Positions 1 to 64,000 of a DNA stretch of 64,000 bases are shown piece by piece. A program made the translations under genes and the position numbers. How positions within the stretch are numbered: the stretch's first letter is position 1; each line of letters starts with the position of its first letter. This DNA is from a virus. Where the stretch lies: the IMG/VR virus record IMGVR_UViG_3300025314_000012, one strand, 5' to 3'. The notes under the pieces are model-generated. The model did no database searches. It was not told the origin of the DNA and saw only the letters and a list, made by a program, of their open reading frames with translations.

Positions 1-85
1 GGAAATAAGCCACTTTCTAACGTGGGTGGCACAATGTATCGGGAAAGTAAAAATAATGCCCACACGGGCTTAAAAAACGTGTAAT

Positions 86-274
86 ATGGAAGTTTACAGA
101 TATGATTTAGATGGAGAAATGTATCCACTGCCGATAAGGTTTAATCGGGGTGATTGCGTGAACATAACAGAACTGTTCGGTGTGGAAGGAAACGCTGCAA
201 TAGTCGATGAGCTTATCTGGAGAGCAGATAAGTTGGGGTTGTATGGTGAAATATATTTTAGAAGTTGGAAATGA
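86..274 (+). CDS. hypothetical small protein
   Basis: 62-aa ORF; stop overlaps the next ATG (ATGA at 271-274). Confidence 0.6.
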   Translation: MEVYRYDLDGEMYPLPIRFNRGDCVNITELFGVEGNAAIVDELIWRADKLGLYGEIYFRSWK

Positions 275-432
275 AATACGATAGAGTAAAAACATTTGCG
301 TGGCTACCAACGCTTGTCAACGGCAAGTGGATATGGTTTGAATATTATTACGACATTTATGTATTCACACTCGACAAGTCAACAGACGAGCTTGGGTGGG
401 TGTTAGTTGGAAAAGAATTAATAAATTATTGA
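271..432 (+). CDS. hypothetical 53-aa protein (not in ORF track)
   Basis: Hand-translated MKYDRVKTFAWLPTLVNGKWIWFEYY...; coupled to the upstream gene and ends just before ATG 434. Confidence 0.55.
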   Translation: MKYDRVKTFAWLPTLVNGKWIWFEYYYDIYVFTLDKSTDELGWVLVGKELINY

Positions 433-433
433 T

Positions 434-745
434 ATGAAAACAATAATCATCATCATCCTATTGTCAGCCGTGTGCCTTATCAGCAACGCACAGAAACACG
501 GCACAGCCTTCCTTGTTACCTACAACAACGTAACAGAGTTTAAGGGAACTAAGGACTTCAAACTTTACACATTCACACAAGTTGACAGTTTGGCAACAGA
601 GGTATTTGACTATCCTATCGACGGTAAGGTATTGATGGGGGGTACAAACAGATTTGTTGTTGAAAATGGAAACAAGACGTTCTATTGCGAATTGAAGTAT
701 CTGAACAGAAGGGGTAATTTTATACTTAACAAGAGAGTAAAATGA
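434..745 (+). CDS. exported protein with Sec signal peptide
   Basis: MKTIIIIILLSAVCLISNA|Q: basic N-terminus, hydrophobic core, SNA cleavage site, Gln at +1. Confidence 0.7.
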   Translation: MKTIIIIILLSAVCLISNAQKHGTAFLVTYNNVTEFKGTKDFKLYTFTQVDSLATEVFDYPIDGKVLMGGTNRFVVENGNKTFYCELKYLNRRGNFILNKRVK

Positions 746-897
746 AAGCACTATCACTACTTTTTGCACTCATGTCTGCTATATGCTTCGTGGTTGGATT
801 CTACACAGAACCTTACTACTTTTATTTGGCGGCTATGGCTGCTATTATTTCGGGTGCTATTTATGTAGCAGAGAAAATTGATTTAAACTTAAAATAA
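742..897 (+). CDS. 51-aa two-TM membrane protein (not in ORF track)
   Basis: Hand-translated MKALSLLFALMSAICFVVGFYTEPYYFYLAAMAAIISGAIYVAEK...; ATGA overlap with 434..745. Confidence 0.6.
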   Translation: MKALSLLFALMSAICFVVGFYTEPYYFYLAAMAAIISGAIYVAEKIDLNLK

Positions 898-920
898 GAA
901 AGGGGCTTAACGCCCCTTTT
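897..920. terminator. bidirectional intrinsic terminator where the two arms converge
   Basis: AGGGGC-TTAAC-GCCCCT stem with A-rich left and T-rich right flank, between convergent stop codons. Confidence 0.8.
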
Positions 921-923
921 ACT

Positions 924-1328
924 TTACTCTTTCATCTTCTTGTTGACTGCCGTGTAAACCAACACAGCCAAGAACCTAAACAGTTCAATAAACGCTATCG
1001 CTTCTACGTCATCTGCAAGCAATGGAACGTCTATCTGTTCGTCAATTACTTTAGCTGCAAAAGCACCAAGTTCCAACGCTTCTTCTTCAGTGATAGTTCC
1101 GTCTTCTACAATCACAACGGCTTTTGTTACCAACTCTTCAGCGATTAGCTGCCATTTTTCAGGTATCCTCTCTGACACTTTGTTGTCGATACCATCAATG
1201 ATTCCCGGTGCAATGATATTCACCAACGGTTTAAACACTGCGGGTACTCCGATTTCCCCTGATACAATTCCCCACAATACTTTTATTTCTTCTTTTGTGG
1301 CAATTCCTTCTTTTGTTCCTTTAAACAT
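924..1328 (-). CDS. hypothetical protein (lysis region)
   Basis: 134-aa ORF co-oriented with the holin candidate; hydrophobic C-terminus. Confidence 0.7.
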   Translation of the reverse strand: MFKGTKEGIATKEEIKVLWGIVSGEIGVPAVFKPLVNIIAPGIIDGIDNKVSERIPEKWQLIAEELVTKAVVIVEDGTITEEEALELGAFAAKVIDEQIDVPLLADDVEAIAFIELFRFLAVLVYTAVNKKMKE

Positions 1329-1338
1329 AATTCCTAAT

Positions 1339-1599
1339 TTATTTGTTTATACTCGTGCCTTTCGGCTTATCTTTCGGGTCTTTACTGAACAGTAATAACA
1401 TAGATGATATTACCGTTCCTAAATTTAATGCTAATGTCTGCGTGTCCATTCCAACAACGCTCCCTAAATCTACATTAAATCCTTTCAATATAAGTATCGC
1501 CAACATTGCCAACCCTGTGCCTGTGGTGTACTTATTGTTTTTTATGTTATCTAATAGTTTCATTTTTTTAATCGGGTTTGTAATTATCTTGTTATCCAC
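1339..1599 (-). CDS. putative holin
   Basis: Two hydrophobic segments ending LLLFSKD, charged C-terminal tail, at the end of the late arm. Confidence 0.55.
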   Translation of the reverse strand: MDNKIITNPIKKMKLLDNIKNNKYTTGTGLAMLAILILKGFNVDLGSVVGMDTQTLALNLGTVISSMLLLFSKDPKDKPKGTSINK

Positions 1600-1765
1600 T
1601 GTCCTATTTCTATTTCGCTTAATGTTGAATCAAAAACTGAAAGCTCGTAAACGTCTGCATTAATAAACAGACCTGTTACACTTAGTATCTGTCCGAATGT
1701 TAGTTAGTCCATACTTGGTTTCTTTATTCAATGTCATGCCACATTAATTTTTATTGGGTTTGCAA

Positions 1766-4642
1766 TTATAATCCATCAAAATAGATTCTTGTTCCTGAAT
1801 TATATAAGTCAGCTATTTCTGCATCGGTTAAACTTGCATCGAATATTATAGCCTGTCCTAAATATCCTAATACCGAAAACCCTGTTGGAACTGCGCCAAG
1901 TACAAGTGGATTTGCGGTATTTCCAATGGATACAAATGTTCCTGTATCACCGCTTGTTAAAGCAGATTTCACACCGTTTATCCAAATTTCAATATTACCT
2001 GTTGTAATATCTTTTACATTTACAACTATATGATAATCTGTATTTGTGGATAGTTTTGTATTAGAAGTCCTTTTCTTATATACAGTGCTGCCACCACCTG
2101 AATAAATAGTGATAGATACCGCACCGTCTGTTTCTATTGCAACATTATATTCCACTGATTTTGCTAACAAAAATCGTCTTACTGCATGGTTTGTGTGCCT
2201 TGACCAAAACCCAAATGCAAAACTATTTTCATTGGAAAAAGTGAAATTATCATTGTCTCCAATTGTATTATACGAATTTTGTAAAGTGTTGAATAAATGA
2301 CTTGCCCCGAATGCTTGAGTTTGATTTATGGTAACTTCTGCTCCGATTGAACCATTATATGTAGCTGTTTCGTCAACCAATGTACTGCCTTCTGTTTCCT
2401 TTAAGTCATACCATGCCATCGCCTTAACTGATAGTCCAGAGTAGTTCACCTGAACAGTGTCAGATAAGTATTCTGATATATTTCCTGCCAAATCCCGGCA
2501 ATAAGCAAACAATACATTTTGCCCTTCACCACTAAATGTGTATGAAGTTGGTACTGTTGAACTCCAATTTGCATCCGTAGTTTCAGGTGTTGTTGCCGAT
2601 TCTGTAACTATATATTGTCTTGCATCGGTTGATGCCGTGAATGTTGATATTGCCACAGTTAAGGTTGTGATTGTATCTGGGATCACAAAAGCAATCATTG
2701 TTGGCGGTATAGCATCTGGATATGGAGTAATACCATATAGCTTACCATTTAAAATTATGCTTGTAAAAGGTTGCAATGTAAAATTACCTATAATAGTATC
2801 TCCTGTAACATTGTTTTTAGCAGTTGCATTATTTAGATAGTAAGTCAAAGGGGTTGTATTTTTATTGAAAAATATGTCCTCCGTTTCATTTGGGTATAGT
2901 GCAGTTATGATATTACTACTATTTGTATCAAACCCAAATTCAGTTTTCCATTCTGTAAAATCTAAATATACCCCTCCTGCGCCAACATCTCTAAACACAT
3001 CTGTTCTATGTCTGTCAATGTAAATATTGCTATCTGCTGAAAATGTATTTATAAAACTACTGCTCCCATTTGCCAACGTTGGGTTTATGGGCGTGGTCAG
3101 GTAATAATCCTGCGTTGTACTTTTATTGCATACTGTGTTAAAATTAAATAAATTACCATCGTATTTTTCGGCAATTCGCATTGATTTAGGACTATCAAAT
3201 ATGCTATTTCCTCTTACAATACAATCTTTTGTAAAGTGAAGAAATATAGCAATGTCGTTTGGCGAAACAACAGTATTATTTAAAACAGAAACGTTTGTAG
3301 TTCCTTCGTCAAGGTAGATGCCAATATCAGTTGAATTTTCTATAATATTATCCCGTATCACCGTTCCGCTATCCGTCTGCAATGCAGATGATGACGATAC
3401 AAACGTATATATACCACCACCGTCAGGTAGTAAGCTCCCTGTCCCATAAATGTAATTCTTTTCAATAATAGAGTTTTGCCCTGAAAAATTAATTCCATTA
3501 TATGCGGTATTTCGTATAATATTGTGTGATACTAAATGATTATTGCCACTAAATGACAACCCATAACAATACCCGTTAATCATTCCATTAATACCTAAAT
3601 CATAAAAATTAGCAATATTGGAAATAGTGTTTCCTTTTATTTTTCCGTTTAAAGAATTTGCAGCTATACCCACAAATTGAGTATTGTCAACTGTATTGTA
3701 ATTTATCTGATTATAATTACCTGCACTTCTAATCCCGTATTCCTCACATCCATATATTTCACAATTTTCAATTGTTATATTAGAATTGCCAGTATATGCC
3801 TCTATCCCTGTTGATTTAAAATGTAGCAGACTAATGTTTTTAATTGCAATATAATTTTTACTTGCAATCACAATTCCATTATCAATTACCGAACCTCTCA
3901 CATTAACAGGGCTTTCTCCATCCAATGCCCAAAAATAAACCGAATCTTTTGCGGCGTCGTAAAACCATTCACCAGCTTCATCCAAAAATTCATATTTATT
4001 CGTCATAAAGAAGTCTGCACCTGCCGCCCATGTTGAATAACCCAATGCGCTGTTAAATGTAATTGTTTGACCTGTTGATGCTGTTATCAATCTTGTTTCA
4101 TATTTCCATTTATTTGTATTAATTATAATATTTGCATCCTTATAATAATCTGCTGCCTGACTTGCAATTTCGGTAGAAGTGAAATTAGTAGCATCTACTT
4201 TTGTTGTTACGTTAAAAATGCCTTCATTCGGATAACGTGCAGCCCTCATTTTAATATCTTCATCAAATAATTGCGTAACTATGTCAGAAACGTATGCCCT
4301 GTAAATATTACCACTATGCAACGTCCAACCCGTTATTACTTCCGAACCGTAAATCTTTGGTTTTGCACCCGAACCATAAGCCCCGATTAAAATATTCAAT
4401 CCACTTGAACCGCTTTGACCGATTGTAATTGTTCCGTACCATTCCCCACCACGTTTGAAAAGGATTGCATCTCCTGCGCTAAAAGTAAATGAGTTCACCT
4501 TATCAATCGTCTTCCAAGCCCTTGAATTTGTTGAACCTGTACCATTATTTGCATCATTTCCCGTTGGGGAAACATAGTACGTTGTTGCGAATGCCTGAAT
4601 TATGAGTATCAGGATTAAGATTGTAAATAGTATCTTTTTCAT
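1766..4642 (-). CDS. right-handed beta-helix (pectin-lyase-like) protein with C-terminal LamG/concanavalin-like domain and signal peptide
   Basis: YYVSPTGNDANNG...AWKTIDKVN...GDAILFKRGGEW start; parallel beta-helix repeats (GGIY, GIYLDEGT..V.V.NN); LamG-type end (IFDASLTDAEIADLYN). Confidence 0.8.
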   Translation of the reverse strand: MKKILFTILILILIIQAFATTYYVSPTGNDANNGTGSTNSRAWKTIDKVNSFTFSAGDAILFKRGGEWYGTITIGQSGSSGLNILIGAYGSGAKPKIYGSEVITGWTLHSGNIYRAYVSDIVTQLFDEDIKMRAARYPNEGIFNVTTKVDATNFTSTEIASQAADYYKDANIIINTNKWKYETRLITASTGQTITFNSALGYSTWAAGADFFMTNKYEFLDEAGEWFYDAAKDSVYFWALDGESPVNVRGSVIDNGIVIASKNYIAIKNISLLHFKSTGIEAYTGNSNITIENCEIYGCEEYGIRSAGNYNQINYNTVDNTQFVGIAANSLNGKIKGNTISNIANFYDLGINGMINGYCYGLSFSGNNHLVSHNIIRNTAYNGINFSGQNSIIEKNYIYGTGSLLPDGGGIYTFVSSSSALQTDSGTVIRDNIIENSTDIGIYLDEGTTNVSVLNNTVVSPNDIAIFLHFTKDCIVRGNSIFDSPKSMRIAEKYDGNLFNFNTVCNKSTTQDYYLTTPINPTLANGSSSFINTFSADSNIYIDRHRTDVFRDVGAGGVYLDFTEWKTEFGFDTNSSNIITALYPNETEDIFFNKNTTPLTYYLNNATAKNNVTGDTIIGNFTLQPFTSIILNGKLYGITPYPDAIPPTMIAFVIPDTITTLTVAISTFTASTDARQYIVTESATTPETTDANWSSTVPTSYTFSGEGQNVLFAYCRDLAGNISEYLSDTVQVNYSGLSVKAMAWYDLKETEGSTLVDETATYNGSIGAEVTINQTQAFGASHLFNTLQNSYNTIGDNDNFTFSNENSFAFGFWSRHTNHAVRRFLLAKSVEYNVAIETDGAVSITIYSGGGSTVYKKRTSNTKLSTNTDYHIVVNVKDITTGNIEIWINGVKSALTSGDTGTFVSIGNTANPLVLGAVPTGFSVLGYLGQAIIFDASLTDAEIADLYNSGTRIYFDGL

Positions 4643-5376
4643 TATTCGATTGTTAAACTTATTAAAATGTTGTCCGTAATTACAGCGGTAAAATATGTAC
4701 TTGGTAGGTCTGCAATGTCTTGCAATGCGAAAGGTCGCGGAATACCATCTTCATCGTAAAATCTGTTATCCGTATCAATTGCAATAAATGCCGCATCGTC
4801 GGCAGGAGCTAAAAGAAATTGTTCTGCATCGACATGAAACGGTTCACGTACTAAATAAAATGCTTCATAATCCAAATCAGCATAAAACCCATTTTCATCT
4901 GCTGGGTATTTCACGTCATTTTGCAAGGCAAACCCGTATAAAAATTCAGGTTTCAAACCATCAACCAGTGTAATGTGGTGTGCTTGCCCCGATTGGTCGA
5001 GTAGTTGGGTTTCATTCATTCCCTCAGAAGTAAACAGGTAGCTTGCAGCAAATGCAACTGGTTCAACAGTTATTGTTATCACACAAGTATCAGTAAAGCT
5101 ACCGTCATCTGTTGTTACCGTAATAGTAACTTCACCGTCTGTTATAAGCGTAACTAATCCTGTTGTTGATACAGTGGCTATTGATTCATTACTTGAACTC
5201 CACACCACTACCTTGTTAGATGCCTGTGGTGGAAGTACAGTGGCTATTAACTGTATTGTGTCATCAACGTATCCTAATGCAGTAGATTGGTTAAGTTCTA
5301 CACTCGAAACAGGTACTACTACATTCGTTGGGGCTATTACTCTCTTTTTCTTTTTTAAAAATACTGCTGTATTCAT
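4642..5376 (-). CDS. Ig-like (Big_2) domain virion protein
   Basis: VSSVELN...IQLIATVLPPQASNKVVVWSSSNESIATVSTTGLVT...GEVTITVTTDDGSFTDTCVITI is a canonical Big_2 pattern. Confidence 0.85.
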   Translation of the reverse strand: MNTAVFLKKKKRVIAPTNVVVPVSSVELNQSTALGYVDDTIQLIATVLPPQASNKVVVWSSSNESIATVSTTGLVTLITDGEVTITVTTDDGSFTDTCVITITVEPVAFAASYLFTSEGMNETQLLDQSGQAHHITLVDGLKPEFLYGFALQNDVKYPADENGFYADLDYEAFYLVREPFHVDAEQFLLAPADDAAFIAIDTDNRFYDEDGIPRPFALQDIADLPSTYFTAVITDNILISLTIE

Positions 5377-5388
5377 TTGTTTAGTGTT

Positions 5389-8004
5389 TTATGGACACGT
5401 TATTGTATTAAAATCGTTATAATCTAATCCATTGCCGGAATTATATAGTGCTGATATTTCACCCACACACAACGCTCTTGACCATGTGGTGAATTGTTCT
5501 ATGTACCCACTATAATATTCACTTGTTGTATTAGGAATAGCACCAAATCCTGCATACCCATTATTTATAACAAATCTTCCTAAATTAGTTGAAGTAATAG
5601 ACGTGTCAAGTGTTCCGTTAAGATATAATTTAATATCGTATCCGTCTCTTACTATTGCAACATGATACCATGTTCCGCCAGACACAGAAGTTGTACTTAA
5701 ACAGGTGTCTGCATTTAGCTTCGTATCTGTCATATACAATCCTATTTTGTTGCCAACAAGTTTGACCAATATTTGTGCGCCAGATGTAGCCCTTACACCA
5801 CCGAGCGTTTTAGTTCCAGTTGTATTATTTGCGTTAAACCAAGTTGCAACAGTATATTGTCCGTTGCTATTAAGCATTGATCTTTGAGAACTATTATATA
5901 TTCTCGCAGGTGGAAAATATGCTGCTTGTTTTATAACTCCTGTTCCATAAGATACAATACCACCTGTACTCCAACTACCGCCATATATATTTCGTGAATC
6001 ATTCTTGTTGCCATTAAACTCATAACACGCCAATAGATTTCTAAGCAACGTTGGACTGTCTGGTACAGCAGGGGTTGTAACTGTTCCGCCGCTTACTTCA
6101 TATACAACAGTACCAGCGGCATCTAAACAACGATTTTCGTCTCTAAGGTCATATATCCGAAAATTATCAACCCTGCTTTCATAATCCCCCGTTCCCGTAA
6201 ATAAAATTCTTTGATTATGTAGATATAAATTACCTAACGGAAATGTTGTTCCAGATAGACAATATCCCTTGTCGGTAAGTGTCCCACAAATACTATCTGC
6301 GTTAACTGTATGAAGTTCATTTCTCGTAAATCCTGTTTGGTCTTTTTCCGAAACAGCAGAATAAGCTAAATATTGTGCGCCAATAGCACTTAAATTCTTA
6401 CACCCTGTCGTTACACTATAATCTGCTTCTGAATATCTTGACAGTATGCTACTTCTTACTGTTTCCGCTGTTTCATAGGTATCATTACATTCACTGTCCG
6501 TTAATCCGTTGGTAATAGTAGCTAACGTGAGTGTTATAACATACCCTGCATCGTTGTAATCAATATTGCCAGATGGGTGATAAGATATGGATTTAGTTGT
6601 CCAGTTATCTCCACAATTAACACCTATTCTTATGTTTCCGAAAATATATTTATAATGATTTATAGTGGTGTTATCGGAATCATAGTTGGTTATGTTTGCC
6701 CCACCCAATGCAGATACAAATTCATTTTTATACAACAAATAATCTGCCTCGTGAGTAAAACTAAAAGTTACAACATTAGACACTTTAGCTAAAGTCAATG
6801 TACCTGTTAAATTAACACAGGTACTTATGGGCTGTTTGCTATACGGTAGCGTAGCGTCTGTGTTTTCCAAGAAATCAAGTGTCATAGACGCAGACCTAAA
6901 ATCAAGCCCTGTATATGAGTTTTGATTTGAGGTTGTGTTTATGTTTTCTAAATATGTATGAAAATTATCGGTAAGAACACATTCTCCAACATTTCTTGTC
7001 CTCAAAACATATACACAATTCACTTCATCGTATAGTAATTGGGTTTCGTATGGGTCTATGTCAAATACAATAGGGTCACAAGTGGTACAATCAAATGTGT
7101 CAAGACATTTTGTTTTAAGCAACCAGTTTGTATTAGTATTTGTTGGTTGGTTATATGAAGGTGATATTTCTATTAAAAGATAGTTTCCTGTCGTGTAAGG
7201 AAAAGAAGATACATCTATAACATAGTTGAATCCAGCATATTGGTCTATTGCAACTGGTGATACTGAATAATTTGTGGAAGTATTGTCTTGCCCTACCACA
7301 AAATCACAAAGCTGAACAGGACTTTCTTCATCAGATATATCAACATAACTTATCTTTATTCTGTCAGACACAGTATAACCAGTGTATTCAAAGGCGAAAT
7401 AATTTGTTGTACTGCCAATATAATAATTAAAACTTCTCGATGCAAGTGATGGGTTTGGATTTGTACCATTATAGTTTACTTGATAACTGTAATCACCCGA
7501 AATATTACTTAACGAACAGTCCAATTGCAATACAGTTATTTCAGGAAGTACAGTTAAACCTATTAACTCACACCACGGTGCGCCCTCTGATGGATTGTTG
7601 TAAATCGTTGTATCGTTTATAATTATATATTTTATTTTTGGTTGCCACGTTCCTTCCGCTACTACCAGCTGGTTATCTCCTGTTAGTGGGTGTACAAAGG
7701 CTATATTAGGGTCTGTATTACCTGCATTTCCAGTAATAAATTCTGGTGTTAAACCACCGTTATAATACCACTCAATAGCATATCCTGTTATTGCACAACT
7801 CGTAGAAGTTAGACTTCCAACAGATATTCTCGCTATTTGGTTGTTTGTATAAGTGTCAAAAGCAAGGTCGTCACACCCACACAAGACTTCTGTTGTATCT
7901 GAAGGTATAGTATCTCCCATCCAAGTATAAGTACACCAAAAGTTCTGTGCATTTATGGTGAATACTGCAAACAGTAAGACTATGGATGATATTACTCTAT
8001 TCAT
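5389..8004 (-). CDS. Cys-rich exported protein with C-terminal LamG-like domain
   Basis: Signal peptide (FTINA|Q); LLACYEFNGN...WYHVAIVRDG...LYLNG...WSRALCVGEISALYNSG. Confidence 0.75.
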   Translation of the reverse strand: MNRVISSIVLLFAVFTINAQNFWCTYTWMGDTIPSDTTEVLCGCDDLAFDTYTNNQIARISVGSLTSTSCAITGYAIEWYYNGGLTPEFITGNAGNTDPNIAFVHPLTGDNQLVVAEGTWQPKIKYIIINDTTIYNNPSEGAPWCELIGLTVLPEITVLQLDCSLSNISGDYSYQVNYNGTNPNPSLASRSFNYYIGSTTNYFAFEYTGYTVSDRIKISYVDISDEESPVQLCDFVVGQDNTSTNYSVSPVAIDQYAGFNYVIDVSSFPYTTGNYLLIEISPSYNQPTNTNTNWLLKTKCLDTFDCTTCDPIVFDIDPYETQLLYDEVNCVYVLRTRNVGECVLTDNFHTYLENINTTSNQNSYTGLDFRSASMTLDFLENTDATLPYSKQPISTCVNLTGTLTLAKVSNVVTFSFTHEADYLLYKNEFVSALGGANITNYDSDNTTINHYKYIFGNIRIGVNCGDNWTTKSISYHPSGNIDYNDAGYVITLTLATITNGLTDSECNDTYETAETVRSSILSRYSEADYSVTTGCKNLSAIGAQYLAYSAVSEKDQTGFTRNELHTVNADSICGTLTDKGYCLSGTTFPLGNLYLHNQRILFTGTGDYESRVDNFRIYDLRDENRCLDAAGTVVYEVSGGTVTTPAVPDSPTLLRNLLACYEFNGNKNDSRNIYGGSWSTGGIVSYGTGVIKQAAYFPPARIYNSSQRSMLNSNGQYTVATWFNANNTTGTKTLGGVRATSGAQILVKLVGNKIGLYMTDTKLNADTCLSTTSVSGGTWYHVAIVRDGYDIKLYLNGTLDTSITSTNLGRFVINNGYAGFGAIPNTTSEYYSGYIEQFTTWSRALCVGEISALYNSGNGLDYNDFNTITCP

Positions 8005-9886
8005 AATCTTTTGTTCCGTTAATTATTATATAAGTACCATCATACCAGTAAGAGTACACGTCGATAGCACCCGCTGTTGCCGTTGTAGTAATAACCCCAC
8101 CTGTGGCAAACACAAATGGACTTGTTTTAACCGTACCGCCAGTGAATTGCAGGGTATATCCACTTGCATCACACAATACTGTTATATTACCCGTAACACC
8201 TAAAAATAGGTTATCTAAATGTATTGTGGTGTTTCCAGATATGTCAAGAAATCCGTTTAACCCATTATCCGTGTTTAGAGTATCTGTTGTTCCCGATAGT
8301 GTTTGTACGATTGCATTATATTCGGCATATATTGTGTCGTTGCTTATAGTGGTTTTCACACCGCGCACACCAACCACCTTTGCTGCTTCAATTGCTATTT
8401 GTGTTAAATCATATTGAGTAGCGAGTACTGTTGTATCTGCCTTAAATTTCACACCACCGTACCCTATTCCTTCAATGTTAATCGTGGTGTCGCTGACAAA
8501 ATTAAACGCACCAACGTTTTCTTCTATAAGTTCGTATTGTACATATAAATCAGGATTTTCATAATCTACCAAGTCGCCTGTTGTTACAAAGGTGTCGCAC
8601 TCTACCATAAAAGTATCTACGCCAAAGGCTAATTCTGTATTATCTTCGTAGGCACACAACGCACCTGTGGTAAGTGCAGCCCACGTAGCATTTGCTATTG
8701 GTGTGTATGTTCCTCCGTCATATCCTGCTATGTAATCACCGTTGCGGTATTTTGTTTCCATGAGGTTGTCTGCAAGCCAAGTTTGTGTTCCTATTGTTAC
8801 TACACGGTATTCGTGTCCGTCATTGCTAGTGTATGAGGTGGGTGTGCCTGCTCCGGTGTAAAGTAGGCGAATAGAACCTGCGTCTTTTAAAAATTGACTA
8901 CTTATATAAGCAGCTCCTTCTTGTTCGTTTAATGACAATGTATAATAACTGTCTGCATCAACTAATTCGTTTATTATTGCATTATATTGTTCTTTAATAA
9001 ATCCAAATGTACCTTCTACCCCATATTCCACATCCCCATACCTGTAACCTGACCCTCTTGCATTAAATCCAACATAATTAATTGCCCCTTCATTTGGTGT
9101 ATTCCAATATTCAAAACCTTCTTCTTTAAGTATTCCACCTGCTAATAGCCACGCTCCACTTCCTGAATCATAAGTATCAATATGGTTTAAAAGTGTTGCG
9201 TATTGTGCCGAATCTGGCACAACCCAATCATCTGAACTTGTAATTTTCCTTACATCTGCTGCTGCATACCAATTATATAGCAATCCAAATCCATTGTTTG
9301 TGTCATATATAGTATCACACACCGTATAATAGCTTGTAGTGTCTTTCTGTGGTATTAAATCACCCACACACGCAAGTATGTCCTCACAGGTTAATATCAG
9401 CGTACTTAAATCTACAACGCTTGGTGGCACACCATCATCAGATAGCGATATTTCAAGTGAATCTCCTACCAATCTAAAAGTATCAACTAACTGTGGTGTT
9501 TCGTCTGGCAGTGTCAATGTCTTAAAAGGCTCTCCATCGTCTGTTATTGATATTCGTATTTTATTGCTGTCATACAAATCAAAAGTATCTATCTTTTGAA
9601 ACTCTATACCACGCAAATCCATTATATACCAAGTTTCTTTTACGTCATTGGAGAATCTCATGTACCTGTCTCCTTCCACGTATTCTTTCTTCCACACGTA
9701 AGGTGTAGTGGTTGAAAACTCGTGATATGTTATATCCAACACGGGAATCAGTACCCCTTGATACTTAAACAATGAATCTGTTATCAGCGTATCTCTTGCA
9801 CGCTGCACAACGTCATAGTCCCCCACATTCTGTGCAAACGTTATTGTCGCAAGAAGTGTAAATAATATTGTCAGTAATTTCTTCAT
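7997..9886 (-). CDS. exported protein with FISUMP (Fib_succ_major) domain
   Basis: Signal peptide (TITFA|Q); GLLYNWYAA, AGGILKE..W.TPN.GA.N..GF.A.GSGYR and VTIGTQTWLADNL..TKYRNGD motifs. Confidence 0.8.
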   Translation of the reverse strand: MKKLLTILFTLLATITFAQNVGDYDVVQRARDTLITDSLFKYQGVLIPVLDITYHEFSTTTPYVWKKEYVEGDRYMRFSNDVKETWYIMDLRGIEFQKIDTFDLYDSNKIRISITDDGEPFKTLTLPDETPQLVDTFRLVGDSLEISLSDDGVPPSVVDLSTLILTCEDILACVGDLIPQKDTTSYYTVCDTIYDTNNGFGLLYNWYAAADVRKITSSDDWVVPDSAQYATLLNHIDTYDSGSGAWLLAGGILKEEGFEYWNTPNEGAINYVGFNARGSGYRYGDVEYGVEGTFGFIKEQYNAIINELVDADSYYTLSLNEQEGAAYISSQFLKDAGSIRLLYTGAGTPTSYTSNDGHEYRVVTIGTQTWLADNLMETKYRNGDYIAGYDGGTYTPIANATWAALTTGALCAYEDNTELAFGVDTFMVECDTFVTTGDLVDYENPDLYVQYELIEENVGAFNFVSDTTINIEGIGYGGVKFKADTTVLATQYDLTQIAIEAAKVVGVRGVKTTISNDTIYAEYNAIVQTLSGTTDTLNTDNGLNGFLDISGNTTIHLDNLFLGVTGNITVLCDASGYTLQFTGGTVKTSPFVFATGGVITTTATAGAIDVYSYWYDGTYIIINGTKDYE

Positions 9887-9923
9887 GTAATACGTTTTTT
9901 AAGCCTTGTGTGGCATTTTTTTA

Positions 9924-9931
9924 CAAAGGTA
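9924..9931 (-). promoter_or_regulatory. Bacteroidota -7 promoter box
   Basis: TACCTTTG on the minus strand, matching TAnnTTTG, upstream of 9886. Confidence 0.6.
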
Positions 9932-9936
9932 ATGAT

Positions 9937-10449
9937 TTATGTTAAGGACAGTTTTTTAAGCCTTATTTCTACACTTTTCACCATGTCTGTCATAAATTGT
10001 GCGTAGTTTTCACCTGTGGCATATCCTGCTTTTGCAAGTTCTGTTAAGAATAAAACAGGATTGTCTTTCACTTCCAGTGCCTTTGAATATCTTTTGTTTT
10101 CTGTTACGAACCTTGCGTGGTCACGAAAAGATTCGTAGGGTGAATCGTATTTCATAAACCAATCTTCTATGTCGTACTTGAACTTGTTTCCTATCGGTGT
10201 TATAGAATGTATCACAGGAAACTTTACGTCGGGTCTGTCTAATATCTCTTTTGTTCTTATAAGTTGCCTATTATCGGTTTCCTTAAATGATTTCACACCG
10301 AAATACATATTTCCCGGTGGTTCTTCCCACCCACACTCCCCACAAGCCTGTGCCATCATAGCAACAGAGTTGAACCCTGTTTCGGATTCAACTCTCTTTG
10401 CGTGTGGATATATTTTAGTTAAAAAACTTAATCTGTCACTATCCGTCAT
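9937..10449 (-). CDS. endolysin, GH73 glucosaminidase/FlgJ-like
   Basis: AQACGECGW...NMYFGVK; FMKYDSPYESFRDHARF; RYSKAL; LAKAGYATGENY. Confidence 0.85.
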   Translation of the reverse strand: MTDSDRLSFLTKIYPHAKRVESETGFNSVAMMAQACGECGWEEPPGNMYFGVKSFKETDNRQLIRTKEILDRPDVKFPVIHSITPIGNKFKYDIEDWFMKYDSPYESFRDHARFVTENKRYSKALEVKDNPVLFLTELAKAGYATGENYAQFMTDMVKSVEIRLKKLSLT

Positions 10450-10450
10450 A

Positions 10451-11608
10451 TCAACTTATCTTCAGTACGTTTATCGTTACATTTATCTTACCATTTGCAG
10501 TAGGCGTAAACGCATCCACAGCCTCTACAAGAAAGAACAATGATGTGTCTGCACAATTGTATTGCTGAATAATAGATGTCTGTCCTACGACGCTTGTGCT
10601 TGAACCTATAAGTGCTTCCATCGTTACATCTATAAATCCTATAAGCTTGTCTTTATTAGCATAAGATGTTACAAAGGCTACGTTATCACCCACAACGCCT
10701 GTTGGTGCTTCATTGAATATCCACACCCTGACTGCTTTGGCTGTCATGTCTGTAATGTCTGTTTCTAATTTTAAGTCCATGATATATCCACCACCGCCAT
10801 TTGTAATGCTCATGTTCTCAAATTCAAATGCTGCTATGGTTGCGTTGGCTGTGGTGTTTACTACTGTTCCGTCTAAATCGGTTACGGTATTGGTTACGAC
10901 AGGGCTTGAAAATGGTACACCCGCAGTAGCCGCTTCAAAGATTATATCTTCACCTGAACTTGTTACTACAACCAACGGTAGAAAGTCTGCTGCGTAATCG
11001 GTAACAAACGCTGCTGCCGTTATAGTTAAACTTGTGTCGAAATCCAAGTCCCTGTTTGCTATATTTGGGATTGATATATTTACTGTCCCTTCTGTTCCTG
11101 TTAGCGTTATGGTATCTTTTTGTTTTACGTTTGCTGCTAAATTGGAAATACAGTCAAGTGCTGTATAGGCAGTTGTGTTGTTTGGTCTTGTAATCTCTAT
11201 TGAATCCCTATGTGGTGTTCCCGATGGGTTCAGCACGTTTCCGCTTGGGTCTGTTATCTGTGTCACACCCGGAAGTGCTTCTGAGGTTACGGAATCTATA
11301 CTTATAAGCCCTGTTGAACCGAATTGTGGGTACACCCTGATTTTACCGCCACTTGCATTAACTCCCTCTACCACTAAACTCTTTGTCTTGTTGCCTACTA
11401 TGTCAAATGTTATAGCGTTTTTGTCGCTATCTAACAGTGCAGAGTACACACCGTTTTCACCCGTTACCAAGAACTCTACCGTAACACGTTGCCTGTCTGG
11501 ACAACCGCTTGTTGTCGCTGTTACCCTCCACTTGTCGTTTATTGCCAAAACAGCAGTTGATAACCCTGTTCCTGTGCTTAAATCATGTGCTGTTAATATT
11601 GCTGCCAT
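10451..11608 (-). CDS. putative structural beta-sandwich protein
   Basis: TRPNNTTAYTALDCI motif seen in phage structural proteins; T/V/A-rich; lies in the tail module. Confidence 0.5.
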   Translation of the reverse strand: MAAILTAHDLSTGTGLSTAVLAINDKWRVTATTSGCPDRQRVTVEFLVTGENGVYSALLDSDKNAITFDIVGNKTKSLVVEGVNASGGKIRVYPQFGSTGLISIDSVTSEALPGVTQITDPSGNVLNPSGTPHRDSIEITRPNNTTAYTALDCISNLAANVKQKDTITLTGTEGTVNISIPNIANRDLDFDTSLTITAAAFVTDYAADFLPLVVVTSSGEDIIFEAATAGVPFSSPVVTNTVTDLDGTVVNTTANATIAAFEFENMSITNGGGGYIMDLKLETDITDMTAKAVRVWIFNEAPTGVVGDNVAFVTSYANKDKLIGFIDVTMEALIGSSTSVVGQTSIIQQYNCADTSLFFLVEAVDAFTPTANGKINVTINVLKIS

Positions 11609-11647
11609 TTTTTTTTGTTTATAAAATTACTACTATTATTTTTATTC

Positions 11648-13879
11648 CTATTTTATCCTCACCACGTTGAAATTAGAATGATTGACTGTTAAGTTGCCTG
11701 AGCTATCTGCTTCTACTTTCATTTTAAGCACCTGTCCTGCTGTTAAGCTAATTATTCCTGAGTGAGACAGGTCAACTATATCACCACCTGTTCCTATTTT
11801 TGTTTCAGTCTGTATGCCTGAATCTTCTACGTCATTTACAAATAATGATATGTGAGCAGTAGTTCCCACTGCCGAATGTGTTAAGCTATACGACGTATTA
11901 ACAAGGTATATTCCTGCGTTTGTTACTGTAATCGTACTATCGGTTAGCGTTGTGTTATAATAATTTCCAAGTGTGTTTCCTCTTAACGTGTGGTACACAC
12001 CCGCTGATGGTGTGGCTATTACTGTTGCCGCGTTGTATATCTCTCCGTAGGCTGAATTATTGTCCCTGTATTCTACTATCGCTTGTTCTGTTGGCACTGC
12101 TGTATCTGAATTACCGGATAATGTTCCATCAGTTGAAAATTCATCAATATTAGCTCCTGCGTTTGCTTTATACGAAGTTGATTTTACTGAACCATTAACC
12201 TGAAGTTTATATGCTGTACTATCTATCGAGGTATTTACTAAAATATTACCTGCACTTGTAATTTCCATCCTTTTCGTACCACTTAAAGTAGTGGTATTTG
12301 GCGCAGTGTAAAATTCAATTCCATTAACAGCATTAAATGAACCTGCCCCTCCTCCTAATCTTAGGGCATTTAAGGTAGATGATGATACATTTGATACTGA
12401 TAAAATATCTTCTTCGGTTGTAGAATAATGAGGAGATACAATAAATGCTGATTTTAAAAAATTATCAGTGCGAGAATTCCAATTCCCATTGTTGCCCCCA
12501 ATTTTTATAGTCTGCCCAAAAATATCCAATTTAGTGGAAGCAGTTCCTCCTACGCCTAAATTACCAACTATATAACCGCCACCATTAACCTGTAATTTAT
12601 CAATTCCGTTGTCAGTTGTTGTATTTACTAAAATTCTATCAACATTTGTTAAATTTTTATCATTCAAATTAACATTTGATGCTGCATTATCAAATGGTAC
12701 ATACCCACTTGCTGCTATGTGTCCAAGTGAATCTGCATTTGGACTGTTTATTACATGAAGTTCGTTGTTCGCCACAACCATCGTAGTATCATCTACCTTG
12801 TTACTTAAATATCCCAACGTTGGGTCAGATGGTGTGGCTAAAATATGTCCTATATCTTCTATTGAAGTAAGAAGTGAATCTATATCCCTTATTGCTAAAT
12901 AATGCACGTAGGCACTGTCTATAACGTCATACACGTCGAATCCACCTGCTGTCTGATTTCCATACACCAAGTTCTGCCGTGTGTCTAATTCGTCTAACAG
13001 CGCATAAGCTGCCACCACGAAGTAATCATTATCCGTAAACGGTTCATCAAATGTTATCGTGTTATCTCCTGATGGTACTCTTACTTTCCCTGCTCTCCAA
13101 TAGTTGTTGTACCCCTGTCGTGGGTCTATCGTCAAATCTATTGATACGTGTCCTATTCCATTGTCTGTTAAATGTCCGTTGGTTACTGATATTTTATTCA
13201 CCGCAAGTACATTCGGTGTGCCATCCTCCTCTCTGACTATTAACGAAGTTCCACCACCGCCTGTCAAATCATCTGCTGCTATCCACTGTTCTAATGTTGA
13301 GTTCCACTTTAGTACCTGTCCGTTTGTCGGGTAAGCGTCCACATCTTCGTTGTCATTAAGAAATATATACAGTTGGTGTGTATGCCTTGCCGTGTCCTGA
13401 AAGTTGGTTGTAGAGCCTGTAATCGTGTCAGGGGCGGGTATAACTATATCTATCGGTTCACCCGGAGGAATGGTGTCTATATATATCGTATCTACTGAAT
13501 GATACTCTATAAATATAGTGTCGATTATTCCACCACCGGGCTTTATAGCTCCATTACAAGTACAGAAGTTAAACACCCACCAATCTTCGTGATAACCCGA
13601 ATATCCCGTATAGGGGTTGGTTGCGTTGGTCGTGGTGTTGGCAAACCTGATAAAGCAATCTCCTTCTACATAGTTTTTTCTCCACGTTACACTGTCTGCA
13701 CTGAACTCGTGATATGTTATGTCCTTAACGGGCGTATATATCCCTTCGTATATAAAGTGTAGATTGGTTTGTAGCTTGTCTGTGGCTGTTACATACCTCT
13801 CTATTTTTCCCTGACCAAATACATTAGCCGATAGGAATAATACTACTAAAGTACCTAATAAACGTATTTTACTCATCAT
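11648..13879 (-). CDS. tail fibre/adhesin-like protein with signal peptide
   Basis: Start probably 13879 or 13876 (MSKIRLLGTLVVLFLSANVFG|Q); fibre-like repeats (KLQVNGG, RMEITSAGNILVN); C1q/collagen-end-like C-terminus. Confidence 0.65.
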   Translation of the reverse strand: MMSKIRLLGTLVVLFLSANVFGQGKIERYVTATDKLQTNLHFIYEGIYTPVKDITYHEFSADSVTWRKNYVEGDCFIRFANTTTNATNPYTGYSGYHEDWWVFNFCTCNGAIKPGGGIIDTIFIEYHSVDTIYIDTIPPGEPIDIVIPAPDTITGSTTNFQDTARHTHQLYIFLNDNEDVDAYPTNGQVLKWNSTLEQWIAADDLTGGGGTSLIVREEDGTPNVLAVNKISVTNGHLTDNGIGHVSIDLTIDPRQGYNNYWRAGKVRVPSGDNTITFDEPFTDNDYFVVAAYALLDELDTRQNLVYGNQTAGGFDVYDVIDSAYVHYLAIRDIDSLLTSIEDIGHILATPSDPTLGYLSNKVDDTTMVVANNELHVINSPNADSLGHIAASGYVPFDNAASNVNLNDKNLTNVDRILVNTTTDNGIDKLQVNGGGYIVGNLGVGGTASTKLDIFGQTIKIGGNNGNWNSRTDNFLKSAFIVSPHYSTTEEDILSVSNVSSSTLNALRLGGGAGSFNAVNGIEFYTAPNTTTLSGTKRMEITSAGNILVNTSIDSTAYKLQVNGSVKSTSYKANAGANIDEFSTDGTLSGNSDTAVPTEQAIVEYRDNNSAYGEIYNAATVIATPSAGVYHTLRGNTLGNYYNTTLTDSTITVTNAGIYLVNTSYSLTHSAVGTTAHISLFVNDVEDSGIQTETKIGTGGDIVDLSHSGIISLTAGQVLKMKVEADSSGNLTVNHSNFNVVRIK

Positions 13880-14469
13880 AATTCTATTACACAAAAATAT
13901 GTTAATACACCCGCTTCAAGAACGTCTGTTACCACGAACCCATTTGCTGTTACCGTACTCACTACCAAGTTGGTTTGCTGATAGCCTGTTTCTCCTATTA
14001 CATACACCTGAATTGTATAGTCTGCTGATGGTAGCGGTGAACTGAATCCTATTACGTTTGTTCCTACTACTGCTACCTGTGTTCCTGACCTGTAATGGTC
14101 TGTTACAGGGGTTACACCCGGCACAACAACATCTCCATCTCCATCGTCAGGTATTATCGTTCCATCGGTGTCTGTGTTGGTCAGATAGTCAGCTAAGTCG
14201 ATTGCGTATATGCCGTTGTAGTGCCATATTTTATCGAATACTGTTTCTACCTCTTTATCTTCAACAACGGTATCACCCACGTACAGCGTTGTTCCATCCA
14301 AGTACACTTCTGATAATATCCCATAAAGATAACTCACCCTTAGTGAATCATAGAATAGTGCATTTTCCTTTCCTGTTCCACGCAACTTTGAATCTAACCA
14401 ACCGTTTGTGAACTTAACGAAGATTTCCGCACACCCCTCTCTTATATCGTCTAATCTCGACTGTTTCAT
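13876..14469 (-). CDS. putative tail protein
   Basis: Coupled ORF; C-terminal IGFSSPLPSADYTIQV...ANGFVV small fibre-associated beta module. Confidence 0.55.
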   Translation of the reverse strand: MKQSRLDDIREGCAEIFVKFTNGWLDSKLRGTGKENALFYDSLRVSYLYGILSEVYLDGTTLYVGDTVVEDKEVETVFDKIWHYNGIYAIDLADYLTNTDTDGTIIPDDGDGDVVVPGVTPVTDHYRSGTQVAVVGTNVIGFSSPLPSADYTIQVYVIGETGYQQTNLVVSTVTANGFVVTDVLEAGVLTYFCVIEL

Positions 14470-14966
14470 TAGTAGTTTAGTATTTGTTTTAAATCACCCC
14501 ACCGTGTCGTGAAATCAACTCTTTTTTGAAGTGATGGCGTTACGTCTTCTATGCTGTTCATTTCCTGATACAACAAGTGTGCGCTATGCAGCACTTTGTC
14601 TATCGTGTAATCGGGTGAATACACGTCCACAAATCCCTGCTTTGAATATACTTTTCCTGCTGCTTCAAGTGTTATTGCCACACCCGCTGAATCTGAATCG
14701 AGTGTATCTCCTTCCAAGATTATTTTGTACCACTCATCGTCTGTGCTTCCAAGTAAATCTTCGGTGGCAATAGACACCACACCCGCCTTTAAATCGGTTA
14801 TATCCTGTCCTGAAAATACATAACTATTAACAGGGGTTGAAAGGTTGCTTGTGTAAACATTTGCTGTTACTGACGTTAAAGACGAAATGTCTGTTAAATC
14901 TGTTTTCCTGATAGTAACCGTCAGTTGGTCTTTTGACTTGCTGCATTTTATTTTAAACGTTGCCAT
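14469..14966 (-). CDS. putative tail/hub protein
   Basis: 165-aa ORF heading the tail operon, after the promoter at 14979-14986. Confidence 0.5.
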   Translation of the reverse strand: MATFKIKCSKSKDQLTVTIRKTDLTDISSLTSVTANVYTSNLSTPVNSYVFSGQDITDLKAGVVSIATEDLLGSTDDEWYKIILEGDTLDSDSAGVAITLEAAGKVYSKQGFVDVYSPDYTIDKVLHSAHLLYQEMNSIEDVTPSLQKRVDFTTRWGDLKQILNY

Positions 14967-14978
14967 TCTTTTTTATCA

Positions 14979-14986
14979 CAAAGATA
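14979..14986 (-). promoter_or_regulatory. Bacteroidota -7 promoter box
   Basis: TATCTTTG on the minus strand. Confidence 0.7.
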
Positions 14987-15006
14987 ACACAGCAAAGTTT
15001 AAGCAC

Positions 15007-15027
15007 AAAAAAAGGGCTGTTGCCCCT
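15007..15027 (-). terminator. intrinsic terminator
   Basis: Minus strand GGGGCAACAGCCC followed by T7. Confidence 0.65.
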
Positions 15028-15036
15028 GTATTAAAA

Positions 15037-15213
15037 TTATTTAATTGGATTCTTCCTTAAATAGTTTGAACATGATTTAAAACTTCTTGGTGGCGCAACT
15101 ACTACGCCGAAGTCATTAACACCATTTCCACCAATAGTGAAATATACGGGAGTATTTCTTCCCGGTGTGCTGTTTAATTTAGCATTCTTTCTTTTTTCTT
15201 GTCTCTTTGTCAT
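15037..15213 (-). CDS. 58-aa basic protein (not in ORF track)
   Basis: Hand-translated MTKRQEKRKNAKLNSTPGRNTPVYFTIGG...; own promoter (15240-15271) and terminator. Confidence 0.55.
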   Translation of the reverse strand: MTKRQEKRKNAKLNSTPGRNTPVYFTIGGNGVNDFGVVVAPPRSFKSCSNYLRKNPIK

Positions 15214-15239
15214 AATTTTTTAATTTTAATGTTATTCAG

Positions 15240-15271
15240 CAAAAATAAACATTAAAACACAATCTACCAAC
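15240..15271 (-). promoter_or_regulatory. Bacteroidota -33/-7 promoter
   Basis: GTTG-20 nt-TATTTTTG; shares TTGGTAGATTGTG with the promoter at 15978-16009. Confidence 0.65.
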
Positions 15272-15354
15272 TATTTTTAAAAAGTAAAATAAGAATTTCG
15301 TTATTTAAGTTTATGGCGTAAAAGTAAAATAAGATATGCTACATTAACCGAATC

Positions 15355-15885
15355 TCATTTACCAACACTTCTTGACACGCTTGTCGGGTCTAACTCTTTA
15401 AACACACCCCGCTGTGTCTCTTTTATTAATATTTTCTGTTCCTGATTTGTTATTACTTCTTTCTCTAAGAGTATTCCGTATGTGTCATCTATCACCACAC
15501 CGAACCCGTCTATAACCTCATCGGTGGTGCTGAAATCTTTTTTGTCGATAATCTCATTTACTTCTTTTACCGTTGGGCGTTGTGAAATCATTGTCCCTGC
15601 TGTCATAAAATAAGCTAAACACGCAAGCGATATTGCCACCACCGTTGACCGTATGTGTCCCCACCGCTTTTCTATCGCATCTATCCTCTCTTTGTTAAAA
15701 GAAACTGAACTGTCTATTGTACTTTTGTACATGGCAAGCTGCTCCTTGTGCAACTCTTGATATGAACGTGCCTGCTCTAACTGGTTCTCCATTTTGTTCA
15801 AAATAGAATTAGCTTCATCCCAAAAGTCGCTCATTGTTTTTCTGTTTTCCATTATCCCCAACCCAATTAAATCTTCCTGAAACAA
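15355..15885 (-). CDS. coiled-coil plus single-TM membrane protein
   Basis: Hydrophobic TVVAISLACLAYFMTAGTMI; real start probably downstream because a -7 box overlaps 15883-15890. Confidence 0.55.
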   Translation of the reverse strand: MFQEDLIGLGIMENRKTMSDFWDEANSILNKMENQLEQARSYQELHKEQLAMYKSTIDSSVSFNKERIDAIEKRWGHIRSTVVAISLACLAYFMTAGTMISQRPTVKEVNEIIDKKDFSTTDEVIDGFGVVIDDTYGILLEKEVITNQEQKILIKETQRGVFKELDPTSVSRSVGK

Positions 15886-15909
15886 AAATACTAATGATAT
15901 ATTTAACCA

Positions 15910-15975
15910 TAAAAAAAGGGGCTGCTTTTTTAAGGCAACCCCAAATCAACTAAAACCTATTATTATGAAAAACAA
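15910..15975 (-). ncRNA. candidate small RNA 1 (~65 nt)
   Basis: Consensus promoter (15978-16009) followed about 35 nt later by a GGGGTTGC...GCAGCCCC-T7 terminator; no minus-strand ORF. Confidence 0.45.
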
Positions 15976-15977
15976 CA

Positions 15978-16009
15978 CAAAGGTAAATATTATTACACAA
16001 TCTACCAAA
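15978..16009 (-). promoter_or_regulatory. Bacteroidota -33/-7 promoter
   Basis: TTTG-20 nt-TACCTTTG. Confidence 0.75.
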
Positions 16010-16010
16010 T

Positions 16011-19000
16011 TTATTCAACTACATTTGCTTTTCTATCGTATTTAACCGGAATATTTTCACTCCAATTATACACCTCGCTCTTTGCATCTTTCTGTATTCT
16101 ATCCCAATCTCTCCTCATCTTACTCACAAATTCTTCACCCTCTAATCCGTCTGCCTTATTTTCCATAACAGCATCTCTAAACAATTTGCCAATTGCTTGT
16201 TCGTATTGATTAAATGCCTCTACTTCTCTTTCATCACTCGTATTCAACTTCCTTATAACAGTGTTTCCCCTGTCATCTTCAAGTGTGAAAGTAGTAGAAC
16301 GCATTGATACCGCTGGTCTGAAATAGCCTTGCTTTAAGTAATATTGAACGTCTTCGTCTTGTTTAACACTTTCTATTATCTGTGCCGTAGTAAACTTAAC
16401 AGGTATTGGTCTTCCAAACACATCAAACATTTCCCTTCCTTTTGTAAAGTCTGTAAACGGTAAATATTGTGTTGCCCTTGCCATTACTGTTTCTGCATTT
16501 TCTCTTGGTGCATCAGAATCAACTATTAAATCAAACACGTCTTCAATATCTTTTAACACACGCGGGGATACAAACCCTGTTCCCATGCTGCTCAATATCT
16601 GCGTTGCCTGTTTTGAACCCATTTCTCCATCTCCCGACATAAACGAACCAAGTGCCTCAAACATTCTGTTTATTGCATACAGGGGTGTCGTTTTAAGAAT
16701 ATGTCCTATTGCCATAAAATTAGCAGTAGCCATTAATTCTAATTCGTTCATTTCTGTATCAGAAAATCTTTGCTTATCCCTAACGTATCCTATTGGCATT
16801 AATATCATTGACAACCCACCAAGTATCCTGTAATCAAAACTCCAATCCCCTATTTGTATTGAATATGGTTTCCATCCTGAAGCCAATAGCTGTTTGTTCT
16901 TCTCTGTGTTTCCTGTTCCGTTTAACGTAATTCTTATCACTGGGTCATCGTCATCTCCGGGTGCTGTAAGTGCCATTAGCAGACTTTGTATAACAGCAAT
17001 TTTAACCACTTTCTGCCATGCCTTTGATTTTTCTTCCGGTGTCATTTCAACATAGTACTTACTGTCCTTACCCAATATAGCACCAAAACTGCCAACGGAT
17101 GCCCTGTATATAGCCACGTATGGATTCCAACCTATATTTCTTGTGGCTACGTTAGCAACAATAGATCTAAAAGGAATTACAAGTGATGCGGGTCTTATTT
17201 CTACTGTTTTTGTTTTATTGAATGTAATCACAGGCTTGCCCTTTACTATTATAACCTCTGGTTTGCTAATCTTTACTCTTAGCACTCTAAGCGCACGAGA
17301 TAATCCATCAACAGCCCATCCTATTATTCCATAAGCATTTATATTACCAATAGCCCTTCCTGCTATATCAAATGCCTTATCTGTTACATCTACACCCCTT
17401 GCTTGGTCTATCAGTTCATACACACGCAAATTCTTTTCCCTTCTTGAATAGCCTGTTGGTTCTTCTCCAAATTCCTCTTGTATTTTTTTATAGTCTTCTG
17501 ATTCATTATCCACCTGTTTCCTGAACGCAGCCATACTTGCATCGTCAATATACAACTTTTTGTCTATCTGTTCTTGCAATGCCTTTTTTTCGTCTTTCGT
17601 TAGTTTTCTTCCTTTTAATATTTCAAGTTGTTTTCTTGCCTCTCTTGAAACAATAAGGTCAGAAGCCATTTCTTTTGCACCAGCATAAATCCATGAATCT
17701 GTTCCAATAAGTAGTCTTGGTATATGCTTAAAGAAATCTTTATATTTATTCGCAGCCCAAGCTACACCTCTCGATATTGCCGTGTCTTCTTTCGGAAGTG
17801 CCTGTATCCTTTCCAATATTGACGGTATTTCAAGTTTCTTTGATAGCGGTGTGTATCCCGTTTTAAATGATTCCACAAGCCTATCACGCCCCTCACCTTT
17901 CATCCCCCTTTTGTGTGCCTTAATAGCTCTTCTTATATCTGTTGGATTATACCCCGCTAATCCCATTAGTTCTATCCAAGAAGATATGTAAGCATCAGAT
18001 ACGTTTCTCATGTGCGTAGTAACACCTGACAAAACGTGTGCATACCAGAATCCTGTTAAAACCTCTGCCATGTTAACGCCTTTTAAATCCAATATAAATG
18101 ACATTAATCTCTGTTCTTCCTTGTGTCTTACAGTAGCACTTTTTATTTTCTGTATCTTTTTACCACGTTTTATGATTTCTTGTCTGTCTTCTTCCTTTAG
18201 TTCAGACACGCCATACATCTCTGCGAAAATATTATCAAATTCAGGTGATTCTATTGCGCCTATATTAACAAGCTCAATTATCTCTGCTATTGGTGATTTT
18301 TGGGGATTTGTTGACTTTTCTTTTGCCCTTTTATTTATCATCTTTCCAACCAACGAATCACCTCTTTTTTTCATTAAAGAATCAAATGCACTTCCAATCG
18401 CGTCAGATAATTTGGCTGCATCTTCTTCCGATAATTCCATCTTATTTAATATGTCAGATATTATCCTTGCCTTTTCTATCAACTTCTCTGAACCATTCTT
18501 TTTCACCAACTCGTTCAAATCAATGTTGCGGGCATTAACCGATTCTCTTATAGCATTAAACAGGTCGCTTTCCTTTATTACACTTGAAAACTTACTTCTG
18601 TCTATCAAATTAACAAGTTCGTTAAGTTTTGTTATAGCAGATTTCTTAATAGTTCCCTTAACAGTGGTATCGACATATTTTCTAAGCAATGCCTCTCCCT
18701 TTTGTATCATTAACGTATTAAACGCATTGTCAATGGCATCTGCAAGTTCTGTGGCTGCATCTTCTGTAAGACCAGACTTCTGAATTAAGTCATCAATTAA
18801 ATCTTTTTTATGAAGTTCCTTTCTTTCGTAGTGGTCTCTCACAACGTCATCTATTGATATATCTCTTTCCTTAAATGATTCTCTTATTAATTGCTGAACT
18901 CTTTTCTCTGACACCGAAAAGGTGGTAGCCTTGTCGTAGGCATCCTCTACTCTTTTCTTATAAACATCTGCCTGTGATTCTGTTAATTTTTCTTCTGCAA

Positions 19001-22000
19001 CCATTTGGTCTATCAAGGCTATTGCATCTTGTCTTGCCTGTTCCCAAACATCCATATAATCAGACCTGTTAAGAATGGCTTCCTTTACAATATCCATATT
19101 GCTCTTTGGTACAGCTTTATCACCCGCTTTTGCACGTTCCCTGAACTTAGACACAAGGGTAGATACCATTTGTTTTATGGGGTCTGACTTTGGCGTTTTC
19201 TTGTCCCTTACCACACCAAACTCTTCTTGTGCCAATTGCGCTGCTGCCTGTTCAAGTATCTGTTCTTTCTCTAATTCATCAACCGATTTACCACCGATTT
19301 CGGGTATCATGCTCTTGGCTTGTTCGTCTGTAATGTCAACGCCTACTTCCTTAAACTTATTCTTTAGTTTTACAACAAGTTTTTTAACATCATATATACC
19401 TAATTCAATATACTTCAGCACCAACTTACCACCGATTTCTATTTGGTCGTTGTTTAATCCTATTATAGAAGAGCTAAGCGATTTTTTAGATGCTGCACGA
19501 AGCATATCTGTCAGGTCGCTTATGTCCTTTTGTATTTTTGCACGCTTGGTATCTACCTGTTTTTTTGCTTTCTCTTTTGCCTGTTTTACTCTTTGGTTTT
19601 TACCTACTTCTTTTAACACTTCACCACGAAGCCCACTTAGTTCTTCCTCTACTATTTTCTTAACCGTCTTATATCCCTTGCTTTCTTTTACCTCTTTGGC
19701 GTGTTTACCCATAGCCAGTTGAACCTTTCTGGCTGTTTTATATGGCGTAAGTCTCTCCATTACAAATTCAGAACCAAAGAAAGATATGTCTCTTCCTGAT
19801 TCGGTTGCTATCTCTCTCTGTATGGTTTCCATTACCATTGATTCCTTGTCTATAAAAGAATCACCAGCAACCTCATCACCGTTACTAAGTGATTCCTCTG
19901 CCATTTCAGAATACTTATCAGCTAATAACACACCGATAGCAGTACGAACCCTACGTGGAACTTTTGTGCCATAAAACAAGTCTGCAACATCTTCTACTGA
20001 ATTATCTGCCACAACTGCCCTTGCAATAGCCACAACTTCTTCCTGTGATTCAGGTTTGTATTCATATAGATTTTCTTCTCTATACTTTTGTTTTCCTTTT
20101 TCAGAATAATTATCACCAAAAGCATATCGAACACCAAATCTTGATGAACTTACTTTTTTAGCTTTTTTCCCGTTTTCAGGCTTTGTTTCGTCGATGCCTG
20201 ACATATCGCTGCTGCGCTTCCCTTCCCCTTTGTCTTTTTCAACTTCTGGTAGCACTTTTCTACTTTCGTTCCCTTTGGCATAACCTCTTTCTTTTATTGT
20301 TTCATTTATCAGTTCTTCCGATATGTCAATATTACTTTTGGAGAAGTATTCCTTGATAGCCATAGCTAATTGTTCAAGTTTTACTTCTCCTTTAAGTATT
20401 AGTCCTTCTGCTACTTTTGCAATAGCATTTTTCACACGCACACGCTGTTCACCTGTAATGGATATTTTAGCACCCACTAAGTCAGCTAAGTCAGACAGCC
20501 CTTCACTTAAAAGTTTGTCTGCTTTTTCATTTTTGGCTAACAGCCCTTCTTCCCGCCCTTGCCCTTTGGCTTGTTCTTTTTCATTTTGTTTTGTTTTTAT
20601 GGGTTTCACACCCGATTCAACATTACTTTTAGAAACAGGGGATGAAGTAATATCACCCCCGTCTGTCGTACCTTGCTCAGATACGGGTTGCTTTTTTTCT
20701 TTTATTCTATCAACTACTCCTATCTTAGAAAAATAAGACCACACTTCATCAGTTGTTTCAAACCCCATATCAATAAGCATTTTTATGCCATCATAATGTG
20801 CTTGATTTAAGTCATTTTTGGAATATTTATAATTATCAGGTCTAAAATTAATCTTATCTAATTGGTCTTTCAAAGAAAGACTTCCAACACTCGCAGAACT
20901 ACCAAATAATCCACGCATCATAGCATCTGCCGCTTCCTTTGGAAATTGTTTTGCTTTTTGAATGTTTCCTTTATTGTCTTTTAAGCCTTTCTTAATTACA
21001 CCATTTACCACGCTTTTAACATCCGATGCAGAAACATTTCCCGCCGATATTACAGACTTACCGCTTTCTACTTTTAATGGTTTCTTTGAGAAATCAGGTT
21101 CTTCTATCTTTGGTTTCGCTATTCTCGTTTTCACCCCTTTTTCACCCACTTTACCCTCTGTTGGTACACTTACACCTTTTTTAGGAGATAGTGGCTCTAC
21201 GGGCTTAATTTGCGTGTCTGTGGGCTTAATTTCATCATAAAATTTATCAAACGCTTGTCGTGGTGTCAGCTTTTCTTCGGGGTCGTATTTCTTCCTGAAC
21301 GCATCGCTTACTTCAGCACTTACATTCTTGATTTTACTTACTTTGTCAAAGGCTTCTTTCTTTGTCTTACTCTTTAATACCACGTCCGCAAACGGCTTGA
21401 ACTCTACCTCCGCTTTGCCTGCCTTTGCCTCTTTGCCTGTTCCCTTTTCACTTCCTTTTGACGTTTCTCTACCGCCTTGTTTACTTTCGATTTTGGGTTC
21501 TTCATACAGCTTATCTAACTGTTCCCCTGTTGTGCCGTCAGGTATTTTCACACCCTGCTCATTCAGGTAGTCTATTTTTTCCTGACTGTTGCCTGCTTCT
21601 TCCACTTCGCCAATAGTCATTTCACCATTCTCTACAACGGCTGTTTCATCTGTTGATTCTGCTGTTAGTTGGCTTAGCTTATATTGTGCGTATTTCTTTG
21701 CATTACCCACAACGGTAGGTATATCACCTTCTATTTCCTTTGAGTTGAGTTTATCGGTTAATATACCATTAATTAAATCTATTTGTTCTTCTGTTGTTAA
21801 GTCCTTGCTATCAAACACCACGTCTATCTCTGAACGTATGTCTGACGGTACAAGTTTTTCAAGTCGTTTTACCCTTATGTCGTTTTGCTTTTTTGCTATT
21901 GAATTTCCCGCTAATGTTGCTGAACCCATAGCACCCACCATCAATCCTACTGAACCAAGCATTATTTTGTTTTGTTCTAAATCGGTATAGCCTTTCCAAA

Positions 22001-23537
22001 ACTCTTTAAAGCTATCATAGTCTTTTGGTGCTGTAAATATCTCTCCTATCTTTTCTTCTGCTGATTCTTCCAACACGTTCTTAAACACACCCAACGCACC
22101 CTTGTCTGCTTTAAAGTTAATGCCTGCTCTTTGTAATATGTTGGCTGTCTTTTTCCCCGCACCACCCGCAATTGGGTTACCCATGAATATTCTCTCCGAT
22201 AGGTTTTCTGCTGCTGTATCCCAATATGAATTTAACAATGCTTCACCAAAATTATCGCCATTGGAAACGTTTATGGCTGTTTTTTGCCACATTGCAGGCA
22301 TAGCTGCTGTCTGAACACCTGCCTGTGCCAATTTGACAGTAGCACCCATTCCTATCCTACCAAGTTTGCTTGTGGCTTTAACACCCGCCCCAATGCCTTC
22401 TACCAACCCTGCTGTAAGGATATATTCAGACATAAAACCAAGTGAAGTTCCCATTGCTTCACCGATTTTATAAGAGGTAGGTATCTTCTTGTCTAATGTT
22501 GTGTGTGCTGCATCGTTTTGTGCCAACACATTTAACAGTAACTTATCGTTTGAATCTAATGTTTCTGTGTTTCCGTCTTGTAGCTTTTCTGTTAGCTTTC
22601 CCACACCCTCGTTCTTTGCTAATTCAGCACGAAGTTCGGTGTAGCCTTTTACATAGTCTTTTAAACCCTCAACAGAACCTTTTGATATGTTTGACGATAT
22701 ATCTAAATACGAATCAACTATACCATCCCTTACGCCTGTCTGTGAGAATGTTTCTCTTAGCTTATTGGTATCTTCACGCAATCTTTTTGCAGCACGAATA
22801 GTTGGGTTGTTTATCACCTCTCTTTGGTATGGTGTTTCTGCTACACCGTATAAACCAACAGTAGGCTTAAACGTTTCTTTTTCTATTTGGTCTATCGCAT
22901 CACGAACTTCACTTATGTTTTTTGGATTAGCATTTGCCAACAATGTTTTTAGTTCCTCTGCTTGTCCTGCGTGTTCAGGGAAGTATTTAGGTATTGCATC
23001 TATCCTGTTCTTTATATCTGCAACGTCAATAAGATAGTCAAGTGGTGCTTGTGTTTGAAGTATGTTTTCTTTTACATTACTTAACATAGACACGGTTGAA
23101 CCACTCGCATCTGCCACACGGTAATCGTCTTTCTGATTAAATATGTTTAGGTAGTTTTTCTTTGGTGTTTCTTTTTCTTTAAAAGATAATTCATCACCCG
23201 CTTTAGGTGAAAACCAATTCCTACGTTCAAATTCATCCTGTGAAATAAACTCTTGGTCGGGTGTGGAAACTAAATTAGCTTTCTCGCCCGTAGTAATAGG
23301 TTCTGCCAAAGATTCTGAAACTTTTTCGCCAACTTCTTTTTTTTTTACTAAACTGTAAAAATCATCTTCCGTTTTGTCAAAAGAATCACCCAACTCACCC
23401 TTTAATGCACTATATACTTTTTTGGCATATTCGCTATCGTTATCCAATAAGGAATCAAATTCGGATTCTGTTTTAGTAAAACTATCACCGAGTTCACCCT
23501 TCAGTGCTGAATAAACCTTTTTTCTGTATTCTTCCAT
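16011..23537 (-). CDS. giant internal virion/ejection protein (2508 aa)
   Basis: Third of three ORFs of increasing size after the nozzle and GNAT genes (T7 gp14-16-like order); helical, charged, internal repeats; no DxDxD RNA polymerase motif seen. Confidence 0.65.
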   Translation of the reverse strand: MEEYRKKVYSALKGELGDSFTKTESEFDSLLDNDSEYAKKVYSALKGELGDSFDKTEDDFYSLVKKKEVGEKVSESLAEPITTGEKANLVSTPDQEFISQDEFERRNWFSPKAGDELSFKEKETPKKNYLNIFNQKDDYRVADASGSTVSMLSNVKENILQTQAPLDYLIDVADIKNRIDAIPKYFPEHAGQAEELKTLLANANPKNISEVRDAIDQIEKETFKPTVGLYGVAETPYQREVINNPTIRAAKRLREDTNKLRETFSQTGVRDGIVDSYLDISSNISKGSVEGLKDYVKGYTELRAELAKNEGVGKLTEKLQDGNTETLDSNDKLLLNVLAQNDAAHTTLDKKIPTSYKIGEAMGTSLGFMSEYILTAGLVEGIGAGVKATSKLGRIGMGATVKLAQAGVQTAAMPAMWQKTAINVSNGDNFGEALLNSYWDTAAENLSERIFMGNPIAGGAGKKTANILQRAGINFKADKGALGVFKNVLEESAEEKIGEIFTAPKDYDSFKEFWKGYTDLEQNKIMLGSVGLMVGAMGSATLAGNSIAKKQNDIRVKRLEKLVPSDIRSEIDVVFDSKDLTTEEQIDLINGILTDKLNSKEIEGDIPTVVGNAKKYAQYKLSQLTAESTDETAVVENGEMTIGEVEEAGNSQEKIDYLNEQGVKIPDGTTGEQLDKLYEEPKIESKQGGRETSKGSEKGTGKEAKAGKAEVEFKPFADVVLKSKTKKEAFDKVSKIKNVSAEVSDAFRKKYDPEEKLTPRQAFDKFYDEIKPTDTQIKPVEPLSPKKGVSVPTEGKVGEKGVKTRIAKPKIEEPDFSKKPLKVESGKSVISAGNVSASDVKSVVNGVIKKGLKDNKGNIQKAKQFPKEAADAMMRGLFGSSASVGSLSLKDQLDKINFRPDNYKYSKNDLNQAHYDGIKMLIDMGFETTDEVWSYFSKIGVVDRIKEKKQPVSEQGTTDGGDITSSPVSKSNVESGVKPIKTKQNEKEQAKGQGREEGLLAKNEKADKLLSEGLSDLADLVGAKISITGEQRVRVKNAIAKVAEGLILKGEVKLEQLAMAIKEYFSKSNIDISEELINETIKERGYAKGNESRKVLPEVEKDKGEGKRSSDMSGIDETKPENGKKAKKVSSSRFGVRYAFGDNYSEKGKQKYREENLYEYKPESQEEVVAIARAVVADNSVEDVADLFYGTKVPRRVRTAIGVLLADKYSEMAEESLSNGDEVAGDSFIDKESMVMETIQREIATESGRDISFFGSEFVMERLTPYKTARKVQLAMGKHAKEVKESKGYKTVKKIVEEELSGLRGEVLKEVGKNQRVKQAKEKAKKQVDTKRAKIQKDISDLTDMLRAASKKSLSSSIIGLNNDQIEIGGKLVLKYIELGIYDVKKLVVKLKNKFKEVGVDITDEQAKSMIPEIGGKSVDELEKEQILEQAAAQLAQEEFGVVRDKKTPKSDPIKQMVSTLVSKFRERAKAGDKAVPKSNMDIVKEAILNRSDYMDVWEQARQDAIALIDQMVAEEKLTESQADVYKKRVEDAYDKATTFSVSEKRVQQLIRESFKERDISIDDVVRDHYERKELHKKDLIDDLIQKSGLTEDAATELADAIDNAFNTLMIQKGEALLRKYVDTTVKGTIKKSAITKLNELVNLIDRSKFSSVIKESDLFNAIRESVNARNIDLNELVKKNGSEKLIEKARIISDILNKMELSEEDAAKLSDAIGSAFDSLMKKRGDSLVGKMINKRAKEKSTNPQKSPIAEIIELVNIGAIESPEFDNIFAEMYGVSELKEEDRQEIIKRGKKIQKIKSATVRHKEEQRLMSFILDLKGVNMAEVLTGFWYAHVLSGVTTHMRNVSDAYISSWIELMGLAGYNPTDIRRAIKAHKRGMKGEGRDRLVESFKTGYTPLSKKLEIPSILERIQALPKEDTAISRGVAWAANKYKDFFKHIPRLLIGTDSWIYAGAKEMASDLIVSREARKQLEILKGRKLTKDEKKALQEQIDKKLYIDDASMAAFRKQVDNESEDYKKIQEEFGEEPTGYSRREKNLRVYELIDQARGVDVTDKAFDIAGRAIGNINAYGIIGWAVDGLSRALRVLRVKISKPEVIIVKGKPVITFNKTKTVEIRPASLVIPFRSIVANVATRNIGWNPYVAIYRASVGSFGAILGKDSKYYVEMTPEEKSKAWQKVVKIAVIQSLLMALTAPGDDDDPVIRITLNGTGNTEKNKQLLASGWKPYSIQIGDWSFDYRILGGLSMILMPIGYVRDKQRFSDTEMNELELMATANFMAIGHILKTTPLYAINRMFEALGSFMSGDGEMGSKQATQILSSMGTGFVSPRVLKDIEDVFDLIVDSDAPRENAETVMARATQYLPFTDFTKGREMFDVFGRPIPVKFTTAQIIESVKQDEDVQYYLKQGYFRPAVSMRSTTFTLEDDRGNTVIRKLNTSDEREVEAFNQYEQAIGKLFRDAVMENKADGLEGEEFVSKMRRDWDRIQKDAKSEVYNWSENIPVKYDRKANVVE

Positions 23538-25090
23538 TATATGCCGTACTTATTAGTTGTTGTTTTGTTTTCAGCAGGTTTCTGTTCACCCGGCTTATAT
23601 TCATCGAAATATTTTTCAAGTGGTTTGCCGTTAACAGCCATCGTTCTTAGAAATGGTGTTGCTGCTTCTTTATTTTCATATAATTGAGCTTCATACGTTG
23701 CCTCTGCTAATGGGTCTGTGAATGTCTTAAACACTTTTTTAACCTTTATTTTTTCATTGCCTGTAAACGGGAGTTTTTTATCAACAAGAACCGTTCCTGT
23801 TACAACTATATTCCCATTGTCGTCTTTATTCATAGAAACATTCTCAACACCTTCTATGTCTTTAGTTCCTTCGTATCCACCACGCACAATAGTTTCTTGC
23901 CAAGCAGGTGTCATTTCGTTTTCTGTTTTACCCTTCCATACACCATCCATTTTAGCGGGTGATTTTTCTTCATCTATAAACACTGGTTTTCCTGCTTTTA
24001 ATGCTATACCACCCTTGCCCTTTAACAACAGAACGCCTTTGTTTACATCAAATCCAACAATCTTGGCATTATCTTCTGTTAGTTGGGATTTTTCACCTGT
24101 ATCCAAGTTAACAGCGTTGTCAATAAAAAAATTTCTGTCTGTTTGCGACTTATCACCCCTAATCTGAACGAAGTTGTCATAGGTTTTATCACCATACTTA
24201 AATGATTTTGGTGTATAGTCAATCATGCTACTGTATGGATTAGAACCACGACCACCCGAACTCTGATACCTTGCCTGTGTCTGCTGTGTATCTATTGGAC
24301 TTATAGAATCTACAATTTCTTTTCTCACACGCGCCCTTGCCTCTGTATTTACATTTCCGTTGGCATCAGTAAACTGGTTTTTATAGAAAGGATTTGTTTC
24401 AAGTGCATTTTCAACAGCCCAATTTGCCTTATCATAACTTTCTTGGTCTTCTACACTTAATCCACTTTTCTGTGTGCTTGTCAATATTCCACCACGCAAC
24501 GCTGCACTAACCTCTGTATTAAGACCTTTTACTAAATTACCATAGTGCTTTGCAAAATAATTACTATTGGATTGTGGTATTAATGCACTCGCAATCTTGG
24601 CTGTAAAATCACTTCCTATACCACGACCTTCTTCTATGTTTTTCTGTGCTTCTATAATCGCCTCGTCAATAATCCTATTATCGTAAACACCGTCATACCG
24701 TGGGTCTAACCTTAGTTTTTGCGCTTCTTCTATTTTCTTTAACCCATTAATATCATACAGCATACTCTGCTGTTTGTCTATAAAGCCGTCTTGGATTTCA
24801 CGCTGCTGCTGCATGGTCAACTTACCATTACTCTCCTTGAATTTATTCATTATGTCGGTACGGTAATCTTCTATTTCCTTCTGATACCTGTCACGCACCT
24901 TGCCCGTTAGTTCAGGTAGTAACTTTATGGACGATGCTTCTAATACTTTTTTGTAATTATCAGAAACTTGTTCCTTGTTCTCCTTTATCTGACGCAACTT
25001 CTCATCTGCTGCCGCCTGATTAAACGCCATAGCACCCGATACGAAATCTATCGGTTTTGCACTCATTCCTATTCCGTATCCTTCTGCCAT
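23537..25090 (-). CDS. putative ejection protein (gp15-like position)
   Basis: Coupled to the giant ORF; coiled-coil N-terminal half. Confidence 0.55.
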   Translation of the reverse strand: MAEGYGIGMSAKPIDFVSGAMAFNQAAADEKLRQIKENKEQVSDNYKKVLEASSIKLLPELTGKVRDRYQKEIEDYRTDIMNKFKESNGKLTMQQQREIQDGFIDKQQSMLYDINGLKKIEEAQKLRLDPRYDGVYDNRIIDEAIIEAQKNIEEGRGIGSDFTAKIASALIPQSNSNYFAKHYGNLVKGLNTEVSAALRGGILTSTQKSGLSVEDQESYDKANWAVENALETNPFYKNQFTDANGNVNTEARARVRKEIVDSISPIDTQQTQARYQSSGGRGSNPYSSMIDYTPKSFKYGDKTYDNFVQIRGDKSQTDRNFFIDNAVNLDTGEKSQLTEDNAKIVGFDVNKGVLLLKGKGGIALKAGKPVFIDEEKSPAKMDGVWKGKTENEMTPAWQETIVRGGYEGTKDIEGVENVSMNKDDNGNIVVTGTVLVDKKLPFTGNEKIKVKKVFKTFTDPLAEATYEAQLYENKEAATPFLRTMAVNGKPLEKYFDEYKPGEQKPAENKTTTNKYGI

Positions 25091-25704
25091 TATACTAACC
25101 CCATTAATTTCATAAAATCTGCCTGTGAACTTTCTGCACCCTTAACCATTGAGTAGTTTGCACCCGTTTGACCAAGTGCTTTTAGTCCCATTCCTATACC
25201 CTCACTACCCCTGTCGCTAAACGCCGCTGCCCTGCCCAACATTTGCTGATATGGCATCAATGAGTTATATTGCCACTTCTGTTGTTCCCAATCTGCCATT
25301 CTGTTCATTTCACCACGCAACATATCCTGATTTCGGTCGTACCTCTGTGCACCCTGATACATAAGGTCTTGTTCTCCCTGTTGCTGTTGTCCGTAAACAT
25401 TTCCCAACACGCTCAATAAATCTGCTGAACTTGTTGCCGCATTTTGTGCCGAACCAACTGCGCCACTCGTGGCTTCCTGCATCCTTGCCCTTGTAATGTC
25501 TTCACCCGGCAATGTCAACCCGCTTGCCTGCCTCTGTGCGTTGTTAAGAGATGCTTTTGCTGATTCTGGTATGGCAAATTTGTTTTTTTCAAAAAAGGAT
25601 TGCGCCTTGTCGTATTCTCTCTTGCCTTTTATCTTATCTACAATGCCCACGCCAAGCTGCGTTGCCCCTGCTACCCCTCCTATTATTAATCCTCCTAATG
25701 GCAT
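25090..25704 (-). CDS. putative ejection/pilot protein (gp14-like position)
   Basis: Hydrophobic Gly/Ala N-terminus (LGGLIIGGVAGATQLGVG) and Gln/Ala-rich helices. Confidence 0.6.
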   Translation of the reverse strand: MPLGGLIIGGVAGATQLGVGIVDKIKGKREYDKAQSFFEKNKFAIPESAKASLNNAQRQASGLTLPGEDITRARMQEATSGAVGSAQNAATSSADLLSVLGNVYGQQQQGEQDLMYQGAQRYDRNQDMLRGEMNRMADWEQQKWQYNSLMPYQQMLGRAAAFSDRGSEGIGMGLKALGQTGANYSMVKGAESSQADFMKLMGLV

Positions 25705-25706
25705 AA

Positions 25707-26129
25707 CTATTTTTTATTAAATATATATACTAACCCACCGTCTTGTTCCGCTATCAGTTTACCACCGTTAGATTCAAAAAATCTTATGGCGTTAATGTTT
25801 TCTTTCCACACCCCCGAATAATATTCTTTGCCCAATACCTCCTCTAATGATTGCCAAAACAATTCTTTTTTATCCCTGTGTTGCTTTTTTATCCCAAATG
25901 ACCTTAGTATCTTCTCATCCCTGTTTACAGCAAAAAATCCGTAGTCATCTCCATACGAATATATTTCCACGCCGGGTATGTCTTTATACAGTGATTCAAT
26001 CGTGTAATCTACCAACCCATCCAATGTCTTATTGTCAGAATGTTGCCTGCGCAAATAAAGGTCTTCGTCTGTACCGAAAACATCTTTTATTAAGCTCCTT
26101 ATACCATCACCGTGAACCATCTTTATCAT
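25707..26129 (-). CDS. GNAT-like protein (T7 gp13-like position)
   Basis: LRSFGIKKQHR...VWKENINAIRFFESNGG acetyltransferase-like pattern between nozzle and ejection genes. Confidence 0.5.
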   Translation of the reverse strand: MIKMVHGDGIRSLIKDVFGTDEDLYLRRQHSDNKTLDGLVDYTIESLYKDIPGVEIYSYGDDYGFFAVNRDEKILRSFGIKKQHRDKKELFWQSLEEVLGKEYYSGVWKENINAIRFFESNGGKLIAEQDGGLVYIFNKK

Positions 26130-26135
26130 TTACCA

Positions 26136-26143
26136 CAAAGTTA
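26136..26143 (-). promoter_or_regulatory. Bacteroidota -7 promoter box
   Basis: TAACTTTG just upstream of 26129. Confidence 0.55.
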
Positions 26144-26149
26144 ACATTT

Positions 26150-29100
26150 CTACTTGTTTACAGATATATTAGCCGTCACGAGCCTCAATTGACACTCCGT
26201 TGAACCGCTATCTGTAAATTCAACTTCTATATATTTTCCTGTTATATCTGTTCCTGTGTGGATTAACCCTAAGTTTTCACCCAATGTAGTTAGGATATTC
26301 TTAAACACGGATGAAAAGTATCCACCGTCTTTTACCTTATATGTCGAAGGATATAATACTGTCTTTTGCCCCAATGTACGTGTATTCGTAATTGGTGAAG
26401 TTATTATCGTATTCAGCCCTCTGTTGGAATCCGTTTTTAAGGCTCTCAGGCACTTTTCTTCGTTGGGAAAGGCATTTATAACACCCTTAACCGAAAAAGG
26501 CTTAGAATCGCCTAAGAACACGTTATATGAGCTTCCTGCTTCGTGTTTGTATATGCTTTCTTTTAGGAATGAATAATTCTGATTTCCTATCACACCGTAG
26601 AACTCTGCTGCATCTCCGTTACCGTCTGTCAGGTCTAAATAATCCATGTTCCACCCGTATGCATCTTTTTTGTAGCTTAAACTTCTTGCGTAACTCGGAA
26701 ACTCAAATGTTATTACATATTCTCCGTTCTTTTTGTCGAAGTAACTAAACACACGGGTAGGTGATTCATCTTTCAGTGCAAGGAACTCTGACTTCATTCC
26801 GTATCTCGAAATAGGGTGCTGTCCGTTGGGTGATGACATTATCACCTCACCCAAATCACCATCCCAATAGAACATATCTCTGCCTACTACTACTATTGAA
26901 AGCGGATAGCGTGAACCCCATTCGTCTTCACTTGGGTTTGTCGCACCGATAAAGTCGTTGGATTTTACAAGTTGTAGGTTTCCAGAAGCATCACTTATCT
27001 GTGCCTTGCCTACATACATTGACGTTTCCTTATTGTCCTGAATGACTTTTATCACGTCCCCAACTAATCTTATCCTTTGTATCTGTCCGTCTTTTTCGTC
27101 TAACTGTTTTCTGTTTAGTGAATTGAATGTGGATATTCCGTTGATTTTTGTGTTATCTAAGTAATTAAAACTCCACACGAAATCTTGTAGGGTTATTTCT
27201 CCTAATGTGTCAAATTCTACTACTACACGCCCTTTTGAGTAAGCTCGTAACGCATCATCTACGTTTATATAAAAGTCTTCTACTACTTTAGTGGAATCTC
27301 CTCCTGTCCACTCAAATTTCCTTGTTACGTACCACGCATCTTCTCCACCTACATATCCTGTTAGTGTTTGCATTACTCCGTTTGTAATGTTGTAGGTGTT
27401 GGAATCTTCAAAGTATATTAGGTCTTGTACTGTATTTTTAGTACGGTATATGTACACGAGCTTTTCTTCATAGTCGGCTGCTAATTCTTCTCCTTTGGGT
27501 ATAAGTAACCAATATCCTGCTGTGTCTGTTCCGCTTATTTCTACGGTTGTCCGTGTGCCTATAATATTCTTTACTATTGTGCTTGTTATCGCTACGCCTG
27601 AATCTACTTCTAATTGCAGGTAATCTCCTTTTTCAAATTCGTATTGTAGATTTGACGGCATATTTATAGCATATACTTCTTGCCCATCTACTGTTACTGT
27701 TTCTACTTGTCCCGACACAAATGGATACACGCCGGCAAAGTTCACTGATTCTGTTACTGCAAATCTATAATACTTAGCCCATGATGGTACTCCCGTTGTC
27801 GCCACAGGTATTGTAAAGGCTATCCTTGCCCTGTCGAAAGCATCTGTATAGGCTCTTTCCCCTGCGTGTGGTACATATACTGATTGTGGCATTAACACAC
27901 CGCTTGTCCTGCTAAATTCATCATAAAATAATACGCCTACATTATAATAGCTTCCGCTTTTAAATGTGGATACGCCACTTGGGACTGTCTCTCTTGTTGA
28001 TGTGCTTTCTACTATGTTAGTAGCTGTTATCCTCGTAGAATCGTGTACTCCTAATATTTCAAGCCTTACTACTCCTCCTCCTAATTTAGTTGCGTTTAGC
28101 TGCCATGTATTAATATTTCCATAATACACAGGGTCTATTATAGAATAGATGTCTCTGTATTTAAAGTCATATTGAATAGATGTACACACGGTGTCTGCAT
28201 CTTCTAAGGCTGCTACGGTGTATGTAAATAAATAATTCCACTCAAACGATACTTCCGGTACGAAATCACGTAATTCAAGAAACCTGTTGAATAAATTTAT
28301 TGAGATGATTTCTCCTTCTGCTACATCTGACGGTATTGTTATATCTACATAGTAATATCCATTTTCAGGTACTAAGCCTTCTATTACGCCATCTGATACT
28401 GCTAATGTATCAAACTCTGCTCCCGGAACTACTGTTTCGTATGTTATGGAATAATCTACATTTGGCTTGGTTTTATTATATCCTTTTTTTACACGCCCAA
28501 GTCCGATACGGTTCTGCACCGCCAATGCCGTCCTCGCTGTACGTGGCACGTCACTATATAAGTCCAACGCTGCTTTTTCAGCAAGCCCCTGTCTCGCAAC
28601 ATCATTGTAAAACGGATAGGTTCTGATTGCATATTCTGTTTCTCCATTCTTTTCGTATTCTTCAACTATAAACCAATCGCCTGTGTTTCCTTCTCTTGCA
28701 AGTAGCCTTACTGCACGCACATTGTCTGTGCCTAAGTCGTATCCTACCTGTACGTAGTTTCCTATGTTATTATCTTCGTAGGTATTGCTCTCTGCTGCAA
28801 ACACGGAACTTGATACTGCTAAATCTGAATATGGACTTAGTACTGAATATGTATAATCATCGTAGATATACATACTTGCAAATTGAAATGTCTTTCCTAC
28901 AAGTTTGTTTACTTTTCTTAATGAATTGCTTCCTATGCTTGTTGTGGGTTTACTACTCGGTGGACGCACCGCTAACTGTATATCGTATGAATCTAACGCT
29001 GCTACTGCCACGTCATCTAAAAGTACATTTAGTTTTCGTGGTGGGTTGTAGTCGCTTGCAAACACACAGTAATCACCCAAAATAGTAGCATCTATTATTT

Positions 29101-29446
29101 CGTCTTCCTGAAAGTTCAACACGCCATCTGCAAAGTTCATGGTGCTTGCAAAGTCATTATAGAACTTGTATATGGCATGGTGTCCTACACTGTTGTACAC
29201 AAAGAACAACGAACCATCTCTTTCCTTGTCTTCTACGAATCCTATTATCTTACTCACACCGTCAACGGGGAACAATGTAGCCACAAGTTCCATGCTTCGG
29301 ATAGAACAGTTAACACCTACTCTGCCACCCTCTGTTGAAGTTACCCTGCAATTTTTGCGTGATACTACTTCACCTTTCTCCGAATCTATGTATAGTTGGT
29401 TTTTATCCTTGTTGACCGCCCCGTTTAATGGCAATATTACTTTCAT
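26150..29446 (-). CDS. tail nozzle/muzzle (stabilisation) protein
   Basis: 1098 aa; GAVNKD...NCRV start, GKTFQFASMYIYDDYTYSVLSPYS, YGMKSEF; position after the ring proteins. Confidence 0.7.
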   Translation of the reverse strand: MKVILPLNGAVNKDKNQLYIDSEKGEVVSRKNCRVTSTEGGRVGVNCSIRSMELVATLFPVDGVSKIIGFVEDKERDGSLFFVYNSVGHHAIYKFYNDFASTMNFADGVLNFQEDEIIDATILGDYCVFASDYNPPRKLNVLLDDVAVAALDSYDIQLAVRPPSSKPTTSIGSNSLRKVNKLVGKTFQFASMYIYDDYTYSVLSPYSDLAVSSSVFAAESNTYEDNNIGNYVQVGYDLGTDNVRAVRLLAREGNTGDWFIVEEYEKNGETEYAIRTYPFYNDVARQGLAEKAALDLYSDVPRTARTALAVQNRIGLGRVKKGYNKTKPNVDYSITYETVVPGAEFDTLAVSDGVIEGLVPENGYYYVDITIPSDVAEGEIISINLFNRFLELRDFVPEVSFEWNYLFTYTVAALEDADTVCTSIQYDFKYRDIYSIIDPVYYGNINTWQLNATKLGGGVVRLEILGVHDSTRITATNIVESTSTRETVPSGVSTFKSGSYYNVGVLFYDEFSRTSGVLMPQSVYVPHAGERAYTDAFDRARIAFTIPVATTGVPSWAKYYRFAVTESVNFAGVYPFVSGQVETVTVDGQEVYAINMPSNLQYEFEKGDYLQLEVDSGVAITSTIVKNIIGTRTTVEISGTDTAGYWLLIPKGEELAADYEEKLVYIYRTKNTVQDLIYFEDSNTYNITNGVMQTLTGYVGGEDAWYVTRKFEWTGGDSTKVVEDFYINVDDALRAYSKGRVVVEFDTLGEITLQDFVWSFNYLDNTKINGISTFNSLNRKQLDEKDGQIQRIRLVGDVIKVIQDNKETSMYVGKAQISDASGNLQLVKSNDFIGATNPSEDEWGSRYPLSIVVVGRDMFYWDGDLGEVIMSSPNGQHPISRYGMKSEFLALKDESPTRVFSYFDKKNGEYVITFEFPSYARSLSYKKDAYGWNMDYLDLTDGNGDAAEFYGVIGNQNYSFLKESIYKHEAGSSYNVFLGDSKPFSVKGVINAFPNEEKCLRALKTDSNRGLNTIITSPITNTRTLGQKTVLYPSTYKVKDGGYFSSVFKNILTTLGENLGLIHTGTDITGKYIEVEFTDSGSTECQLRLVTANISVNK

Positions 29447-30174
29447 AATCTTACCCCCTGTCCTGAAGTTTCATACATTGCATCTAATAATTCCTGCACA
29501 CTCGGCAATGATAACAGCCTGTATTTCCTTTCGTCTTCCTCAAACTGCATTTTCTTTTCTGCCCTGTATCCCCTGTCATACAAATCAGGGCGTGATGATA
29601 TTAGCTTCCACTCCACATAGGATATTAACATATTGGCTGAATCACCGTCTATAATGGCTTCTACAAGGTTTTCTACGTTGTTGGACACATATCTTAACAA
29701 CACCTCGCTGCTGTCTGCCAATCGTGTTTTATCCACGAATAAACGATTGAGGATTATACGTCTTTTTCTCATGTCCACATGGAAATAGTATTCAAGGTTT
29801 GAACCTTTTGCACCATATCCTGTTGTGGGTATTCTTACTATATTTCCGTCTTCTCTCCTGTCTGACAACAAATCGCTGTTCAATGGGTCTGACGGTGTTG
29901 GCATATCTGTACTTTCTGTGAAAGTAAATATCTCTCCGTTTATAATTAACCCCAACTTGTCCACGTGCAAGCAATCTTCGGGTAATTTTACCGTTCTGTT
30001 CTGTGTGTTTATCGTTAACCAACTTTCTTTAAACTGCACCGAATTGAACAACGCAAAGTCCCTGTACCCTCTCATAAAGTACATAGCGGCTACTTGGTAG
30101 TTTCTTCTTTCTGCATCTCCAATGCCTACTAATGCTTCATTTATTATCTGTTCTGCTGTGTAATATGCTTTCAT
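29443..30174 (-). CDS. tail ring/adaptor-like protein
   Basis: VKLPEDCLHVDKLG motif, tubular-protein size and position. Confidence 0.6.
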   Translation of the reverse strand: MKAYYTAEQIINEALVGIGDAERRNYQVAAMYFMRGYRDFALFNSVQFKESWLTINTQNRTVKLPEDCLHVDKLGLIINGEIFTFTESTDMPTPSDPLNSDLLSDRREDGNIVRIPTTGYGAKGSNLEYYFHVDMRKRRIILNRLFVDKTRLADSSEVLLRYVSNNVENLVEAIIDGDSANMLISYVEWKLISSRPDLYDRGYRAEKKMQFEEDERKYRLLSLPSVQELLDAMYETSGQGVRL

Positions 30175-30785
30175 TAAATATTATTATTAGCGTTATCCGT
30201 TGGAGTTGCTTGTAGCCATGTACTTGCCAATTGTATTAAAAGGTCGCTTCTTCCGTCTGGAATTACTACCTGTTCGTCATCACTATAACTGCTAAACGCC
30301 CTTACTATTCCGTAATCCACTTTTCTTATGTCTGCACTTGGACTATCTCCTATGTTTTCAAGTATAATTTGCTTCTTGGTGGCTATGTTTCCAAATCTCC
30401 AAAAGGTTTGATTCATCACACCGCCAACAGGCAAACTTCTTATTACTGATATGTTTGGTCGTTGTGAGTACGGCAAACTTATTCCACCACCCGTAGGTTG
30501 TACATACCACACGCCATTGCCTACGGGTGCTACATCATCTGACACCCCGAAGTATCTTAATCCGTTTGATTCTGATACAGGTTGATTGTAGTAGTGCTTA
30601 ACATAAAAAGATTCTATCTGTGACTTTCCTTCTGGTGTTAACTTTATCTGTGATAATATCGTATCAAAGGCATATCCAACAGCCTGTGCCACCCTCTGAT
30701 AGTGTAACTTCTTTTGGTCATCACCTACTGCTTCTCTTTTTAAGAGAGCCGTTCTCACGAAACTTATTAATGCTGCCTTATTCAT
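30174..30785 (-). CDS. tail ring/adaptor-like protein
   Basis: Coupled ORF of similar size in the ring cluster. Confidence 0.5.
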   Translation of the reverse strand: MNKAALISFVRTALLKREAVGDDQKKLHYQRVAQAVGYAFDTILSQIKLTPEGKSQIESFYVKHYYNQPVSESNGLRYFGVSDDVAPVGNGVWYVQPTGGGISLPYSQRPNISVIRSLPVGGVMNQTFWRFGNIATKKQIILENIGDSPSADIRKVDYGIVRAFSSYSDDEQVVIPDGRSDLLIQLASTWLQATPTDNANNNI

Positions 30786-31464
30786 TTGTTACTAAATTTT
30801 GTGAGTAAGCTATTACGTCTGATTCTTTCATATTCACACCCAAATCACGCAAACACATATAAGCGATTTTAAGTAGTTCGTTTTTCTTCCACCCCGTTTC
30901 TGTGCTGTTACCTTCATCATAAGTCTGTAATAAAGTCTGATTGTCGGTGGTGAATACTACTACTGCATCTGTTGGGAATTTATAGTACTTAAGTGTTACC
31001 GATGCCATTGACGAAGGATACACCAATATCGAATCACCCGCTGTCGAATACTCTAAACATGGGTCTTTTAACGTTGGTGCTACTACGGGGTCGCCAAGCC
31101 TGTCTGCTACCTCTGACGGTTCTAATTCATCAAATCCCCTACCTGTGATTGTCGTTGGTTCTACTGCCAAAAGGTATCCTATATCTTTTGTGCTTAAATC
31201 TACTGCACCACCAACTACATTTGCACTTTCTCTCACATAGAATGGTCGTAGCTTTTCACTCACGACCCTTGACACTTCTGCACCACGCCTTTCTACTGCC
31301 ATGTTTACCTGATACAAATTAGGCACACCAAGCAATGATGCAAATAGATTCTGACTGTTTGCCGTTATTAAGCTGCTCCACTCATCAGCATTTATGTCCT
31401 TGCCCTCTACGTCTTTGTTGCGTATCAGGTTTACTATGTTTATAATATCTCCGTTTGTGAACAT
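30778..31464 (-). CDS. tail ring/adaptor-like protein
   Basis: LKYYKFPTD...ETGW..ELLKIAYMCL pattern; first gene after the promoter at 31481. Confidence 0.55.
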   Translation of the reverse strand: MFTNGDIINIVNLIRNKDVEGKDINADEWSSLITANSQNLFASLLGVPNLYQVNMAVERRGAEVSRVVSEKLRPFYVRESANVVGGAVDLSTKDIGYLLAVEPTTITGRGFDELEPSEVADRLGDPVVAPTLKDPCLEYSTAGDSILVYPSSMASVTLKYYKFPTDAVVVFTTDNQTLLQTYDEGNSTETGWKKNELLKIAYMCLRDLGVNMKESDVIAYSQNLVTNE

Positions 31465-31480
31465 TTATCGCTATTTTCAA

Positions 31481-31488
31481 CAAAGATA
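31481..31488 (-). promoter_or_regulatory. Bacteroidota -7 promoter box
   Basis: TATCTTTG on the minus strand. Confidence 0.7.
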
Positions 31489-31508
31489 GCAACGTTAAAA
31501 TTAAGCAC

Positions 31509-31575
31509 AAAAAAAGGGGCTACCCAACGGCAACCCCCCAAAACCATTAACCAATTATTATGTATGAATCCAACG
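31509..31575 (-). ncRNA. candidate small RNA 2 (~65-70 nt), homologous to RNA 1
   Basis: Promoter 31579-31610, then CATAATAATTGGTT leader, then GGGGTTGCC...GTAGCCCC-T7; isolated by a second terminator at ~31622-31648. Confidence 0.5.
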
Positions 31576-31578
31576 CAA

Positions 31579-31610
31579 CAAAGGTAAGTATTAATTCGCA
31601 ATCCACCAAA
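31579..31610 (-). promoter_or_regulatory. Bacteroidota -33/-7 promoter
   Basis: TTTG-20 nt-TACCTTTG, near-identical layout to 15978-16009. Confidence 0.75.
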
Positions 31611-31672
31611 CTTTTTTAAATAAAAAAAGCCCCACCGAAGCAGGACTTTTAAAACAACAAAGTATATACAGA

Positions 31673-32698
31673 TTAAGAACCTATATTAAACTTCTCACAA
31701 TACTTGTCAACAAGGTCTGCCAACTTATCTGTCGTCTTTACCTCTATCCCTTCAAGTTTGCATATCTTTGCCAACGCAGTGTAACCTAAGTCTTTCACTT
31801 CGTCTTTTGTTGCATACCCCGTTATTCCAAGTTCTGCATACACAATTGCTCTGAATGATTTATCTTCTATTACCTTTTCAAGTAACACACCCTCTTTGTC
31901 TGCTACCTCATTGGGTTTTAATGTCAGTAAACATTCTATGTCCTCACCCGCTGCACAACTCCACCATGATTTGTCTTTCTTGTTGTACCGTAGTGATTCT
32001 TCGTTTATTGCTTTCCTGATTGTAGTTGCTGCACGCATCTTACCCTTATTGTCGGTAAGTTCCTCAAATCGTTGAAAGTTTACATACTTGCTACCACTCG
32101 CCTCTCCGTTTGTGATTTTGTGGTATAGCGCATTTCTTAATTCAAATACACCCAACTTATTCACGTCTTCTATTCCAAACACCTCTGCTACCTGCCTCAA
32201 TAATGGAATGTCTTGCGATACGGGTGATTTCTTGCTGTAAATAGCATGCCTAATGTCAAGGTCTTCTACTAATTCTTTTGCTTCTTTTTCTGCTTTGGCT
32301 TCGAAGTCTTCAAAATATACTTTGCCACTTTTTACCTGTGGACAGTGTGTTTGTAAGAACCACACCAACTCTGCATCCTTTTCCTCAAACATATAAGGGT
32401 CGCTAATCTTTAGGTGGTTCCCATTTTGATACCTGAACTTGCCGTTACGTGGCTTCGCATCACTCCACCGCCACAAACCATCCCAACTCACCAAGTCAAG
32501 GAAAAACTGCTTCTTTGGCTCGTATTTTCCTGAAATGTTTTTTACTCTTACTCCATTCGGATACCTTAATTGACAAAATCCTTTTTTGTCCTTGCCGAAG
32601 TTGTTTAACTTAAACTCCGCAATTGTTTTACTAATCTCTTTGGCTAACTCGGTATCCTTTTTCTTGTAGTCAACCATTTCTCCATTATAAAATATCAT
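31673..32698 (-). CDS. hypothetical protein downstream of capsid genes
   Basis: 341-aa ORF; C-terminal small helical (HeH/Rho-N-like) pattern YTALAKICKLEGIEV. Confidence 0.65.
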   Translation of the reverse strand: MIFYNGEMVDYKKKDTELAKEISKTIAEFKLNNFGKDKKGFCQLRYPNGVRVKNISGKYEPKKQFFLDLVSWDGLWRWSDAKPRNGKFRYQNGNHLKISDPYMFEEKDAELVWFLQTHCPQVKSGKVYFEDFEAKAEKEAKELVEDLDIRHAIYSKKSPVSQDIPLLRQVAEVFGIEDVNKLGVFELRNALYHKITNGEASGSKYVNFQRFEELTDNKGKMRAATTIRKAINEESLRYNKKDKSWWSCAAGEDIECLLTLKPNEVADKEGVLLEKVIEDKSFRAIVYAELGITGYATKDEVKDLGYTALAKICKLEGIEVKTTDKLADLVDKYCEKFNIGS

Positions 32699-32746
32699 AT
32701 CTCTGTTATTTAAAAGGGGGCGGCTTAATCACCACCCCCAAGTTTT

Positions 32747-33226
32747 CTATTTGTAAATGCCTCCCTCGACACGTTCTATCTGTATCTTTTGTGTTGCTGA
32801 ACTTGTAACAACCTTTAAGTTGAGAATACGATAGTTTTTTGCCGTACTATTGGCTAATGCAATTACTGTATCTGCGCTTGTTCCATGCCATGTTGCTGTT
32901 GCAAGTGTAGCGTAAGTATCTGCTGTGGTAAATTTACCTTCCAATGTTACTGTTGCAACTGGTGTTCCACTGATACTATCAAGTGCTACTCTCCATTCAT
33001 GCTTTACTGCATCAAACAAGTTATCAATTACATAATCTCTGTTCCACGTCTGACTTTTAATCAGGGTGTCAGCAGTTTCACTTCCGTAGAAAAAACTGTA
33101 TGTTATGTTCTTTTTAACGTCAAACTTGAAGTCATAAGAACCTGCAATACCGTCTACGGTGAGATTCTGTCCGTAGCTTACAACTGCGAACAATACTGAA
33201 ACGATGAATATTAATACTCTTTTCAT
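32747..33226 (-). CDS. beta-rich protein with signal peptide, directly after the major capsid gene
   Basis: MKRVLIFIVSVLFAVVSYG|QNL; beta-sandwich-like body. Confidence 0.7.
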   Translation of the reverse strand: MKRVLIFIVSVLFAVVSYGQNLTVDGIAGSYDFKFDVKKNITYSFFYGSETADTLIKSQTWNRDYVIDNLFDAVKHEWRVALDSISGTPVATVTLEGKFTTADTYATLATATWHGTSADTVIALANSTAKNYRILNLKVVTSSATQKIQIERVEGGIYK

Positions 33227-33241
33227 TTTACTACCCTCCTG

Positions 33242-34651
33242 TTATGCACCTCCACCTGAGAGGTCTTGGGTTACTAATATGGTCTTGTGGATATTATTGA
33301 AAATAGGTACAATGTGTGTTTTGAAGTCGAATTTAACACCATCAAAAGAGTTTGCTGCTGCACTTCCTGACGGGAAGTCAATATTACCTTTCACGCTGGT
33401 TACTGTATATCTGCGGTTTTCACCCTGATTAACAGCATAACCTAATGTTAAGTGTGGAAGTTTCATTTTTTCATCAGGACTTCCATGACCACTCATGGTT
33501 ACGTTGTGCATACCTTTTGGCATAAGGAATCCCATGTTTCTGTATCCGTATTCAGAAGCACCAAATTTATTCGGATTTGAGAATGAGCTAAGCTCCATCA
33601 AATTGAATTTAATACCAGTGATATTAACTTCTTTTGCATAGAACCCAACTGAACGCATTGTTTCGTATAACGAATGTCCTGTTGAATTAGCTGCCAGCCA
33701 CTCAATATTTGCATCTTCAATAGACTGAATAAGGTCTGTGCCTCCCAAGAAGTCAACTTCACGGTTCATAACACCTACTGCTTCCAAATAACCTTTTACG
33801 GCTTTGAATTTGTCCATGTCGAAGTCGGTTGTCCAAGTTAATTCCTGTGCCAACTCTTTCATAATAGGCACTAAACCTTTTGTTGAACGTACTACGTTGC
33901 TTCCACCTGTGATAGAAACTGTTTTTAAGTTTGCTACGTTGGTGTTGGCGTTACCTGTTAAAAGGAAAGCGTCTTTCTGTGAATCCAAACGGAATGTTGC
34001 ATCCATCTGTTCTTTGCTAAATAAGGCATTTGTACCGTATTTAGTTTTTACTGCTTGGAATACTTGTTCAAACACACGACCTCCTTCGATAGCACACGAT
34101 TCTTTCAAAATACGACCGTTGGTGTTTCTTTCATACAAACCACCTGTCATCGGGTCAATACCGTCTGCTCCTTCACCGTAAGAACTTGCTGTCAGAATAA
34201 GTTCTTTTGAAGTAATAGCTGTGTCGATTGTTGCTGTTAAGCTGAAAGATTTACCTTTCCATGTTCCGTTGTCGTCCCAAATACGCAACTCTAAATCATA
34301 ATCCTGTCCTGTTACATACTGCGCAGGAATCAATAACGACATTCCTTCACGCACATAGTCATCGCTGTTATCAGCAGATGAGAATGTAAGTACGGGGTCT
34401 ATCGGTGCTGACAATGCCTGTGCCACTGTTACAGTTACCGGACGTTCTGGTACTGATTCTTCCAAGATAGTAATGTTGTTGCTGCCAACATTCATTTCTG
34501 CTCCCGCCATGTTGAGGAAGTTCAACACCTTAAAGCCATCGCCATATCTGCTTTGCAATTCTGCGAAGGCTTGTTCTTCAAATGCAACATCCCAAGTGGT
34601 TACAAGTTGCCCTGCCCACCCTGCTTGTGATGTACTCTCTCTATAAGCCAT
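33242..34651 (-). CDS. major capsid protein
   Basis: 469 aa following the portal and acidic scaffold genes; size and order as in crAss-like phages. Confidence 0.75.
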   Translation of the reverse strand: MAYRESTSQAGWAGQLVTTWDVAFEEQAFAELQSRYGDGFKVLNFLNMAGAEMNVGSNNITILEESVPERPVTVTVAQALSAPIDPVLTFSSADNSDDYVREGMSLLIPAQYVTGQDYDLELRIWDDNGTWKGKSFSLTATIDTAITSKELILTASSYGEGADGIDPMTGGLYERNTNGRILKESCAIEGGRVFEQVFQAVKTKYGTNALFSKEQMDATFRLDSQKDAFLLTGNANTNVANLKTVSITGGSNVVRSTKGLVPIMKELAQELTWTTDFDMDKFKAVKGYLEAVGVMNREVDFLGGTDLIQSIEDANIEWLAANSTGHSLYETMRSVGFYAKEVNITGIKFNLMELSSFSNPNKFGASEYGYRNMGFLMPKGMHNVTMSGHGSPDEKMKLPHLTLGYAVNQGENRRYTVTSVKGNIDFPSGSAAANSFDGVKFDFKTHIVPIFNNIHKTILVTQDLSGGGA

Positions 34652-34676
34652 TTTCTTTTTTCTTTTTTAATTACTA

Positions 34677-35732
34677 CTATAAACTTTTCATCCACTCAGC
34701 ACCAGTCATAACACCGTCGCTCGCCCCTTCTGCCCGTGAATCGTTATTAACTCCTGTGTCGTTGTGAACTTCCTTTCTCCATCTCTCTTTTTCTCTCTCA
34801 CTGATTTCATCTGTAAGGACTTTCACAATCTTGTCAAAATTCTTTTCCAGTATCTTGCTGCGTACTTTTCCTGCAATCACACCCGCAGCTTCTTCGCTGA
34901 CTTTTGTCTGACTTGACAGGACTTCGTTTAACGCCTCTTCTACCATACCCGCTTTCATTTCTGGGGATACATTGAACGAAAATTCTTCTGTTAACTTTAA
35001 CTCTGTTATGCCATCTACTAAGTCTTTTAAAGGACTTTCCCACGCACTCTTTAACGCTGCCCTACCTGATTCCCAATCTACCGCCTTTGGTATTTCGATT
35101 CCATCATAGAGTTTCGCTAATGTCTTCTTGGCATTGTTGCCGTTAACTTTAATCTTCGCCTTTGCAGCACCACTAAGTTCATCGTCTTCGTTTAATCCAT
35201 ACTCTTCAGCAATCAGTTCATCGACTTCAGATTTCTCCAAGTCTGGATTTTCGACCATCATACTTAGTTTAATGGCTTCTACATGGTCAAGATTCTTAAC
35301 TTTTTCAGGACTTAAATTCACAAGCAATTTCATCGCCTGCTCACTGTACTCACCAGCTCGCTTTGTTAAAAACTGCTGCCTGATAAATTCATCATCACTC
35401 GCAAACCATTCCCTTCCGCTTATGCCTTTTGACGCTAAATTTGTTAGCTCGCTAACTTTTTGCGTTAGACCATCTACTTCTTGGGTCAACTCGTCTGCCT
35501 TTTTTGCTTTCTCAAAATACGACACCAAATCTTCTTCAGAATTTATGTCTTTTTCGTACTTTGCCTTTGCATAACTCTTAAAAGAATCAAACGAAAACTC
35601 GTCTGTTTTCACTTCTTCTTTTACGGGTTCTTTTACATCTTTTACTTCTTCTGTTTTTACATCTACAACAGGTGCATCCACCACGGGGGCTTCCTCTGCT
35701 TTTACTGTCGCTAAAATCTCATTATAATCCAT
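34677..35732 (-). CDS. putative capsid scaffolding protein
   Basis: Acidic, helical, low-complexity N-terminus; between portal and major capsid. Confidence 0.55.
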   Translation of the reverse strand: MDYNEILATVKAEEAPVVDAPVVDVKTEEVKDVKEPVKEEVKTDEFSFDSFKSYAKAKYEKDINSEEDLVSYFEKAKKADELTQEVDGLTQKVSELTNLASKGISGREWFASDDEFIRQQFLTKRAGEYSEQAMKLLVNLSPEKVKNLDHVEAIKLSMMVENPDLEKSEVDELIAEEYGLNEDDELSGAAKAKIKVNGNNAKKTLAKLYDGIEIPKAVDWESGRAALKSAWESPLKDLVDGITELKLTEEFSFNVSPEMKAGMVEEALNEVLSSQTKVSEEAAGVIAGKVRSKILEKNFDKIVKVLTDEISEREKERWRKEVHNDTGVNNDSRAEGASDGVMTGAEWMKSL

Positions 35733-35781
35733 TATATATTTTTTGTTGTTCGCAAATATATGTTAAATAAAATACACCAAA

Positions 35782-38193
35782 TTAAATAGCCTGTCCCTCA
35801 ACAGGTATCGGTGATTCGCTCACGGGTGCTGACGGTGCTTGCTGTTGTGGTGCTTGCTGTTGCTGCTGTCCACGTGGTATTGGAACACCGTTCAGTACCA
35901 TTAACGCCTGCATTGCTGTCATCTCTCCTTTTTTGACTGCTTCGTTCAGAATTTGATTAGTCCCCTTAGTCTTTTCATTGGCAATTTCAGACTGTGTTTT
36001 AAGCATGAACTCCTGTTGCTTGTTCTGTGCTTTCATTTGTTCAAGCTGTTGCGCACCCTGCATGGTCTGTTGGTTTGCCCTTGCTGCTGCTTCTTCTGCT
36101 TCTCTTTTTGCTTTTTTATTAGCTGCACCAAGTAACATTGCTATTCTCTTTAGACTTTCACCCGCATTTATCATCGAATTGAACCTAACATAGTCTGCTT
36201 CTGTTATTCCTACCTTGCCATCACGCCCGTTCTTCAATGATAGTGCTATCATTTCTTTTAGCTCTGCTATGTCTTTCTGTGTTGGTCGTGCGTGTGTCCT
36301 TATTCCGTACTTCACGTCATGCCCCTCTGCTATGCGCAACAGTTCAAGATTAGATGCCCCTACAACGTCTTCATAAGCCTTTGCAGCCACTTTCTCATCC
36401 TTTACGGTATATTGTATCCTCAGACACATATTTCGTGCTACATCGGATTTTAGTATGTTTGCTTTTTTAACGATATTCTTTAATATATCACTCGTCCCCA
36501 TGATAGAATATTCATTCACCGCCTTGCCTGTTCCGCTATCGGGTGATGAACCCATTGACAAAGGATTTATACCTGTCAGTTCTTCTATCTGTCTTAACGC
36601 CCAATCCATTGCCGTTACCTGTTCCTGTAACACCGCACCTGCCCCACCATCTAACTTTTCTATCGGGCGTGTGTTCTGAACCGTGTGTCTGCCTTGTGTG
36701 TTTTCTGAACTAAAGAATAATGTTCCTGTTTCCCTGTATGCTTTTAACACGTCCTTTGGGTTCATCTTTCTGCCACCCAAATTAATGTTGTTAATAATTG
36801 CCATGTCAATAGCTAACCCATTGATTGTACTCATCCTGATTCCCTGTTGGAACTTCATCCAACTGTTCATGTATAAGTCTAACACGGGGATTAGTCTTGG
36901 AATGATTGGTCTTCCAAATACCTTTACCATGTGGATAGGTAACACGGGTTCTGACAATCCGTCCCTGCATTGGTGCTTCATTCTGCCATAATCGTACATT
37001 AACTCTGTGTCGATTATCCAATGTGCCTCACGGACTGTTTTTATTCTTGTTTTTAATAATTCATCGTTCTTGCCTAACTTGGCTTTTCCATCGTATTCCC
37101 TTGTTCTCTTTTTTCCATACCTGTTCGTGTGTGATACTTCCTGTTTGTAATCTACATCTATCCAATTCACCACGAACACGGGTACTACAAACTTGTCTGT
37201 CTGTTCTGCAAAGCCATATTCTGCTCCTTTGTTTATTGAGTTGGGGTCTTCGTATTTATCGTTACCAAAATCTCCTGAGAATTTCTTTGCTACACTTTTT
37301 AATTCTTCTTCTGTAAAGCCTTTTTGTTTTAAATCTGACAGCTTTACTAATTTAATAAAGAATCCATAGTCGGGATTTCTGTATGATTCTTCATCTACAT
37401 ATTGCACACCCGCTGTCTTAGCATTTATGTATTCTACTTTGGTTTGTCCTGTAATTGGATTATACACGTCCCTGACTGCTGCAAATCCTACTGTTACCAA
37501 ATCTGCAAGTACCTTTTCTACTATCACCTCATCCCATGCTGACTGCTCAAAGGCATACTTCAGCAGTTGCTCCATTACTGTTGCGTAGGACGGTTTAAAA
37601 CCACCCTCTGCTTCGTACAGATTCAGTTCTTCAAGGTTTTCAGGCACGAATCCTTGTTCCTGTTGTGGAAGCACCATTAAGGCTTTTAGCGTGTTTAGTT
37701 CATTCCGATATTGTTTGTCTGCCCACGCCCCCCACTTTGCTGTTTCCTTTACTGCACCGCTATACTTGTCTGTCGGGTCAACGGATACCATGTTTATCAG
37801 TTCTGACAGTTTGCCTATAAGCGAATCCATCATCTTCGGTGCGGGTGATTGTATTGTGAAATTCAGGTTATCACCCGCTTTTCTTTTCTTGTTTTTTACG
37901 GCTGCATCGTCTATCTTTTCAGACACGGTGCTTGTGTTGTCTGTTCCGTAATAGGCGTTTTCGTAAATACTCTGTGGCTGATTTCCGTGTGCATAACTCC
38001 TGTTAATATCCACATCCGAATAGGACGCATAATCAACGTATGTTCCACCCCTGCAAAACTCTTTATAAATAGCTTGTGCCATTTGTAGATTGTATGCGGG
38101 TTTATCCTTTTCGGCAGGACTTATCTGGTCGTTATCACGGTTGGGCATAACGTACTTTTTGCCCTTAGAATATTCATCGCCTTTGTAAATCAT
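35782..38193 (-). CDS. portal protein
   Basis: 803 aa directly after the terminase; IEELTGINP motif; Gln/Ala-rich C-terminal barrel region. Confidence 0.8.
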   Translation of the reverse strand: MIYKGDEYSKGKKYVMPNRDNDQISPAEKDKPAYNLQMAQAIYKEFCRGGTYVDYASYSDVDINRSYAHGNQPQSIYENAYYGTDNTSTVSEKIDDAAVKNKKRKAGDNLNFTIQSPAPKMMDSLIGKLSELINMVSVDPTDKYSGAVKETAKWGAWADKQYRNELNTLKALMVLPQQEQGFVPENLEELNLYEAEGGFKPSYATVMEQLLKYAFEQSAWDEVIVEKVLADLVTVGFAAVRDVYNPITGQTKVEYINAKTAGVQYVDEESYRNPDYGFFIKLVKLSDLKQKGFTEEELKSVAKKFSGDFGNDKYEDPNSINKGAEYGFAEQTDKFVVPVFVVNWIDVDYKQEVSHTNRYGKKRTREYDGKAKLGKNDELLKTRIKTVREAHWIIDTELMYDYGRMKHQCRDGLSEPVLPIHMVKVFGRPIIPRLIPVLDLYMNSWMKFQQGIRMSTINGLAIDMAIINNINLGGRKMNPKDVLKAYRETGTLFFSSENTQGRHTVQNTRPIEKLDGGAGAVLQEQVTAMDWALRQIEELTGINPLSMGSSPDSGTGKAVNEYSIMGTSDILKNIVKKANILKSDVARNMCLRIQYTVKDEKVAAKAYEDVVGASNLELLRIAEGHDVKYGIRTHARPTQKDIAELKEMIALSLKNGRDGKVGITEADYVRFNSMINAGESLKRIAMLLGAANKKAKREAEEAAARANQQTMQGAQQLEQMKAQNKQQEFMLKTQSEIANEKTKGTNQILNEAVKKGEMTAMQALMVLNGVPIPRGQQQQQAPQQQAPSAPVSESPIPVEGQAI

Positions 38194-38250
38194 TTCAAAA
38201 TATTTTTAACAAAGATAACACGTTGATTTTTTAACATAAAAATTGATACT

Positions 38251-41200
38251 TTATGCAAAATTCCAATAGTCCTCTGCGTTATACGAATCAGAATTATCGC
38301 TTAGCATTTCTTCTGCGTATGGAGTTTCTGCACCCATTAGACACATACCATGTGCTGTTAACCTATCATAGTGTCTCATCATCTCCATTCCAGTAATCTC
38401 CTTACATTCTTGTAGATATTCAGCAAATGCTTCCACGTGACACCTGTTTTCAAGGTAGTCCCTTGTTCTACTGAATAGCAATTGCTTAGACCTTTCCAAC
38501 GAATCACACCCCGCTTTTTCCTTGTATCTTCCTGTCTTTAAGTCTATGTCGTAAAGAAGATATGCTCCATATTCTTTTTCGATAAAATATCTAAGCGTTT
38601 CATCTAAGTTTGTTTCAGGGTACACCATCGCCCCAAAATATATCGCTGCCTTTAACGTATCTTCGTTAAACTCATTTGAATTTGCGGGTCTATGTCTGTA
38701 AGACAACACAAACTTATATGTGTCCCAATCTTTTATTTCCTTACCGCCATCAACTGATGGGTCGTATTTAAGTAGTATAGCTATACCACCGTCAGACAAC
38801 CTACTTTTCTTGCCAAGTGAAGCACCTGTCCGTGAATCCTGTTTTGTTCCGAACTTAAACGGGTCGCACCCTAACACGTACTTGTTTGGATACTGTGGTC
38901 GCCACATTGGAATATGTTTTCCCTTTATGGAACTATATGTGCTTATCTGTATTCTTTTATTAGATACGGCAGGACTTGGAAATTCACTTATCCTAAACCT
39001 ACCATTTTCTTCATCGTGTACAAATTCAACATCGCTTCCAAACCCGTTTACCCACACTAAATCACCACGCACTGTTTTGTCTTCTCTCCTTAATTCAGCA
39101 AGCCTTTCATCTATCCTTTCAAGTGGAAATCCTATTGAACCTGCTTCTCCTAACCAACAGTCTGCATACTTAATAGGGAACAATTTCTTTTCTTCCCTAT
39201 ATGCTCTCATGGATTCTGAATCACCACGCTGAAGTAACACGTCTCTTTTGCCCTGTAAAAATTCAAGTGCTGTCTGTGTGAATCCTTCTTCTCTCTGATA
39301 GTCCAATATCGTATCTTTAACCGAAAATCCATAGCTGTCAATAAACCCGTCAAGACCCTCTGTTGCGGGTATAAACAACCTAAATAGTCCAGAAAATGTT
39401 TGTCCGCTTGACTTTATCCTTTGATAAAAGTTTGACGTATTTGCCAAGAACCTGTAATCAAAACTACCATCCGTTAATTCATCACTCGTTGATGGATAGT
39501 CTAAGTATCCAAATATGATTCTTCCATTTCCTTGTGCGCAACAGTTCTTATTTACGTCATGGCGTTTTAATACACTGACATTGGAAGTATTGTGCGCTAC
39601 CGTATTGTCTTCCAATAAAAATCTTCTGTTTCCGTCTATAACAAATCCGTAATAATCACCAACGCCAATACTCTCTACCGAAAATCCTGTATGTAACGGA
39701 TTTCTCGTATTTGGATGATGCGGCTTTCTTTCGTATCTTTTCCTGTTTACCTTACACGGTATTCTCCACAAATCAAGTCCATATATAGAAACACGAAATA
39801 CCTCACATTCATAAACACTTCCGTCTTCTCTTTTCATTCTTGCAATCTTTGGATACATAGAACAACTAAATCCCAAATCAAGTGCAAGTCTTCTTATATT
39901 TTCGGCAAGAACTTTTCTTTTTTGTGTTACTTCATATCCTGTTCTATTGCCTGTATATGCGTATCCATCCGAATCAATTAATCCCGCTAATAAACTAAGT
40001 CTGTTTTCTTCTGAATCAAAAAGGTAATCTTTTGGAATATGTTTGTTACCTATAACACCTATCTTTCTTAATTCTTCTATTAAGCTAAAATTCTTTTGTT
40101 TAATTATCTCGTAACCACGATAATTGTCTTTTGTTTTTATAGTCCAATTTATAGAACTAATAGTAGTATCAAAATATGACGCTATTTCTCCTACTGAATA
40201 AAACACAAGTTCTTCTACACCATTATTAAAAAAATATGTATATTCTGATTTTCTGGATAGATGATATGTTATTTCATCCCTAACCATTTGAGTATCGTTT
40301 AATGATGAAAACTCTTTTAAATAATCAATTATTTCAATGTCTATATTCGTAATATTAACACCACCATGATACCCATCACCAAGCCACAATCCCAAAAAAT
40401 AAGGTTCTACTACGTGCTTGTTCTCTGTGTATTTGACTGGTTTCTTATACATAACAGATGCAAGTTTGTGTCTTGGTTTCATTTTAAGATATTCCTTTAT
40501 GGTTTTCTTAAAATAATCACCACCTCTAACTCCGGGTATGGCATTACCATCACTTGACTTCAAACATAATATATGCTCGCTGTTACAAGTCCACTCTTTC
40601 CCCTGATTTGGAATTATCTTATACATTTCGTCAACACCACGTGCTAACCTTAAAACATTTCTCGGCAAAGAATCATCCCCCATCAAAACATCCCCAACTC
40701 GTATATCTTCAACATTCTTTACAGAACCATCAAACATTCTTATTTCCGTTCCTTTTCCAAAACATTTTCCGGCTTCGTCAACAAGTAGGTATGTCATCTT
40801 TTTACCATCGAAATACTTCTCTGATGCCGTTGTTGCATACACAAATTTTGTTTGTAAGGAATCAACTGCGTATTCGTTTTTGCCTACATCGAATTTTAGT
40901 GAATCAGAAGTTCTACCCGAAGACGTAAACGGTTTTATCCATATAGGAAACTTATCAAACGATGGAAGAAGTTTCATCTTAAAATGTTCTTCTGCGTTAT
41001 CGTTACTATAACTTTGAATACCACCACCGTCTGTTCCTATCGTCCTTGTAATTACCTCAACTCCATTGCTAATTGACTTATTTGTATTTCCTGAACGCCT
41101 GTTCTTTGCCTGATGCTTTCCATAGCATATTCTTCTTGGCACGTGTTTGTTGCCAATCCTATCCACTAAGTTAATCATAGAATAAGTTCCGTCTTCATTA

Positions 41201-41763
41201 GGTACGGCAAATCCGTCTTTGTCTATCTTTTCAAATGTTTCGTTTGACGTATAGCAATAATCAACAAACAGATACTCTTTTCTATCTCTATCTCTATATC
41301 CGGGTCTGTCTTCACCCTCGTTGGTATCCATTCTCCACACGTTCAAATAAAAGAAGTGCTTTCCTGTAATGTATGTTGGTTTACCCATATTGTAAAACCA
41401 ATATCCATTCATTCTATGCCACCAAAATTTTCTTATGAAATTTATTTCGTTTTTAAAATCCTTATTCCTTTCGGTAAGCATTTCCCAAAACTTCTTCTGA
41501 ATTTTTAGTAGTGTTACAACATTGTTCTTATTGGTAGCCAATTCCTCTTTAACGGATTGTACCGCTTCTTCTTCCAAGTCAATTAATCTTCTTGGCACTT
41601 CCAATCTCTTAAATCGTTGGTCTTTGTAATAATCACCGTACCCATCAATGTATTTCAACGGTGGTGGTTCGGGTAGTTTCAACACGATTGGTCGCAAGTC
41701 GGGGTCATTATCATTTAACACCACGTACTTGTCAGCGGGTATATAGTCCTTTAGATTACTCAT
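38251..41763 (-). CDS. terL: terminase large subunit containing an intein
   Basis: KNRRSG Walker A region, LLVDEAGK Walker B, GCDPF RNase H-like nuclease, YDRLTAHG final acidic motif. Confidence 0.9.
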   Translation of the reverse strand: MSNLKDYIPADKYVVLNDNDPDLRPIVLKLPEPPPLKYIDGYGDYYKDQRFKRLEVPRRLIDLEEEAVQSVKEELATNKNNVVTLLKIQKKFWEMLTERNKDFKNEINFIRKFWWHRMNGYWFYNMGKPTYITGKHFFYLNVWRMDTNEGEDRPGYRDRDRKEYLFVDYCYTSNETFEKIDKDGFAVPNEDGTYSMINLVDRIGNKHVPRRICYGKHQAKNRRSGNTNKSISNGVEVITRTIGTDGGGIQSYSNDNAEEHFKMKLLPSFDKFPIWIKPFTSSGRTSDSLKFDVGKNEYAVDSLQTKFVYATTASEKYFDGKKMTYLLVDEAGKCFGKGTEIRMFDGSVKNVEDIRVGDVLMGDDSLPRNVLRLARGVDEMYKIIPNQGKEWTCNSEHILCLKSSDGNAIPGVRGGDYFKKTIKEYLKMKPRHKLASVMYKKPVKYTENKHVVEPYFLGLWLGDGYHGGVNITNIDIEIIDYLKEFSSLNDTQMVRDEITYHLSRKSEYTYFFNNGVEELVFYSVGEIASYFDTTISSINWTIKTKDNYRGYEIIKQKNFSLIEELRKIGVIGNKHIPKDYLFDSEENRLSLLAGLIDSDGYAYTGNRTGYEVTQKRKVLAENIRRLALDLGFSCSMYPKIARMKREDGSVYECEVFRVSIYGLDLWRIPCKVNRKRYERKPHHPNTRNPLHTGFSVESIGVGDYYGFVIDGNRRFLLEDNTVAHNTSNVSVLKRHDVNKNCCAQGNGRIIFGYLDYPSTSDELTDGSFDYRFLANTSNFYQRIKSSGQTFSGLFRLFIPATEGLDGFIDSYGFSVKDTILDYQREEGFTQTALEFLQGKRDVLLQRGDSESMRAYREEKKLFPIKYADCWLGEAGSIGFPLERIDERLAELRREDKTVRGDLVWVNGFGSDVEFVHDEENGRFRISEFPSPAVSNKRIQISTYSSIKGKHIPMWRPQYPNKYVLGCDPFKFGTKQDSRTGASLGKKSRLSDGGIAILLKYDPSVDGGKEIKDWDTYKFVLSYRHRPANSNEFNEDTLKAAIYFGAMVYPETNLDETLRYFIEKEYGAYLLYDIDLKTGRYKEKAGCDSLERSKQLLFSRTRDYLENRCHVEAFAEYLQECKEITGMEMMRHYDRLTAHGMCLMGAETPYAEEMLSDNSDSYNAEDYWNFA
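39589..40764 (-). mobile_element. intein with LAGLIDADG homing endonuclease (residues 334-725, 392 aa)
   Basis: Starts CFGKGT.IRMFDGS.K.VEDIRVGD; YFLGLWLGDG and LAGLIDSDG blocks; ends FLLEDNTVAHN followed by Thr. Confidence 0.9.
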
Positions 41764-42472
41764 CAGGCAATTTATCTCCTACAAATCTAAGCTGTTGTAT
41801 AGTAAAATTCACCCCATAAGGGCAATCTAGTCTTAAGTCATCGCCATCGGCAAGTGCGTGAGCATAGTCCTCCGGTCTAATGGCGAGTCTCGACTGCTCA
41901 ATCTGATAATAGAATCTCGACACAAAATCCTCTGTCTCCGGTACTGCCTGATTTGACATTTTCTTTTCGATAGCATTTTTCTCACGCCACAAAGTGTTCA
42001 CCTCCTTGATTGACTTAATGTCCTGCTTTTCTTTCATAGCACTCAGCACGTGTCCTGCCATAGCCTCTTGTAGATACACAAGGTAGTCCCAATCTTTTTT
42101 GTTTGTCCACTTTGTATAAAGAAGTATCATGTCTAATACGTCTTTATTTTTTCCTAACACCATCTGTACCACACGCTCGTCAAACCTCTGTTGCCCGTCA
42201 TGCTTTGACTTTGTCTGTGGAAATCCTGCATACGCAGCCGCTTCCCATTTCTGTCCCCAATAGTCAAGTGAGTTCATTTGATGAATGGGTGAGTTCGGGT
42301 CGTACATTAATACTATATAACGTAGCACCTGCGACTTGGTGAACGTCTTTTCCTTGAAATCTGTAAATATTTTTAACTGTGGTATCTCTTTCTCCAAGAA
42401 CGTCACAAGCTGTGGTGAGTTCGGGTGAATAGACATTTTTGAACAGTCAAGTGATTTTATGTCTCTATCCAT
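41756..42472 (-). CDS. possible terminase small subunit / packaging-associated protein
   Basis: Overlaps the terL start; own promoter at 42491-42498; call is positional only. Confidence 0.4.
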   Translation of the reverse strand: MDRDIKSLDCSKMSIHPNSPQLVTFLEKEIPQLKIFTDFKEKTFTKSQVLRYIVLMYDPNSPIHQMNSLDYWGQKWEAAAYAGFPQTKSKHDGQQRFDERVVQMVLGKNKDVLDMILLYTKWTNKKDWDYLVYLQEAMAGHVLSAMKEKQDIKSIKEVNTLWREKNAIEKKMSNQAVPETEDFVSRFYYQIEQSRLAIRPEDYAHALADGDDLRLDCPYGVNFTIQQLRFVGDKLPDE

Positions 42473-42571
42473 ATCGTATTATGTTGCACACAAATATAAC
42501 ACGCTGAAATTTAGGCATAAAAAAAGCTGCACCACGAATGATACAGCTTAATACTCATAAGTTAAATAAAG

Positions 42572-42817
42572 TTATTCTATGTATAACACCTCCCTCTCCC
42601 CTATCACCAAATATTTACTTCCGTCAAGTTCTATCTCTGTTCCCCTTGTGGTGAAGATTACGCTATCTCCTACACACACTTCATCACCACCGATAACCAC
42701 CTCACCACGCTTCTGTCTTTCTTCTACTGCATTGGGTATTATCACACCACCCGCAGTCTTTGTTAACTTGTCTATTCTCTTTACAAGTATCTTTCCTTTT
42801 GGTACTTTTCCTTTCAT
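42572..42817 (-). CDS. groES: GroES/Cpn10 co-chaperonin
   Basis: ILVKR...KTAGGVIIP.AVEE...GEVV...VCVGDSVIF...GTEIELDGSKYLVIGEREVL. Confidence 0.85.
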   Translation of the reverse strand: MKGKVPKGKILVKRIDKLTKTAGGVIIPNAVEERQKRGEVVIGGDEVCVGDSVIFTTRGTEIELDGSKYLVIGEREVLYIE

Positions 42818-43509
42818 AACACACCCACTATAAATATTTTCTGCACAAACCCCAATTCCCTATCTATCGTCTTAAACAGGCTGTATTCTATCGCTGTCCA
42901 AAAGCCACCATCAAACACAACTTCATCGCCTACTTCCACGTCTGCATCATACAGCTTTGAACCGTAGTGGTATTCTGTATTTGTTCCATTCACCACGACC
43001 ACACCCAACCTCTTATCCTGCTCTGCATCCAAAGTTTTTATTATGCTCGATTGCACACTTTCTTTCATCACCTTTTCTACTAAACAATATCCGTTTAACG
43101 GTATCATTTTGTTTCCACGCTTTGTAAACACCAAGTCTGAGTAGTTCATTATGTAATACAACACACCGCCCACAATCAGTTCCACGGCATTTGCAGAGCC
43201 TATCTTAGTGAAATATACTGTATCTCCTTCTTCTATCTCTATGGTTGTTTTCCACTCCATACAGCCGTTAAAATGATACTGTGGGCGTGTCTTTAATACT
43301 TTTGGTATTTTAGTCACCACGCCATACCTTGCTACGTGTGCTGATTCATTCCACATCACACCGCCAACTCCTGACAATATTATTCCACTGTCTAACACAA
43401 CGTCTTCCATCGGATTAAAGTCTATCCTGATAAGAACGTTATTGTTCATCATCTGTGACGGTAACTTGTCTGTAGTGTAGGATTGTTTTGCTCCTGCGCT
43501 ATTGTTCAT
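42814..43509 (-). CDS. tandem double GroES-domain protein
   Basis: Domain 1: NVLIRI..LDSGIIL..YGVV..IEEGDTVYF..YYIMNYSDL. Domain 2: PLNGYCLVEKV..SSII..LGVVV..VEVGDEVVF. Confidence 0.7.
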   Translation of the reverse strand: MNNSAGAKQSYTTDKLPSQMMNNNVLIRIDFNPMEDVVLDSGIILSGVGGVMWNESAHVARYGVVTKIPKVLKTRPQYHFNGCMEWKTTIEIEEGDTVYFTKIGSANAVELIVGGVLYYIMNYSDLVFTKRGNKMIPLNGYCLVEKVMKESVQSSIIKTLDAEQDKRLGVVVVNGTNTEYHYGSKLYDADVEVGDEVVFDGGFWTAIEYSLFKTIDRELGFVQKIFIVGVL

Positions 43510-43735
43510 GCCAATAAAGTATTTTGTTTGTACCTACAATGTAATTACCATCTTTACTAAAGCACCCCTTTGTGTTGAATAGCACCATTGAATCTGTTTT
43601 TACTTCTTCGTTGCCTTTTACACACACGCCCCACTGCAAGTCTTTCTTTGTTGCCGTTTCAGGAATGATCAACGAAGTGTTTACATTTTCTTCGATTAAC
43701 GTTACTAATATGTTATTTCCTTTTGGTGTCACCAT
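43499..43735 (-). CDS. divergent GroES-like protein
   Basis: TPKGNNILVTL..TSLIIPETA..WGVCVKG.EEVKTDSMVLF. Confidence 0.65.
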   Translation of the reverse strand: MVTPKGNNILVTLIEENVNTSLIIPETATKKDLQWGVCVKGNEEVKTDSMVLFNTKGCFSKDGNYIVGTNKILYWHEQ

Positions 43736-43744
43736 ATTTTTTGT

Positions 43745-44398
43745 TTATTTTAAGTTTTCGGTTGTAAGTATCATTGTGCTTAGTTCACACAAAACTCTAT
43801 TCAAGAACACACGTATAGATTCATCTTTTTCCTGTATAAATCCTTCTGTCCAACCGGGTTCATAATTAAATTCTTTAAACGAAAAAGTGTAATCAACAAT
43901 CCACCCATGTCCAATAGTATATATAGAAATAGATAAAATCTTTGGTTCTGTTCTACCGCTGTAGTCTGGATGAGCAAATTCATCTTTAAGAAATTTTCCG
44001 TCAAGTCTTTGTATTTCAAAAATTAATCCAATTGTGCTTTTTTCTAAAAACGACTTAAAATCAAAATTAAACTTTAACATTCTATATTTGGATGGATAAA
44101 TAGATTCTTTTTCTCTCCATTCTTTAAGTGGCTTATTCTCATTACCATAAACGGCACGTGCAAAAATAGCATCAAAATAATTATTTAATTCCGTTGAGCT
44201 GTCTGGTAACTTACATTTACAGTCGTAGTTATTTGCCGAATATCCGAACAAAGATTTATTTATTCCGTCCCTATACCACCCATATTGATGAGAAAACCCA
44301 TTGCCTGTTTTAAGCATCCAATCAAGAACTGCCATTTTTATTTCCAAATCATATTCGTGTCCAATCAATTTAGAAAAGGCTATTTTAATTGTTTTCAT
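43745..44398 (-). CDS. hypothetical protein
   Basis: 217-aa AT-rich ORF. Confidence 0.65.
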   Translation of the reverse strand: MKTIKIAFSKLIGHEYDLEIKMAVLDWMLKTGNGFSHQYGWYRDGINKSLFGYSANNYDCKCKLPDSSTELNNYFDAIFARAVYGNENKPLKEWREKESIYPSKYRMLKFNFDFKSFLEKSTIGLIFEIQRLDGKFLKDEFAHPDYSGRTEPKILSISIYTIGHGWIVDYTFSFKEFNYEPGWTEGFIQEKDESIRVFLNRVLCELSTMILTTENLK

Positions 44399-44484
44399 AC
44401 TAATTCAAGTTTAAACGTTTCCATCAATTTCCTAAAGTGTTCCGACTGCATGAAATCGTCAAGAACATCTTTAGGTGTTAACAT
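44395..44484 (-). CDS. 29-aa ORF (MLTPKDVLDDFMQSEHFRKLMETFKLELV)
   Basis: Fills the gap; stop overlaps the ATG of 44398 (ATGA). Confidence 0.35.
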   Translation of the reverse strand: MLTPKDVLDDFMQSEHFRKLMETFKLELV

Positions 44485-44519
44485 AATCTCTTTTGGTTCA
44501 GGCTGACTTACTTCCTCTT

Positions 44520-44897
44520 TTAAAAAGGTAGTTGGTCGTCTTCCACAGGCTGTAACGCATCTTTCTTAATATCGTTCCACTCGTTCTTGGGTACTCTTAC
44601 TTCTTCGTTGCCCATATCACGCACAACCTCCGCACTGTACGCTGTTGCGCCTGTAAAGTATCTTCCATTGTATTCCCTGCTCTTAATGCTAAACGCTACT
44701 TTAATCACTGTGTCCAAACTTGTGTCGGATATAAACTGTATCAACTCTGAATTGAACGTGTCAAAACATATTTCAGTTGGGTACTTTGAATCCTTCACCT
44801 GAATTACAAATGACATTTTACTCCAATCACCAGAACCGTCTTTCTTTGCACCTGATTCAATCGGTAGTTTCTTAATCAATTTTCCTATCTCTTCCAT
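44520..44897 (-). CDS. DUF3127-like single-stranded DNA-binding protein
   Basis: WSK..FVI...YP..ICF...V.V.F.I.SREYNGRYFT..TAY pattern with an acidic DDQLPF tail. Confidence 0.75.
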   Translation of the reverse strand: MEEIGKLIKKLPIESGAKKDGSGDWSKMSFVIQVKDSKYPTEICFDTFNSELIQFISDTSLDTVIKVAFSIKSREYNGRYFTGATAYSAEVVRDMGNEEVRVPKNEWNDIKKDALQPVEDDQLPF

Positions 44898-44898
44898 A

Positions 44899-45159
44899 CT
44901 AATTTAATATTTGTTGTTTTTTAAATACGTTCTTTCCTGTATTCAGATAGCTTATTGCTATGTCTGTTATGTTGATATAATCTTCATTCACCACGTCTGG
45001 GTCTTCAAGTGAATAAGCATCGTAGAAGTTTCCGTCTTTGTAATACGCTAACACGTGTTCCGAGTGATAATGATTGTACGGTACTTCCAACACACACAGG
45101 CTACCGTTAACGAGTGCCGTGTCTATGTCCTTGTAGTAAATATTCTTAAACATACTCAT
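44899..45159 (-). CDS. hypothetical protein
   Basis: Start moved to MSMFK because a -7 box lies at 45173-45180. Confidence 0.55.
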   Translation of the reverse strand: MSMFKNIYYKDIDTALVNGSLCVLEVPYNHYHSEHVLAYYKDGNFYDAYSLEDPDVVNEDYINITDIAISYLNTGKNVFKKQQILN

Positions 45160-45210
45160 TGTTTTTATTCCGCAAAGATAAAACAAATAACGCTTAGTTG
45201 TACACAAAAT

Positions 45211-45438
45211 TTATAAATTATTACACAACCACTCCATCGCACCGTTCAACCACCTGTCACTATTCCTAAACAATAGCTTGTTCGCCTTTGGATACATCTC
45301 TATCACACCGAACTTGGCTGTGTGGATTAAATAACTGCCGTTCTTTTTGGATTCTACTTTATACACCATGCGAAGTCCATCTAAAACGTATGTCTTAAAG
45401 TCAAATAGATTATTTCTTTCTTCTTCTGTAATTATCAT
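45211..45438 (-). CDS. hypothetical protein
   Basis: 75-aa ORF directly after the helicase. Confidence 0.6.
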   Translation of the reverse strand: MIITEEERNNLFDFKTYVLDGLRMVYKVESKKNGSYLIHTAKFGVIEMYPKANKLLFRNSDRWLNGAMEWLCNNL

Positions 45439-45443
45439 ATTGA

Positions 45444-46667
45444 TTAGTCTAAATACACATTTGTTAGTCTTTTACCACCACTATGAAAATACCACTGAAC
45501 ATCTCCATCGTTTCCTATTGCAAGTTCTTCCACACGCCCAAACCTGTTGTATGTTTTACACATATCAACAACATAAGCACTTTCTTTGTTTTTGTGTGGT
45601 CGCATTGCCCTACCTATCATCTGATAATACAATGCCAATGACCGTGTTGGTCTTGCAAGTAAAATAGTATCTAATTCAGGAAAGTCAAACCCTGTTGTCA
45701 ACACACCAACATTGGTTACTATTTTTATCTTTCCACTTCTAAAATCAGCTAATATTCGTTCTCTATCATTTTTTTTAGTTTGTGCTGATACTGTTTCGCA
45801 AATATCACCCAACTTATCTTTCACATAATTTGATTCTTCTACGAACTTTGTAAATATTAATATGTTCTTTCTTCCTGCTTTTAATAGCCTTTGTGCTAAA
45901 TTTACTATCTGTTCCTCAAAAGATATTTCTTTATAGTATTTTCTTACAGAATCATCCGTGTAATCCATCTTGGTAGAGTTTACAACAAGTTTATCTGTAT
46001 TGAACTCTACATTGGCATTGAAATATTCAATATCTGCCAAATATCCTTTATTGGATAATTCTTCTATTTGTGCGTAATATATTAAATCATAGAATACACG
46101 AGGTCGTGTCCGTGTGATGAATTTAAGCATAGTACCACCAAAGCCATCTATATTCATTCGGTATGGTGTTGCTGTTAGTCCTAATATCTTTTTAGTTCCT
46201 ATGCTACTAAGGAATCTTTTATACATACCTTCTTTTGCATTTACAAAATGGCACTCATCAATTATGACGTTGTCAAAATGCTTAAATGCGTTTACTCTGT
46301 TTATGGCACTACCAATGGTGGCATAAGTTACTTTTGATATTTGCTTTGAATTAAATGATGCACTGAATATACTCGCATCTATGAATTGGTCGTAACTAAG
46401 TAGTTTATTAAAGTTTTGTTCAAGAATTTCCTTAGACGGTTGGAATACAAGCGTGTGTCCTTGTATGTTTTTAACAATATTTGCTATTATAAGACTTTTA
46501 CCTGAACCTGTTGGTAATACCATTAACGCAGGATTCTTTCTTGCACCACTAAAAAAGTTTATAGCACTATCACACGCTTTTTCCTGATAGTCCCTTAATA
46601 TATAAGTACCATCTGAATTTGGTTCTGTAATTACTTCGTTTTCTATTACACTTTTAAAATTCTCCAT
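45444..46667 (-). CDS. superfamily 2 DExH helicase (UvsW/RadD-like)
   Basis: LRDYQ, LPTGSGKS, DECH, LTATP, VLTTGFD, QMIGRAMR motifs. Confidence 0.9.
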   Translation of the reverse strand: MENFKSVIENEVITEPNSDGTYILRDYQEKACDSAINFFSGARKNPALMVLPTGSGKSLIIANIVKNIQGHTLVFQPSKEILEQNFNKLLSYDQFIDASIFSASFNSKQISKVTYATIGSAINRVNAFKHFDNVIIDECHFVNAKEGMYKRFLSSIGTKKILGLTATPYRMNIDGFGGTMLKFITRTRPRVFYDLIYYAQIEELSNKGYLADIEYFNANVEFNTDKLVVNSTKMDYTDDSVRKYYKEISFEEQIVNLAQRLLKAGRKNILIFTKFVEESNYVKDKLGDICETVSAQTKKNDRERILADFRSGKIKIVTNVGVLTTGFDFPELDTILLARPTRSLALYYQMIGRAMRPHKNKESAYVVDMCKTYNRFGRVEELAIGNDGDVQWYFHSGGKRLTNVYLD

Positions 46668-47063
46668 AATTAATATTTTACTGCAAAAATAATATATAAT
46701 ACACTATATTGCAACTATAATTTATATGTTTTATAACACATATTTGTAACTAACTGAATTTTAATGCTTTAAAATTCTTCGCTTGCTTTGGTAATAGATT
46801 TTAGATTGGAGGTTGGTGTGGAAAGTTAAGTCACCCCCCTCCCCCAAAGAAGGTGACTTAAATTCACGCTTGCTTCGTATAATGAGTTTTGAGTTCTCGG
46901 CAGGCTGTCAAGGCTCATAAGTCGTCGAACGAACTACTTGACATTTAAGTGTAAGATTTAAGGAAATCAGTAACCACCACCTTTGTTCGATTCTAAGCCT
47001 TGTTTATACTGAGAGACCATTACCAGTAGTTGATATGTAGATGTTGTTATGGTGGACACCACG

Positions 47064-47168
47064 AAAAAAGCCGCCCAAAGCGGGCGGCAGTATGATAAGT
47101 ACATATAGAACTAAGGTTGAAAACAACCCCTGAAAATCCAATCTTATATAATCTAATACCTATCATAG
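47064..47168 (-). ncRNA. candidate small RNA 3 (~100 nt)
   Basis: -7 box TATCTTTG at 47172-47179; inverted repeat 47090-47101/47157-47168; GCCGCCC/GGGCGGC-T6 terminator at 47064-47088. Confidence 0.35.
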
Positions 47169-47437
47169 CGACAAAGATAATAATTTATTTTTATCCCCAA
47201 AATATATACATAATTATTTCACGAAGATAGTTAAAATAAATTTAGTGTGCAAGTATTTTGTCAACTATTTTGCGCAATATACTATACTTTGTGTATAATA
47301 TTGCACTTAGATGCTAAAATATTAGCCAAAGTTGGTTATAATTGACAAATTAGCCAATATACTGCATATTTTGGTACATATTTTAGGAACGTGGTGCAAA
47401 AATAGTATTTTGCGGGATAAGTTTGTGTTATTTGTCG

Positions 47438-47445
47438 TATCTTTG
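47438..47445 (+). promoter_or_regulatory. Bacteroidota -7 promoter box, start of the early arm
   Basis: TATCTTTG divergent from the boxes at 47172 and 46684. Confidence 0.7.
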
Positions 47446-47517
47446 CGGTTAAAATTATAACGGTTTGTGTATGTTTTGAAAGCCACAGCACGAACACTCG
47501 AATTTAATTTTAAAAAT

Positions 47518-47904
47518 ATGAAACGAATAAATAAAAACATTGGTGCTAAAGTACAGGTTAGAGAAATAACAGTTGAAATTAACCCACAAGTTAAGTGGAA
47601 AAAACTTAAGAAGGTTACTGGTGTTATTGTTGAAAACGATGGGTATGAGCATTATTATCATACTTGCAGTGGTGGATATACTTATGTAACCAAGCACTTA
47701 ATTAAAAACGATTGCTATAAAACATACGCTATAAAACTTGATAATAATGTAAAGGACATTGAAGGTAATAACATTATTGTAGTACGAGAGTTTGATACTA
47801 AGTTTTTGGAACGAATTGAAGTACCTAAGAAAAAAGTTACAGAAAAAGATTACTTTAATGCTAAAAATGTTATTGAACGATATGAGTCTGAGAATGGCTT
47901 ATAA
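47518..47904 (+). CDS. hypothetical protein
   Basis: Probable ATG 47518 within track ORF 47467..47904; its TAA is part of a TAAC site. Confidence 0.6.
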   Translation: MKRINKNIGAKVQVREITVEINPQVKWKKLKKVTGVIVENDGYEHYYHTCSGGYTYVTKHLIKNDCYKTYAIKLDNNVKDIEGNNIIVVREFDTKFLERIEVPKKKVTEKDYFNAKNVIERYESENGL

Positions 47905-47983
47905 CGGATAGTGGTATGTTCTGAACCGATAAATCACCACGAAATTTAAGACGAGAACGAATGTTAAATTAAAATTTTATACA

Positions 47984-48349
47984 ATGAATATAGTTGAAAA
48001 TAAACATGTAAAATTTGATATTGATACAGTTGAAGGCGCTGAGAAATATCTTGAAAGCGAAGGCGTAAATGTTGCCGAATACTTACAAAAAGGAATTGAA
48101 GAATTAAAAAATAATACAATGAACGAAAGAGAAGTACACTTAAAATTAAGTGAAGTAAAAATTGACAACGACAACCTTGATTACATAAAAATGACAGGGG
48201 AGATATGTGGCAAATTAAGAGACGACATAGTAAAATTATTTGCTATGACTGATGTTACCGGGGAGTGCGAACACCCGTATCGCTCATTAAGCGAAGATAA
48301 AGATGGTTTGTATTGTATGGATTGTAAAAAAAGCCTTTCGCCAATTTGA
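47984..48349 (+). CDS. hypothetical chimeric protein crossing an attC-like core site
   Basis: GTT at 48254 read as V91; C-terminal CxH...CxxC module; second internal start context at ~48119. Confidence 0.65.
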   Translation: MNIVENKHVKFDIDTVEGAEKYLESEGVNVAEYLQKGIEELKNNTMNEREVHLKLSEVKIDNDNLDYIKMTGEICGKLRDDIVKLFAMTDVTGECEHPYRSLSEDKDGLYCMDCKKSLSPI

Positions 48350-48355
48350 GCATTA

Positions 48356-48497
48356 CCGGTAACGAAAAAGTATAAAAGAAGTAACTATGCAAGAAGAAAT
48401 AATTAACGAAATACGCAAAGTTAAAACAGGAGAATTAACACCAGAAGAATGTGCTGACAAGCTATTTCTTTTATATGGTATTATGTTTCAGGTTTGC
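48356..48497 (+). repeat. attC-like element B
   Basis: CCGGTAAC, then stem GTATAAAAGAAGTAAC / GCTATTTCTTTTATAT, then (A)TTATGTTTCAGG. Confidence 0.75.
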
Positions 48498-48581
48498 GTT
48501 ATTCATAATCCACAACCAGTTATGGGGATGGATAATGATATAATAGAGTATAGATGTTCAGAATGTGGTAAGCAAACTTGA
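48387..48581 (+). CDS. hypothetical protein starting inside the element B loop
   Basis: Crosses the core site in frame; C-terminal CxxH...CxxC. Confidence 0.65.
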   Translation: MQEEIINEIRKVKTGELTPEECADKLFLLYGIMFQVCVIHNPQPVMGMDNDIIEYRCSECGKQT

Positions 48582-48707
48582 ACATAACAAGTTTGTAAAC
48601 GAATAAATTATTGCAATAAAATCAAACTTTAATATTGGATACTGAGTTAAACGTGTGAAAAAAATAACAAAAATAAAAATCATTACCTTTATACATATCT
48701 TTGTGAC

Positions 48708-48968
48708 ATGAAAGAGGACGAAAAATACAACACCGACATTGAAGTTTACAACTTAGTAAACGACATAAAGAACATAGATGATGAATCGTGTTTCTACTTT
48801 AGGATGAAAGGTAACAGCGTGAGTATTGGGTACACAGGACTTGACCACACGCTAATCACAGGCTTTATAACGTGTATGGAACAGTATAAAGAGTTGTATG
48901 ACATTATCAATTCATCCGTGTTGATTTACGAAGAAGAAAACATTACAAGTGACATACGCGCAAATTAA
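48708..48968 (+). CDS. hypothetical protein
   Basis: Directly after the -7 box at 48696-48703. Confidence 0.65.
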   Translation: MKEDEKYNTDIEVYNLVNDIKNIDDESCFYFRMKGNSVSIGYTGLDHTLITGFITCMEQYKELYDIINSSVLIYEEENITSDIRAN

Positions 48969-49278
48969 TCAGAAAAATATCCTGCTTCAAATGGAAGTGG
49001 ATATGATTGCCAACAAGTACGTGTTACTTCAACAGCACTACACGCTGATGTCTGCCACACAAACTTTTTGCGACTTCGACGTATATAATTCTTTTGGTTA
49101 TCTTGGGTGGTATGAGGACGTGATGAAGTTCATTTGTAAAAACCACAAAGAGATAAAAAGGAAGTTTACGATGGATGAGTTCATGGAATTTGCGTGGCAG
49201 TTCCGTGTGAAAAAACTATCGAAGTTCCCAATGGAAACGATGGCTGACTTTAAGAAAATAAAGATAAGAAATGCTTAG
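48949..49278 (+). CDS. hypothetical protein
   Basis: 109-aa ORF in the early operon. Confidence 0.55.
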   Translation: MTYAQINQKNILLQMEVDMIANKYVLLQQHYTLMSATQTFCDFDVYNSFGYLGWYEDVMKFICKNHKEIKRKFTMDEFMEFAWQFRVKKLSKFPMETMADFKKIKIRNA

Positions 49279-49355
49279 CTTTATTGAAACAAACTATCAC
49301 TAATTTTGCTCAATATCAACGTTTGTGATATTATGCAAACATAACGATATTAAAA

Positions 49356-49448
49356 ATGATAAACTTTTTCAATGTTGACAATTTGGGGTTTATGAAAAGT
49401 AAGCCAGATAAGTATTATGATTTGGCGATTGTTGTATCAAAACATTAA
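49356..49448 (+). pseudogene. truncated 5' fragment of a DNA methyltransferase
   Basis: MINFFNVDNLGFMKSKPDKYYDLAIV aligns 13/26 with the N-terminus of 50050..50703 and breaks just before DPPY. Confidence 0.75.
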
Positions 49449-49480
49449 TGTATATTTGTAATAAATTAAAACATTAATAA

Positions 49481-50068
49481 ATGATACGAGATTCAAAACA
49501 ATTGCAAATCGGAAAAGCTGGAGAATATTTGGTTTGTGCTGATTTAATTTTAAAAGGATTTATAGCATTTCCAAGTGAACAAGGACTACCTTATGATGTA
49601 CTTTTAGACACAGGAGAAAAACTATTGAGGGTTCAAGTAAAAACGACAGAAAGACCACGTTTAGTTAAACAAAGAAACACGCCAATACCTGCATATATTT
49701 TCAGTATTAAAAGGGCTGGAGCAAATGGCAAAACACGCTACAATGAAAACGAAATAGATTTATTCGCTTTGGTTTGTTTAGATACCATAAGTATTGGTTA
49801 TTTATTAAATAAAGAAATGCCAACAACAATAAATATAAGAGTTGATAGCGAGCGTGGTAAATATTACGATGAAAAAGGATTATTGGATTACAATCAGGCT
49901 ATAAAGCTACATGAAAACATAAAAAATAAATCAGAAATAGGGAGAATGTTAAATATACAACAGGCTGTTGTAAGTAAATATTTACAACCAAATTACATAC
50001 CTTTTAAAACAAATGCAAAGTATTTTTCAGAATTTAAAAAAGATAAATCATGGTTCCTGACTATATAA
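49481..50068 (+). CDS. PD-(D/E)XK homing-type endonuclease with C-terminal HTH-like segment
   Basis: GKAGEYLV..DL..G......PYD.LLD....L.RVQVKT pattern; own -7 box at 49451-49458. Confidence 0.75.
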   Translation: MIRDSKQLQIGKAGEYLVCADLILKGFIAFPSEQGLPYDVLLDTGEKLLRVQVKTTERPRLVKQRNTPIPAYIFSIKRAGANGKTRYNENEIDLFALVCLDTISIGYLLNKEMPTTINIRVDSERGKYYDEKGLLDYNQAIKLHENIKNKSEIGRMLNIQQAVVSKYLQPNYIPFKTNAKYFSEFKKDKSWFLTI

Positions 50069-50703
50069 GTAAATCGGAAAATAATACAATAAATTTTTAT
50101 AACTGTGACTGTATTGAATTTATGCGGTCTATTCCTGATAATTACTTTTCTATTGCCATTACAGACCCGCCCTATGGATTAGGTAACAAATTGACAAATG
50201 GTGGCACTTGGTCTGTAAAATGGCAGGATAAGGGTGCTGATTGGGATAAAACGCCAACAAAAGAATATTGGGAACAATTATTTAGGGTATCTAATAATTG
50301 GATTGTTTGGGGTGGAAATTACTTTATAGAGCATTTACCAAATTGTAGAAACTTTATTGCTTGGCATAAACCATATATGGATGGTATGCACTCCATGAGT
50401 AATGTAGAATTGGCTTTAACTTCTTTTGATAAAAACGCAAAAAAAGTATCATTCAATAAAGACAAAGGAACAGAATATAGGATTCATGTAACCCAAAAAC
50501 CAATCTCCCTATACCGTTGGCTACTCCAAAACTACGCAAAGATAGGAGATAAGATATTTGATTCACATGGAGGAAGCATGAGTTCGGCAATAGCTTGCGA
50601 CATGGAAGGATTCGACCTTGACATCTGTGAAATCGATAAAGATTACTTCGATGCTGGTGTAAACAGATTTAACGAATACAAAAGGCAGTTAACTCTATTT
50701 TAG
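50050..50703 (+). CDS. N6/N4 DNA methyltransferase (beta-class order)
   Basis: DPPY precedes H.TQKP..LY.WLL...IFDSHGGSMS. Confidence 0.9.
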   Translation: MVPDYISKSENNTINFYNCDCIEFMRSIPDNYFSIAITDPPYGLGNKLTNGGTWSVKWQDKGADWDKTPTKEYWEQLFRVSNNWIVWGGNYFIEHLPNCRNFIAWHKPYMDGMHSMSNVELALTSFDKNAKKVSFNKDKGTEYRIHVTQKPISLYRWLLQNYAKIGDKIFDSHGGSMSSAIACDMEGFDLDICEIDKDYFDAGVNRFNEYKRQLTLF

Positions 50704-51089
50704 TTCTTCTGAAATAAACTTCTCCTATCTATTTTAATATTTCCTAAGTGAGCATACATAGCACTCTGCATATTCTTTGCAAACTTTCCTACTTCTTTAC
50801 TTCTATCACGTGAATACTTCACCATTTCATCTTCTATTGCACAGAAGAACTTTAAAAATTCACCAAATTCAACAGCACCGTTATCCACGTCATATTCGAG
50901 TAAGAACTTTCTAAATTTCCTTCTACGGTTTTCATTCACCCACGCCCACAGTTTCCTGCAACCTTTCCAACCGTGTTCAATACCGAGTTCCTGCCGTTGG
51001 TCGCCATAGAGTTTAATTAAGCGTTCCGCCTCTTCGGGTGTGGTTTCTGTAACGTACTTTGCTAAAAGTTTTGTGTCGCTAATATTCAT
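50700..51089 (-). CDS. hypothetical protein, inverted in the early arm
   Basis: Own minus-strand -7 box TATATTTG at 51105-51112. Confidence 0.65.
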   Translation of the reverse strand: MNISDTKLLAKYVTETTPEEAERLIKLYGDQRQELGIEHGWKGCRKLWAWVNENRRRKFRKFLLEYDVDNGAVEFGEFLKFFCAIEDEMVKYSRDRSKEVGKFAKNMQSAMYAHLGNIKIDRRSLFQKN

Positions 51090-51204
51090 AATCTTTTTTT
51101 ACTACAAATATAGTAATAAATATTGCTCGATGTGTTGTAAAACATAAAAAATTATGCTCATTTATACGAATTATTCATTATCTTTGCAGAAAAAAAAGTT
51201 ATGG

Positions 51205-51334
51205 TAACGTATGGTGCTATACGATGTGGCGGACTTTCAGCAGAAAGCCCAATACGAAGCACCACAGTTTGAATTAGTAAAAATATTTAACCGAAGCACG
51301 TCACCCGCCATATTGTATATCACTTGTTAGCGGA
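51205..51334 (+). repeat. attC-like element D
   Basis: TAAC, 19-bp stem (51214-51232 / 51305-51323), GTTAGCGGA. Confidence 0.8.
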
Positions 51335-51362
51335 TGCCCTTCTTCATAAATCATAAATAAAA

Positions 51363-51542
51363 ATGAAAATAGCAGTAATAGTAACAGTTTGCCATCAAAT
51401 AGGAATAGAAACTTGGAAAGACTTTCACACTACAAAAGTGTTTGAAGAAAATTCAACCATTAAAGAGATTGATGATTGGATAAAATCAATTAATAAAAAT
51501 GCAAGTTTCTCAGATGCTAAAATCTCGTTGTGTGTCGATTAG
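51363..51542 (+). CDS. 59-aa cassette gene (not in ORF track)
   Basis: MKIAVIVTVCHQIGIETWKDFH...; flanked by GTTAGCGGA and TCCGCTAAC. Confidence 0.6.
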   Translation: MKIAVIVTVCHQIGIETWKDFHTTKVFEENSTIKEIDDWIKSINKNASFSDAKISLCVD

Positions 51543-51599
51543 GGTTTCCGCTAACAATCTGCTAAACGAATATTTTGTTATACAAAACTTTGTAAATGT

Positions 51600-52391
51600 T
51601 TGATTATGAAACTATCAGTAATAACAACTTCTTACAACAAGTGTGAAACACTAAAACACGCAATCGACAGCGTGATTAACAACTTAATCGGAATAGACTA
51701 TGAGTTAATAATCGTTGACGATGGAAGCACAGATGGCAGTGTGGATATAATCAATTCATACACCGATAGTAAAATTAAGAAGATATTCACACCGCACTAC
51801 GGAATGTTGAACGCCTACAAAGTAGCACTTGATAATGTAAGTGGTGATTACATTACTTTTTGTGATTGTGATGACTACAAGAATCGTGGACTAAAGTTTC
51901 AGTTTCTAATGATGGCAGCGTTTAACCATGACCTTACGTGTTCACGAGCATACATTGATAACGGTAAAATAATTAAGTCAGACACACCGATTGAAGTGTT
52001 GGAGGCAGGATTGGCTTACGACAATGTACTGAAAGGTAAGGCGTGTGTTCACGCACAAACGTTAATGATAAAAAAAGACTACTTTGACAAGTACATAGAC
52101 TTCGATAAGTTTTTAGACTTCAACGTGTGGGATTTACCGATACTACTTGAAGCTATACGCCACACCAAAATGGTATATTTCGATTTCTACACAGGAACGT
52201 ACCGTGTGGGTACAGAAACAGCTACCAAGACAGAAAGTCGCTTAAAAAGGCTAAAACTCGTGTTAGGATACATGAAAATAAAGCTGTGGTATATTAGAAG
52301 GTATGGTTGTAAACCAACCACGTTTACCTACATGATTTATAAATTTACAAGGGATATGGTGAGTATAATATTTAAAAGGTGGAATAAATGA
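51600..52391 (+). CDS. family 2 glycosyltransferase
   Basis: LSVITTSYN...AIDSV...YELIIVDDGSTDGS...YITFCDCDD. Confidence 0.9.
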   Translation: MIMKLSVITTSYNKCETLKHAIDSVINNLIGIDYELIIVDDGSTDGSVDIINSYTDSKIKKIFTPHYGMLNAYKVALDNVSGDYITFCDCDDYKNRGLKFQFLMMAAFNHDLTCSRAYIDNGKIIKSDTPIEVLEAGLAYDNVLKGKACVHAQTLMIKKDYFDKYIDFDKFLDFNVWDLPILLEAIRHTKMVYFDFYTGTYRVGTETATKTESRLKRLKLVLGYMKIKLWYIRRYGCKPTTFTYMIYKFTRDMVSIIFKRWNK

Positions 52392-52609
52392 ACTATCTAA
52401 TTGAATACACGGCAAAGACCACACAAGGAGTTGTGATAAAGAGTGGCAAGATGCGTGTGAAAAACAAAATGAGTACACTCCACGCACAATTGTCATTTGA
52501 AGATTATCTGAAAAGCAAGATGCCAAATTTCGGTGTGTTGATAGTGCATGACTGCAAGGAGGAAATGGATAACGATTTCTTAAATATTTTTAAAGATATT
52601 TTTAAGTAA
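52388..52609 (+). CDS. hypothetical protein
   Basis: Coupled to the GT2 gene. Confidence 0.6.
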   Translation: MNYLIEYTAKTTQGVVIKSGKMRVKNKMSTLHAQLSFEDYLKSKMPNFGVLIVHDCKEEMDNDFLNIFKDIFK

Positions 52610-52686
52610 AAAAACTAAAGTACCGTAGGGAGGCTGTAAACGGGCGTGAGTGTACGATGGCTGATTGTAATAATTGTGGTGTTATA

Positions 52687-52818
52687 TAACGTTTTGGTGC
52701 TTGTTGTCAGTAGCGGATTTACAGCACAAATGTTTAATTGAAAATAAAAGTTGATATGAAAATAGAAATTAAAATTACCGATGATGCTGGCAATGTTCAG
52801 TTATACAATGTTAGCGGT
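52687..52818 (+). repeat. attC-like element E (degenerate arms)
   Basis: TAACGTT...AATGTTAGCGGT; TTGTCAGTA/TGCTGGCAA inner pairing. Confidence 0.6.
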
Positions 52819-52962
52819 TCGTTGCAACAAATAGTGTGGGACGGATTTCTAACAGCACAATACCAAGATGAACAATGGCATGACCAAGATACTTGTGATT
52901 TAATAGTAAAGAAATTAAAGGGAGAAAGTCCGCTTGAATATGCTGTCAGCAATGACCGATAA
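52738..52962 (+). CDS. hypothetical protein crossing the element E core
   Basis: GTT 52810 in frame (Val); stop is the TAA of the next TAAC; likely ATG 52756. Confidence 0.6.
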   Translation: MKIKVDMKIEIKITDDAGNVQLYNVSGSLQQIVWDGFLTAQYQDEQWHDQDTCDLIVKKLKGESPLEYAVSNDR

Positions 52963-53153
52963 CGGTTTAGCTATGTTTAGTTGCGAACAAATTAAAACGA
53001 AATATTATGAATGATTACGACTTATTGGAAAAAATGATTGAGGCATCATCAGCCTACGTTAAAGGTGAAATAAGCTCAAAAGAGTGCAGTGCAAAAATGG
53101 CAAGTTCATTAAATGCTCATAAAGAGCAATTAAATATAGCTTGTGTTAACCGC
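52955..53153 (+). repeat. attC-like element F
   Basis: ACCGATAAC, stem GCTATGTTTAGTTGC / GCAATTAAATATAGC, GTTAACCGC. Confidence 0.8.
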
Positions 53154-53300
53154 TGTGCTTCTGTTATCCCAACGACATGGTTAGACCCTTTATTGACAGG
53201 AAAAGATGCAGCATTAACTGGTGAGGCCGGTAAATGGGGATGCCCTGATATTGAAAACTTACTGAAAGCAATTAAAAACCGTATTGAGCATTGCGGTTAA
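53007..53300 (+). CDS. hypothetical protein starting in the element F loop
   Basis: GTT 53145 = V47; stop TAA inside GCGGTTAAC. Confidence 0.65.
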   Translation: MNDYDLLEKMIEASSAYVKGEISSKECSAKMASSLNAHKEQLNIACVNRCASVIPTTWLDPLLTGKDAALTGEAGKWGCPDIENLLKAIKNRIEHCG

Positions 53301-53433
53301 CGGTTTGCACATAGGCAATGTGGCGGACTTTGGAACGCTGAACTTTCTGCAACCACTAAACTTGATTTGAAAACGAAACTTAATATTAACCGAGAACCCG
53401 CCATATTGCCTATGTGCTGTTATAGGTAGGGCT
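53293..53433 (+). repeat. attC-like element G
   Basis: 20-bp stem GCACATAGGCAATGTGGCGG / CCGCCATATTGCCTATGTGC, GTTATAGGTAGGGCT; homologous to element D. Confidence 0.85.
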
Positions 53434-53453
53434 TCTCACAAACTTAAATAGAA

Positions 53454-53729
53454 ATGAAAAAAACAATTTGGAAATTTGAATTAGACGTTACGGATAAACA
53501 ATTTGTTCGTATGCCACAAGAAGCTGAATTATTATCAGTTCAAACACAAAATGAAACGCCTTGTTTATGGGCTTTAGTAAATCCCAATCAAGCAACAGAG
53601 GAAAGATGCTTTGAAGTATTTGGAACTGGGCATCCTGTTCATTGTGATATGGGTATTGATAGAAAATATATTGGAACGTTTCAGATGCAAAATGGCAGAT
53701 TAGTCTTTCACTTGTTTGAACGTCTTTAG
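53454..53729 (+). CDS. small conserved phage protein (DUF7352-like)
   Basis: MKKTIWKFEL...MP..AE.LSVQ.Q...PCLWA.V.P...R.F.VFGTG pattern recalled from phage hypothetical proteins. Confidence 0.5.
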   Translation: MKKTIWKFELDVTDKQFVRMPQEAELLSVQTQNETPCLWALVNPNQATEERCFEVFGTGHPVHCDMGIDRKYIGTFQMQNGRLVFHLFERL

Positions 53730-53803
53730 CCTTACCAATAACTATGTTATATGTGCAATAAAATGACGGCGATTTATATGTTAATTATTTCATTTACAAC
53801 CAC

Positions 53804-54115
53804 ATGAAACTATCACAACAAATAGCCAAGTACAAGATATACTTTGACAGGTCACGGACTTACTTAGGGTACATACAGCTTTTAATGATAATGAAACTGT
53901 TCTTTTCTGACATTAAGTTGTCGTACTTCGTTATCGTAGCAGGGGTGGTGGTTGGTGTGATACTACTGATAGTAATAGGCTATTTAGACACCAAGTTCGG
54001 CATCAGGTCGCGTGAGATGGAGAACAACGCATTGAACAACCCTGTGTATGTAGAAATACTTGATAAATTGAATAGAATAGAAAAAAATGTTGTAGAATTG
54101 CGATGTAATAACTAA
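53804..54115 (+). CDS. membrane protein
   Basis: Two hydrophobic segments. Confidence 0.6.
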   Translation: MKLSQQIAKYKIYFDRSRTYLGYIQLLMIMKLFFSDIKLSYFVIVAGVVVGVILLIVIGYLDTKFGIRSREMENNALNNPVYVEILDKLNRIEKNVVELRCNN

Positions 54116-54261
54116 ATTTGTAAAAATATGGGAATAAGAAGTAAAATAAGAAAGCGTATCTTCGAGTTAAACGGAATTGAGGAAAAAGCAAAAGAGAACA
54201 ACGACAAGGCTACGATGATTGAAATGGAGATTAGGAAACACGAACTTAAATTATTATTGTC

Positions 54262-54450
54262 ATGGTTGAAAAAATAGATTCAGGAAGTGAAGTTTGGCAA
54301 GACGTATATGGATGGGATTACCCGGATTTAGCAGATGCCTTTGTATCGTATGCTGAACGTGGTGGTGTGCCACTGACAGAAGAAGAACTAAACGAACTAA
54401 ATGATGACAGCGATTATATTCACGAATTATTACTTAAATATTTATTCTAA
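54262..54450 (+). CDS. small acidic hypothetical protein
   Basis: DYPDLADAFVSYAE...LTEEELNELN, a pattern recurrent in phage early regions. Confidence 0.6.
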   Translation: MVEKIDSGSEVWQDVYGWDYPDLADAFVSYAERGGVPLTEEELNELNDDSDYIHELLLKYLF

Positions 54451-54570
54451 TGAAAATTAAATGCTACGACGAATGGATTGAAGTGGAAGAAGTTTCTGAC
54501 GAATCAGTTAGAGAACATTTCTACTCGGACAAAGAAGGTAATATGTACTTTGACTTTGAAATAGAAGGAT

Positions 54571-54801
54571 ATGATAGAACTTGATATTTACTACAACACC
54601 GATGAAACGTCTAAGCTCGAAGAGTTGGAAATAAAAGTTGACTTGGACGATTGTGAGCTAAAGAAAACACTGTTTATAACAATAGACGCTGTTTCTCCAT
54701 ACGAAGGCAACAGGACACTGATATACTCGTCCGGTGATAGATTTGTGTGTGCTTTGAGTTATAAAGAACTAAAAAAAATATTAAGTGAAATATACAATTG
54801 A
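54571..54801 (+). CDS. hypothetical protein
   Basis: ORF in a tightly packed operon. Confidence 0.6.
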   Translation: MIELDIYYNTDETSKLEELEIKVDLDDCELKKTLFITIDAVSPYEGNRTLIYSSGDRFVCALSYKELKKILSEIYN

Positions 54802-55189
54802 ATTTAACGATACACAACTCCAAATCGTAGCAATAGGGTTAGAGTTCTATTCAAGATTCCTTGCAGGACAATGGGAGATACCCGATGCAATGGAATGGAA
54901 AGAATATGAAAACAGAAACAAAGATTCTCAATTTTGGAGTTTAAGGAATCATGTTGAAGAACAACTGAACATACTTAAATCTGTGCTTACAGGATTACAA
55001 TTAAATGAATCATACGGTATAGGTTCACCACATTTGTCAGAAGATGCCAATATCGCATACGACATATACAGACCAATATGGGAGGAACTTGTTGGCAAAG
55101 GTGATACGTGGAACGTGTATTCAAGTCCGGGATTAACTTACAGTAAAGAAGGTAGAATTAAAATAATAAAAGATGAAAACAACATTTAA
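54785..55189 (+). CDS. hypothetical protein
   Basis: 134-aa overlapping ORF. Confidence 0.6.
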   Translation: MKYTIEFNDTQLQIVAIGLEFYSRFLAGQWEIPDAMEWKEYENRNKDSQFWSLRNHVEEQLNILKSVLTGLQLNESYGIGSPHLSEDANIAYDIYRPIWEELVGKGDTWNVYSSPGLTYSKEGRIKIIKDENNI

Positions 55190-55513
55190 AGTAACAGTCG
55201 AATACGAAGACATGGAACGTGAAGACTTAAAAGCAGAAATAGCAGAAAGCATATATGATATTTCGGGTGTGATTAAAGTAGAGGTAGAATAATCCCTTGT
55301 GGGTACGCTACGAGCCGTGTGAGGCATTATCGTACCTGAGTGGGTATAAATGTAAGCTATGAAAAAAGAATCAGTAGATATAACTCAATACGAGCCTGTG
55401 TTGGAATACAACAGTTATCTAAAACGCAAAACACAAGTCCCAAAGACTTATGTTAACAAGAAGACAGGAGAGGTGGTGCAAATACAGTGGCATAAAGGTA
55501 AATTTGAAATACA

Positions 55514-55783
55514 ATGAAACTAATAGACGTAGCAAAACTAAAGAGCATAGGCATTGCGTGTGCTGACAGTGAACTTGAAACTAAGCCAACTATGAAGCTA
55601 TTGCGTGAACGGTACATAGAAGGGTTTATGGCGTGTGCTGAATATATGGGTAATACCGTGTGGAATGAAGCAATAGAAGCTGCTGCGGAAGCTGCGTGTG
55701 TGAAATACTATATGGAATACGCCACAGTGGATAAAGATTCAATACTTAAACTTAAATTACCCTCATCGAATAAACAGAAGTAA
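55514..55783 (+). CDS. hypothetical protein
   Basis: 89-aa ORF. Confidence 0.55.
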   Translation: MKLIDVAKLKSIGIACADSELETKPTMKLLRERYIEGFMACAEYMGNTVWNEAIEAAAEAACVKYYMEYATVDKDSILKLKLPSSNKQK

Positions 55784-55794
55784 TAATTACACTT

Positions 55795-56022
55795 ATGAAA
55801 GCAAGGGGAGTAACAGATAAAAACGGAATACAGCTATATGAAAACGATAAATTCATATACACAGCACACAACGGATACTTATTGCCTTCTTTTGAAAGCA
55901 CTATCGTGTACAATGATGATTCTGCGTGTTGGGCGTATGAATTAGACGGTGTGTATAATAATCTATCCGACATACACGAACTAAGACATGACTTTTTAAA
56001 TCACATTGAAATTAAGATATGA
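55795..56022 (+). CDS. YopX-like protein (short)
   Basis: GVTDKNGIQLYENDK resembles the YopX TGLKDKNGxEIYEGD motif. Confidence 0.5.
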   Translation: MKARGVTDKNGIQLYENDKFIYTAHNGYLLPSFESTIVYNDDSACWAYELDGVYNNLSDIHELRHDFLNHIEIKI

Positions 56023-56291
56023 CACCAAAGAGCGAAGCAATATCAATGACAATGAAATACGTGCCTTACGTCAAGGGCAATGCGTGTGAACCCACAGATT
56101 CAAACTACGCATACCCAAAACAAGTAATTAGAAACGCTAAGGCGTGTGCTACAATAGAAATAGACAACATGATAAAAGACTATCAGAGATACAGTGAATC
56201 AACACAACTCGTTATAGGCGAAAACGTGTATTCGGTAGCTGATAAAATCGTGCAGTTAGAATTAGTTAAAAAAGAAATAGGGAAGTTATGA
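56019..56291 (+). CDS. hypothetical protein
   Basis: Coupled ORF. Confidence 0.6.
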   Translation: MTPKSEAISMTMKYVPYVKGNACEPTDSNYAYPKQVIRNAKACATIEIDNMIKDYQRYSESTQLVIGENVYSVADKIVQLELVKKEIGKL

Positions 56292-56980
56292 ACGACATAA
56301 AAGAATACTTCTACAACAACACCAAACGTAAAATAGACAAGTGGAATCACTACTTCGATATATACGAAGAGTACTTCTCACAGTTCCGCAACACACCCGT
56401 CAGAATACTTGAAATAGGCGTTTCTCATGGTGGTAGCCTGCAAATGTGGAAGCACTATTTCGGTGATAAAGCAGAGATATTCGGTATAGACATTAACCCT
56501 ATCTGTAAAACATTTGAGGAAGACAGAATAAAAATCTTCATAGGCTCACAGTCTGACACCAATTTCATGTCAGAAGTTGCTAAAGAACTTGTACACGTTG
56601 ATATTCTCATTGACGATGGTGGACACACAATGATACAGCAGATAACAGCCTTTGACGTTATGTACAGCATCGTTGACCACATATACCTTGTGGAAGACAC
56701 ACACACTTCTTATTGGCGTGAGTTTGGCGGTGGTGTAAAAAGAAAAGGAACATTTATTGAATACGCTAAGAGTAAAATAGACGAACTTAATTCTGTACAT
56801 TACAAGCCTGCTTATTTTCCGTGTGAATCAATACACTTCTTCGACAGCATAGTAATCTTCAAAAAGGGTAACAACATAAACACGGGCAGGGTTACGTCGG
56901 GTGTGCCTTCATTCCACGAAACTCAGCAGCGTGATACAATACTGAAGAAAATAAAAAGACATTTAAGGAGGCTTATATAA
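56288..56980 (+). CDS. class I SAM-dependent O-methyltransferase (sugar/small-molecule type)
   Basis: KWNHYFDIYE, ILEIGVSHGGSL.MW..YF, GIDINP, GSQSD, DILIDDGGH, YLVEDTHTSYW. Confidence 0.8.
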   Translation: MNDIKEYFYNNTKRKIDKWNHYFDIYEEYFSQFRNTPVRILEIGVSHGGSLQMWKHYFGDKAEIFGIDINPICKTFEEDRIKIFIGSQSDTNFMSEVAKELVHVDILIDDGGHTMIQQITAFDVMYSIVDHIYLVEDTHTSYWREFGGGVKRKGTFIEYAKSKIDELNSVHYKPAYFPCESIHFFDSIVIFKKGNNINTGRVTSGVPSFHETQQRDTILKKIKRHLRRLI

Positions 56981-57027
56981 CGTTTTTATCACTACCTTTG
57001 CGTGGTGTAAAATAATAATTAATAATC

Positions 57028-57312
57028 ATGGAACTAATACCGAAAGAAAAGATTGAACAGGAAGCAAAAGATAATTGTGAATATAATCCAGATTGGATGA
57101 GACAACACGATGAATTTGCAATTAATCAATTTAAGTACGGAACACAATTCGACATATCAGAACTCGAACCTGTGTTTTGTGAGTTCGCAGACTTTGCGAA
57201 AGAATACGGATGGAAACATTTCAGACATGATGATAAGAAACCAATTCCAACCAAACAACTTTTTGAAATATTCATTAAAGAAAGAAACAATGACAGCACA
57301 AGACCAGTTTAA
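57028..57312 (+). CDS. hypothetical protein
   Basis: After the -7 box at 56993-57000. Confidence 0.6.
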   Translation: MELIPKEKIEQEAKDNCEYNPDWMRQHDEFAINQFKYGTQFDISELEPVFCEFADFAKEYGWKHFRHDDKKPIPTKQLFEIFIKERNNDSTRPV

Positions 57313-57565
57313 TCAAATCATGTCAGAAATCTACGCTGACAGAGATAACTACTCGCGTGGTAAAATAATAGAACTCGCTAAAGAAGCGTTCAGCCGTGTG
57401 ATTAAGGATATACTACCACAAGAGGAATGGATAGACAACGAAATAAAGAAATTAACCAAAAACTCTAAACTTCGTAACTATTCAGACCGTGATATAGAAC
57501 TCGGTGCGCACGCATTTAAACAAGGATATGTAGTTACTTGGCAATACGCAAATGGAATGAGATAG
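57110..57565 (+). CDS. hypothetical protein (real start probably MTAQDQF near 57290)
   Basis: The 5' part of the track ORF overlaps the upstream gene. Confidence 0.5.
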   Translation: MNLQLINLSTEHNSTYQNSNLCFVSSQTLRKNTDGNISDMMIRNQFQPNNFLKYSLKKETMTAQDQFNQIMSEIYADRDNYSRGKIIELAKEAFSRVIKDILPQEEWIDNEIKKLTKNSKLRNYSDRDIELGAHAFKQGYVVTWQYANGMR

Positions 57566-57574
57566 ATTAACCGT

Positions 57575-57823
57575 GTGAATAATATGAAAGACAGAATAAA
57601 CTTAGAAGAAATAATACTCGAAGCATACGGGTGTAAAGATGCACACGAGTTTCAAAGAGACTTCGACATATCTATGCAAATGATTAAAGAAATCTGCGTA
57701 GAGGCGTGTAAACAAACTATCGAACTTGCATCAAATAAAGCAGAAACAGAATGTGACGAGGGTGGTGAAACAGGATTTGTGAATAGGCAATCAATAACCG
57801 ACGTGATTAACCTTATAGACTGA
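57575..57823 (+). CDS. hypothetical protein
   Basis: 82-aa ORF. Confidence 0.55.
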   Translation: MNNMKDRINLEEIILEAYGCKDAHEFQRDFDISMQMIKEICVEACKQTIELASNKAETECDEGGETGFVNRQSITDVINLID

Positions 57824-57839
57824 ACGGGGTGAATAGAAT

Positions 57840-58049
57840 ATGAGAAAAAAAGCAAAAAACCTTGTCTTTATCAGTAGAATAAAAAGAGACGGCTCAGGAA
57901 CAGAACCAGTAAGCGAAGCCCTAATAAAACTATTGACAGAAGATAATAAAGTATATAAACTACATACCCTATCCCTGTCTGAAAAAACATTCATAATACA
58001 TGATTTTAACTCATTTGTCGTGAAAATAAAGACTGAGCCGCGTGTGTAA
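57840..58049 (+). CDS. hypothetical protein
   Basis: 69-aa ORF. Confidence 0.5.
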   Translation: MRKKAKNLVFISRIKRDGSGTEPVSEALIKLLTEDNKVYKLHTLSLSEKTFIIHDFNSFVVKIKTEPRV

Positions 58050-58068
58050 CCATAATTACATATAAACA

Positions 58069-58926
58069 ATGACACAAGAATTATCTCGTATAAAATTAGT
58101 AAGACTTGAACAGAAACGATTAGAGTACGTTGGTAAAATATACGGAAGTTGTGAGATAACCGAAATACTTAGGATGCCAGAGTACTACTCTGTAATAATA
58201 AAGTGCCATGAATGCGGCGGTGTGTCAAGACTTGAACTTAATAAATTCCTATCTAATCCAATATGCCCAATAAGCCATAATACCTCAAACACACAAGTAT
58301 CAACTAAGAAAACAAAATTCGTTACGCCAAAAAGATTTAAAAACCTTTCAGGACAAAAAATAGGAAGATTTACCGTGTTAGAACATATAGGTTGGCATAA
58401 ACCACCAAAAGGAAGACCAGTAGCTAAATATAAATGCGTATGCAAATGCGGTGAGCCGTGTGAACTTACGGCATCAGTACTAAAAGCAGGAAGAAAACTA
58501 TGTGATAAGGAATTTCAACAGCACAAAATAGAACAAGGCAAAAGGTCTGCTAAAAAAAGAATAAAGGATAAAATAGAAAACGGTGAATATAAAGAACCAT
58601 CATATAGGGACAGAATAAGCAGAAAACTATCAAAGTTTAGTAGATTGGTATATGACAGGTTCAACGGTGTGTGCCAAAAATGCAAAAACACATTCCCTAA
58701 ACAGAATACAGCATCACACCACATAATACCAATAAACACAAAACCAGAATTAGCACTTACATTATCTAACGGAATACTACTGTGCAAAAACTGTCACGAT
58801 AACTTTCACATGATATACGGAAGGATAGACTTCGACCATCTCCAGATATTTAATTATATAAAATCAACAGAAGTAACTCAGTACGACAGATACAGTAATT
58901 CCTCTGAGAACGAACGATTAGGTTAG
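58069..58926 (+). CDS. HNH homing endonuclease with N-terminal Cys-containing DNA-binding repeats
   Basis: CQKC...SHHIIP...NGILLCKNCHDNFH; NLSGQKIGRFTV...YKCVCKCG. Confidence 0.85.
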   Translation: MTQELSRIKLVRLEQKRLEYVGKIYGSCEITEILRMPEYYSVIIKCHECGGVSRLELNKFLSNPICPISHNTSNTQVSTKKTKFVTPKRFKNLSGQKIGRFTVLEHIGWHKPPKGRPVAKYKCVCKCGEPCELTASVLKAGRKLCDKEFQQHKIEQGKRSAKKRIKDKIENGEYKEPSYRDRISRKLSKFSRLVYDRFNGVCQKCKNTFPKQNTASHHIIPINTKPELALTLSNGILLCKNCHDNFHMIYGRIDFDHLQIFNYIKSTEVTQYDRYSNSSENERLG

Positions 58927-59221
58927 TGTACCCTGCACTATTAATTCACTGAACTACAAACAAATAAGAAACGAAAACTGCGAACCGTACCATCGACTTT
59001 AGTTTCAATTTTCAATTCATATTACAAAATAAAGCAGTTTCACTGTGTTACTATCTTCAGACAAAGAAAGTAGTTTAAATCGCTTGTTTGACGTGTTAGA
59101 ACAGATATTTAAAACTGTGTTGTTTGTGCCGTGTGATTAAAATAAATTCAGATAGCTATTGTTTTATTCAATTATTAGTTGTAGCTTTGTTCTATTATTA
59201 ATCAATTAAAAAGTATATATT

Positions 59222-59479
59222 ATGGAAACAACATTTAACAGACTGACAATAAAGTCTTTATTACTTGATGCAATTACTTATTATAAGTTCAAACAACATT
59301 TAGCCCCTGGTTGGAAACAAGCTAAAACAATGCTTTGTGTTCAGGCAGGTCGAAAACCGACAATTAACAATATTCAATTCATTCGGTTACTTGGATTAAT
59401 ATATCAAGACAACGGTCTTTGTGCTGAATTTGACGAAATAATCGCAAAGAACGGTTTATCCAAGGTAGTTTATAATTAG
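59222..59479 (+). CDS. hypothetical protein
   Basis: After the -7 box at 59182-59189. Confidence 0.6.
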   Translation: METTFNRLTIKSLLLDAITYYKFKQHLAPGWKQAKTMLCVQAGRKPTINNIQFIRLLGLIYQDNGLCAEFDEIIAKNGLSKVVYN

Positions 59480-59667
59480 TTTACCTGGTTCACGGTTCAG
59501 CCTTAAACCGTGTTAATTTATCTATTAATCAATTAAATATTTATCATTATGAAAACAAAAGTTAATACAGTTATTTCAACAATTATCGTGGCAGTTGTGT
59601 CGGGTTGGTTCTTAGCCGTGTGTCTGATTATATCCATCTCATAAAGCAATTTCACACTGATTGATTT

Positions 59668-59694
59668 AAAGCCCGTTTAACGACGGGCTTTTTT
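59668..59694 (+). terminator. intrinsic terminator
   Basis: AAAGCCCGT-TTAACG-ACGGGCTTT followed by a T run. Confidence 0.75.
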
Positions 59695-59926
59695 ATGCTT
59701 ATAACTGCACACATTCAAAAAGATAGTTGATTTAAAACAATGTGGTGAAGTCTGGGAAAGCATTATTTATCAGTGTTCAGTCAAAGAGTACATTTCTGTT
59801 TATCATAATAGCAATTATAAGACACGCAATTATTGAAACTACCGATTTTATTGAGTAATTATATATATTTTTAGAGAAAAGAAAAGTTTTTTAATTAAAT
59901 GTACTTTAAGCACGTTAATTTTTAGT

Positions 59927-60493
59927 TTAATTTACTACTTCAGCTATTTTGTAGAACGCACCATTTTTATATTGTATTTGTATAGTATTCCCTTGTTCGT
60001 CTTTATAGATATTTTTATCCACACGCGAATAATTAGTAATATCAATAATTGATTCCTTGTGTTCGGGTAGTTTTATTGGCTTGTGTTCTTTGTGTATTCC
60101 GTATTCTTTTAGTCTTTTAATTATAGCCTGTCTTGTTACGTCATATTTATCTGCTATTTCTGTAATGGTTTTATTATTCATGTACATATTAGTTATTTCG
60201 TCATAGTGTAAAGTAAGGGTTTTAATATATTCAATCACACGCGCCGGGTCTATGTAAAACCATTCACCGCGTTTATGATGAGGTTTAAAATGTTTGTGGC
60301 ATAGTTTTTCTATTTGTCTTGCATTCATTAATGGCATTGTTTGATGTTTAATAACTAATTCACACCCCGCACCCGTTTCTAATTCTATTAATCTTGTTTC
60401 GGGGTTCTGGCTTATTCCTATTTTGGTTATATCATACTCTTTGTTGTATATAACATAAACACACTGATTAACTGGTAATACTCTTTTATTCAT
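59927..60493 (-). CDS. GIY-YIG (T5orf172/MUG113-like) nuclease domain fused to an HTH
   Basis: VYVI...KIGISQNPETRL.EL.TG...IEKLCHKHF...RGEWF, then TITEIADKYDVTRQAI; start moved to MNKRV because a -7 box lies at 60518-60525. Confidence 0.75.
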   Translation of the reverse strand: MNKRVLPVNQCVYVIYNKEYDITKIGISQNPETRLIELETGAGCELVIKHQTMPLMNARQIEKLCHKHFKPHHKRGEWFYIDPARVIEYIKTLTLHYDEITNMYMNNKTITEIADKYDVTRQAIIKRLKEYGIHKEHKPIKLPEHKESIIDITNYSRVDKNIYKDEQGNTIQIQYKNGAFYKIAEVVN

Positions 60494-60622
60494 AATTATT
60501 ATATTAGTGTAACCATGCAAAGTTACATTATAATATTTTTTACAAAATAATTTTGTTTTGTTTGTTTATGTTGTTTATAGTATTTATATTTGTCTATTAT
60601 TAATCACAAAAATTAAAATATT

Positions 60623-60943
60623 ATGAAAACTGTTGATATTAGAGTAAGGCTGTATTCTTTCAGTGAGTTGGTAGAACACGCAAAAGAACGGGCAATAAAT
60701 GAACATAGAAATTTTTTACTATCCGTTGAATCTGTTGATAATTTTGAGTATCCAGAAGATTATGAAATGACAATGCGTTATTATGAGGATAACGATGAAC
60801 CTATAATTGAAAACATTGAAGCCAATGAATATCTATATTTTGATTCCGGTGAATTGGCTAACTGTATTACATACACAGGCACACATCCAAAGTCGGGTAA
60901 AACCGAGTTTATTTATAAAGGCGTTTATTATTTGCTTGATTAA
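60623..60943 (+). CDS. hypothetical early protein
   Basis: LYSFSELVEHAKERAI pattern; -7 box at 60585-60592; terminator at 60967-60997. Confidence 0.65.
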   Translation: MKTVDIRVRLYSFSELVEHAKERAINEHRNFLLSVESVDNFEYPEDYEMTMRYYEDNDEPIIENIEANEYLYFDSGELANCITYTGTHPKSGKTEFIYKGVYYLLD

Positions 60944-60966
60944 TAATTTGCTTTTTTCATTGTTTT

Positions 60967-60997
60967 AAAGCTATCCAATTTTGGGTAGCTTTTTTTA
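60967..60997 (+). terminator. intrinsic terminator
   Basis: AAAGCTATCC-AATTTT-GGGTAGCTTT followed by a T run. Confidence 0.7.
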
Positions 60998-61298
60998 TTT
61001 CTGGTATATTTACACTGCCCAGGGTAGATAATAGTCACACGGGCATAAAAACCGTATCACACGGCAAAATACAAAAGTAGATGAGGGCTTAAAAACCGTA
61101 TCAATTTAACCGTGTTTAAATGTGGTGATTTTCATTACTATAAACATAGTAGGACTATTATTTATATAGTAAAAAGTTGGTGGTTTTATAAAAATGTTGT
61201 ACAACATGAAAAATAATTATAAAAATGCTTGCACGTATCACACAAATGCGTTATTTTTACTTCATCAATAAGATACAAAACAAATAAAAATTACTACA

Positions 61299-61493
61299 AT
61301 GAAAAATTCAAAAGTATTCTCAGCAAGTGTAAACGGAACTTTCACTCAAATTAAAGCTTACAAAAAAGTAAATGCAGTTGCAAGATTTCAACAATTAGAT
61401 GCAACAATTAAAGCAAGTGATGTGAAAGTAATAAACGCTCAAAATTCGCATCAGGCATGTGTTGAAGATTTATATCCTGAAATTTGCAAATAA
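61299..61493 (+). CDS. hypothetical early protein
   Basis: 64-aa ORF with an AT-rich start context. Confidence 0.55.
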   Translation: MKNSKVFSASVNGTFTQIKAYKKVNAVARFQQLDATIKASDVKVINAQNSHQACVEDLYPEICK

Positions 61494-61666
61494 AATGAAC
61501 ACACAAGATTTAATTAACTGGGGGGGGGAGCTTTCAAGGCTCCTTATTGGGCGACATATTCACAAAAAAAAAAAAAACAAGTTGTAAAATATAAAAGTTG
61601 GGAAGACTATATGAGCTATCCAGTTAACCAAATATTAAACAAAATAGAACTTTAATAATTACTACA

Positions 61667-61885
61667 ATGAAAATTTTAAAAACAACAATCGAAAAATGTT
61701 ACGAATCTGGAACTAACATTTACACTGCAAAAAAAGAAGCTAACAAGTTTGGAAATTGGATAACTGTAACTTATGCAACTCGTTATTTTAAAGATGGTGT
61801 TTGCACTGCTGTTTCTACCGAAAAGGAAGCCACATTTGAAGGTAGTACGCAAGAAGATATTGTAAACTATTTCTGCAATAAATAA
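61667..61885 (+). CDS. hypothetical early protein
   Basis: Shares a 17-nt start context with 61299. Confidence 0.55.
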   Translation: MKILKTTIEKCYESGTNIYTAKKEANKFGNWITVTYATRYFKDGVCTAVSTEKEATFEGSTQEDIVNYFCNK

Positions 61886-62084
61886 TGAGCGCACACCACT
61901 GCCGTTCATTTGAAATACTGCCGTTGCCTGTTTTTATTTTTTTAGGGTGGGGTTTTCTCTATTCTTATTTAGAATAGAAATAAATTAGTAATATTTTGAA
62001 AATAATTAAAAAAAACATTTGCACAGGTGAAAAATAAAACAGATATTTGAACAGAATTTAAAACCATTTAAAAAGTAAATTATT

Positions 62085-62483
62085 ATGAAAACAACAGATT
62101 TTACAAGAAAAGCAATTAGTTCTATTATTGAACACGCAAACGATTTTTTAACAGACGGTCGTTGCGTTGATGTTTGTGGTTGTGATTTACACAACAAAAT
62201 TTTCAATGAAGATTATTTTATCATTTATCATTCACGCGCGATTGAATGGTTAAAGAATAATGATGTTGATACTTTCGATGCGATTGAAACCGTATTCGAT
62301 TATGAAAAAGATAATTTTGGAGAAGTAACAACCGAAGTTAATCCTGAAAAAATTGTCAATATGTATGTCTATATTTTGGGCGAAGTTGTTTTGAGTGAAT
62401 CTGAACACCTACAAAAAAAGTGGGATGTTCGCTTGACTGAAAAAGACTGCAAAAAAATTGCAAAAGAATTAAGTAAAATTTAG
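62085..62483 (+). CDS. acidic early protein, possibly an Ocr-like DNA mimic
   Basis: DLHNKIFNEDYFIIYH..AIEWL...FDAIE.V.DYE..NFGE...PEKIVNMYVYILGE; resemblance to T7 0.3 is by eye only. Confidence 0.35.
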   Translation: MKTTDFTRKAISSIIEHANDFLTDGRCVDVCGCDLHNKIFNEDYFIIYHSRAIEWLKNNDVDTFDAIETVFDYEKDNFGEVTTEVNPEKIVNMYVYILGEVVLSESEHLQKKWDVRLTEKDCKKIAKELSKI

Positions 62484-62680
62484 TAACCGGTTAAATACAT
62501 TATTATGACAACAAAAAAAGATTTTATTCAGGCTGCAAAAGTTGTAGCAGAATTACAGGATAGAGAAGAGGCAAAGAAAGTAGCAAAACATTTTGCTGAT
62601 ATGTTTTACGGACAAAACAACCGTTTTGATTATAACAGGTTTTATTCTGCGTGTAATGTTAACATGATAAAACTATAACC

Positions 62681-62944
62681 ATGAAAACATTTGCATTAAA
62701 AGGCGTTCAGCCATTAAAAAACTGTGTTAACATTCCAATATTTTGGACAATGACAAACGGTATGATGGCACACTCCATAGAACAGGAAATAAGGCTTCAA
62801 AACTTTCAGGTGGGTAAATACTCAACCGAAGTAGAAAAGTTCTTAAAAACGCTCTTAAACGATTCAGAGGGGCAGTTTATCGACCCGTGTTTGAATTGTG
62901 ATGATTGTATTGTGTTGGCATTTGGAATAACAGATAAGAATTAA
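62681..62944 (+). CDS. hypothetical early protein
   Basis: 87-aa ORF. Confidence 0.55.
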   Translation: MKTFALKGVQPLKNCVNIPIFWTMTNGMMAHSIEQEIRLQNFQVGKYSTEVEKFLKTLLNDSEGQFIDPCLNCDDCIVLAFGITDKN

Positions 62945-62948
62945 TAAA

Positions 62949-63170
62949 ATGAATTTATCAGAAATAAAACAAGCGGTTAAGGAAGGAAAAACGGTTCATT
63001 GGTCAAACGAATTATATCAAGTAATTAATTCGAATGATAATTGGTTAATTTGGTGTAAACAAAACGACCATTGCATCGGGTTAACGTGGCTTGACGGTGT
63101 GACAATGAACGGAAAAGAGGAGGACTTTTATATTAAAAATAAACAAAGTGAAAACAGCAAAACAGCTTAA
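62949..63170 (+). CDS. hypothetical early protein
   Basis: MNLSEIKQAV..GKTVHWSNE.YQV pattern recurrent in phage early regions. Confidence 0.6.
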   Translation: MNLSEIKQAVKEGKTVHWSNELYQVINSNDNWLIWCKQNDHCIGLTWLDGVTMNGKEEDFYIKNKQSENSKTA

Positions 63171-63308
63171 GAAAGAAGCCAAAAAAATCTTTGATGAAGA
63201 AAAAGACGCCTTGGGAATAACCGACTTCAATCATTTTTGGATAGGCTATTTAGAAACGAAATTCGATAATTTGGTGTGGGACATTGAAAACAAATTAAAA
63301 ATTAAATT

Positions 63309-63491
63309 ATGAGAAAGTTGTTATTAATGTTAACGTGCGTGTTTTTGTATGTCGGTGTAATTTGTATTGCACACGGCGCAAACGATGCATTATCGGGATT
63401 ATTTTTAGTGCTGGCAATGTTCAGCACTATTATTTATTTTGTGTTAAACGAAAAGAGACACAACGATAAAAGCGGCAGCAAACAGCAATAA
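63309..63491 (+). CDS. small two-TM membrane protein
   Basis: Two hydrophobic helices with a basic tail. Confidence 0.55.
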   Translation: MRKLLLMLTCVFLYVGVICIAHGANDALSGLFLVLAMFSTIIYFVLNEKRHNDKSGSKQQ

Positions 63492-63604
63492 ATGCCGATT
63501 TATAGCCATTGTTTTGTGTGAATGGTATAAAGTACCGCACACGGGCAGAAAGTGGTGAGAAACGAATATAAAACGTATTACAAACAATTTAAAACATTAT
63601 TATT

Positions 63605-63928
63605 ATGAACACCAAAAAAGACAGATTAAAATTTGTAAAAGAAGCAACAGACATTTGCTTTGAACAGGGAGTTTTGAGAAAGGTAAAATCACACCATGAA
63701 AATTGGACTACATTTGAAAATGCAGACCTCGTTGTGAACATACCCGATGAAACAGATCAAAAATATGTGTTTAGCGTATTCACAAGGCAAAAGAATATGC
63801 CGTTTAAACTTGGCAACAAGTATTCGGGTAAACACAATTTTATGTCGTGTGATAGAGTGTTGGAAGCAGCAGCCGATTTTGAGGACTTTATTAAAGATGA
63901 GTTGAAGTGTTTAACCATTAAGAATTGA
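63605..63928 (+). CDS. hypothetical early protein
   Basis: 107-aa ORF with a TTATTATG start context. Confidence 0.6.
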   Translation: MNTKKDRLKFVKEATDICFEQGVLRKVKSHHENWTTFENADLVVNIPDETDQKYVFSVFTRQKNMPFKLGNKYSGKHNFMSCDRVLEAAADFEDFIKDELKCLTIKN

Positions 63929-64000
63929 AACTATGAAAAAGTATTATATTTTAAAACGAAACAGCGAAAGTCTTTTAAATTCATATTTGGCAGACGTTCC

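Follow-up and report, generated by a model that had tools for sequence, protein, structure and literature searches.

A 64,000-nucleotide stretch of viral DNA, referred to below as the window, carries three overlapping genes for GroES-type proteins and no gene for GroEL. The question raised by this locus is whether the three products are subunits of a single lid for the host chaperonin, separate co-chaperonins, or factors with a function apart from GroEL. The source of the cluster is a soil/sediment phage with a Flavobacteria-type host; its genome is circular, about 77 kb in size, and its three coupled GroES-type genes amount to four GroES domains. To our knowledge, phage co-chaperonins are represented by one textbook case, T4 gp31, and by metagenome surveys that regard them as single small genes.

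Organisation of the gene cluster

The open reading frames agreed exactly with the three overlapping minus-strand genes for proteins of 78, 231 and 81 aa that were described in a first-pass annotation of this DNA (Table 1). The 78-aa and 231-aa genes overlap by 11 nt and the 231-aa and 81-aa genes by 4 nt (ATGA), and a terminator-like hairpin is found only past the third gene, 23 nt beyond its stop codon, indicating co-expression of the three genes. The possibility that the 78-aa and 231-aa proteins derive from one frameshifted gene was rejected, as the related loci L007, L008 and L014 likewise have two genes here, divided at an overlapping stop and start. The hairpin closes a predicted transcription unit of helicase, SSB and GroES genes, and the GroES cluster is, as read from these predicted signals, the end of a replication-gene transcription unit and not part of the packaging operon. 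The packaging/structural operon probably begins at the box TATATTTG, which precedes the next gene by 19 nt. The full TTTG-N-TAnnTTTG motif is present between genes elsewhere in the window, without enrichment (6 occurrences vs. 3.3 expected from shuffles).

The 238-aa protein in the small-terminase position gave no match in Pfam, PHROG or NCBIfam, and in L007, L012, L014 and L023 the genes of its homologues immediately precede the large terminase. Relatives of the large terminase with 770-774 aa lack the intein insert, and the nearest terminases from isolates belong to Flavobacterium and Cellulophaga phages, at approximately 24% identity. No Pfam family was found for the proteins in the portal, scaffold and capsid positions, and the capsid-region protein had no match among 50,697 phage records. 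Since neither these proteins nor the 238-aa protein has a Pfam family, the presumed clients and the small terminase are designated solely by where their genes lie. The earlier description of the cluster as lying next to the packaging genes is correct for this genome, but the terminator separates the two, and the cluster of L008 does not adjoin the terminase.

Table 1. Coordinates of the GroES-type genes, their domains and the neighbouring features in the window.
Feature	Position	Strand	Basis
Large terminase, 1170 aa, intein-interrupted (context)	38251..41763	-	Hom_end_hint/LAGLIDADG matches
Conserved protein, 238 aa, small-terminase position (context only)	41756..42472	-	Position
TATATTTG, matching the Bacteroidota -7 promoter box (TAnnTTTG)	42491..42498	-	Read from sequence
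Intrinsic-terminator-like hairpin, 11-pair stem + TTTTTTT	42524..42549	-	Terminator scan
Single-domain GroES gene, 81 aa	42572..42817	-	Pfam Cpn10, PHROG 3188
Tandem GroES gene, 231 aa	42814..43509	-	ORF, Pfam, model
Tandem domain 2, residues 133-231 + stop codon	42814..43113	-	Pfam, profile A1
Tandem domain 1, residues 18-132, divergent Cpn10 barrel	43114..43458	-	Fold, profile, relatives
Single-domain divergent GroES gene, 78 aa	43499..43735	-	ORF, family profile, fold

Four GroES domains and their mobile loops

The 231-aa protein matched Pfam Cpn10 above the cut-off in two stretches (E 6.8e-9). Its AlphaFold2 model (pTM 0.73) matched 7ekq_R/Q, the Cpn20/Cpn23 chains of Chlamydomonas (Foldseek E 4e-7 and 3e-5, 233-238 columns), and residues 9-231 were superposed on the ring-embedded Cpn23 of 7ekq with a VIA Z of 11.4 (180 residues, rmsd 4.2). 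The joint superposition of both domains suggests an inter-domain geometry that would suit neighbouring ring positions, although this ring-like packing is weak evidence, as AlphaFold2 may echo the Cpn20 geometry from its training data. The chloroplast tandem co-chaperonins Cpn20/Cpn23 were the best solved matches of the protein, and plastid Cpn20 proteins were the only named two-domain matches in the PDB and the AFDB clusters. The middle gene, which had been read from its letters as a tandem double GroES, is by its predicted fold a Cpn20-like tandem with two Cpn10 domains arranged head to tail.

Domain 1 alone (model residues 14-132) matched whole GroES chains with a VIA Z of 9-10.3 and aligned collinearly with the profile of the 78-aa protein (hhalign, E 3e-4), and the corresponding domain of relatives matched Pfam Cpn10 directly (17.6 bits in L008, 41 bits in P0057). 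It contains the extra insert noticed earlier, of approximately 25 residues (67-91), at the position of the roof hairpin, and has a long mobile loop at residues 35-53 (..DSGIIL..). Domain 2 holds the best Pfam Cpn10 stretch (135-202), and profile A1 matched both Cpn20 and GroES chains, with little difference between Cpn20 and bacterial GroES. The roof hairpin of this domain is of normal length, and its mobile loop lies at about residues 151-162 (..QSSIIK..), with pLDDT below 50 at residues 155-160.

The 78-aa protein alone remained under the Pfam Cpn10 cut-off (E 0.045). A word-based homologue search found only the protein itself, and its relatives were therefore drawn from genes flanking the tandem gene in other loci. 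The resulting family profile A3, built with eight relatives, matched Cpn20 (E 3.6e-14) and GroES (about 1e-8), and each of the eight relatives matched Pfam Cpn10. The best 31 PDB matches of its AlphaFold2 model (pLDDT 83.4, below 50 at residues 19-28) were all Cpn10. The protein lacks the roof hairpin, and its mobile loop corresponds to residues 19-28 (NTSLIIPETA). The reading of this protein as a divergent GroES was thus borne out by family profile and fold.

The 81-aa protein matched Pfam Cpn10 (E 3.1e-12; 46.8 bits, cut-off 21.1) and PHROG 3188 (E 9e-12), and phmmer found Cpn20 at 1.2e-12 and bacterial GroES at 6e-12, with a gap of 12 residues at the roof hairpin. Its loop (TAGGVIIPN) is the nearest to canonical among the four. 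The best scores against the NCBIfam GroES equivalogs were 50.6 bits for the 81-aa, 25.3 for the 231-aa and 18.4 for the 78-aa protein, far under the cut-offs of 96-215, so that all three are homologues and not orthologues of cellular GroES. The 81-aa protein, without a roof hairpin and this far below the equivalog cut-offs, is not really the canonical-looking GroES for which it had been taken. All four domains are Cpn10/GroES homologues.

The four loop sequences reported at first, TSLIIP, DSGIIL, QSSII and AGGVIIP, are all present in the translations, and the loops fall on low-confidence, flexible stretches of the 231-aa and 78-aa models (pLDDT below 50). At the aligned loop position, the hydrophobic triplets are LII in the 78-aa protein, I43-I44-L45 in domain 1, II followed by Lys in domain 2, and VII in the 81-aa protein; the usual Gly has given way to Ser in the loops of domain 2 and the 78-aa protein. 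These Ser residues, and the Lys in domain 2, count against the GroEL-binding lid considered below. Among 133 representatives of the tandem family, G42 of domain 1 is kept in 89%, with hydrophobic residues at positions 43 and 45, and domain 2 is hydrophobic at position 156 in 98% and at position 158 in 88%. A Gly/Ser-hydrophobic-x-hydrophobic motif is therefore conserved in both tandem domains.

The tandem family and its gene neighbourhoods

On viral contigs, a scan with one protein as the query found nothing, whereas the alignment-based scan recovered relatives. The tandem family comprises 1,036 clusters at E<=1e-10 and was found solely in viral or metagenomic sequence. A scan of 185,579 species genomes with alignment A1 gave no relative, and neither the 231-aa protein nor the tandem protein of L023 had a match when cluster DNA and proteins were searched against the 50,697 phage records. 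Most members are unnamed, and cultured examples are labelled plain GroES. The tandem protein defines a large, previously undescribed phage family, and the two-domain form itself is precedented in a cultured Cellulophaga phage. The initial supposition that this arrangement had not been described in phages therefore has to be narrowed, as the tandem protein is not unique: it belongs to a large metagenomic family, and cultured phages encode a "GroES" of two-domain size.

Of 14 distinct related loci, 12 have a single GroES gene adjacent or fused to the tandem gene, and most loci have one or two such genes next to it. The fusions occur as single+tandem proteins (P0097, P0141, P0105 and P0071) and as tandem+single proteins (P0010, P0053 and P0063), and in L013 a single+single fusion is followed by the tandem gene. 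Fusion in both orders would join the two kinds of subunit into one chain and hence one assembly. Translational coupling, the adjacency of tandem and single genes, and natural fusions at either end favour, as far as gene arrangement can indicate, the hypothesis that the three genes encode the subunits of one mixed phage co-chaperonin lid for host GroEL, which we place just on the probable side.

An alternative explanation is that these proteins are three separate co-chaperonins, homo-heptamers of the singles and tetramers of the tandem protein, serving different clients, times or hosts' GroELs. The 81-aa protein is sufficiently similar to ordinary GroES that it could form rings by itself, and plant Cpn20 provides a precedent in working as a homo-oligomer (PMC4242682). 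In L011 and L002 the tandem gene stands alone, and evidently can work without a phage-encoded single partner; none of the small ORFs by the tandem gene (flanking in L011, L002 and L033, downstream in L007) was GroES-like. However, the recurrent fusions in both orders would put both kinds of domain in one assembly, and the tight translational coupling and the kept gene order better fit one complex. We consider separate co-chaperonins rather unlikely.

The mixed lid that we prefer meets a difficulty in the domain numbers, as the four domains from one copy each do not divide into seven. The loci contain two GroES domains in L011 and L002, three in all in L007, L012, L014, L023, L033 and L034, and four in the window, L008 and L013, so that no one stoichiometry fits all cases. 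This variation in domain totals would be accommodated if host GroES monomers completed a ring of phage subunits, in which case the phage domains need not reach seven. Yet the identity to cellular GroES of only about 15-25% makes shared interfaces uncertain, and we regard such mixing with host GroES as very unlikely.

The absence of GroEL, first noted for the cluster, holds for the whole ~77 kb genome. Cpn60 had no match in the gene lists over the full circle, in which no gene beyond the 64-kb window exceeds 367 aa, and tblastn with three phage GroELs gave no match in the window and four overlapping copies; about 5 kb of the circle lies outside the tblastn sequence and is covered by the gene list only. 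As the phage encodes no GroEL, any chaperonin partner must be that of the host. GroEL was likewise not found in four related viral records, three of which are at least 90% complete. Two more distant loci carry the gene. L023 has GroEL, single GroES, tandem GroES, a small-terminase-like gene and the large terminase in this order, with overlapping genes, whereas in L002 two small non-GroES genes separate the tandem gene from a GroEL gene 0.7 kb upstream of it. The presence of GroEL in these gene runs suggests that the tandem protein is tied to a GroEL system.

Known co-chaperonins and the proposed lid

The plastid Cpn20 set was the best PDB structure/sequence match for the 231-, 78- and 81-aa proteins. 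In this set, Cpn20 occurs with Cpn10/Cpn11/Cpn23 (Chlamydomonas 7ekq; Arabidopsis Cpn20/Cpn10(1)), so that a tandem chain likewise stands alongside single-domain Cpn10s. The mixed plastid ring resolves the mismatch between domain pairs and a seven-fold ring; how Cpn20 fits on the seven-fold GroEL ring is still debated. Unlike the plastid set, the proteins described here are of phage origin, share 15-17% identity with it, are encoded by clustered and coupled genes, and have a bacterial host GroEL as presumed partner; moreover, phage domain 1 carries a large roof insert and the phage singles lack the roof hairpin. The low identity to Cpn20 suggests that the duplication was probably independent.

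T4 gp31, and also RB49 CocO, is a phage co-chaperonin that takes the place of GroES on the host GroEL for folding of the capsid protein. The present cluster resembles gp31 in being a phage-encoded GroES-fold system with no GroEL of its own, with missing roof hairpins and altered mobile loops, in a phage with a large capsid protein. In contrast to gp31, which is the product of one gene and forms a homo-heptamer, it has four domains spread over three genes, one of which encodes a tandem fusion. The 231-aa model matched the gp31/CocO structures (1g31/2cgt) with Z 6.3-7.2, below its matches to cellular GroES, and no sequence relation of the cluster proteins to gp31 was detected.

In a virioplankton survey, Marine et al. 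(2017) reported that GroES-only viruses are common, that GroEL>GroES operons occur on Cellulophaga-podovirus-like contigs, that roof-hairpin deletions and Gly-to-Ser/Asn loop changes are found, and that a conserved unnamed ORF lies downstream of GroEL>GroES (PMC5649160). L023 shares this GroEL>GroES order, and by its position the unnamed ORF may be a tandem GroES. The survey itself handles GroES as a single-domain gene, and the words tandem and fusion are absent from the paper.

Long "GroES" proteins are also encoded by cultured phages of Cellulophaga (phi46:3 gp092 and phi18:3 cpn10, 200 aa), Flavobacterium (Elemovirus gp30, 180 aa) and Maribacter (Panino CDS0088, 182 aa). Their genes, too, sit just upstream of the large terminase, and the terminases of these phages are the nearest cultured relatives of the one described here. 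Foldseek aligned the phi18:3 protein with the 231-aa model across its two domains (E 2e-6, 243 columns); in sequence, the cultured proteins gave no tblastn match to the tandem protein, and profile matches were weak only. They differ from the tandem family in being shorter, in having at most one Cpn10 domain recognised by Pfam, and in lacking flanking single GroES genes. Both phages checked in this group, Elemovirus and Panino (PMC11590407), also encode GroEL. The tandem nature of these proteins is not discussed in the literature that could be searched.

In the Elemovirus isolates, a canonical GroES accompanies the phage GroEL, and the long GroES-like protein is encoded apart, beside the terminase, a hint at a possible separate role for the long form. 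One could imagine a function independent of GroEL, either as a factor for head, portal or terminase assembly or packaging, or as a cap for a different ring machine, for instance the host ClpP protease. The long gene is kept upstream of the terminase in the window, L007, L012, L014, L023, L034, Elemovirus, Panino and phi46:3; Elemovirus and Panino have no other gene in the small-terminase slot, and the best solved match of the tandem protein is a ClpP-bound co-chaperonin (Chlamydomonas Cpn11/20/23, 7ekq). A comparison of Elemovirus gp30 with the 238-aa protein by hhalign gave no relation. Against a GroEL-independent role, the loop motif that contacts GroEL is conserved family-wide in both tandem domains, and the L023 operon combines GroEL and single GroES with the tandem gene. 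The location of the L008 cluster and the terminator ahead of the packaging genes here also argue against it, and we judge it unlikely.

We therefore return to the mixed lid, of which we infer the ring composition, the stoichiometry, the binding to GroEL and the clients. The 231-aa tandem protein and its single 78-aa and 81-aa paralogues would be lid subunits for a GroEL-type chaperonin, all three translated from a single message where the replication operon ends, with stop and start codons that overlap. The products may assemble side by side into a mixed dome of about seven GroES domains, composed, for example, of two tandem and three single or of three tandem and one single subunits, that would dock on the host GroEL ring via four differing mobile loops, each with a hydrophobic triplet. 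As the singles lack the roof hairpin and that of domain 1 is enlarged, the roof and cavity of this lid would differ from those of the host GroES lid. Its likely purpose would be that of T4 gp31, enabling host GroEL to fold large structural proteins, for example the presumed capsid protein of 469 aa whose gene lies just downstream.

In a broader sense, we tentatively propose, as an idea slightly on the doubtful side of even, that Bacteroidota phages independently evolved an asymmetric hetero-oligomeric ring of the Cpn20/Cpn10 style, with tandem and single subunits, up to four loop types and a patchwork roof, which uses the host GroEL, or in some cases a phage GroEL, for virion proteins. If this is true, it would be the first non-plastid hetero-oligomeric tandem/single lid, spread over more than 1000 sequence clusters, and would provide a simple model in bacteria for the fit of even-numbered domain units to a seven-fold chaperonin. 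The annotation of the unnamed or plain-GroES proteins can be corrected to a tandem GroES family, which suggests that the tandem solution has more than one origin. The family offers many natural variants, with two, three or four domains and with or without a phage GroEL, for studying the rules of lid assembly, and it points to a remodelling of host protein folding by many Bacteroidota phages that is more elaborate than that by T4.

Gene layout and the search for GroEL

The first-pass annotation had placed three overlapping GroES genes, one with an extra insert, next to the packaging genes of a phage without GroEL. The three genes were confirmed by their ORF coordinates, with overlaps of 11 nt between the 78-aa and 231-aa genes and 4 nt (ATGA) between the 231-aa and 81-aa genes. 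The genes 5' of the cluster, in the same direction, code for a helicase, a single-strand-binding protein (DUF3127) and a 217-aa orphan; the orphan has neither a family match nor a homologue among the related loci fetched. Past the terminator-like hairpin, 19 nt ahead of a 238-aa gene without family, is a Bacteroidota-type -7 box, TATATTTG; this gene and the large terminase start the packaging/structural block. Hint/LAGLIDADG homing-endonuclease matches in this terminase show that it contains an intein. Since the terminator and the -7 box lie between the cluster and the 238-aa gene, the cluster appears to close the preceding replication-gene unit; it adjoins the packaging genes without belonging to their transcription unit. 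The promoter motif ahead of the helicase and the hairpins after it, which also precede the helicase gene, may mark an attenuator or a short RNA.

Features of the phage genome and of related loci
Feature	Position	Strand	Remark
78-aa GroES gene	43499..43735	-	first of three head-to-tail genes
231-aa GroES gene	42814..43509	-	second of three
81-aa GroES gene	42572..42817	-	third of three
217-aa orphan gene	43745-44398	-	directly upstream of cluster
Strong terminator-like hairpin	42549-42524	-	T7 tail; 23 nt past 81-aa gene
Large terminase	38251-41763	-	1170 aa vs 770-774 aa in relatives
Full Bacteroidota-type promoter motif	47201-47172	-	ahead of helicase gene
Two or three terminator-like hairpins	47130-47113, 47088-47070	-	within ~100 nt after promoter motif
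1098-aa protein	26150-29446	-	weak match to crAss-virus muzzle protein C-terminal domain
Tyrosine integrase, 266 aa	L005:19475-20275		same phage genome, outside window
HSP20	L033:7010-7288	+	~0.7 kb upstream of fused tandem+single gene; contig 34.9 kb
Metallophos (calcineurin-like phosphoesterase), 315 aa	L012:8657-9604, L014:6615-7562		between tandem and small-terminase-like genes
Elemovirus gp30	L024:9422-9964		abuts large terminase
Panino CDS0088	L036:4898-5446		abuts large terminase

The phage genome (~77.1 kb) has been repeatedly assembled from soil and sediment metagenomes, and gene lists plus DNA of overlapping copies covered the whole circle, ~5 kb of it by gene list only. No product in these lists matched Cpn60, the largest outside the window having at most 367 aa. 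Three phage GroELs, which recover one another at E below 1e-69, gave no tblastn match in the window and the fetched flanks, leaving to the gene list the ~5 kb mentioned. The absence of GroEL held in both searches. Cpn60 was also absent from the viral records holding L007, L008, L011 and L012 (three at least 90% complete, one with terminal repeats), while the control genomes all scored.

The terminase shares ~24-28% identity with its counterparts in phages of Flavobacterium (Elemovirus), Cellulophaga (Pachyviridae and others), Tenacibaculum and Maribacter; this agrees with a Flavobacteriia host. The integrase suggests that the phage may be temperate; despite it, no relatives of the tandem (231-aa) protein were found in 185,579 species genomes. 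The muzzle-domain match of the 1098-aa protein (E 0.0011, sub-cut-off) could point to a tail of the crAss-like or podovirus type.

Four GroES domains and their loops

The 81-aa protein matched Pfam Cpn10 at 46.8 bits (cut-off 21.1) as well as PHROG 3188, and the 231-aa protein exceeded the Cpn10 cut-off in two stretches. An AlphaFold2 model of the latter, built with 11 homologues (pLDDT 74.8, pTM 0.73), predicts two beta-barrel domains. Its closest solved structures are the chloroplast tandem co-chaperonins Cpn20 and Cpn23 in 7ekq (Foldseek E 4e-7, 233 columns; VIA Z 11.4, 180 residues, model positions 9-231); T4 gp31 gave Z 6.3-7.2. Domain 1, a weak match at the sequence level, aligned by itself with whole GroES chains at Z 9-10.3, and its equivalents in relatives matched Pfam Cpn10 (17.6 bits in L008, 41 bits in P0057). 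The 78-aa protein alone was sub-threshold (Cpn10 E 0.045). A profile of its family, made from eight relatives in the flanks of related loci, reached Cpn20 at E 3.6e-14 and bacterial GroES at E ~1e-8; all eight relatives matched Pfam Cpn10, and the top 31 PDB rows for its model (pLDDT 83.4) were all Cpn10. Both the longer and the divergent ORF therefore reach Cpn10 profiles, the former directly and the latter through its family. For all three proteins NCBIfam returned only GroES models, with scores far under the equivalog cut-offs; they are thus GroES homologues rather than cellular-type orthologues.

The four loop sequences quoted in the first-pass annotation were correct and lie at the mobile-loop position, where the models also predict disorder (78-aa protein, residues 19-28; 231-aa protein, residues 35-53 and 155-160). 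Over 133 tandem-family representatives, Gly42 of the domain-1 loop was present in 89%, with positions 43 and 45 hydrophobic; in the domain-2 loop, positions 156 and 158 were hydrophobic in 98% and 88%. The roof hairpin is missing in both single-domain proteins (a 12-residue gap vs bacterial GroES) and of normal length in domain 2. At its position in domain 1, the described insert was found as ~25 residues with conserved Pro69, Trp86 and Glu91.

Related loci and cultured phages

In 12 of 14 distinct loci, a single GroES either neighbours the tandem gene or is fused to it.

Arrangements around the tandem gene in related loci (L) and protein cluster representatives (P)
Arrangement	Found in
single + tandem + single	window, L008-L010
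single + tandem	L007, L012/L020, L014, L015
single upstream, other genes between, then tandem	L018
GroEL + single + tandem + small-terminase-like + terminase, overlapping	L023
GroEL, two unrelated small genes, tandem	L002
tandem alone	L011
single Cpn10 domain fused N-terminal to tandem unit	P0097/L034, P0141, P0105, P0071
single Cpn10 domain fused C-terminal to tandem unit	P0010, P0053, P0063/L033
two single domains fused, then separate tandem gene	L013

In P0058 (569 aa), a GIY-YIG/NUMOD3 homing endonuclease precedes the tandem unit (residues 329-563) within one called protein, reflecting either insertion beside the tandem gene or a read-through gene call. The small heat-shock protein (HSP20) gene of L033 is a second chaperone type near GroES genes, as also reported near viral GroES>GroEL operons in virioplankton (PMC5649160). 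The window phage, too, has a Metallophos gene, at another place in its genome.

Elemovirus, Maribacter phage Panino and Cellulophaga phage phi46:3 carry a 180-200 aa "co-chaperonin GroES" just upstream of the large terminase. In the phi46:3 protein, Pfam detected Cpn10 in the C-terminal half alone; in those of Elemovirus and Panino it detected none. In BFVD, the model of the Cellulophaga phi18:3 "cpn10" (200 aa) matched the 231-aa model over both domains, as did three unnamed viral proteins; two-domain matches among AlphaFold DB clusters were two unnamed or "putative chaperonin" entries, then chloroplast Cpn20. These likenesses indicate that two-domain GroES-like proteins have already been deposited under the plain label GroES, and the searchable literature on these phages mentions the long proteins as GroES homologues only. 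The main survey of viral chaperonins describes GroES-only viruses and, on contigs akin to Cellulophaga podoviruses, GroEL>GroES operons followed by a conserved unnamed ORF. It also notes roof-hairpin deletions and Gly-to-Ser/Asn loops in viral GroES, and makes no mention of tandem or fused forms (PMC5649160).

A proposed lid of unlike subunits

The cluster fits a phage co-chaperonin of unlike subunits, and we propose a hetero-oligomeric lid for host GroEL, the earlier suggestion, as the best-supported explanation, at slightly better than even odds. Mixed assembly is supported by the translational coupling of the cluster genes, the conserved adjacency of tandem and single genes, and fusions that put both kinds of domain in one chain. 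In the 231-aa model, the two domains are predicted to pack as in a ring; this adds weakly to the support, because AlphaFold may have taken the arrangement over from Cpn20. The link to GroEL is supported by a contact motif conserved in every domain and by the overlapping operon of L023, where the tandem gene accompanies GroEL and a single GroES. The cluster may instead act away from GroEL, as the long form stays persistently beside the terminase even in Elemovirus, which has a canonical GroES and a phage GroEL elsewhere. In Elemovirus and Panino, the small-terminase slot is otherwise empty, and the long protein may double as, or replace, the small terminase.

For the proposed lid, phages encode two, three or four domains, never seven by themselves. 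Possible compositions are two tandem plus three single proteins, three tandem plus one single, rings completed by host GroES or, by analogy with Cpn20 tetramers, eight-domain rings.

Phage co-chaperonins and Cpn20-type tandem lids are already known, and the cluster is a variant of these, not a new kind. Homologues of the tandem protein occur in public assemblies, at 34-50% identity, and also in metagenome and viral contigs. Against 1.84 billion cluster representatives, a profile search returned 1,754 matches with E<=1e-3, 1,036 with E<=1e-10 and 283 with E<=1e-30; most were 210-270 aa long and aligned over their full length, and none of ten clusters looked up was named. The cluster is of value mainly for revealing a family so large and varied.

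Follow-up and report, generated by a model that had tools for sequence, protein, structure and literature searches.

The stretch between 51.2 and 53.8 kb of the Flavobacteriaceae-type phage DNA analyzed here (64,000 nucleotides in full, hereafter the window) is likely to be a short, partly eroded integron-type gene cassette array of a kind widespread in Flavobacteriaceae, and the phage probably trades the small early genes located there as cassettes. The repeats in question have a defined structure and covary, their host counterparts adjoin an integrase gene, and phages share a module with one breakpoint at a TAAC core.

Hairpin sites and gene brackets in the window

A covariance model (R1) located three hairpin sites, all on the + strand and spanning at most 2.2 kb, at 51204-51330, 52686-52804 and 53297-53423. 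The window also contains three full gene brackets (51326/51555, 53145/53301 and 53419/53742) of the form GTTA-N6-G-N4 ... N4-T-N6-TAAC, each with 15-nt boxes, the 10 paired positions out of 11 variable ones that we required of a bracket, and G:T at stem position 11. The original prediction had listed six complementary core/inverse-core pairs in three clusters. All six are present at their predicted positions and three belong to full family members, whereas the others (48254/48356, 48480/48572 and 52810/52955) pair over just 8-9 nt or have a broken core and lack the position-11 G:T, so that they are at best eroded boundaries. The clusters at 51.2-51.6 and 52.7-53.8 kb hold up, while that at 47.9-48.6 kb is reduced to eroded traces.

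At the array head, a promoter-like TAnnTTTG motif, TTATCTTTGCAG, was read directly from the sequence at 51175..51190 (+ strand); it resembles the Bacteroidota −7 consensus and is a putative promoter. Hairpin site 1 (51204..51330, + strand) is attC-like, 127 nt long (R1 94.2 bits, E 1.4e-18), laid out as GTAAC-G...stem...loop...stem-T-GTTAG; viral contig L014 has a site of 92% identity. The boxes of cassette 1 (51326..51555, + strand), GTTAGCGGATGCCCT at 51326-51340 and AGGGTTTCCGCTAAC at 51541-51555, pair at 10 of 11 positions with G:T at position 11, and its ORF of 59 aa (51363-51542, + strand) ends in a TAG stop immediately 5' of the 3' box. Hairpin site 2 (52686..52804, + strand), absent from the R1 training set, is eroded and scores 46.1 bits (E 6.6e-8); an ORF at 52756-52962 starts inside its loop. 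The partial bracket GTTAGCGGT / ACCGATAAC (52810..52963, + strand) pairs at 8 of 9 positions, has no position-11 G:T and falls short of the 10/11 threshold.

Further downstream, what may be the remnant of a hairpin whose loop has enlarged (TAAC-GGTTT-AGCTAT ... ATAGCT-TGT-GTTAAC) was recognized by eye at 52960..53149 (+ strand), where the R1 score is not significant (9.7 bits); the loop contains the start of an ORF at 53007-53300. Bracket 2 (53145..53301, + strand) consists of GTTAACCGCTGTGCT (53145-53159) and AGCATTGCGGTTAAC (53287-53301), paired at 10 of 11 positions; position 10 is T:T and position 11 G:T. Its boxes lie inside and at the end of the same ORF, with the ATG 138 nt upstream of the box. 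Hairpin site 3 (53297..53423, + strand) is of type E-A; its stem measures 20 bp and its loop 71 nt. It scores 99.9 bits with R1 and only 28 bits on the opposite (−) strand, has a DNA fold z of −2.9 and is 88.5% identical to Flavobacterium phage hattifnatt9-1. Cassette 3 (53419..53742, + strand) is a full bracket with boxes GTTATAGGTAGGGCT and AGCCTTACCAATAAC and a 91-aa DUF7352 ORF (53454-53729, + strand; Pfam E 1e-30), which also occurs in other hairpin frames in loci L144 and L150. Two cores abut in the sequence of the array tail (TAAC-TAT-GTTAT, 53739..53750, + strand) with no hairpin between them.

The sequence at 48254..48588 (+ strand) holds the eroded traces, GTTACCGG / AGCATTACCGGTAAC (48349-48363) and ATTATGTTTCAGG / GCAAACTTGAACATAAC, including a 3' box that resembles the canonical form (repeat family D3). 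R1 returned nothing significant in 47.9-48.6 kb (13-14 bits, E about 1), and folds at 48254..48588 were no better than shuffles, as was the case for most short intergenic stretches of the window. No tRNAs were found. Under a loose criterion, the number of complementary pairs in the window is only modestly above chance (15 versus 12.7 in shuffles). The strict criterion was put to a shuffle control in phage hattifnatt9-1, where it yields 13 pairs and shuffled sequence averages 0.86 per 39 kb. The decisive evidence for the repeats lies at the level of the family, where both brackets and hairpin covariation withstood shuffling, the control on which the original prediction had staked its complementary pairs.

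Covariation and architecture of the site family

Across phage loci, all 56 unique brackets carry G:T at stem position 11, with covariation at positions 5-9 and 12-15. Neither TAAC nor GTTA varies among the aligned phage sites (23 of 23) or the brackets (56 of 56), confirming the inverted AAC ... GTT core triplets that had been proposed. The complementarity of a cassette start to its own 3' end, also part of the proposal, extends over 15 covarying base pairs in three cases in the window and 56 unique ones overall. The boxes do not follow the R-box consensus RYYYAAC / GTTRRRY named alongside: T occupies position 5 in 34 of 56 and a purine does so in 19, and 22 of 56 have a pyrimidine at position 7.

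Stereotyped hairpins lie between the brackets of phage arrays. They are mostly 126-130 nt long, with a short class of 45-95 nt, and combine an asymmetric spacer (G-TTYY versus 0-1 nt), a mismatch and a bulge that each keep a constant place, loops of about 9-70 nt and G:U at two fixed places (22 of 23 and 20 of 23 sequences). Bulges are found in the arm on the AAC side, unlike in the classical attC bottom strand (PMC5027507); the type E-A stem is continuous. The hairpin covariation score reached 0.532, compared with 0.170 in shuffles (0 of 500 as high) and 0.08-0.12 in slid controls, with paired cells at 91.7% versus 70.4% in shuffles and 16 of 23 pairs changed on both sides. Rfam, which has no attC model, gave no family match at gathering or loose thresholds.

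Type E-A is represented by about 24 copies in viral contigs that share 85-95% identity across unrelated phages; every copy precedes one common leader and, in most cases, one common box, and the upstream genes differ. The possibility that its loop encodes a peptide was rejected for want of a start codon and of an open frame. Inspection by eye revealed no host-type promoter motif in the loops and no T-run after the stems. About 19 of 62 ORFs begin within a hairpin loop, and these traverse the core in all three frames; stop codons occur in or beside the 3' box. The sites span many unrelated phages of Flavobacteriaceae, where they order small early genes, and in every phage record searched in full they are co-oriented and confined to a single gene block.

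Related sites beside a recombinase in host chromosomes

The covariance model built from phage sites only matched 88 of 121 sampled Flavobacteriaceae genomes, with up to 22 scored hits per genome, many of them single on large contigs. These matches overturned a reading of the sites as restricted to phages and substantiated the expectation that Bacteroidota carry them next to a recombinase: in the three genomes inspected, arrays directly follow the gene for a Xer-like tyrosine recombinase of 374-402 aa. The 374-aa enzyme of Gelidibacter sediminis (locus L131, 5603-6727), the only one scanned as a whole protein, obtained 232 bits with NCBIfam NF040815 ('site-specific tyrosine recombinase/integron integrase'; cut-off 220), and six-frame translation yielded a 375-aa ORF with 232.8 bits in genome G105 and a 402-aa ORF with 227 bits in G103. 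The host recombinase stays under the IntI cut-off (TIGR02249, 191.8 versus 265), and its gene is co-directional with the cassettes. Host arrays also feature the position-11 G:T bracket, and their core copies read YAAC/GTTR. An exact-pattern scan of bacterial genomes for type E-A recovered only seven true copies, six on contigs of 571-5152 nt and one on a 43-kb contig, all judged phage-like from contig size and MAG bin labels.

As the original prediction had it, no integrase is in view in the phage: tyrosine recombinases (PF00589) were found neither among window ORFs of 180 aa or more nor in ten array-bearing phage records. Once attC-type status is granted to the sites, the phage array has the two or more clustered, co-oriented sites with no integrase nearby that define a CALIN, and lacks the adjacent IntI gene of a complete integron. 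The co-oriented sites, the host arrays beside a recombinase and the absence of one from the phages largely support the CALIN-like reading, in which recombination is an inference; its G|TT boundary did not stand, and neither the strand polarity nor the hairpin's link to the downstream gene fits it.

Polarity, boundaries and exchange between phages

The folding (model) strand is the coding strand in phages, with the hairpin upstream of its gene, whereas in hosts it is antisense to the cassette genes. Site polarity in phages is thus opposite to that in hosts, a difference that does not fit the integron cassette reading and bears on the making of cassettes and the choice of strand.

A 488-bp module is common to two otherwise unrelated contigs (L019 and L023), and one of its ends falls exactly at ATAAC. 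The left breakpoint lies inside the hairpin loop and therefore fits homologous recombination, so that the predicted inter-phage exchange with breakpoints at cores was recovered for one module end only. Linkage data fit a boundary at TAAC, on the 5' side of the hairpin, instead of the G|TT suggested earlier, and fit a hairpin that belongs with its downstream gene. The DUF7352 ORF occurs with different frames or none, with homology running from ATG to stop. In the phage's own population, examined through the contigs of 4 of the 16 metagenome runs holding at least half of the stretch, we encountered one clonal sequence, no recombination event and no joints at cores; a single contig joint from 48119 to 48973 was dismissed as unreliable, having only 20 nt on one side. 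A 520-nt indel between the near-identical contigs L014 and L016 was likewise discarded as a cassette event, being a plain gene insertion away from any core. The closest relatives by helicase (about 50% identity) carry no sites.

Proposed mechanism and alternative explanations

Read along the coding strand, a phage unit opens with a TAAC core, a G and an imperfect hairpin; the box GTTA-N6-G-N4 comes next, and a short leader separates it from the ORF, after which stands the box N4-T-N6-TAAC. The two boxes of one unit can pair into a 15-bp helix that includes the constant position-11 G:T. Integrons suggest by analogy that the site would fold up when its DNA is single-stranded, and that a tyrosine recombinase of the host would cleave within AAC on the hairpin's 5' side and swap strands with a second site. 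The excised circle would join both boxes around the hairpin into one long stem, which would explain why gene ends match each other and not their neighbours. Because no such recombinase was found in the phage, gain, loss and exchange of cassettes would depend on the integrase of the infected host; co-infecting phages could contribute through homologous recombination between their conserved hairpins. Active sites would offer a tangible account of how phage accessory genes, such as methyltransferases and likely anti-defence genes, turn over so rapidly, and would let genes pass directly between phage and host pools in a major clade of marine and soil bacteria, most of whose sampled genomes are marked by a phage-trained model that finds arrays beside a Xer-like integrase. 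Tentatively, we also entertain a broader scenario in which one large integron-like system, of which we found no description, is common to Flavobacteriaceae and their lytic-type phages, with a Xer-like integrase, sites of about 128 nt and 15-bp boxes with a fixed G:T. Phages might keep a separate cassette pool of mirror polarity, with the hairpin upstream on the coding strand and its loop often supplying the start codon, so that the element would be a DNA recombination site and an RNA leader at once.

Action of the elements in the transcript seems rather unlikely to us as the main explanation. Hairpins and 15-bp helices would then be mRNA structures that serve processing, stability or the display of start codons in an open loop, and, being conserved across phages, might double as homologous-recombination linkers like T4-type PeSL cassettes. 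The sense strand is the folding strand in every phage examined and folds more stably than its complement (mean −29.9 versus −26.7 kcal/mol, p = 2.6e-4), and the fixed G:U-compatible pairs of hairpins and brackets, the ORFs that start in loops, the stops around the 3' box and the L019/L023 breakpoint inside a loop agree with such a role. Bacteroidota do not rely on Shine-Dalgarno pairing. PeSL elements offer a precedent for regulatory cassettes with modular shuffling and mini-circles (PMC2839356). Host sites with the same G:T positions, however, are antisense to the cassette genes and so cannot fold in those mRNAs. Moreover, attC sites are known for G:T enrichment on the strand that recombines (PMC5027507), Rfam contains no match, and a plain RNA helix needs no invariant GTTA/TAAC core.

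The integron-type reading has to be weighed, too, against an improbable reading of the window instances as chance, or as two or three inherited dead sites without present function. The window counts no more than three sites and three brackets, one of its clusters is eroded, the population is clonal and the nearest helicase relatives lack sites; yet two of the sites score 94-100 bits and fold well, and the three brackets keep the exact family rule down to the position-11 G:T. We consider it more improbable still that the sites are selfish dispersed repeats (MITE- or REP-like) mobilized by an unknown transposase, forming arrays without cassette function. Their abundance in host genomes, frequently as single hits on large contigs, and the high identity of E-A copies across unrelated phages would suit such repeats, but insertion leaves gene-specific boxes that covary and pair across a gene unexplained. 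Nor would it account for co-oriented sites in a single gene block per phage record searched in full or for host sites that begin right after the integrase gene, and no transposase is linked to the sites.

Comparison with known systems

Integrons are known mainly from Proteobacteria. In Bacteroidetes proper, IntegronFinder 2.0 identified one complete integron only, in Salinibacter (PMC9024848). Clusters of attC sites have been reported in virulent phages by Qi et al. 2023, with IntI1 recombining one of two predicted attC sites of the virulent Polaribacter phage P12002L (PMC9892861). That phage carries TAAC-hairpin-GTTA elements, in which we detected no 15-bp brackets and no match to the long-site model. 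Sites of the attC type are cut in AAC on the folded strand, are enriched in G:T mispairs on the recombined strand and possess unpaired features and a variable terminal loop (PMC5027507, Nivina et al. 2016), all of which agrees with the cassette reading.

The elements described here resemble attC sites in part, as imperfect hairpins of about 45-130 nt with AAC...GTT cores (classical attC sites measure about 57-141 nt, with an unpaired central spacer and extrahelical bases), and in their asymmetric unpaired spacer, fixed bulges and mismatches, variable terminal loop and G:T bias to one strand. The complementary cassette ends and the host arrays beside a tyrosine recombinase recall integron cassettes, and the phage arrays without integrase recall CALINs. 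Differences from attC are the phage boxes of 15 nt with a fixed position-11 G:T instead of 7 nt, the minority of purines at position 5 where GTTRRRY requires one, the hairpin upstream of the gene on the sense strand and the bulges on the AAC-side arm; the host enzyme sets itself apart by being Xer-like, missing the IntI model cut-off and pointing the same way as the cassettes.

Vibrio cholerae repeats, found in sedentary chromosomal integrons, are likewise long and of near-fixed length (about 123-128 nt), with similar sites beside very different genes; they belong to another host clade and differ in sequence, whereas the present sites occur in many unrelated lytic-type phages. The pdif modules of Acinetobacter plasmids also bracket genes between inversely oriented sites tied to a Xer-type recombinase, on which they depend, but use fixed 28-bp double-stranded sites in place of hairpins with variable, covarying arms. 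PeSL elements of T4-type phages similarly place conserved stem-loop modules between small non-essential early genes, and recombination between them shuffles genes and can form mini-circles (Arbiol et al. 2010, PMC2839356). Unlike PeSL, which consist of a sigma-70-like promoter and a terminator stem-loop, the phage sites have gene-specific covarying boxes and a host counterpart beside an integrase.

Paired boxes and hairpins in the window

Small genes on the + strand fill the region of the putative arrays. The original prediction had described attC-like sites from six sequence pairs, all of which were present. Three proved to be full brackets, that is, genes bounded by mutually complementary 15-nt boxes (GTTA-N6-G-N4 and N4-T-N6-TAAC), located at 51326/51555, 53145/53301 and 53419/53742 (all +), each with 10 of 11 variable positions paired and a G:T at stem position 11; the other three were short or had a broken core. 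When intergenic stretches of the region were folded singly, strong hairpins formed only at 51.2 and 53.3 kb. Under a loose criterion, pairs in the window exceeded chance modestly (15 versus 12.7 in shuffles), and the case for the sites, therefore, rests on the wider family. R1, a covariance model built from an alignment of 23 long phage sites, scored 99.9, 94.2 and 46.1 bits at three + strand sites of the window and gave nothing significant at 47.9–48.6 kb, one of the three clusters initially proposed.

In that last stretch, ORF 47984–48349 looks like an in-frame fusion; a leader-like sequence and ATG recur at 48101–48121 (repeat families D14 and D18). Positions 48099–48246 share 83% identity with the uncultured phage LR756500 (462 kb), in which the counterpart is a separate small gene in a hairpin array. 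Elsewhere in the window, an intein with Hint and LAGLIDADG homing endonuclease domains resides in a 1,170-aa protein (38251–41763, − strand), with HNH endonuclease (58069–58926) and T5orf172 (59927–60520) genes nearby.

A hairpin and bracket family across phages

Flavobacterium phage hattifnatt9-1 carries a counterpart of the 53.3-kb hairpin (88.5% identity), likewise intergenic but followed by an unrelated gene. An exact-pattern scan of viral contigs detected ~24 copies of this hairpin type, termed E-A (window site 53297–53423). Each copy has the layout TAACG-hairpin-GTTATAGGTAGGGCT-leader-ATG, and the subsequent ORFs differ, with the box complement carried at the ORF end in every case. Hairpins between brackets are stereotyped, running from NTAAC-G-TTYY through a 4–5-bp helix, a mismatch, a 6-bp helix, a bulge and an 8–10-bp helix to a loop of 9–70 nt and a return arm ending in T-GTTAN. 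The long class measures 126–130 nt, a length kept nearly constant despite loop sequence differences (for example, L004, L012, L020, L021, L022 and L026). Across the 23 aligned long sites, 91.7% of cells paired, versus 70.4% in shuffles and 38–50% with the partner slid; both sides had changed in 16 of 23 stem pairs, and the covariation score of 0.532 (versus 0.170) was reached by none of 500 shuffles. R1 sites in other phages were clustered and co-oriented. Loops of long phage sites often contain two CAC(T)AAA-like motifs ~40 nt apart, to which E-A adds a TTAATATTAAC motif.

The strict-criterion shuffle control for brackets, performed on hattifnatt9-1 rather than the window, gave 13 matches, where shuffles averaged 0.86 per 39 kb; one early operon of this phage is tiled by nine to ten brackets in succession. 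Its hairpin sites were confined to the leftward early operon (6473–9352), and none occurred in the rightward operon (gp020–gp033), the genes of which are just as small. Over all phage loci, the 56 unique brackets (span 115–953 nt, median 286) share an invariant GTTA:TAAC, covarying positions 5–9 and 12–15 and, without exception, a G:T at stem position 11 with the G in the 5′ box.

The proposed mobile unit and its boundary

Downstream of E-A copies, the leader is constant and the box usually so, while upstream genes and boxes all differ. In addition, two otherwise unrelated contigs (L019 and L023) have a 488-bp module in common (96% identity), in which identity is 98–100% for the ORF and the hairpin's 3′ half, the loop differs by ~29% in its 5′ half and homology stops on the right exactly at ATAAC. 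Because of this linkage and module end, the predicted phage unit is hairpin, box, ORF and box, delimited by the TAAC core at the hairpin's 5′ side and not, as first suggested, by G|TT.

The DUF7352 gene of the window (53454–53729) recurs in contig L144 (~88% nucleotide identity, judged by eye from the alignment) with a different hairpin type and co-varied boxes, in L150 within a five-site array and in four further contigs with no site detectable by R1; homology among copies is bounded by ATG and stop. Two 99.7% identical viral contigs (L014 and L016) differ by a 520-nt single-gene insertion (L014 8566–9090), the edges of which are overlapping stop and start codons, not hairpin sites.

Host arrays and the candidate enzyme

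Among 121 Flavobacteriaceae genomes sampled evenly, 88 had matches to the phage-trained model (E ≤ 1e-5). The expectation of such sites beside a recombinase in Bacteroidota was borne out in the three genomes inspected, where an array follows the recombinase gene. In Gelidibacter sediminis, a gene for a 374-aa tyrosine recombinase precedes four sites reaching the contig end, and twelve more fill four small contigs. Its product exceeds the threshold of NF040815, 'site-specific tyrosine recombinase/integron integrase' (232 bits, cut-off 220), and falls under that of the IntI model TIGR02249 (191.8 versus 265). Six-frame NF040815 matches of 232.8 and 227 bits (same cut-off) were obtained for a 375-aa ORF followed by four sites (G105) and a 402-aa ORF followed by six (G103). 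The bracket rule, including the position-11 G:T, also holds in host arrays. Adjacent units on G103 contig 19 (L143 1575–2415) are near-duplicates lacking ORFs of at least 50 aa on the cassette-gene strand, a tandem cassette duplication.

As anticipated, no integrase was identified in the phages: PF00589 was absent from ten array-bearing records (including three estimated as 97–99% complete, the complete hattifnatt9-1 genome and one 462-kb phage) and from window ORFs of at least 180 aa. Contigs from four metagenome runs contained no recombination joints at cores over the region, the population being clonal. Contigs of run X16 had loose ends at 48097 and 48992, not at TAAC/GTTA cores, which suggests that this ~900-bp stretch lies between other flanks in another genome of the sample.

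Interpretation and relation to known systems

We favor, with somewhat better than even confidence, a reading in which the phage sites are folded-DNA, integron-type sites that would be worked by a host enzyme. Polarity bears on this choice. In every phage, the model matches the sense strand, with the hairpin upstream of its own gene and ORF starts within the loop in ~19 of 62 cases, in any of three frames. This bias and the conservation of G:U-compatible pairs would also suit elements acting in RNA, an explanation we consider rather improbable given that host sites are antisense to the cassette genes in all three genomes and, in the three integrase-linked arrays, to the recombinase gene. In integrons, the cut lies in AAC, within the 5′ arm of the folded strand; were the phage sites cut likewise, each phage unit would have to start at its hairpin, in agreement with the observed linkage of hairpin to downstream gene. 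Exchange by homologous recombination at conserved hairpins probably plays a part, and the mid-loop breakpoint of the shared module fits this; such exchange resembles that at PeSLs, the stem-loop regulatory cassettes of T4-type phages (PMC2839356).

In polarity, the host sites match the bottom strand of classical attC, which is enriched in G:T mispairs (PMC5027507). A single complete integron is listed for Bacteroidetes proper by IntegronFinder 2.0 (PMC9024848). We found no paper on Flavobacteriaceae arrays, 15-bp boxes or the polarity difference, although literature coverage was incomplete and novelty is unproven. Qi et al. 2023 (PMC9892861) described clusters of attC sites in virulent phages, among them Polaribacter phage P12002L, one of whose two tested sites was recombined by IntI1; related but shorter elements are present in that phage.

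Follow-up and report, generated by a model that had tools for sequence, protein, structure and literature searches.

A probable integron-like cassette array in a Flavobacterium-type phage, with hairpin sites inside reading frames and half-proteins that recur in new combinations among its relatives

Introduction

Integrons are understood as shufflers of whole genes, and fusions across their recombination sites are treated as rare accidents. A viral contig (IMG/VR record IMGVR_UViG_3300025314_000012), of which we analyzed a stretch of 64,000 nucleotides (the window), raises the question of whether a similar arrangement can also shuffle parts of proteins: four small genes were noticed in it whose reading frames begin within attC-like hairpin loops and run on across the core site. 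We consider that the region from 47.9 to 53.8 kb, part of the early region of a Flavobacterium-type phage, is probably a recombinase-less cassette array of integron-like build, with its sites lying within reading frames and with two kinds of module alternating on the coding strand.

Layout of the array

The two kinds of module would be built as follows: i) a hairpin module, reading TAAC / G(G/T)TTY / an arm of about 16-20 nt / loop / the other arm / T / GTTA; and ii) a cassette body, with GTTA and a 5-12-nt arm at its start, and the complementary arm and TAAC at its end. Modules and ORFs are all co-oriented on one strand:

47902-47905, + strand: TAAC core closing the upstream cassette; ORF 47467-47904 stops at the TAA within it
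47906-48253, + strand: head module H1, decayed in the window; 5′ arm remnant GGTATG at 47913-47918; diverged 3′ arm encoding VKLFAMT
48254-48363, + strand: body cassette C1; core GTT is Val91; arms GTTACCGG / CCGGTAAC; Cys/His tail; stop codon 48347-48349
48364-48479, + strand: head module H2; arms 48370-48386 / 48460-48476; ATG 48387 at the edge of the loop
48480-48588, + strand: body cassette C2; degenerate core ATTA (Ile32); arms 48480-48496 / 48573-48588; CxxH...CxxC tail; stop codon 48579-48581
51205-51325, + strand: non-coding hairpin H4; TAAC 51205-51208; arms 51213-51232 / 51305-51324; G-T wobbles on the + strand
51326-51555, + strand: ordinary cassette C4; own leader, ATG 51363; arms GTTAGCGGATGCCC / GGGTTTCCGCTAAC
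52681-52690, + strand: palindrome GTTATATAAC, an R′ arm abutting an R″ arm, read directly from the letters
52691-52809, + strand: head module H5; spacer GTTTT; canonical 5′ arm 52696-52716; ATG 52756 in the loop; weak 3′ arm 52785-52795
52810-52963, + strand: body cassette C5; core GTT; arms GTTAGCGGTTCG / ..ATGACCGATAAC; stop codon TAA inside TAAC
52964-53144, + strand: head module H6; spacer GGTTT; arms 52969-52984 / 53126-53141; 141-nt loop; ATG 53007; 39 codons
53145-53301, + strand: body cassette C6; core GTT is Val47; arms GTTAACCGCTGTGC / GCATTGCGGTTAAC; stop codon TAA inside TAAC
53302-53418, + strand: non-coding hairpin H7, of the widespread 'GTGGCGG' type; arms 53307-53326 / 53398-53417
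53419-53742, + strand: ordinary cassette C7; arm GTTATAGGTAGGGC; conserved leader; ATG 53454 (DUF7352 protein); TAG and an arm ending in TAAC

Stems are imperfect and 16-24 bp long, and they contain an internal loop that is asymmetric (5 nt on one side, 1 nt on the other); the terminal loop is variable, with lengths between about 20 nt and over 240 nt. Many of the terminal loops contain a leader, an ATG and a helical 'head' of about 20-45 codons, whose reading frame continues into the body by way of the 3′ arm and then the core, GTT (Val). Inverted repeats of core plus arm bracket all four bodies (GTTACCGG/CCGGTAAC; ATTATGTTTCAGGTTTG/CAAACTTGAACATAAC; GTTAGCGG../..CCGATAAC; GTTAACCGCTGTGC/GCATTGCGGTTAAC), and each cassette opens with a sequence that can pair with the inverse core at its far end, as in the window pairs 48254/48363, 51326/51555, 53145/53301 and 53419/53742. 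The palindrome at 52681-52690 we read as an 'empty cassette'.

The core triplet had been described in the first-pass annotation as a whole codon in four genes, and all four positions are exact: GTT 48254 is codon 91 of ORF 47984-48349; GTT 52810 is codon 25 counted from TTG 52738, or codon 19 from ATG 52756; GTT 53145 is codon 47 of ORF 53007-53300; but the triplet at 48480, codon 32 of ORF 48387-48581, is ATT (Ile) and not GTT. The placement of the start codons in hairpin loops stands for H6 (16 bp; shuffle test, p<0.003) and for H2 (17 nt with one mismatch, and a score of 28 reached by 0 of 300 shuffles, p<0.003). It is borderline for H5 (p=0.06), where the 5′ half is canonical (TATAAC, then GTTTT and the arm at 52696-52716) and the 3′ arm pairs weakly (11 pairs, 4 of them wobble); and it fails in the window for H1, where no significant stem was found (p=0.99) although relatives (L034, L035, L037, L038, L039) keep an intact hairpin of about 20 bp with a 3′ arm encoding VKLFAIP. 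Two of the four hairpins in the window are decayed. Two bodies do carry the C/H...CxxC motifs that had been seen in their C-terminal modules.

Pfam and PHROGs assigned no function to any of the four genes. Searches of Rfam at gathering and permissive thresholds yielded no family, the sole match being a noise-level RNase P at 53307-53421. Contigs from four other runs, compared with positions 47400-54000, represent the same phage, with no cassette-skipping joints and one weak joint (48119>48973) with 20-nt sides; no RNA runs were among them, and the comparison speaks neither for nor against exchange. No excision or exchange was seen directly.

Heads and bodies recur in different combinations

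Related phages carry a given head on more than one body, and a given body below more than one head, which indicates, at the level of sequence comparison, that half-proteins have been shuffled as well as genes. When the two halves were searched separately, such exchanges with the junction at the Val codon were seen for three of the four genes.

Head 1 is found in 20 proteins, which are conserved as far as the Val and then continue into about 15 unrelated tails (alignment A1), similarity ending exactly at the Val codon; at the DNA level, the core GTT is present at 9 of 10 of these loci, and the tails have their own arm pairs at 7-8 of 10. The H1 loop holds an extra in-frame module A (ATG 47984, to 48118), the head proper starting from ATG 48119, and the start region is repeated (47966-47989 and 48101-48124); positions 48099-48246 share 83% nucleotide identity with LR756500. 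Synonymous codons are 95% identical in the translated 3′ arm vs 71% in the loop, from which we conclude that the arm is under constraint at the nucleic-acid level in addition to the protein level. An AlphaFold2 model of 48119-48349, of moderate confidence (pLDDT 70), consists of a helical-hairpin head and a small beta unit.

Breakpoints are seen at nucleotide resolution for gene 53007-53300, in which the 3′ arm of H6 is translated as EQLNIAC. The window and L040 share the head from TAAC to TGTTA with 93% identity and diverge thereafter into different bodies; between the window and L041, it is the body that is shared, from TGTTA as far as TAACGG, while the sequences flanking it are unrelated and the head is a different one. 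The same body (53145-53301) also lies below other heads in several database proteins, and one and the same hairpin can have different upstream and downstream neighbors. At either border of each hairpin the breakpoints fall inside cores of 4-6 nt, TAAC(GG) and (T)GTTA. Since exchange also occurs on the TAAC side, the hairpin and its head form a separate module that does not belong to the upstream cassette, and the earlier definition of a cassette as a body plus its downstream attC needs to be changed. The suggestion that loops supply starts to start-less cassettes holds: bodies such as 53145-53301 lack a start codon and rely on the ATG in the loop. A search of viral contigs with a back-translated pattern of ORF 53007-53300 gave no match, and Foldseek with the confident ORF4 model (pLDDT 89.8) found nothing below E=2 in the PDB.

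In gene 52756-52962, the body belongs to a family (IWDAFLTA.YQDEQW) that occurs below more than 15 other N-termini, and head 3 is carried on another tail in P0081. Gene 48387-48581 had been counted among the shuffled genes but shows no shuffling: its seven homologues are all full length.

Reading frame at the junctions

A single fixed frame, as first proposed, describes the four window genes but not such ORFs in general: of 41 non-redundant ORFs started in loops, frame 0 at the core accounts for 27, frame 1 for 5 and frame 2 for 9. The GTT frame is therefore a preference, not a rule, and much of the preference arises because core and arm sequences create stop codons in the other frames. Chance agreement of the four frames, put earlier at 1/27, is ruled out by the comparative data. 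Since GTT stays an intact codon in most heads and start-less bodies, exchanges at the cores would often yield in-frame proteins of head plus body. Heads also occur alone, ending at or just past the core, as in P12002L gp41 and gp57.

A family of hairpins in phages and bacterial chromosomes

The hairpins belong to a large, strand-specific family (87 vs 7 elements in phage loci and 117 vs 1 in bacterial loci), in which the span from AAC to GTT is 110-129 nt in 60 of 71 bacterial-locus elements. [T/C]AAC and GTT are near-invariant; among 77 non-redundant elements, 33 read GTTAT, 20 GTTAG, 8 GTTAC and 5 GTTAA. Mismatches in the stems, scored strand-neutrally, are G-T in 140 cases and A-C in 28, and because G-T so far exceeds A-C, the coding strand is the folding strand.

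Complementarity of the cassette arms rests mainly on six covarying arm types (14-16 of 16 pairs across more than 20 loci); in 28 IMG/VR contigs, each of the six types has a compensating partner 230-380 nt downstream, past about 17 unrelated ORFs. An ungapped 10-nt arm score over 15 cassettes is noisy, 6 of 15 reaching at least 8 against 11% in mismatched controls. We used spacer-aware scans, since an ungapped scan anchored on TAAC..GTTA missed hairpins owing to the asymmetric spacer, and a loose TTA/TAA arm scan did no better than shuffles.

An array-linked recombinase

No recombinase lies in the 64-kb window, which covers all but about 13 kb of the 77-kb contig, nor is there a tyrosine recombinase in the complete genome of hattifnatt9-1, which has the same hairpins. 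In Flavobacterium chromosomes, arrays abut an Xer-like tyrosine recombinase: nine bacterial loci carry a homologue of the L037 recombinase, and in five (L117, L118, L156, L088 and L092) a hairpin array lies on the opposite strand just past the recombinase 3′ end, beginning within about 25 nt of it in L117 and L118. In L117 the recombinase gene occupies 3326-4366 on the minus strand. Judged by its profile matches, the array-linked recombinase is Xer/IntI-like but lacks the IntI insertion: the best match is to NF040815 (216 bits, cut-off 220), and TIGR02249 (203 bits, cut-off 265) aligns in two pieces with the middle missing. A hairpin of the same class, P12002L_attC1, was called an attC by HattCI. 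It is the one member of the class with an experimental test, and among the six phage sites assayed it alone gave no verified IntI1 product (PMC9892861).

How the chimeras may arise

The exchanges at the cores would have been made by site-specific recombination, most likely by an Xer-like tyrosine recombinase that comes from the host or from related phages and would act on the hairpin folded in the coding strand. We tentatively propose, as a possibility that we would not yet bet on, that Bacteroidota phages and their hosts share a system driven by such an enzyme, with frame-phased hairpin sites in which GTT encodes Val on entry into the body and the TAA of TAAC provides the stop, and that loop-encoded helical heads and start-less bodies are reassorted by it into new small proteins which are selected for and not incidental. 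We wish to stress that the in-frame chimeras may be selected for, or may be a tolerated by-product of sites lying within coding sequence; the device for protein shuffling envisaged in the first-pass annotation thus stands as regards reassortment of half-proteins in relatives, but selection for making chimeras is unproven and heads also exist on their own.

The hairpins could instead be hot spots at which co-infecting phages recombine by a general, microhomology-based or template-switch route, without a dedicated recombinase, survivors being those that keep whole modules; PeSL motifs of T4-type phages have been proposed to work in this way. Phages with these arrays and no recombinase would fit, and entire junction elements of about 150-190 nt are about 90% identical between unrelated phages, providing ample homology; moreover, the conserved block of GTGGCGG-type elements extends beyond the core, through a 35-nt leader to the ATG, which is not explained by simple exchange at GTTA and fits exchange anywhere in a long shared element. 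However, at the breakpoints in the comparisons of the window with L040 and L041, the partners have nothing but the 4-6-nt core in common, which is less than homologous recombination requires; TAAC and GTTA cores are invariant across hairpin types whose stems are unrelated; and arrays abut a specific tyrosine recombinase in Flavobacterium chromosomes. We regard such hot spots as rather unlikely.

We give still less credence to the idea that hairpins and cassette arms are mainly RNA structures of early mRNAs (insulators of start regions, or sites of processing or stability), with the chimeras reflecting ordinary mosaicism filtered for intact RNA modules. The 5:1 ratio of G-U to A-C mismatches on the coding strand, with about 11% G-U pairs, the strict strand bias, the start codons in A-rich loops, the arms enclosing each ORF and the nucleotide-level constraint on the translated arm would all suit an RNA; yet an RNA role provides no route for placing unrelated ORFs between identical flanks, breakpoints lie exactly in the cores, arrays are linked to a recombinase, and no Rfam family matches. 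RNA and DNA roles of the hairpins are not mutually exclusive.

Diversifying selection on one gene family with a conserved head and a hypervariable tail (leader-plus-core peptides or polymorphic C-terminal toxins) is very improbable. Alignment A1 does resemble a leader-core family and many tails keep a CxxC...CxxC theme, but similarity drops abruptly at one codon in DNA and protein alike, every tail has its own inverted-repeat arms ending in TAAC, bodies recur below unrelated heads, and no modification enzymes are nearby. A RiPP-like leader-core reading is ruled out by the DNA evidence, namely the tails' own arm pairs and the GTT core.

Relation to known systems

Clusters of attC sites without an integrase (CALINs) are known from virulent phages (Qi et al. 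2023, PMC9892861). The array resembles integrons in that i) its sites, like attC, are imperfect hairpins that have ..TAAC as inverse core and GTTA.. as core and whose loop varies; ii) each cassette has one small co-oriented gene, and its start is complementary to its end; and iii) a tyrosine recombinase of the Xer/IntI lineage adjoins host chromosomal arrays, while phage arrays lack one. It differs in that i) the array-linked enzyme lacks the IntI-specific insertion; ii) exchange occurs on both sides of the hairpin, whereas integrons have a single exchange point after the G of GTT and the hairpin moves with the upstream ORF; iii) pairing is kept on the coding strand, whereas the bottom, non-coding strand folds in integrons; iv) next to the near-invariant [T/C]AAC and GTT, which integrons have within the inverse core RYYYAAC and the core GTTRRRY, the bases after GTT do not follow RRRY; and v) the sites routinely lie within reading frames.

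In class 1 integrons, ORF-11 of attI1 provides a translation start, and 'fused gene cassettes' are rare (PMC8876359; PMC4670013). There as here, a recombination site gives a start to a start-less cassette, with an occasional in-frame fusion across the boundary; but instead of one short attI ORF, or an accident after attC loss, many loops here encode heads of 20-45 residues, and the fusions recur in many combinations.

Shufflons and invertase-switched tail-fiber genes (R64 Rci/sfx; Mu Gin, P1 Cin) work by inversion of segments inside a single gene of a single genome. Like them, the array would use recombination at short repeats inside a reading frame (here by a putative recombinase) to join a constant N-terminal part in frame to alternative C-terminal parts; unlike them, it has co-oriented modules and hairpin sites, both halves vary, the alternatives are seen in different genomes, and this genome holds no inverted copies.

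In T4-type phages, the ORFs of hyperplastic regions are flanked by PeSL motifs, which combine a promoter and a stem-loop (PMC2839356, PMC4122927). They too are conserved stem-loops bordering small early genes without known function, and modular shuffling between phages has been proposed for them; they are non-coding promoter-terminator composites that recombine by homology, whereas the present elements have invariant 4-nt cores, covarying arms, coding loops and a linked recombinase.

What sets the present array apart is that sites inside reading frames are the norm and that natural relatives display many combinations of head and body. If a recombinase makes the junctions, phages would have a route for inventing small early proteins combinatorially, a class that includes host-takeover and anti-defense factors; and reassortment of heads and bodies, if selected, would be a prokaryotic-virus counterpart of exon shuffling. 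The hairpins and the array-linked enzyme make a concrete and testable pair of substrate and enzyme for an integron-like system of Bacteroidota that has been little described. In gene annotation, the modular structure explains the mosaic homology of these small ORFs and the disagreement of gene callers on their starts.

Architecture of the array

Two kinds of module alternate on the plus strand between 47.9 and 53.8 kb: hairpin modules, which run from TAAC through G(G/T)TTY, a 16-20-nt arm, a loop and the complementary arm to T and GTTA, and cassette bodies, which open with GTTA and a short arm and close with the arm complementary to it and TAAC. For three ORFs (ends 47904, 52962, and 53300) the stop codon is the TAA within TAAC.

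Clear hairpins and cassette arm pairs of the array
51213-51232 and 51305-51324, plus strand: arms of hairpin H4, G-T wobbles on the plus strand
52969-52984 and 53126-53141, plus strand: arms of hairpin H6, G-T wobbles on the plus strand
53307-53326 and 53398-53417, plus strand: arms of hairpin H7, G-T wobbles on the plus strand
48254/48363, plus strand: cassette arm pair
48480/48588, plus strand: cassette arm pair
51326/51555, plus strand: cassette arm pair
52810/52963, plus strand: cassette arm pair
53145/53301, plus strand: cassette arm pair
53419/53742, plus strand: cassette arm pair

A perfect palindrome, GTTATATAAC, lies at 52681-52690 between a broken hairpin remnant (52642-52680) and hairpin module H5, and from its sequence may be read as a cassette having arms without content. 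The 73-residue ORF 52388-52609 overlaps the stop of a glycosyltransferase gene and has downstream only a mutated core (GTACCGT); its 61%-identical homologue in locus L011 (8321-8622) lies wholly within a 246-nt hairpin loop closed by 23-bp stems.

Heads and bodies occur in other combinations

The first-pass annotation had proposed that a head (the N-terminal part encoded in a hairpin loop) can be joined at the core to different bodies (C-terminal parts), and comparison with related loci and database proteins bears this out for three genes and not for a fourth. Specifically, i) the hairpin and head of 53007-53300 recur in locus L040, where the stretch from TAAC as far as TGTTA is 93% identical and leads into another body that has arms of its own (GTTAGCCA / TGGCTAAC), while in L041 the body is kept from TGTTA to TAACGG with a different hairpin and head above it and a different hairpin after it, and at the protein level this body (IPTTWLDPLLTG...) lies beneath more than 10 unrelated N-termini; ii) the body of 52756-52962 makes up the C-terminal end of more than 15 proteins whose N-terminal parts, 10-100 residues long, are unrelated, and its head and arm (…VSGSL) are the same in protein P0081, which then continues into another tail; iii) residues 1-46 of 48119-48349 are common to 19 database proteins, conservation ending after the Val that matches GTT 48254, with about 15 unrelated tails behind them, many carrying CxxC pairs; and iv) all seven homologues of 48387-48581 are full length, and thus no shuffling of this gene was seen.

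At each breakpoint among the window, L040, and L041, the partners have only the 4-6-nt cores in common, which favours a site-specific reaction at TAAC/GTTA over homologous recombination. The same hairpins are found in Polaribacter phage P12002L, where heads can occur alone: gp41 and gp57 (32494-32691 and 39521-39706, minus strand) begin in loops and stop at or just past the core. Their hairpin arms resemble those of the first and last of the four window heads and their loops differ, so that loops seem to vary independently of arms.

The head of 48119-48349 (head 1) could be followed at the DNA level. In nine relatives the hairpin is canonical and its 3′ arm codes for VKLFAIP; across the head-1 loci the core is GTT in 9 of 10, the tail has its own arm pair ending in TAAC in 7-8 of 10, and unrelated genes lie upstream. 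Synonymous codon pairs show 95% identity in the translated arm vs 71% in the loop, indicating that the arm is under constraint at both the nucleic acid and the protein level. The window has this hairpin in a decayed state, its loop holding an extra in-frame module, 47984-48118. The module comprises 45 codons in frame into head 1, and the region around its start (47966-47989) nearly repeats that of head 1 (48101-48124); the same three-part protein also occurs in a JGI metagenome (P0001, 87% identical).

Junctions and reading frame

The codon numbers claimed for the core triplets are exact in all four genes, but the core is not GTT throughout: 48387-48581 has ATT. The accompanying picture, in which the start codon lies in the loop and the right arm is translated, holds cleanly for only two of the four, since the stems of H6 and H2 are significant (their scores were reached by 0 of 300 shuffles for either), that of H5 is borderline (p=0.06; canonical 5′ half, weak and wobble-rich 3′ arm), and for H1 the shuffle test revealed no stem whatever in the window. 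In AlphaFold2 models the heads fold as helical hairpins, and in the model of ORF 53007-53300 (pLDDT 89.8) a single helix spans the junction.

The suggestion that ORFs cross the core in one fixed frame gave way, in a wider sample, to a preference rather than a rule. In non-redundant hairpins whose loop holds an ATG and whose core is crossed by an ORF of at least 30 residues, frames 0/1/2 were counted 21/5/6 times in phage loci and 6/0/3 times in bacterial loci (27/5/9 in total), and 19/2/6 times by hand count of the same lists for ORFs of at least 60 residues. Core and arm sequence by themselves favour an open frame 0 (88 elements, vs 38 for frame 1 and 59 for frame 2); against the null of ~0.48 the frame-0 excess is modest, with p estimated at ~0.01-0.03, bracketed by the phage-set tail probabilities.

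The hairpin family outside the window

A pattern derived from H7 matches contigs of IMG/VR (28) and of bacteria (more than 120, most of them Flavobacterium), across which a ~118-nt 'GTGGCGG' hairpin and 35-nt leader are ~88-90% identical (window 53298-53453; L001 3001-3156; L003-L030). In the viral loci homology begins abruptly between TAAC and G and extends to the ATG across hairpin, GTTA core, variable 10-nt arm, and conserved leader; downstream lie some 17 unrelated ORFs of 59-118 residues, each closing with TAG and an arm whose end is TAAC. The arm that follows GTTA and the one preceding the next TAAC, 230-380 nt downstream, are complementary, with compensating changes across six arm types, and the same ORF can be followed by different sequence straight after TAAC (L012 vs L022, L017 vs L021). 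Conservation of the GTGGCGG-type elements thus extends beyond GTTA to the ATG although the ORFs differ, and simple exchange at the GTTA core does not explain this conserved leader.

In spacer-aware scans the gene strand carried 87 elements and the opposite strand 7 in phage loci, the corresponding counts in bacterial loci being 117 and 1; of 71 non-redundant elements in the bacterial loci, 60 measure 110-129 nt from AAC to GTT. With strand-neutral scoring, stem mismatches were G-T in 140 cases vs A-C in 28, so it is on the coding strand that pairing is maintained; the ~11% G-U pairs in stems would suit RNA structure as much as folded single-stranded DNA.

A candidate recombinase and known systems

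Exchange would be a site-specific reaction at the TAAC/GTTA cores, and TAAC and GTTA are one half-site in two orientations, which would explain exchange points on both sides of the hairpin. No exchange event was seen directly, the contigs compared being those of other runs. No tyrosine recombinase was found among the window ORFs scanned (~13 kb of the ~77-kb source contig lies outside the window) or in the complete hattifnatt9-1 genome. Locus L037 encodes a 285-residue tyrosine recombinase (848-1705) two genes downstream of its head-1 gene, with homologues in nine of the bacterial loci. In Flavobacterium chromosomes (L117, L118, L156, L088, and L092) the array lies just past the recombinase 3′ end on the opposite strand, within ~25 nt in L117 and L118:

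L117 3326-4366, minus strand: Xer-like tyrosine recombinase, with an array of the same hairpins beyond its 3′ end

The homologous ORF is ~575-580 residues long in L088, L092, and L111. By NCBIfam the enzyme falls between XerA/XerC/XerD and integron integrases; its match to the integron-integrase model is split in two, the IntI-specific middle segment being missing. From the short-core breakpoints and the recombinase beside the arrays, we infer that Xer-like recombinases of the host or of related phages act on the hairpin sites. A short P12002L hairpin of the same class was predicted as an attC by Qi et al. (PMC9892861); alone among six sites, it was not recombined by IntI1, an outcome consistent with another cognate enzyme.

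The system behaves as an integron cassette array does and also resembles phage CALINs, but lacks IntI, a single exchange point between G and TT, and bottom-strand folding; and whereas intI and attI are divergent in classical integrons, recombinase gene and hairpin array are convergent in the Flavobacterium chromosomes. The joining of a head in frame to alternative bodies has an outcome like that of shufflons, and attI1 ORF-11 and fused cassettes are similar in supplying a start codon. The literature searched contained no account, for these phages, of hairpin loops that are coding or of head-body chimeras.

Gene setting

The window is a tailed-phage genome, whose minus strand carries structural genes to ~46.6 kb and whose plus strand carries small early genes from ~47.4 kb; its closest nucleotide matches are Flavobacterium and Nonlabens phages. 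Amid the array region (49481-50703) the gene for a PD-(D/E)XK endonuclease runs into the start of one for a DNA methyltransferase, and further along are an HNH endonuclease (58069-58926) and a T5orf172 protein (59927-60520, minus strand); none of these is recombinase-like. Searches of Pfam and PHROGs, and a Foldseek search of PDB with one model, found no recognisable function in the proteins of the four genes. Among the small genes of the array stretch, only cassette ORF 53454-53729 could be assigned to a family, and is clearly a DUF7352 / phrog_3848 protein (E ~1e-30).

Follow-up and report, generated by a model that had tools for sequence, protein, structure and literature searches.

Positions 49435-50163 of the window, the whole 64,000-nt stretch of viral DNA analyzed here, probably (at roughly 0.78) constitute a free-standing homing-endonuclease cassette of ~730 bp, lodged inside a phage orphan methyltransferase (MT) gene and supplying that gene with a replacement 5' end. 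The insertion would separate the Val codon that closes ...DLAIV from the Asp codon that opens DPPY. The cargo would comprise a promoter, an I-Ssp6803I-type nuclease with a helix-turn-helix (HTH) tail, and a substitute MT front end of 38 codons, complete with start codon, that reads in frame into the resident DPPY body. During co-infection, the nuclease would cut cassette-free MT alleles at ...GCN ATT GTN/GAY CCN CCN TAY GG (slash, Val/Asp junction). The break would be repaired from a cassette-bearing genome, with the orphan fragment serving as left arm and the MT body as right arm. Repair would copy in the nuclease together with the new front end and leave the recipient's old N-terminus behind as an orphan fragment, and the MT would stay functional with neither intron nor intein. 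Cleavage and homing are steps that we infer from sequence comparison. A preliminary description of the window had already proposed a mobile unit that invades at the conserved motif and rebuilds the host gene; the comparative evidence presented here supports that interpretation.

Organization of the locus and its orphan fragment

Listing of open reading frames over positions 48900-51900 gave a gene order of orphan MT N-terminus, PD-(D/E)XK nuclease and intact MT, all on the plus strand. The features are as follows.

49356..49434, plus strand: orphan 5' MT fragment of 26 codons, with the first base (G) of the Asp codon
49435..49480, plus strand: left end of the putative cassette, with a candidate Bacteroidota-type -7 promoter motif
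49481..50068, plus strand: 195-aa PD-(D/E)XK nuclease, with an I-Ssp6803I-like core and a helical, HTH-like C-terminal module
50050..50163, plus strand: replacement MT 5' end of 38 codons, apparently cassette-borne
50164..50703, plus strand: MT body from DPPY to the stop, presumably of resident origin (PF01555; PHROG DNA methyltransferase)

The fragment ORF runs for 30 codons (49356..49448), reading MINFFNVDNLGFMKSKPDKYYDLAIV up to the junction and VSKH beyond it, with a stop at 49446-49448. Codon 26 is GTT, with its last base at 49433, and the match to intact alleles, which continue across the junction as ...GCN ATT GTT GAY CCN CCN TAY, extends only one base further, to the G at 49434. The break therefore falls one base into the Asp codon of DPPY, exactly where the preliminary description had placed it. 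The same description had noted an overlapping, intact MT with a diverged N-terminus behind the nuclease gene, and this arrangement was also borne out: the 3' end of the nuclease gene and the MT start overlap by 19 nt, and 13 of 25 aligned residues are identical between the fragment and the intact MT N-terminus. The intact MT (50050..50703, 217 aa) reads ...INFYNCDCIEFMRSIPDNYFSIAIT-DPPYGLG, with its Asp codon beginning at 50164, and carries SIAIT before DPPY instead of the canonical DLAIV. It is of the beta-class N6/N4 type, with motif IV leading and motif I placed close to the C-terminus, and this last ORF of the three matches Pfam PF01555 (N6_N4_Mtase). The window as a whole is a phage-like contig, encoding a helicase, an intein-containing large terminase and proteins of tail or fibre-like type.

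In sequence comparison, the resemblance of the 26-codon fragment to MT N-termini is beyond chance, because full-length MTs in 33 viral contigs carry PDKYYDLAIV directly into DPPY and the N-termini of two of them (L176 and L195; L numbers designate the loci compared) share 22/26 residues with the window fragment. These contigs are relatives of the kind that the preliminary description had suggested seeking, in which the fragment type is joined to DPPY. The best nucleotide match of the window fragment is 80% over 74 nt (L177). Two pattern scans together yielded more than 140 intact MTs with YFDLAIV or PDKYYDLAIV running into DPPY. Upstream of the nuclease in ~25 loci lie fragments ending in ...[DE]LAIV or a close variant, at precisely the point where DPPY would be expected next. 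Some of these fragments are decayed by frameshift, internal deletion or truncation (L005, L014, L020, L021 and L033/34), as would be expected of remnants, and three loci have no fragment at all (L010, L018 and L026).

The preliminary description had also pointed to a -7-like promoter motif at 49451. The sequence TATATTTG at 49451-49458 fits the Bacteroidota -7 consensus TAnnTTTG and is conserved across the nuclease clade of the window, TAnnTTTG lying 22-39 nt upstream of the nuclease ATG in the window and in L001-L007. Several more distant nuclease loci (L009, L010, L012, L018 and L019) have a TATAAT-type box at the same place. The cassette seems to bring along a host-adapted promoter, whose activity is presumed from these motifs.

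The nuclease family and its recurrence

The nuclease matches Pfam PDDEXK_5 (PF11645) over residues 8-123, with 41.9 bits against a cutoff of 26.1 (E 1.3e-10), and residues E15, D39, Q52 and K54 are invariant among 30 homologues. A profile built from the 30 homologues matches I-Ssp6803I (PDB 2OST) at the YD..LLKVQVK motif with E 0.006; a single-sequence phmmer search against the PDB returned nothing, 2OST being reached only by profile and fold search. When the AF2 model of the nuclease (pLDDT 88.7) was submitted to Foldseek, the top four matches were 2OST chains A-D (E 1.4e-6 to 1.3e-5, target-normalised TM 0.52-0.64). Nuclease subunits of the SPARDA complex and archaeal Hjc resolvases ranked below these, and EcoRV lower still. 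By Pfam family and predicted structure, the nuclease shares family and fold with the known homing endonuclease I-Ssp6803I.

The I-Ssp6803I-like core spans approximately residues 1-125 and is followed by a helical module at ~130-195. The C-terminal 71 residues of the window nuclease gave no Pfam match, and the HTH assignment comes from aligned relatives, whose C-terminal modules show weak matches to many HTH families. Shorter forms of the nuclease (~153 aa) do without the C-terminal module. At E up to 1e-3 the family comprises 883 clusters at 50% identity, and its PHROGs entry is labelled 'unknown function'.

A search of IMG/VR with the nuclease yielded 49 loci, and the 240 nt upstream of each nuclease were examined by tblastn and three-frame translation. 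A full MT follows the nuclease in most of the 49 loci. The complete layout of fragment, nuclease and full MT was found in ~30 independent phage contigs with unrelated flanks, and the flanking genes of the window are common to none of the nuclease loci found in IMG/VR. This occurrence in unrelated genomic contexts agrees with the mobility that the preliminary description had ascribed to the unit. All loci conserve an entire substitute N-terminus that is in frame and starts from its own ATG, and the same design recurs in L036, whose MT belongs to another subfamily and has a DSPY motif.

Close relatives of the window phage itself were sought through its neighbouring genes. None was found in viral contigs via the downstream neighbour (50700-51089, minus strand) or in metagenome contigs via the upstream neighbour (48949-49278). 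Among INPHARED phages, only short MT matches of ~75% identity were obtained, in Flavobacterium, Nonlabens and Streptococcus phages. The nearest MT bodies to that of the window (L275 and L276; 80% aa identity) are nuclease-free and have canonical DLAIV N-termini. The window fragment matches their N-termini at 0.71-0.75 nucleotide identity, and the inserted front end matches the same N-termini at 0.61-0.67; L275/L276 were rejected as the recipient allele of the window, being too distant and only slightly closer to the fragment than to the front end.

Cassette-bearing and nuclease-free alleles

The window and six loci of its nuclease clade were aligned at the DNA level. In this seven-locus alignment the flanks share 10-30% nucleotide identity and the fragment 54-79%, with 70-89% for the nuclease and 74-87% for the new MT front end as far as DPPY; directly after DPPYG identity drops to 27-36%, and the remaining MT shows 40-70%. 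Judged by these identities, the nuclease and the 25 codons before DPPY move together, and the MT body after DPPYG is local. Locus pairs with nuclease cores at least 85% identical agree with this, their front ends being 80-100% identical and their MT bodies only 46-64%. The preliminary description had proposed comparing the 5' and 3' MT halves, and by these identity comparisons the front end follows the nuclease and the body does not. The window is an exception: its front end shares only 44-52% identity with the front ends of L002-L005, the closest relatives of its nuclease, which indicates that the history of the window includes further recombination.

Conversely, cassette-linked MT bodies have their closest counterparts among nuclease-free MTs, with amino acid identities of 90% for L002-L084, 86% for L005-L124, 96% for L026-L063, 93% for L033-L170 and 90% for L046-L109. 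At the N-terminus, identity within these body-matched pairs is only 52-68%. Mantel correlations with nuclease identity were both significant and only modestly different for the front end (r 0.52) and the body (r 0.36); the pairwise identity lists were more informative than the Mantel correlation. Among nuclease-free contigs, one MT body type occurs with quite different canonical N-termini, indicating shuffling at DPPY. Crossovers may be favoured in general at the conserved DPPY stretch itself, as a hotspot, and part of the mosaicism may therefore arise without a double-strand break.

Presence/absence polymorphism at one site was found in L026/L063 and L033/L170, and also in L024 against L070 and L092, of which L092 is related to L024, partly syntenic with it and free of the nuclease. 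L026 and L063 have a phage backbone in common; nucleotide identity between their MT genes is 64% before DPPY and 92-97% from ~20 nt past the Asp codon onward. The orphan fragment of L033 matches the intact L170 MT N-terminus at 51/52 nt (98%), whereas the inserted L033 front end matches L170 at 66%. Identity between these two loci is 83% over the first 100 nt past DPPYG and 92-97% over the remainder of the MT and the downstream gene. The L024 fragment is 88% identical to the intact L070 N-terminus. The preliminary description had invoked co-converted flanks, and filled/empty pairs do switch identity at DPPYG. The co-conversion-like gradient is seen in these related loci only (66% to 83% to 92-97% in L033/L170; 64% to 92-97% in L026/L063). 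A stranded resident N-terminus combined with such a gradient, as in L033/L170, is what would be expected of gene conversion from a cassette donor.

All distinct nuclease-linked MT copies (23/23), and likewise two more that turned up in independent samples, are altered within the three codons (9 nt) before DPPY. None of the 23 distinct linked alleles in the nuclease-seeded loci ends in [DE]LAIV, a count that overstates independence, the linked front ends being related by descent and representing ~14 distinct variants. They read SLALV, SLAFV, DLALV, DLACV, NLACV, QLACV or SLACV, with FLALV, DLCIV, HLCVV, YLAIC, DLAIC and DLAIT as further variants and SIAIT in the window. Independent MT samples were gathered by body motifs only, and so were unbiased regarding the N-terminus; in these, [DE]LAIV occurs in 133 of 172 nuclease-free alleles (~77%) and in 0/2 nuclease-linked ones. 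The alteration extends to synonymous positions, with a shift of the Leu codon from TTR in 69% of free alleles to CTN in 87% of linked alleles.

The simplest reading of these changes is a recognition site spanning the Val/Asp junction. Canonical alleles would be targets and the carrier would be immune. The stranded fragment would escape cleavage by keeping the left half-site with the DPPY half missing, and the rebuilt gene by keeping DPPY with the three preceding codons mutated (SIAIT in the window). We further think it fairly probable that there is a large, as yet undescribed family of free-standing I-Ssp6803I-like PD-(D/E)XK homing endonucleases specialised on motif IV of phage MT genes, spreading as a 'gene-rebuilding' cassette that carries a 5' end and a promoter, with immunity split over two half-sites.

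Alternative readings and known systems

The preliminary description had offered a captured restriction-modification pair as its alternative, that is, a Type II nuclease and its MT recombined into a resident orphan MT, with the crossover at DPPY and the fragment as a by-product. Nuclease and MT are indeed adjacent, co-oriented and overlapping, PD-(D/E)XK is a classic restriction fold with EcoRV lower in the Foldseek list, and the DPPY stretch resembles a general recombination hotspot. Such an origin nevertheless fits poorly with near-identical nucleases on very different MT bodies, the same bodies occurring alone in other phages. Some loci also retain the nuclease after MT loss: L015 and L016/L017 have a catalytically intact nuclease beside a downstream MT reduced to its last ~25 codons, and L008 has a fragment and a nuclease with no MT downstream, although a protecting MT may lie elsewhere in the L008, L015, L016 and L017 genomes. 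In L009, the nuclease is inverted between fragment and MT. Both the best fold match and the best family match are to a homing endonuclease rather than a restriction enzyme, and each nuclease-linked copy is altered specifically at the insertion site. We consider a captured pair quite improbable.

It is also unlikely that the nuclease is a passive hitch-hiker with some other role (e.g. anti-competitor or repair), linked to a variant MT front end and spread by homologous recombination of the ordinary kind in the conserved DPPY and N-terminal stretches, with no targeted cleavage involved. The shuffling of N-termini and bodies at DPPY in nuclease-free alleles would suit such a history. It leaves unexplained, however, why every linked copy has three-codon changes, synonymous ones included, when free alleles are mostly canonical, and why, across several MT subfamilies and even in the DSPY type of L036, the nuclease always occupies exactly the same position. 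A reading of the fragment as a true first exon, with a self-splicing intron or translational bypass joining ...DLAIV to DPPY, would draw on I-Ssp6803I being itself intron-encoded and on the fragment ending exactly at the codon boundary region before DPPY. Set against it are the self-sufficient substitute N-terminus found at every locus, and fragments that are frameshifted, deleted or absent beside an intact MT (L005, L010, L020, L021, L026 and L033). Rfam searches of 49200-50400 at E up to 1 gave no match to an intron or other RNA family, on which ground the intron version was rejected; the exon reading is highly improbable overall.

We return to the favoured reading, a homing cassette that rebuilds its host gene. 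Homing endonucleases usually spare the genes they invade by means of introns, inteins or an intergenic position. Here the element would sit at the catalytic motif itself and bring a substitute for the portion of the gene that it severs. If the broader reading of a specialised nuclease family is correct, it would add a third way, besides introns and inteins, for a homing element to lodge in a gene's catalytic core and leave that gene alive, and would make the family a driver of N-terminus/body shuffling across the MT family. To our knowledge, the PD-(D/E)XK homing family has so far rested on one characterised enzyme. Confirmation of cleavage would provide natural long-site PD-(D/E)XK nucleases with inferable targets, for which canonical and immune alleles are both available, and would account for some of the extensive mosaicism seen among phage orphan methylases. 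It would also yield a rule for annotation, whereby a short ORF that resembles an MT N-terminus and precedes a PDDEXK_5 gene is to be taken as a remnant and not as a gene.

The free-standing seg and mob nucleases of T4-like phages are thought to spread by cutting nuclease-free alleles, with co-conversion of the flanks. The present cassette resembles them as a free-standing nuclease gene that would likewise spread by cutting a nuclease-free allele of the neighbouring or invaded gene. The T4-like enzymes are of the GIY-YIG or HNH type and are either intergenic or split a gene into two polypeptides or a bypass; in the MobA/gene 60 cassette, MobA is accompanied by additional sequence through which the split host gene stays usable. 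We know of no T4-like free-standing homing endonuclease that supplies a substitute 5' coding end.

I-Ssp6803I (PDB 2OST) is a homing endonuclease of the PD-(D/E)XK type, encoded in the tRNA-fMet group I intron of Synechocystis (Zhao et al. 2007, as cited in PMC3384342), and a 2012 review places its close homologues mostly in cyanobacteria. The window nuclease has the same Pfam family, PDDEXK_5, has I-Ssp6803I as its best profile and fold match, and aligns with it at the catalytic YD...VQVK signature, although sequence identity is only ~15%. It differs in being free-standing, in its additional HTH-like C-terminal module and in having a protein-coding MT gene as its presumed target. For actinophage methylases, Gosselin et al. 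(PMC9957025, PMC11855218) describe insertion elements comprising an intein, a homing endonuclease and a ShiLan domain (ShiLan/HNH element). Both the intein and ShiLan are in-frame insertions in the methylase, and the third element is described there only as 'likely a second homing endonuclease'. The same work presents phage orphan methylases as recurrent targets of homing at conserved sites, subject to horizontal transfer and to recombination inside the gene (PMC9957025, PMC11855218). By comparison, the present nuclease has a gene of its own, there is no read-through, and the 5' end of the invaded gene is duplicated.

The closest functional parallel is offered by the mobile-ORF 'gene hybrids' of fungal mitochondria, described for Allomyces atp6 (Paquin et al. 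1994) and for Glomus atp6, atp9, cox2 and nad3 (PMC3630166). There, an endonuclease ORF arrives with a foreign duplicate of the gene end to form a working hybrid, and the stranded native end is the one closer to relatives (PMC3630166). The L033 locus mirrors this arrangement, its fragment being 98% identical to L170 as against 66% for the inserted front end, a likeness that we regard as functional analogy only. The fungal elements reside in organelles and replace the 3' end; the present cassette resides in phages and would replace the 5' end, for which it needs its own start codon and promoter. Replacement of a gene end is thus documented for fungal mitochondrial 3' ends, and we found no report of it at 5' ends, in phages or with nucleases of the PD-(D/E)XK homing family. 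The element in the window would accordingly represent a variant on a known homing design, namely a free-standing homing cassette that combines a PD-(D/E)XK nuclease with 5'-end replacement.

Potential targets and shuffling at the DPPY junction

Many of the phage contigs encode methyltransferases of the cassette-bearing family as tandem paralogues, two to five per array. Five paralogues were found in contig L089 and two each in L062, L101, L114, L217, L225, L255, L269, L313 and L316. The DLAIV-DPPY junctions of these arrays are all canonical, so that each genome offers several potential targets. Six nuclease-free contigs (L275, L277, L279, L280, L282 and L283) carry methyltransferase bodies that are nearly alike (78–90% nucleotide identity) on canonical N-termini that are very different. 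Shuffling of N-terminus against body at DPPY thus also takes place without a resident nuclease.

Some methyltransferases bear a cassette-type or non-canonical front end:

L201:2380-2520, methyltransferase
L089/L210, methyltransferase at position 913

Their front ends read CDCMELLKQTPDNYYSLSIC and INFFNCDCIEFMRGKPDNCYDIAID, with INFFNCDCIEFMRGKPDNCYDIAID being the closest match to that of the window. Neither nuclease nor orphan N-terminal fragment was found upstream of these genes. They may be resistant alleles remaining after nuclease loss; alternatively, they may have arisen by conversion events in which the front end alone was copied.

Partial loss and rearrangement at the cassette loci

Deletion of the methyltransferase body beside an intact nuclease was observed in two contigs:

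L015:6525-6660, intact nuclease, methyltransferase body deleted
L016:2292-2400, intact nuclease, methyltransferase body deleted

Only the last ~25 codons of the methyltransferase (...ELDEVYYNAAVKRFEQH...LF*) remain in both, directly 3' of the nuclease. The orphan fragment itself also decays. In L005 (5836-5990) it carries a frameshift, after which another ...DLAIV stretch (IDLAIV) appears, and in L033 (5895-5960) it has a clean 21-nt deletion (DKYYDLA), with the remainder 98% conserved.

The geometry is altered in L009:

L009:6663-6592, minus strand, orphan fragment
L009:5883-5245, minus strand, full methyltransferase

Within this locus (L009:5245-6663 as a whole) the nuclease gene lies between the two in reverse orientation; the cassette is flipped with its position unchanged. 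The same nuclease family adjoins other methyltransferase subfamilies at L036:5900-7135, a DSPY-type locus with its own orphan fragment (...IDFIW*), and at L018:6528-7288, a DIPY-type locus with no fragment. In the GC-rich contigs L041–L045, distant nuclease homologues directly follow the C-terminal end (...DPFAGSGSTLIACEKTGR...) of a different methyltransferase, a geometry unlike that of the window.

Other genes of the window

The early-gene region holding the cassette is flanked by a glycosyltransferase and a helicase, and the terminase is interrupted by an intein:

38251-41763, minus strand, large terminase subunit (1169 aa, PHROG 6681), intein-interrupted
45444-46667, minus strand, ResIII/SNF2-type helicase
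51600-52391, plus strand, family-2 glycosyltransferase

The homing endonuclease in the terminase intein is of the LAGLIDADG type (Pfam Hom_end_hint, Hom_end and LAGLIDADG_3); this intein is a second homing element of the same phage, unrelated to the methyltransferase cassette.
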